Positions 1-11,938 of a DNA stretch of 11,938 bases are shown piece after piece. Made by a program: the position numbers and the translations under genes. Location: contig JABCSY010000116.1 in the NCBI GenBank assembly GCA_018238625.1, forward strand, positions 1-11,938, given 5' to 3'. The notes under the pieces are model-generated. The model was not told where the DNA came from, ran no database searches, and worked only from the letters and a program-made list of their open reading frames with translations. This DNA comes from Promethearchaeota archaeon (GTDB lineage Archaea > Asgardarchaeota > Lokiarchaeia > Sigyniarchaeales > SOKP01). Within the stretch, counting starts at the first letter, position 1. Each line of letters starts with the position of its first letter.

Positions 1-1104
1 ATTATCTTTCAGCACAATTTTTTGATAGCAACAATCTTTCTTATCAGATTTTTTTAAGATTTCCCACCCCGCCCCTTCTTCTTTCTTAGGGTCAATATTG
101 CCAATCGAAGTTAGTTCTAACCCTACGATTTTAAGAGTGTTTTTAGGCGTAGTTCCTTCGTATTCAACTTTTTTCAATTCGAGAACTGAAGCGGCTACAA
201 TTTTGGATTGCTCCATACAAGCGGGTATTATCCCCCAGACTTGGTCTTTATATTGGACGCAATCTCCAACGGCGTAAATGTCTTTTTCGCTTGTTTCTAA
301 AAATTCGTTAATGATTATCCCCCGATCCGTTTTGATATTAGCGCTTTTAGCCAAATCTATAATAGGTCGAATCCCCGCTTGAATTAACACTATATCAGAA
401 TCGAACTTTCTCCCATCTTTTAATTTTATGCCATTCACCATTCCATCTCCTAAAATTTCTTCAGTTGCGGCGTTTAATATTACTTTAATTCCTCTACTTT
501 CAATCTCATCCTTTAGCATGGTACCACATTCTTCATCTAGCTGTCTCGGTAACAGTCGAGGGAAAAATTCGACGACGGTCGTATCTAAGTTACAATCGCT
601 GATCTGACTTGCTAATTCTAAACCTAAAAGACCCCCTCCAATTACAATAGCTTTCTTTACAGCAAATTTTTCAATGTAATCTCTGATCTTTAATGCGTCG
701 TCTATAGTCCGTAAAGTGAAAACTCCTTTATTGTCATCCTTCATTTCTCTTGCATTTTTAATAGGTGGAATATTTGGAGTGCTTCCTAAAGCAAGGATCA
801 GCTTATCATATATTACAGGTTCAAAATTCTTCTCAAAAAGGATAGTTTTATTCTTTGGATCGATGTTCACTGCTTTTTTATTCAAATATAACTTCAAATT
901 TTTGTTGTTGTACCATTCTTCGTCGAAAACGATTAAATCTTTGGCTTTAATCTTCCCGGGTATTAATTCTGGAAGATGTACCCTCGAATAATAAGGATAA
1001 TTTTCTTGAGTAAAAATATCAATTTCTACTTCATTGTTGAGAAATCTAATGTTTTGAGCAGAAAAAGTTCCAGCAACATTATTTCCCAATATGACAACTT
1101 TCAT
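1..1104 (-). CDS. NAD(P)/FAD-dependent pyridine nucleotide-disulfide oxidoreductase family protein (NADH:rubredoxin oxidoreductase / NirB-N-like), 3' end beyond the window
   Basis: Not in the ORF track; translated by hand from ATG at 1104-1102 and open to base 1. Motifs: MKVVILGNNVAG (FAD site), YPYYSRVHL, YDKLILALGS, GVFTLRTIDDA, KAIVIGGGLLGLE (NAD site), LLPRQLD, TSEKDIYAVGDC, NTLKIVG. Confidence 0.93.
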   Translation of the reverse strand, partial: MKVVILGNNVAGTFSAQNIRFLNNEVEIDIFTQENYPYYSRVHLPELIPGKIKAKDLIVFDEEWYNNKNLKLYLNKKAVNIDPKNKTILFEKNFEPVIYDKLILALGSTPNIPPIKNAREMKDDNKGVFTLRTIDDALKIRDYIEKFAVKKAIVIGGGLLGLELASQISDCNLDTTVVEFFPRLLPRQLDEECGTMLKDEIESRGIKVILNAATEEILGDGMVNGIKLKDGRKFDSDIVLIQAGIRPIIDLAKSANIKTDRGIIINEFLETSEKDIYAVGDCVQYKDQVWGIIPACMEQSKIVAASVLELKKVEYEGTTPKNTLKIVGLELTSIGNIDPKKEEGAGWEILKKSDKKDCCYQKIVLKDN

Positions 1105-1174
1105 AAGTTAATTAGCTTTGTGATCTTATTTTAAAGTTTTTATTATGAATATTAACAGCAGAATTACCATTAAT

Positions 1175-1200
1175 GAACATGTTCGAATTCAAAATTATAT
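1175..1200 (+). promoter_or_regulatory. Perfect palindrome GAACATGTTC (1175-1184) followed by a candidate TATA box TTATAT (1195-1200)
   Basis: Lies in the divergent intergenic region 1105-1223. The TATA-like element ends 23 nt before ATG 1224, which fits a leaderless archaeal transcript. The operator role is inferred. Confidence 0.4.
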
Positions 1201-1223
1201 TTCATTTTACATTTTTGCTAATT

Positions 1224-2060
1224 ATGACTGAAACAGAACATCAAAGAATTTTAAGAAAAATAATTAAAATCGATGAAGACTTGTGTACAGGGTGTGGACA
1301 ATGCGTTATAGGCTGCGCTGAGGGCGCGCTCGCAATAATAGACGGCAAAGCTAAAGTTGTAAACGAGGTTTTTTGCGATGGTTTAGGTGCTTGCATAGGA
1401 GACTGCCCTGAAGGAGCTCTTGAGATTATTGAAAGAGAAGCGTTAGAATTCGACGAAGAAGAAGTTGAGAAACATTTAGAATCTTTGTCGCAAAAAGAGG
1501 AGGAAAAATTAAATCTAGCGAAGCAAATTGTTGCCGAACATTCCCACCAATGCGGCTGTACTTCTACTCAAGAAGGGTCTGAAATAACACTTGAAAATCA
1601 TGTATGCAGTTGTGCTTCTAGTGAAACAATGGTATTTGACGAACCAGATGAACAGACCGTTGTAACTGGAGAGAATCCCACCACATTAAGACAGTGGCCC
1701 GTTCAAATGCATTTAATAAATCCAGCAGCCCCATACTTTCAAGGGGCAGATGTGATACTAACAGCTGACTGTGTTGCTTATGCTCTTGGTGATTACCATA
1801 ACAAATATTTAAAAGACCATTCCATAGCAATCGCTTGTCCTAAACTCGACCAAGGAAGAGAAATTTACATCGAAAAGATTAGAGCTTGGTTTGACGAAGC
1901 AAAAATAAACACCCTAACAGTTATGAGGATGCAAATCCCTTGTTGTGGTGGTTTACTAGGGTTAGCTCAAGAGGCTGCAAAAAGAGCGAAAAGAAAGGTA
2001 CCGATAAAGTATATAATAGTAAGCGTTGAAGGGACAATTTTTAAGGAAGAATGGGTGTGA
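1224..2060 (+). CDS. 2x[4Fe-4S] ferredoxin-domain protein with a conserved Cys-containing C-terminal domain
   Basis: N-terminal CTGCGQCVIGC and CDGLGACIGDCP motifs. C-terminal LRQWPVQ, TADCVAY, IACPKLD and MQIPCCGGL are typical of an anaerobe Fe-S protein family. ATG 1224 is preferred over 1173 because the extra 17 codons are T-rich and overlap the TATA-like element. Confidence 0.88.
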   Translation: MTETEHQRILRKIIKIDEDLCTGCGQCVIGCAEGALAIIDGKAKVVNEVFCDGLGACIGDCPEGALEIIEREALEFDEEEVEKHLESLSQKEEEKLNLAKQIVAEHSHQCGCTSTQEGSEITLENHVCSCASSETMVFDEPDEQTVVTGENPTTLRQWPVQMHLINPAAPYFQGADVILTADCVAYALGDYHNKYLKDHSIAIACPKLDQGREIYIEKIRAWFDEAKINTLTVMRMQIPCCGGLLGLAQEAAKRAKRKVPIKYIIVSVEGTIFKEEWV

Positions 2061-2063
2061 ATA

Positions 2064-2089
2064 TATTTTTTATTTTCTTAACTTTTTTT
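2064..2089 (+). terminator. Oligo-T archaeal terminator candidate
   Basis: T-runs directly after the TGA at 2058-2060, between convergent genes. Confidence 0.45.
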
Positions 2090-2109
2090 GCCAATATTGA
2101 GTTTCTCGT

Positions 2110-2763
2110 TTAGGTTTCAATTATTACTTTCTTTTTAATTATCTTTCTTAACATAACAGATAAAGCTGACTTTGATTTTCCTAGCTCGTTAGCTAACGCT
2201 TCTAAAGATATTTTTCTAGGGATTTCAAAAAATCCATAGGATATTGCTTTATCCAACACATTGGATTCGTTAAAAGTTAGCTTATTTTTATTGTCGTCAA
2301 GAATATATGGAGAATTGCCAATTTTAAGGAGAGTAAAATTTACTGATTTCTGTTCAAAAAGAGTTAACAGCTCATCTATCCTTTCTCTAGTCGATACAAG
2401 CCTCCAGAAGGCGTATCCGTCTCTTACTCGCACGGGGAAATTAACTAAAACTCCACATTTAATTATAGCATCTAATAAAAATGGGTCCTTTGTTTTTACG
2501 TTAAACTTAACTCTATTCTCTTCCTTTTCCAAAATGCTAAAATCAAAAACAGATTTATGGTTTTTAACCTCGTCTATTAATAAATCTATATTATAATGAA
2601 AAATTTCAATAATAGAATTTCCAATCGAATTTTCAAAATCGTAAGGAAGAAAATATTCGATCTCCATTCGAATTTCGCGGAATTTCTTGAAAATGTGCGA
2701 AATCCATATCTGATCTGGAAACTTAATTTTGATCCGTGCTAAGCACGATTTGTGAGAATCCAT
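2110..2763 (-). CDS. Archaeal transcriptional regulator with C-terminal HTH_10 (bacterio-opsin activator-type) domain
   Basis: C-terminal LTFNESNVLDKAISYGFFEIPRKISLEALANELGKSKSALSVMLRK matches the HTH_10 pattern LT..Q..L..A...GY/FF..PR...L..LA..LG.S. The 217-aa size is typical. Confidence 0.9.
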   Translation of the reverse strand: MDSHKSCLARIKIKFPDQIWISHIFKKFREIRMEIEYFLPYDFENSIGNSIIEIFHYNIDLLIDEVKNHKSVFDFSILEKEENRVKFNVKTKDPFLLDAIIKCGVLVNFPVRVRDGYAFWRLVSTRERIDELLTLFEQKSVNFTLLKIGNSPYILDDNKNKLTFNESNVLDKAISYGFFEIPRKISLEALANELGKSKSALSVMLRKIIKKKVIIET

Positions 2764-2857
2764 AAAATCAATTATTAGTAGTTAAGTAGAATTTAAAACA
2801 TTTGTTAGAATAAAAATGATTAACAATAAATAAAGGAAGAAATTTGTAATATTAATT

Positions 2858-3457
2858 ATGGTGGAGAATAAGAACCTACTGTTGGGAATCTGTGGAAGCC
2901 CCAGAAAACAAGGAACAGATTTTGCTGTTCAGTACGCACTAAAGTACGCTGCAGAAAAATTTAGTTTTGACACTGAGTATTGGACAGTGAGGGGAAAAGA
3001 AATCAAATTTTGTATACATTGCAATTATTGCGTTAGAGAAAAAAAAGGATGCATTCATAAAGATGACGTTCAAGACCTTTATCCTAAATTAGAAGAAGCT
3101 AAATTTTTATTATTCGGAACTCCTGTATTTCAAGGAAACCTTTCGGGGCAATTAAAAACAATATTAGATCGTTGTCGTGGATTAGTCGCTAAAAATCCGA
3201 ATGTATTTAAAGGAAAATATGGTACAGCTCTTGCAGTAGGCGGTGATCGAAGCGGAGGGCAAGAAATTGCGATAAGAAGCATTCTAGATTTCTACCAACA
3301 AAATCACGTGGTTTCCGTATCAGGTGGCGCATTCGGAGCGAATTTGGGCGCTTCATTATGGAGTAACGATAAGGGTAAGGAAGGAGTTCAAAACGATGAA
3401 GAAGGGTTAAGAACAATTAGAAAAGTTATAAAAAGATTAGCAGAGCTTAAAAAATAA
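2858..3457 (+). CDS. Iron-sulfur flavoprotein (Isf-like; NADPH-dependent FMN reductase / flavodoxin-like family)
   Basis: GSPRKQGT FMN loop, compact CX2CX2CX6C (CIHCNYCVREKKGC), GTPVF, LKTILDR, VGGDRSGGQE. Confidence 0.92.
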   Translation: MVENKNLLLGICGSPRKQGTDFAVQYALKYAAEKFSFDTEYWTVRGKEIKFCIHCNYCVREKKGCIHKDDVQDLYPKLEEAKFLLFGTPVFQGNLSGQLKTILDRCRGLVAKNPNVFKGKYGTALAVGGDRSGGQEIAIRSILDFYQQNHVVSVSGGAFGANLGASLWSNDKGKEGVQNDEEGLRTIRKVIKRLAELKK

Positions 3458-3504
3458 AAAAGGTTGCCTTAGATTTAAAAAAATAAAATTAAAAAAATAT
3501 ACAA

Positions 3505-3801
3505 TTATTTAACTCCAAATAATTTCTTAGCTTCTTTTTCTCTAAGCCCAGAAATGCCCCAGAGTTCTTTGAACCAATATTTTCCATTCATTATTACAAC
3601 AGGCGTATTTACAATGCACCCATCGGCGTCACAGAAAGTTTTTAGAAAATTCTCGTCGTGTGTTAGCTGGTGAACGAATTCTTCGTCGTTTATATCTCGT
3701 TCAATGTATTTAACATCGTATTTTTTTAACCAATCAACTAATTCATGACACCTGGAACAGTCTTCTTTTGTAATAACAATTGGTATTTGCATTTTACTCA
3801 T
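3505..3801 (-). CDS. Glutaredoxin/NrdH-like thioredoxin-fold protein
   Basis: ITKEDCSRC active site, YIERDI strand, cis-Pro-type TPVVIMNGK. It carries an extra CDADGC insert. Confidence 0.82.
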   Translation of the reverse strand: MSKMQIPIVITKEDCSRCHELVDWLKKYDVKYIERDINDEEFVHQLTHDENFLKTFCDADGCIVNTPVVIMNGKYWFKELWGISGLREKEAKKLFGVK

Positions 3802-3971
3802 AATATTTATAAAATACGCACCCCAAATAAAAAAAGTTCACCTTCTAATCTATAAATTAAATAAGGGGATATATGATAACAAATCGGATTTCCACGAAGA
3901 TTTTTTATAAATTATATTGCATTATCAAAATGTAAAATAATAATGAATAAAATGTATTTGGATGTGATTAT

Positions 3972-4418
3972 ATGTTAAGATTGAAAAAATCAAATGTAGT
4001 AAAAAAAGTGAAGAGCGCGCATTTTATCGGTAGACAATTATCTCGATTGAAATTAGGTCAATCTTATTACGCGATTGTTGTATCCAGCGTGAGTGCGATT
4101 TCATTGATCTCTTTAGCTTTTGAGATAACATTCTGGATGTTAATATTAGCGTTTCCGATTTTATTACTTAGCACATTCGTAATTGGTTATTTTATGGATA
4201 TATATAACATTAACACTATGGATAAACTAAAAGCAAATGAAATAGGTAATCGGTATCTTACTACGAGCGATATGAAGGGCCAAGAATTTCAACTTTTACA
4301 AACAGAAATCGTACTTGAAGCGTTAAAGGCTATACAAGAAGAGCGTCAATTGGATCCTAAAGATTTATTAAAAAAGTATGACCTTTATTTTAGAAAGTGG
4401 AAATCACCCTACAAATGA
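3972..4418 (+). CDS. Hypothetical membrane protein (about 2 TM helices) with a soluble C-terminal region
   Basis: Hydrophobic stretches YYAIVVSSVSAISLISLAF and FWMLILAFPILLLSTFVIGYF, with a basic N-terminus. No family recognised. Confidence 0.7.
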   Translation: MLRLKKSNVVKKVKSAHFIGRQLSRLKLGQSYYAIVVSSVSAISLISLAFEITFWMLILAFPILLLSTFVIGYFMDIYNINTMDKLKANEIGNRYLTTSDMKGQEFQLLQTEIVLEALKAIQEERQLDPKDLLKKYDLYFRKWKSPYK

Positions 4419-4459
4419 GAAAAGCTAAGCGTTAGATTAGTAATTTTACGAGTGAATTT

Positions 4460-5503
4460 TTAAATTATTTGTTTCAGCAACCAGCGAATTGCTTCGATAA
4501 TTTTTTCGTTCTCGCTAAGAACATTTATGGAGAAATACTGCATAAGAAGTCCACACTCTGCTAATTCATCCATGTCAAAATTCTCGTAAATCAAATCGGG
4601 AGTAATTTCTTCTTTATCCTGAAATTTGTTGCCAATAATGAGTATAGGCATAAAATATTCCTTATCCAAACATCTGTTTAAGACTAATCGAAACATTTCG
4701 ATAGTCTCTTTGAACGAGTCTTTATTGGAAGCGTTAAATATTAAAATGAAGCCTTGAGCATTATCCAAACAATCTTCATATAACTTTACAATTTTTCCAT
4801 TTGTATCATTTTCAATACATTCATAAGTTAAGATTTCGATGTTATCGATTAAAAAGTCATAAATTTTATTGGCTAAATCTCTTTTCATACCGTTGTTCTT
4901 ATATTGAAGGAATTGCGTAACCTCTAAATTCTTTACGAAAGTGGTCTTTCCTGCATTTTCGGGACCAAAAATGTAAACTTTCTTTAAATCTTCTTTAGCT
5001 AATAAATGAGAAGTTATACTTATTTGCGGAGTCATTTTTTCAAGATAGCCGTTAAAAATGTTTAAGAAATTTTTTTTAAATTTTTTCGAAGCTAAACTCA
5101 GTGTATTTTTTTGATTTGTTCGATTTTTGTGACTGTGAAGAAGTTCTGTAAGGCCATCAAAATTTTTAAGCTCAGAAGCAAACATTTCGAGATCTGGAGT
5201 TTTAGACAGCAGATAATTGTAAACATCAGTAATTTCATCTTTGAAATAAGCAGCTCTAATTAAATATGTAATCATCAGCATTTCTTTTCCACCTCGAGCG
5301 TATTCTGAATCGATGTAAAAAATATGGTTTATCGTCTGAAACTTTCTGAAAGTAAACACAAAATTTCCCTCTTCATCAGAAAATTCCAGAATTCGCCCTA
5401 AATCAGGGTGTTCTTTAGTTTTTAACGTGGAATTACAATAAAGCGTATTTGGTCCGAGAATAGTATCAAAATACGACACGCAAAGGATGGAATCTTTAGA
5501 CAT
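4460..5503 (-). CDS. Longin/uDENN-like N-terminal domain fused to a divergent Ras-superfamily small GTPase domain
   Basis: N-terminal ILCVSYFDTILGP and HIFYIDSEYARGG motifs. C-terminal P-loop KVYIFGPENAGKTT (G180-T188), AQGFILIFNASNKDSF, PILIIGNKFQD (G4-like) and final helix IIEAIRWLL. Confidence 0.82.
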   Translation of the reverse strand: MSKDSILCVSYFDTILGPNTLYCNSTLKTKEHPDLGRILEFSDEEGNFVFTFRKFQTINHIFYIDSEYARGGKEMLMITYLIRAAYFKDEITDVYNYLLSKTPDLEMFASELKNFDGLTELLHSHKNRTNQKNTLSLASKKFKKNFLNIFNGYLEKMTPQISITSHLLAKEDLKKVYIFGPENAGKTTFVKNLEVTQFLQYKNNGMKRDLANKIYDFLIDNIEILTYECIENDTNGKIVKLYEDCLDNAQGFILIFNASNKDSFKETIEMFRLVLNRCLDKEYFMPILIIGNKFQDKEEITPDLIYENFDMDELAECGLLMQYFSINVLSENEKIIEAIRWLLKQII

Positions 5504-5669
5504 GGCAATAAAAAAGTAATTATTTCTTACTTAAAATATATTAAAGGCACAATTAGTTTTATATCAAATGATTTTAATCTAAAAATTCAAATAAAATAAC
5601 TATTTTCAGAAACAAATTTAATAATTTATAAAAATCAAACTTTAATGTGCGTACCATCTTTCTTACTTA

Positions 5670-6134
5670 ATGAATTCTAATACTTCTAAAGATAGAGATA
5701 ATGAATACGATCTCGCTATGAAAAACTTATTTCATGGAGAGATTATGGAACGCGCATCTGCTGCTAGACTTATTGGGCGTTTTAAAGATGGTAGAGCTAC
5801 AAATTTATTGGCGAGAGCTTTAAGATTAGAAAAAGAACCTATTGTCGTAAACAGGATAATTGAAGCAATGGGGGAAATTAAAAACGCGAAAGCTACTTTG
5901 CGAATTGTAGAGTTGTTAAAAAAAGAACTCGAAAAACCAGAAGACGAGCAGGATAAAAAGCGTTTATTTTTAATTGTTGAAAGTTTGATGAAGATTGGAG
6001 ATAAGAGGGCTTTAGAACATTTAGGCATCTTGTTATCTTCGTGTGATAGCGATATAAGAAAGCTCACAGAAAGTGCTTACGAGTGTATAGACCCAAATTG
6101 GAAAGTAAACTTAGCAAAAAGTAATAAAATCTAA
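5670..6134 (+). CDS. HEAT-repeat (PBS lyase-like) protein
   Basis: Repeated helical units: RASAARLIGRFKDGRATNLL, IIEAMGEIKNAKATLRI, IVESLMKIGDKRALEHL. Confidence 0.85.
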   Translation: MNSNTSKDRDNEYDLAMKNLFHGEIMERASAARLIGRFKDGRATNLLARALRLEKEPIVVNRIIEAMGEIKNAKATLRIVELLKKELEKPEDEQDKKRLFLIVESLMKIGDKRALEHLGILLSSCDSDIRKLTESAYECIDPNWKVNLAKSNKI

Positions 6135-6181
6135 TTAATATAATTCAAAATTATTAATCAAAAAAATATAAGGCGAAAAAA

Positions 6182-6499
6182 ATGTTCCCAGAATTTATAG
6201 AAAAACTTGCGCAAGAAGTTGATGGGGCAGACAATGCTCACGATGTAATGCTATTTACGCTATCAACTTGTATGTGGTGCAAGAAATGCAAGGCTCTTTT
6301 AAAAGACAAGAATGTGAAGTATCGATACGTCGATCTTGATAAAATCGATTCAGGCGAAAAAATAAAGCTATTAAAATACGTAAGAGAGAAATACAAACCA
6401 GACAGAATAGCCTATCCCTTTCTCGTATGCGACGATAAATTTGTTATTGGATACGATCCAAAGAAATACGAAGAATTATTGAAACCCGGAGGAAATTAA
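6182..6499 (+). CDS. Glutaredoxin/NrdH-like protein, probable partner of the adjacent FTR
   Basis: LFTLSTCMWCKKC, YRYVDLD, IAYPFLV (cis-Pro), VIGYD. Its stop lies 1 nt before the FTR start. Confidence 0.9.
   Translation: MFPEFIEKLAQEVDGADNAHDVMLFTLSTCMWCKKCKALLKDKNVKYRYVDLDKIDSGEKIKLLKYVREKYKPDRIAYPFLVCDDKFVIGYDPKKYEELLKPGGN
6488..6492 (+). promoter_or_regulatory. Ribosome-binding site GGAGG for the FTR gene
   Basis: GGAGG sits 8 nt before ATG 6501, inside the end of the glutaredoxin gene, suggesting translational coupling. Confidence 0.6.
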
Positions 6500-6500
6500 G

Positions 6501-6866
6501 ATGGACATGGAAACAAAAGAAGGAATGAAAGAGTACGTAAAGATTGTCAGTCAAAAAAATGATTGGATTTTAAATAAAGATCAAGTTACATTTGATAATT
6601 TAATCGATGGCTTAGTTGAAAATAAGAAAAGTCACGACTATCAATCTTGCCCCTGTCGTCTGGCTTCAGGTAATAGAGAGTTGGATAGAGATCTAATTTG
6701 CCCATGTGAATACGCTCCTAATGATGTGAAGGAATTTGGCGCTTGTTATTGCAACTTGTATCTACGCTCAGATTTTTACGAAACAATAAATGAAGAGTTT
6801 GTGGTCGTTCCGGAAAGGAGACCTCTTGAAAAAGAGAACGCCGTTTTAGAATACTTTAATAAATAA
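6501..6866 (+). CDS. Ferredoxin:thioredoxin reductase catalytic-subunit-like protein (FTR/FDR)
   Basis: Diagnostic SCPCRL, LICPC and GACYCNLY motifs plus VPERRP tail. It has CYC rather than the plant-type CHC and no C-terminal rubredoxin domain. Confidence 0.95.
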   Translation: MDMETKEGMKEYVKIVSQKNDWILNKDQVTFDNLIDGLVENKKSHDYQSCPCRLASGNRELDRDLICPCEYAPNDVKEFGACYCNLYLRSDFYETINEEFVVVPERRPLEKENAVLEYFNK

Positions 6867-6882
6867 ACTATACTAGTTTTAA

Positions 6883-6900
6883 CTTTTTTTCTTTCTTTTT
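6883..6900 (+). terminator. Oligo-T terminator candidate after FTR
   Basis: ctttttttctttcttttt begins about 17 nt after the stop. Confidence 0.55.
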
Positions 6901-6983
6901 GTGTTAAACATAGCGATTTATATTTAACAAATCAATTTTTTATAAATAAAATCCTTAAATAATTCGGGTTCTCTTTATACTAT

Positions 6984-7139
6984 ATGTTAAATAAAGAAAA
7001 AACGGATGAAGAATTAGAAGACGAATTAGATAAAGCCTTTAAAGAAAGCGAACCTAAAAGAGACAACTGCGGAACGGCGATTCCGGCAAGTAAAGAAGTA
7101 GGAATCCAAAGAACTGATGTGAAAGTTAAAAAAGAATAA
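6984..7139 (+). CDS. Small 51-aa charged protein with a single Cys (not in the ORF track)
   Basis: MLNKEKTDEELEDELDKAFKESEPKRDNCGTAIPASKEVGIQRTDVKVKKE*. It is purine-rich with GAA/AAA codon use like its neighbours, more GC-rich than the flanks, and has TATA-like elements upstream (TTTATAAATA 6939-6948; CTTAAATA 6954-6961). Confidence 0.68.
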   Translation: MLNKEKTDEELEDELDKAFKESEPKRDNCGTAIPASKEVGIQRTDVKVKKE

Positions 7140-7218
7140 TTCAACAGCAAAATACTCATCCAAAGCTTATAAACTTTAAACCACATTTTAAATAAAGATT
7201 CTCAATTTCAATTATTAG

Positions 7219-8211
7219 GTGAATACATTAAAAGAAAGAATTAAAGGGAGAAAGAATTTTCCCACCGAGGAAGTTGACCCCGATAATTATTTGAGCGATG
7301 ATGAAGTTAGAAATTTAACCGAAAACAAAGAGACCTTAAAATTTGTACAAGAAGATTACTACAAACTTTATAATTGCGTTCATTGTGGTGAATGCGACAC
7401 AGAAGAAGAGCGGCTTCTTTTAAAACAAAGATTTCTCGAAGATGGTAATAGCGTTGAAGGTCTTGCTGATATGATAGAATGTTTTCGCAATTATCGTACG
7501 CCATATCCTTCGAATAAAATGCGTATTAGAACGCCAGAAGGAATCCCTAAAGAATCTGACACTCTTTTTTATATGGGGTGTCTTTCGACAATACGAATTC
7601 CAAGATATACAGAACATTCACTCAAATATTTGCTAAAACAAAAAGTTGATTTTACAATCTTAGATAAGGAAATATGTTGTGGGTGGCCTTGGTTCGCGTC
7701 TGGTTGTTTTCAAGAGTTTGAAACTTGTAAAGAAGAAAACATAGAAATTTTTGAAAAATTTAAAACAGTTATTTGCTTATGTCCTGCTTGTTACTTTCTT
7801 TTCAATAAATATTACAAGCCTTCAATGAAATCAGAAGTAGAATTTAAATACATCTCAGAGTACTTAAAACCTTCTGACACCAAAAAGTCAGGAAAAGTAG
7901 GGGTGCAACACCTCTGTCAACTAATGAATCGCGGCACGAAGGGCATTGATAAATTGGTAAATAACACGTTAGAAAAAAGCGGATACGAAGTCGTAGACAT
8001 ACCTCACTGGTGTTGCGGTGGTGGTCTTGGTTATATGCATCGTACTGATGTCATTGACAAAATAGCACGCAAAAGATTGGGCGATTTTGACGAAGCAGGT
8101 GGCGATTATTGCACTACGTATTGTCCGAGCTGCTGGTGGGTCTTAGCGAGATATAGTAAACTATGCAAAATAAAACCTAAAGCTAAAGATGTATTCGAAT
8201 TACTACTATAA
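7219..8211 (+). CDS. Cysteine-rich CCG-domain Fe-S protein (HdrB/HdrD/GlpC-like), paralogue A
   Basis: CVHCGEC, then two complete CCG motifs: C121-X31-CCG-X32-CPAC and C233-X31-CCG-X34-CPSC. The GTG start is preceded by an in-frame TAG. Confidence 0.9.
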   Translation: MNTLKERIKGRKNFPTEEVDPDNYLSDDEVRNLTENKETLKFVQEDYYKLYNCVHCGECDTEEERLLLKQRFLEDGNSVEGLADMIECFRNYRTPYPSNKMRIRTPEGIPKESDTLFYMGCLSTIRIPRYTEHSLKYLLKQKVDFTILDKEICCGWPWFASGCFQEFETCKEENIEIFEKFKTVICLCPACYFLFNKYYKPSMKSEVEFKYISEYLKPSDTKKSGKVGVQHLCQLMNRGTKGIDKLVNNTLEKSGYEVVDIPHWCCGGGLGYMHRTDVIDKIARKRLGDFDEAGGDYCTTYCPSCWWVLARYSKLCKIKPKAKDVFELLL

Positions 8212-8220
8212 AATACTAAA

Positions 8221-9216
8221 ATGAATGAAGATTATAGTTGTCCCTGCAGAGACGTTGACCCAGATAATTTTATTACGAATGAAGAAGTAATAGAGTTATT
8301 AAAAACTAAGGATAGTTACAAATTCAAGCAAAAAGATTATTTTAGGGTGTATAATTGCGTTCATTGTGGCGCTTGCGGCACGCATTATGAGCGGTTTCTT
8401 TTAAAGCAGAAATTTTTAGAGGATGGAAATAAGATTGAGGGTTTGAGCGAACAAATTGAGACTCTAAAAAAGTTTGGAACTCCATTCAAACATAATAAAA
8501 GCAGAATTAAACCTTTAAAGGGTACTAACAAAAATAGTAAGACATTACTATACTTTGGTTGCTTTACTACCGTGAAAACGCCAAAATATGGCGAAAACAC
8601 CGCAAAATATCTTCTAAGTAAAAATATAGACTTTTGTATCTTAGACCAAGAAATTTGCTGTGGTTATCCTATCTTGTGTACGGGGGAAGTTAACACGTAT
8701 AACCTAATGGTTGACAGAAATAAGGAGCTGTTTAAAGAAAAAGGTTTTGAAAAAATTATAACCGTATGCCCAAGTTGTTATATGGTATTTAAAAAACATT
8801 ATAGCGATTTAGGTATTAAAATAGAATACTTTACAGAATATTTAACGCTTTCAGAAGAAAAAAAATCGGGAGATATAATATTTCAACACGCTTGTCCATT
8901 AAAGTATATAGAATTTCCGGGTATTGAAGAAAAACTCAAAAAAATATATGAGGATAGCGGTTATAAAGTTGTAAATGCACCCCATTATTGTTGTGGCGGT
9001 GGCGTTGGGCATCAATTAAGAGTAGATGTCGCTGAGATGATTGCGCGTAAAAGAATGGAAGATTTTAAAGAAATAGGGGATCAAATTTCAAAAATAAGAG
9101 AAAACTCAAGTTTTATTACAACCTATTGTCCCGACGCTTTTTGGATTTTAAAATTCTATGGGAAAAAACAAAAAATAAAATGCCAACTTAAAGATCCTTG
9201 CGACCTATTGATGTAA
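8221..9216 (+). CDS. Cysteine-rich CCG-domain Fe-S protein (HdrB/HdrD/GlpC-like), paralogue B
   Basis: N-terminal CPC, then CVHCGAC. The first CCG motif is complete (FGC...ICCG...CPSC); the second ends in CPDA. It aligns with paralogue A over its full length. Confidence 0.9.
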   Translation: MNEDYSCPCRDVDPDNFITNEEVIELLKTKDSYKFKQKDYFRVYNCVHCGACGTHYERFLLKQKFLEDGNKIEGLSEQIETLKKFGTPFKHNKSRIKPLKGTNKNSKTLLYFGCFTTVKTPKYGENTAKYLLSKNIDFCILDQEICCGYPILCTGEVNTYNLMVDRNKELFKEKGFEKIITVCPSCYMVFKKHYSDLGIKIEYFTEYLTLSEEKKSGDIIFQHACPLKYIEFPGIEEKLKKIYEDSGYKVVNAPHYCCGGGVGHQLRVDVAEMIARKRMEDFKEIGDQISKIRENSSFITTYCPDAFWILKFYGKKQKIKCQLKDPCDLLM

Positions 9217-9379
9217 AAATTATACTTCCTTAATTGAAAAAACAAATTTGAATTCTTATAAAGGATCTTTTTAAAAGTACTTATCGTAAAATCGATAATT
9301 ATTAAGAATCTTTATAATTTAAACGAATAAAAATTTTAAGAGTAATTTCAAATAATCACAATAGATTGAAAATATAGTT

Positions 9380-9384
9380 GGTGA
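9380..9384 (+). promoter_or_regulatory. Archaeal ribosome-binding site GGTGA
   Basis: 9 nt before ATG 9394. Confidence 0.6.
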
Positions 9385-9393
9385 TTTTATTTT

Positions 9394-10086
9394 ATGTTGT
9401 TTTCCCAGAATGAACTTGATAATATTAAGAGAGAAATGACAAAATTAAAAGATACTATATCGTTAAAATTGTTTACTGATTTCAAAACTCAAGAGGATGG
9501 AAGTAAACTTAGAAAATGTATGGCTTGTGAAGGTACTTACGAACTATTAAAAACATTAGAAGATGTATCAGGTGGAAAATTAAGTATAGAAGAATATTCA
9601 ACTGAAGAAAACGAGGAAGACTCAAAGAAATATGATATTGTCAGAATTCCAGCTATTTTATTTGTTGACGAAGAAGAAAAGGTAGTTATTAAGTACTCAG
9701 CGACTCCTGCCGGAGCAGAGCTAGCGCCGTTTCTTAAAAGCCTTCAATACTTCTCTGGAGTGAGTCCATACTATAAAGATCAAATTGTATCCCACCTTAA
9801 GAAAATTCCTAAGTCAAAAATGAAAATGTTTATCACTAAAACTTGTCCCTATTGTCCTGCTACAGTCCCAGTGGCGAATCTATTCTCAATAGTTTCGAAA
9901 GGAAAGGTTTCTGTAGAAATAATCGATGTCGACGCCAATCCTGATATTGCTATGAAATATCAAGTACAAGGAGTACCACACACTATTATTAACGATAAAG
10001 ATCACATTTATGGCATGTTTACTCCGCAAGAATTATTGGAGAAACTAACTAAAGGTGAACGAGATTTAGGGGGTATGTATAGTTAA
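9394..10086 (+). CDS. Protein disulfide oxidoreductase (PDO / AhpF-N-like, two thioredoxin folds), paralogue A
   Basis: CMAC and CPYC sites, RIPAILF and GVPHTII cis-Pro motifs, PAGAELAPF linker; 230 aa. Confidence 0.92.
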   Translation: MLFSQNELDNIKREMTKLKDTISLKLFTDFKTQEDGSKLRKCMACEGTYELLKTLEDVSGGKLSIEEYSTEENEEDSKKYDIVRIPAILFVDEEEKVVIKYSATPAGAELAPFLKSLQYFSGVSPYYKDQIVSHLKKIPKSKMKMFITKTCPYCPATVPVANLFSIVSKGKVSVEIIDVDANPDIAMKYQVQGVPHTIINDKDHIYGMFTPQELLEKLTKGERDLGGMYS

Positions 10087-10096
10087 AGATTTAATA

Positions 10097-10102
10097 AGGT
10101 GA
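10097..10102 (+). promoter_or_regulatory. Archaeal ribosome-binding site AGGTGA
   Basis: 9 nt before ATG 10112. Confidence 0.65.
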
Positions 10103-10111
10103 TATTAGAAA

Positions 10112-10795
10112 ATGTCTCAAGACGATAAATATAAAGAAATTATTCAAAAAGAAATGGCTAAATTAACTAAGCCCGCTAAACTTAAAGTTTTTACGAGCAA
10201 AAAAAGTCAGCCTGACGGGAGTTTTATTAGAGAGTGTCAAGAATGCAACACATTTATGACGCTTTTAAAAGTGTATGAAGCGAACTCTAACGGTATGCTG
10301 ACAATCGAAGAATTGTCGATTTACGATGACCCTGAATTCGCCAAAAAATACGACATAGAACGCGTTCCTACTACTCTATTTATTGACGACGATGGTCGCG
10401 AAATAATTCGTTATCTAGCTGCCCCTCAAGGAGGAGAGATCCAACCGTTTATTCAAGCGTTGTTCGTTTTCGCAGGTGCTCCGAATTATTACGAAGCGAC
10501 AATAAAACAGAACTTGGATCGCATTCCTCCTTCAACGATTAGAGTAATGTTAACTAACGCGTGTCCCTATTGTCCTAGCGTTGCTACAGTGGTAAATTTG
10601 TTCGCTTTGGCTTCAGATGGAAAGATTCGAACGATTATAGTTGACATCATGACCAATCCAGACATAGGTCAATATTATGACGCTTCTGGAGTTCCGTATA
10701 CGATCATTAACGATAATAAGACTTTAGTTGGGATGGTTGGTGCAAACGAAATATTTAAAGCATTAATAGGAGGAAACATCAATGTTCAATATTGA
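10112..10795 (+). CDS. Protein disulfide oxidoreductase (PDO / AhpF-N-like), paralogue B
   Basis: CQEC and CPYC sites, RVPTTLF and GVPYTII, PQGGEIQPF linker; colinear with paralogue A. Confidence 0.92.
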   Translation: MSQDDKYKEIIQKEMAKLTKPAKLKVFTSKKSQPDGSFIRECQECNTFMTLLKVYEANSNGMLTIEELSIYDDPEFAKKYDIERVPTTLFIDDDGREIIRYLAAPQGGEIQPFIQALFVFAGAPNYYEATIKQNLDRIPPSTIRVMLTNACPYCPSVATVVNLFALASDGKIRTIIVDIMTNPDIGQYYDASGVPYTIINDNKTLVGMVGANEIFKALIGGNINVQY

Positions 10796-11726
10796 TATGG
10801 AAGGCGTTGATTTTGAAAAAACTTACGACCTAATTGTTTTAGGTGGTGGGCCAACTGCGATTGGATGTGCCATCTATGCCGCCAGGTTCGCGTTGAACGT
10901 TTTAATTGTAGGGAAAACATTTGGTGGATTAATTGCTACGACTCATCTTGTTGAAAATTATCCTGGAATCGCCTCAACAAGTGGTCAAGGGTTAATGGAT
11001 ATGTTTAAAGAACACATGAATTCCTTGAGCATTCCTTACATATCAGACGAGATAAGAAGCATAGAAAAAGCGGACGATCACTTTATTTTGCACTCCTTTT
11101 TTCAAAAATTTAAAGCTTATACGGTTTGCATCGCTACTGGATCTGAAAGGAAGAAGTTAGGGATCCCTGGCGAAGAGGAGTTTGCTGGAAGAGGCGTTTC
11201 TTATTGTGCTACTTGCGATGGTCCGTTTTATAAAGATAAAGTCGTAATTGTGGTTGGAGGAAGTGATTCTGCCGCTAAGGAAGCGTTGTTTTTATCGCAG
11301 AATGTGAAAAAGGTTTATATCGTTTATCGAGGAGAAGAAATCCGAGCGGAACCGATAAATAAAAAACGAGTTTACGAAAACGAAAAAATTGAAATTATAT
11401 ACAAAACTAACATCGTAGAAATTAAAGGAGACACTTCTGTTAAGTCAGTTATATTCGACAACGGAAAGGAATTTGATATAGATGGCGTATTTATCGAAGT
11501 GGGTTCTATTCCCAATTCAGATTTAGCCAAACGCATAAGCGTTAAAACAGATGAGAAAGACGAAATAATTATCAATAGAAAATCTGAGACGAATATACCC
11601 GGTATTTTCGCCGCTGGAGACGTTGCAGACGCCCCGTTTAAGCAAGCAATTACCGGAGTAGCGGAAGGGGTTATAGCGGCGTATTCAGCTTTCGATTATG
11701 TCAAAGAAATGAATATCGAATATTAA
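10782..11726 (+). CDS. trxB: Thioredoxin reductase (low-molecular-weight type)
   Basis: IVLGGGP, VENYPG, IATGS, GRGVSYCATCDG active site, VVGGSDSA, TNIPGIFAAGD, QAITGVAEG. The start is either 10782 (GGAGG at 10769-10773; 14-nt overlap with PDO B) or ATG 10797. Confidence 0.93.
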   Translation: MFNIDMEGVDFEKTYDLIVLGGGPTAIGCAIYAARFALNVLIVGKTFGGLIATTHLVENYPGIASTSGQGLMDMFKEHMNSLSIPYISDEIRSIEKADDHFILHSFFQKFKAYTVCIATGSERKKLGIPGEEEFAGRGVSYCATCDGPFYKDKVVIVVGGSDSAAKEALFLSQNVKKVYIVYRGEEIRAEPINKKRVYENEKIEIIYKTNIVEIKGDTSVKSVIFDNGKEFDIDGVFIEVGSIPNSDLAKRISVKTDEKDEIIINRKSETNIPGIFAAGDVADAPFKQAITGVAEGVIAAYSAFDYVKEMNIEY

Positions 11727-11765
11727 TTTAAGATTTTCTTTCTAATTTTATTAATGTTATTATAT

Positions 11766-11938
11766 TTAAGAGAAATATTGAGTTGCTAGCTCCTCTGCTG
11801 AGTTAAATGAAGAAACCTCACCATTAAAATTTTCCAATTCTTCTTTATATTTTTGTTCAAATTCCAATGTGAATTTCTCGTGTGCTAATTCAGAAGCTTG
11901 GGTCGTAAATTCGACTATGAGTACACAAATAAAGTTTT
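11766..11938 (-). CDS. C-terminal 56 aa of a protein ending in a longin-like domain (5' end beyond the window)
   Basis: Not in the ORF track. Hand translation: NFICVLIVEFTTQASELAHEKFTLEFEQKYKEELENFNGEVSSFNSAEELATQYFS*, stop at 11768-11766. The strand-helix pattern F..EFE..Y...L..F.G.V..F...F resembles C-terminal longin-like domains common in Asgard proteins (recognised from memory). Confidence 0.7.
   Translation of the reverse strand, partial: NFICVLIVEFTTQASELAHEKFTLEFEQKYKEELENFNGEVSSFNSAEELATQYFS

Follow-up and report, generated by a model that had tools for sequence, protein, structure and literature searches.

Do the eight co-oriented genes at positions 6182 to 11726 of this locus form one disulfide-reducing machine, or several machines that share a neighborhood? 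The window is an 11,938-nucleotide stretch of a Promethearchaeota contig (JABCSY010000116.1), and the eight genes were originally predicted to encode a dual-input system coupling ferredoxin and NAD(P)H pools through redoxins. We put the probability at about 55% that the window is a gene island for thiol redox and oxygen stress, conserved in one Loki-type Asgard family and made up of separable units rather than one relay. The eight genes look like several independent disulfide-reducing units that sit in one oxygen-stress island rather than working as a coupled machine; what the units have in common is a physiological theme and perhaps a regulator, and nothing indicates that they exchange electrons directly. 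Grx plus FTR and PDO plus TrxR are already known kinds of system. The new parts are an Asgard-restricted family of soluble HdrD-like proteins (CCG-A/B) and a family-restricted 51-aa protein with a single Cys.

The predicted gene inventory was borne out. An ORF check recovered all eight ORFs on the plus strand, and Pfam, NCBIfam, and motif checks returned the expected domains, comprising three chemically different reductase types (FTR, CCG, and flavin TrxR) and redoxins with five CxxC sites (CMWC in Grx, CMAC and CPYC in PDO1, CQEC and CPYC in PDO2). The absence of HdrA, HdrC, HdrE, and Mvh genes likewise held, as none of these families matched any of the 16 window proteins scanned with Pfam and NCBIfam. 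The features of this part of the window are as follows.

6182 to 6499, plus strand: Grx, a glutaredoxin-like redoxin with a CMWC site (PF00462, E = 6e-11)
6501 to 6866, plus strand: FTR catalytic-subunit homologue of the single-subunit FDR type (FeThRed_B, PF02943, E = 7e-19)
6884 to 6900, plus strand: two T-runs 3' of the FTR stop (T7 at 6884-6890, T5 at 6896-6900), a candidate archaeal oligo-T terminator
6984 to 7139, plus strand: small ORF (sORF) for a conserved acidic 51-aa protein with a single invariant Cys (no Pfam or NCBIfam family match)
7219 to 8211, plus strand: CCG-A, a soluble HdrD-like Fe-S protein with a GTG start (two PF02754 domains, E = 4e-20)
8221 to 9216, plus strand: CCG-B, an old paralogue of CCG-A (two PF02754 domains, E = 1e-21)
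9217 to 9393, no strand: AT-rich gap of 177 nt between the CCG pair and the PDO-TrxR unit, insertion prone in relatives
9394 to 10086, plus strand: PDO1, a two-domain protein disulfide oxidoreductase (TIGR02187, 155 bits, below the cut-off of 185 bits though the best NCBIfam model; Thioredoxin_3)
10112 to 10795, plus strand: PDO2, a PDO1 paralogue (TIGR02187, 133 bits, likewise the best NCBIfam model and below its cut-off)
10782 to 11726, plus strand: low-molecular-weight TrxR flavoprotein with CATC (TIGR01292, thioredoxin-disulfide reductase, 318.5 bits; cut-off 343)

The first unit is of a familiar type. Grx carries CMWC and an overlapping CKKC, and its nearest solved chains are the archaeal glutaredoxins 5cax (E = 3e-13; named only "Glutaredoxin" in the PDB, which we take to be methanoredoxin) and 3nzn (E = 7e-13); it also matches residues 6 to 76 of the Grx-FTR fusion 7pwe. 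Grx is likely the substrate of the adjacent FTR, whose gene begins 1 nt past the Grx stop. The six-Cys pattern of FTR is CPC...CPC...CYC, with C50, C52, C67, C69, C82, and C84 invariant across 27 aligned sequences, and the solved chains 7pwe (E = 5e-27) and 4tpu (E = 2e-21) both contain CYC too. Like the Methanosarcina FDR (4tpu) with its Grx-like neighbor, the window thus pairs a single-subunit FTR catalytic domain of this pattern with a CxWC glutaredoxin close to 5cax and 3nzn. The Grx and FTR domains form one chain in 7pwe but two genes here, and the rubredoxin domain of 4tpu is absent from the window FTR. By homology, reduced ferredoxin would deliver electrons to the active-site disulfide of the FDR-type [4Fe-4S] enzyme and from there to the CMWC glutaredoxin. 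PMC7278568 describes FDR as a ferredoxin:disulfide reductase and methanoredoxin as a CoM-dependent, glutaredoxin-like protein. A CoM-type thiol is an unlikely partner of the window pair, since neither ComA nor BshC had a match in this organism.

The small ORF is a real gene, given that related loci yielded 72 distinct orthologous sequences of 51 to 54 aa with an invariant Cys-Gly and the conserved motif D-x-C-G-x3-P-x3-E-x-G-x-Q-R (C29, G30, P34, E38, G40, Q42, and R43 are invariant). It is single copy in the genome, occurs in 61 of the 68 genomes of the window's taxonomic family and in 0 of 232 genomes outside it, and in 65 of 70 loci is no more than 300 nt away from FTR. The protein travels with Grx-FTR, for which it might, at a guess, be a small partner or substrate.

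At the other end, PDO1 and PDO2 are double thioredoxin-fold proteins, and the nearest solved chain to TrxR is Sulfolobus TrxB-3 (3f8p, E = 2e-71). TrxR reads YRGEEIR at the pyridine-nucleotide site, where E. coli-type TrxR carries HRRxxxR. The three proteins probably constitute a flavin-driven protein disulfide system like that of Sulfolobus solfataricus and Pyrococcus, in which a two-domain PDO with two CxxC sites is likewise found beside a low-molecular-weight TrxR with CxxC. The window differs from those systems in its tandem PDO paralogues (two here; among related loci with TrxR, three in 21 and two in 34), in PDO and TrxR scores just under the NCBIfam cut-offs, and in its YRGEEIR site, so that the donor is only putative. 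For Sulfolobus and Pyrococcus, PMC7278568 describes this system, with PDO reduced by NTR.

Between these units lie the CCG genes. CCG-A consists of an N-terminal helical domain with one CxxCxxC followed by two complete CCG domains; C53, C56, C59, and the ten CCG Cys are invariant in the alignment. Its AF2 model (mean pLDDT, 88.5) best matches the fold of Mycobacterium smegmatis EtfD (9ojn; TMq, 0.70, the best match over the whole chain), then a LutA model (the best match over the pair of CCG domains), and then HdrB, to which it also has a profile match (E = 5e-11). CCG-B is 46% identical to CCG-A, forms a separate, well-supported clade in a quick tree, adjoins CCG-A in 35 of 73 loci with flank, and in the window is one cluster Cys short, the final Cys of its second CCG motif being gone (CPDAF). 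The CCG-A/B family is narrow and Asgard restricted (10 of 1.84 billion representatives at E ≤ 1e-30) and isolated, with its nearest relatives ∼30% identical.

CCG-A shares with HdrD/HdrB (5odc, 8rvu) the two CCG domains with all ten Cys, and with HdrD-like proteins an N-terminal helical domain of Fe-S type. HdrD and HdrC carry two full four-Cys motifs, whereas CCG-A has only one CxxCxxC; furthermore, CCG-A/B have no HdrA/C/E or Mvh neighbor, and the window protein scores 37.5 bits against an HdrB equivalog cut-off of 345. EtfD differs in being a 742-residue chain with an extra domain that has no counterpart in CCG-A, EtfD and LutA share only 15 to 16% sequence identity with CCG-A, and no ETF, LutB, or LutC gene adjoins CCG-A. 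Because CCG domains also occur in enzymes other than disulfide reductases, and the best folds are EtfD and LutA, a disulfide-reductase role is at most inferred for CCG-A/B, and both substrate and electron donor are putative. We propose that CCG-A, together with CCG-B in about half of the relatives, acts as a soluble HdrD-like protein in which electrons would enter via the N-terminal three-Cys cluster site and the paired CCG clusters might reduce a disulfide or persulfide, as in HdrB. Of the original prediction, a disulfide or persulfide substrate outside methanogenesis fits the rhodanese and TusA/DsrE genes that adjoin related CCG genes in other lineages; the substrate itself is putative.

Spacing is tight inside units, at 1 nt (Grx-FTR), 9 nt (CCG-A-CCG-B), 25 nt (PDO1-PDO2), and a 14-nt overlap (PDO2/TrxR), versus 117 nt (FTR-sORF), 79 nt (sORF-CCG-A), and 177 nt (CCG-B-PDO1) between them. 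The original prediction saw two or three transcription units, separated by a terminator at about 6890 and the 177-nt gap. The gap was confirmed, and the same junction is interrupted in relatives; of the terminator, the two T-runs are there, oligo-T being an archaeal termination signal, but a hairpin scan found no hairpin near 6890, and a termination function is putative. Two junctions of the cluster are split in relatives by unrelated, often opposite-strand genes (for a histidine kinase, Ras-like GTPases, a MOT1-type transporter, two unknown proteins, GH38, and rhodopsin): 46 of 63 related loci have 1 kb or more between the last CCG gene and PDO1, and 20 of 70 have 600 nt or more between sORF and CCG-A. 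We infer the transcription units from this spacing and these insertions only.

Could the blocks nevertheless work as one relay, in which ferredoxin (via FTR and the CCG pair) and NAD(P)H (via TrxR) feed a shared Grx/PDO1/PDO2 pool, and the CCG pair reduces a redoxin or a common small disulfide? Besides the co-orientation of all genes, the order Grx-FTR-sORF-CCG-PDO-TrxR speaks for this, being kept in most related loci: with CCG-A as the probe, Grx-FTR-sORF lies upstream in 56 of 60 loci with enough flank, and PDO lies downstream in 50 of 54. The neighborhood check suggested by the original prediction thus found synteny, and not CCG genes apart from FTR/PDO/TrxR with dehydrogenase or Hdr partners instead; 28 of the 29 recurrent neighbor gene clusters around the CCG gene (46 singleton ORFs aside) included no lactate/glycolate dehydrogenase, LutB/C, HdrA/C/E, or Mvh. 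The clustering exceeds chance insofar as it recurs in dozens of genomes, but because these are related to one another, they do not count as independent cases. Gene order is retained down to ∼60% identity, and the entire 12-kb window is collinear within the family, including unrelated GTPase and HEAT genes, so that synteny there is indistinguishable from inheritance. Among the 68 family genomes, 52 have both CCG-A and PDO1, 10 have neither, and 6 are discordant (PDO1 only in 5, CCG-A only in 1). This co-occurrence and the kept order could reflect a real functional tie, but adjacency, joint loss, assembly gaps, and kinship would be expected to produce them as well.

The splitting of the blocks in many relatives counts against such coupling, as do lineages that retain only some of them. 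In genus g4, sORF is present in 4 of 4 sampled genomes and, with Grx-FTR, adjoins rubrerythrin and a desulfoferrodoxin-type gene in the 3 genomes fetched, yet neither CCG-A nor PDO1 was found in any of the 4. In f24, which belongs to another class, CCG-A (61 to 63% identity) directly follows a metallo-beta-lactamase-rhodanese fusion gene in 6 loci, within a rubrerythrin/desulfoferrodoxin/ferritin island and with no PDO/TrxR nearby; at E ≤ 1e-40, none of the 232 genomes outside the family yielded a PDO1-type gene. We therefore consider the single relay rather improbable and the predicted dual-input coupling unsupported. The shared theme of the units is seen in three lineages whose gene arrangements differ but in which a CCG-family gene has Grx-FTR no more than 8 kb away, namely, f1 (56/60 loci), f24 (L093, L094, and L111, but not L095), and f4-type loci L107 and L108.

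The f24 loci bear on a different reading, which we regard as unlikely: that CCG proteins draw on ferredoxin to reduce persulfides or polysulfides (protein or small-molecule ones) on rhodanese- or TusA/DsrE-type carriers, for sulfide detoxification or for sulfide supply to Fe-S repair in oxygen stress. Besides the rhodanese fusion, one f24 orthologue (L093) precedes a Sulf_transp transporter gene, and the f4-type homologue (43% identity) in L099, a locus identical in sequence to L103, is oriented divergently from TusA-DsrE-cysteine desulfurase-IscU and adjoins a Trx-like gene. Hdr-like complexes (sHdr) work with TusA, DsrE, and rhodanese in sulfur oxidizers, according to 10.1101/2023.12.18.572138 and PMC4175335. 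These CCG neighborhoods resemble sHdr loci, but no HdrA, HdrC, or lipoate-binding protein gene was seen next to the CCG-A/B family, whose type is a single soluble HdrD-like protein. Nor did Pfam detect rhodanese, TusA, or DsrE in the window, and a search of the window's genome for the f24 fusion gave no homologue at E ≤ 1e-8. Three other f24 loci (L096 to L098) have unrelated neighbors. In g4, TusA-DsrE lies ∼6 to 9 kb from the island (cysteine desulfurase-IscU beyond, L118) without a CCG gene, so this adjacency may be incidental.

Alternatively, the CCG pair may be no thiol reductase at all but an electron-transfer or dehydrogenase-type protein of the LutA/GlpC/EtfD kind, its place beside redoxins being inherited order without functional meaning. 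The ranking of EtfD and LutA folds before HdrB and the family-wide collinearity favor this, as do an acyl-CoA dehydrogenase gene just upstream of the rhodanese-CCG pair in f24 loci, an ACAD-like gene near f4-type loci L105 to L107, and the 43 CCG-domain matches that make CCG genes common in this genome. However, LutB/C, GlcD-type oxidase, GlpA/B, and ETF genes never recur beside the CCG family, neither Pfam nor the AF2 model revealed a membrane or quinone-site domain, and thiol, sulfur, or oxygen-stress neighbors recur in three rearranged lineages. We judge this reading quite doubtful.

The preferred reading, an island of separable units, extends to the upstream part of the window.

1 to 1104, minus strand: FAD/NAD(P)H oxidoreductase with a rubredoxin-reductase-type C-terminal domain, truncated by the contig end (Pyr_redox_2, E = 3e-56; Rubredoxin_C)
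1173 to 2060, plus strand: fusion of a two-cluster ferredoxin domain (Fer4 families at residues 30-85) and an AF_0155 Rossmann-like domain
2110 to 2763, minus strand: HTH_10 DNA-binding protein (PF04967, E = 1e-12)
2858 to 3457, plus strand: FMN reductase-type flavoprotein (PF03358, E = 1e-28)
3505 to 3801, minus strand: second glutaredoxin-like protein (PF00462, E = 8e-6)

All five are conserved in related loci, the oxidoreductase and the HTH_10 protein in position. The HTH_10 protein is a candidate regulator of the island, and the ferredoxin fusion, whose C-terminal part is nearest to PF27217 clusters (score, 0.94), is a possible electron carrier. In L093 and L094, which belong to the other class, a 37%-identical homologue of the oxidoreductase adjoins Grx-FTR, and a homologue of the FMN reductase-type flavoprotein lies near the f4-type CCG gene in L108.

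The contig that makes up the window (C113) comes from a genome of 4.29 Mb and 98% completeness, and it carries a conserved island of thiol-redox and oxygen-stress genes that appears to be organized in separable modules. An ORF check recovered all eight plus-strand genes of the original prediction, as follows.

6182-6499, + strand: Grx, a glutaredoxin (PF00462)
6501-6866, + strand: FTR, catalytic subunit (PF02943)
6984-7139, + strand: sORF, 51 aa, without a Pfam or NCBIfam family
7219-8211, + strand: CCG-A, ∼330 aa, two CCG domains
8221-9216, + strand: CCG-B, ∼330 aa, two CCG domains
9394-10086, + strand: PDO1, double thioredoxin fold, PDO-like
10112-10795, + strand: PDO2, double thioredoxin fold, PDO-like
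10782-11726, + strand: TrxR, a predicted low-molecular-weight thioredoxin reductase

Spacing divides these genes into four tight units: Grx and FTR, 1 nt apart; the sORF alone, with 117 nt on its 5′ side and 79 nt on its 3′ side; CCG-A and CCG-B, 9 nt apart; and, after a 177-nt gap, PDO1, PDO2, and TrxR, with 25 nt between the PDO genes and a 14-nt overlap of PDO2 with TrxR. The five anticipated CxxC sites of the redoxins were confirmed, along with the CATC of TrxR, and Pfam and NCBIfam scans of 16 window proteins matched no HdrA, HdrC, HdrE, or Mvh, as expected. The proposed terminator at about position 6890 held up in part: T-runs follow the FTR stop codon (6884-6890 and 6896-6900), but no hairpin was reported there by our sigma-70 promoter and hairpin terminator scan, which is ill suited to archaea. 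Oligo-T runs can act as termination signals in archaea, and the two T-runs are a candidate archaeal terminator. Rfam gave no match in the window. A 25-nt direct repeat with 84% identity lies over the sORF start (6973-6997) and upstream of CCG-A (7174-7198). We considered it as a shared operator and rejected this because only 1 of 80 related loci has it and the whole genome contains 22 loose matches; the repeat is probably local and fortuitous. Contigs from three runs of doubtful RNA or DNA nature include a ∼90 to 99% similar relative covering parts of the window, and one RNA run matched nothing.

The FTR matches its family, PF02943, at 68.3 bits (cutoff, 22), and the six cysteines of its CPC...CPC...C(H/Y)C pattern (C50, C52, C67, C69, C82, and C84) do not vary across 27 sequences. 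Its closest chains are 7pwe (E = 5e-27) and then the Methanosarcina-type ferredoxin:disulfide reductase (FDR) 4tpu (E = 2e-21); the third motif is CYC in each of the three, whereas the classical enzyme has CHC. Based on this motif and the lack of any variable-chain family among the 16 window proteins, with the sORF left out of account, it is not a classical heterodimeric FTR of the cyanobacterial and plant kind. Grx matches PF00462 at 42.8 bits (cutoff, 22.9), with CMWC at residue 30, and its nearest chains are 5cax and 3nzn, both glutaredoxins from archaea. A further match, to the N-terminal part of 7pwe, indicates that 7pwe is a natural Grx-FTR fusion. Passages of one review (PMC7278568) describe FDR as a [4Fe-4S] ferredoxin:disulfide reductase and methanoredoxin as a glutaredoxin-like, CoM-dependent protein. 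By homology, electrons would pass from ferredoxin through FTR to Grx.

PDO1 and PDO2 score 155.3 and 133.5 bits against TIGR02187 (cutoff, 185), and each retains both CxxC sites. TrxR scores 318.5 bits against TIGR01292 (cutoff, 343.45), matches Pyr_redox_2 at an E value of 2e-45, and has Sulfolobus TrxB-3 as its closest chain. At the position of the nucleotide-site motif it reads YRGEEIR, where E. coli-type TrxR has HRRxxxR. Homology suggests that electrons would flow from a pyridine nucleotide, the putative donor, through TrxR to PDO; the same review (PMC7278568) includes passages on PDO reduction by NTR in Sulfolobus and Pyrococcus. Given the resemblance of FTR and Grx, and of TrxR and PDO, to described systems, the first unit belongs to a known kind and the second probably does too, so that two textbook archaeal disulfide-reducing systems, one ferredoxin linked (FDR/Grx) and one flavin linked (TrxR/PDO), would stand side by side in Loki-type lineages. 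Among related loci with TrxR, 21 carry three PDO copies and 34 carry two. PDO1-type genes (E ≤ 1e-40) are limited to the window's own taxonomic family (f1), occurring in 57 of its 68 genomes and in 0 of 232 elsewhere.

PF02754 matches two stretches in each of the two CCG proteins, and nine cysteines are invariant in the alignment (C121, C153, C154, C188, C191, C233, C265, C266, and C302), with C305 at least 90% conserved. This is the HdrB/HdrD-type arrangement of two CCG domains with five conserved cysteines each, except that CCG-B of the window is without the last one. In that protein (8221-9216, + strand) and in CCG-B of the related locus L006, the site near alignment residues 302 to 305 reads CPDA(F/Y), indicating that one cysteine of the second CCG cluster was lost in that sublineage; the same site is CPSC in CCG-A and CPDC in CCG-B of locus L009. 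The N-terminal CxxCxxC of CCG-A (C53, C56, and C59) is conserved, and no invariant fourth cysteine follows it. HdrD, a fusion of HdrC-like and HdrB-like parts, has an N-terminal domain with two complete [4Fe-4S] cysteine motifs; CCG-A differs in having one CxxCxxC only. Scores against the HdrB equivalogs fall far under the cutoffs (TIGR03288, 37.5 bits versus 345; NF041780, 25.5 bits versus 450), and neither the window nor any of 28 of the 29 recurrent neighbor clusters contains the HdrA/HdrC or HdrE partners that a canonical heterodisulfide reductase would require. The CCG-A model is confident (mean pLDDT, 88.5); the folds it matches best are EtfD of mycobacteria (TMq, 0.70), a LutA model, and HdrB, and its profile matches HdrB (E = 5e-11). 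CCG-A is HdrD-type-like and lies outside canonical Hdr.

The CCG-A family is narrow, with 10 of 1.84 billion cluster representatives at E ≤ 1e-30. A search for fused forms found no relative of 579 to 2,000 aa at this threshold; one 528-aa relative has polyferredoxin domains ahead of the CCG part. A quick tree with SH-aLRT support resolved three clades, namely, the homologues of a further lineage (f4-type), CCG-B, and CCG-A of f1 together with f24, a family of another class, suggesting that the CCG-A/B duplication is old. In one family genome, an in-frame TAG interrupts the CCG-A orthologue (G171:C41:30484-31460), which appears as two separate matches and may be a pseudogene or reflect an assembly error. 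A literature search found no paper on the eight-gene cluster or on the CCG-A family.

The 51-aa sORF is a genuine gene, with 72 distinct orthologues of 51 to 54 aa from related loci. These are acidic in their N-terminal half and have the motif D-x-C-G-x3-P-x3-E-x-G-x-Q-R in common. Profile searching across 301 genomes from the phylum found it in 61 of 68 f1 genomes, representing all nine sampled genera, and in 0 of 232 outside; the window's genome has one copy of the gene. No fused form was found, and the two longer matches (96 to 97 aa) are probably miscalled starts. Selenocysteine was rejected, as the in-frame TGA of one relative is a stop codon and the cysteine is intact. The predicted structure has low confidence (mean pLDDT, 65.6), with a helix at residues 8 to 28 and a disordered tail, and the atlas matches of the sORF are unnamed 52-aa clusters only. 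Prediction of an FTR-sORF complex scored 0.02, which counts neither for nor against pairing.

Searching with CCG-A returned 80 loci at 59 to 98% identity, and the counts from these are conditional on CCG-A presence and come from related genomes that are not independent. Grx, FTR, and sORF occur together in 56 of the 60 loci that have 4 kb or more of upstream sequence; downstream, among 54 loci with at least 6.5 kb, PDO1 is present in 50 and TrxR in 49. CCG-B adjoins CCG-A in 35 of 73 loci with flanking sequence. The neighbor scan took in 28 of the 29 recurrent clusters, leaving aside 46 singleton ORFs, and contained no lactate/glycolate dehydrogenase, LutB/C, Hdr, or Mvh subunit. In most of these loci CCG is therefore syntenic with FTR, PDO, and TrxR rather than, among the clusters scanned, with a dehydrogenase or Hdr partner, and on this point the original prediction stands. 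The same loci preserve the order of the remaining window genes just as well, including a FAD oxidoreductase, a ferredoxin-domain protein, HTH_10, an FMN reductase, a second Grx, and an unrelated Arf-like GTPase and HEAT protein, so within f1 gene order alone is no proof of functional linkage.

Spacing and insertions separate the units. The sORF lies less than 300 nt from FTR in 65 of 70 loci, and a distance of 600 nt or more separates it from CCG-A in 20 of 70; between the last CCG gene and PDO1, the gap reaches 1 kb or more in 46 of 63 loci. Genes that recur as inserts on the opposite strand encode two proteins of unknown function, in 26 and 22 loci, and a PAS histidine kinase, in 18. A MOT1-type transporter gene, inserted in 34 loci, is co-oriented; Ras-like GTPases occur as inserts in 11 loci and a rhodopsin in 2, and GH38 is among the remaining inserts. 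CCG-A and PDO1 are present together in 52 f1 genomes and both missing from 10, with PDO1 alone in 5 and CCG-A alone in 1. Of the 10 genomes missing both, five also lack the sORF, suggesting that these may have lost the entire island or that it was not assembled.

Other lineages show the parts in different company. CCG-A orthologues were found in 53 of 68 f1 and 11 of 21 f24 genomes among the 301; all other matches were HdrD-like proteins of ∼30% identity. In six f24 loci (L093, L094, L095, L110, L111, and L112), the orthologue directly follows a metallo-beta-lactamase-rhodanese fusion, in a setting of rubrerythrins, a desulfoferrodoxin-type gene, ferritin, and FAD oxidoreductase; a Sulf_transp transporter lies 3′ of it in L093. 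Grx-FTR is ∼7 kb upstream in L093, L094, and L111 and is absent there in L095, and three further f24 loci (L096 to L098) have unrelated neighbors. In L099, identical in sequence to L103, the f4-type homologue (43% identity) adjoins a Trx-like gene and stands in divergent orientation to TusA-DsrE-cysteine desulfurase-IscU. L107 and L108 have it ∼5 kb or less from a Trx-like gene and Grx-FTR, and L108 also has a FAD oxidoreductase and an FMN reductase. In g4, a genus of f1, all four sampled genomes have the sORF and none has CCG-A or PDO1 (0/4 each); in the three fetched loci (L117, L118, and L119), the sORF accompanies Grx-FTR, and rubrerythrin and a desulfoferrodoxin-type gene come next. A ferritin gene separates FTR from the sORF in two of these loci, TusA-DsrE lies ∼6 to 9 kb off, and in L118 cysteine desulfurase-IscU lies beyond. 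In three rearranged lineages, CCG-family genes thus recur near Grx-FTR, genes of oxygen stress, and sulfur carriers, a pattern that suggests a role in thiol, sulfur, or oxygen-stress physiology without fixing a partner or substrate.

The original prediction joined all eight genes into one dual-input system coupling ferredoxin and NAD(P)H pools. The gene set and its recurrence support this in part, but the insertions that split the blocks and the g4 loci with Grx-FTR-sORF, in genomes where CCG-A and PDO1 were not found, argue against a single coupled machine. We therefore favor an island of separable modules. Its gene content, motifs, unit spacing, cluster recurrence, splitting insertions, and the taxonomic ranges of its parts were observed directly. 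By analogy and genomic context, CCG-A/B may be a disulfide or persulfide reductase driven at low potential. A search of the 98%-complete genome found neither ComA (CoM) nor BshC (bacillithiol), making CoM or bacillithiol disulfides unlikely substrates. A more specific proposal is that CCG-A/B are cytoplasmic thiol reductases of a third class, specific to Asgard archaea: stand-alone, soluble, HdrD-like, and ferredoxin fed, with paired non-cubane clusters. They would reduce persulfides and disulfides, of proteins or small molecules, that arise during oxygen or sulfide stress, with the 51-aa protein as a dedicated thiol/persulfide carrier or adaptor; we consider this improbable as a whole, at roughly one chance in eight. 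Were CCG a soluble, ferredoxin-driven persulfide/disulfide reductase, Hdr-type chemistry would reach beyond methanogens and sulfur oxidizers into general thiol homeostasis; were it not, the cluster would be an ordinary stress island. The island adds an uncharacterized, lineage-restricted HdrD-like protein and a lineage-restricted single-cysteine microprotein, and it bears on how anaerobes of the Asgard group, the nearest relatives that eukaryotes are known to have, deal with oxygen and sulfide.

Several neighboring genes were also observed. The MOT1-type (molybdate/sulfate-permease-like) gene lies between CCG-A and PDO1 (L061:10880-12040 and 33 further loci), often with the opposite-strand PAS histidine kinase, and tends to hold the place that CCG-B has in the window, as in L040 and L045. 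A bacteriorhodopsin-like gene lies between FTR and sORF at L064:7034-7639 and in one more locus. Arf/Ras-like GTPases with an N-terminal extension of ∼170 aa occur in or near the island (window 4460-5503, − strand; L036:4995-6032; L009:9988-11055), and in relatives they are recurrent insertions between CCG and PDO. At 1173-2060 (+ strand), a 295-aa protein has an N-terminal two-cluster ferredoxin domain and a Cys-rich C-terminal half whose nearest clusters are those of the AF_0155 Rossmann-like domain (PF27217; score, 0.94), and it is kept in the island throughout f1.
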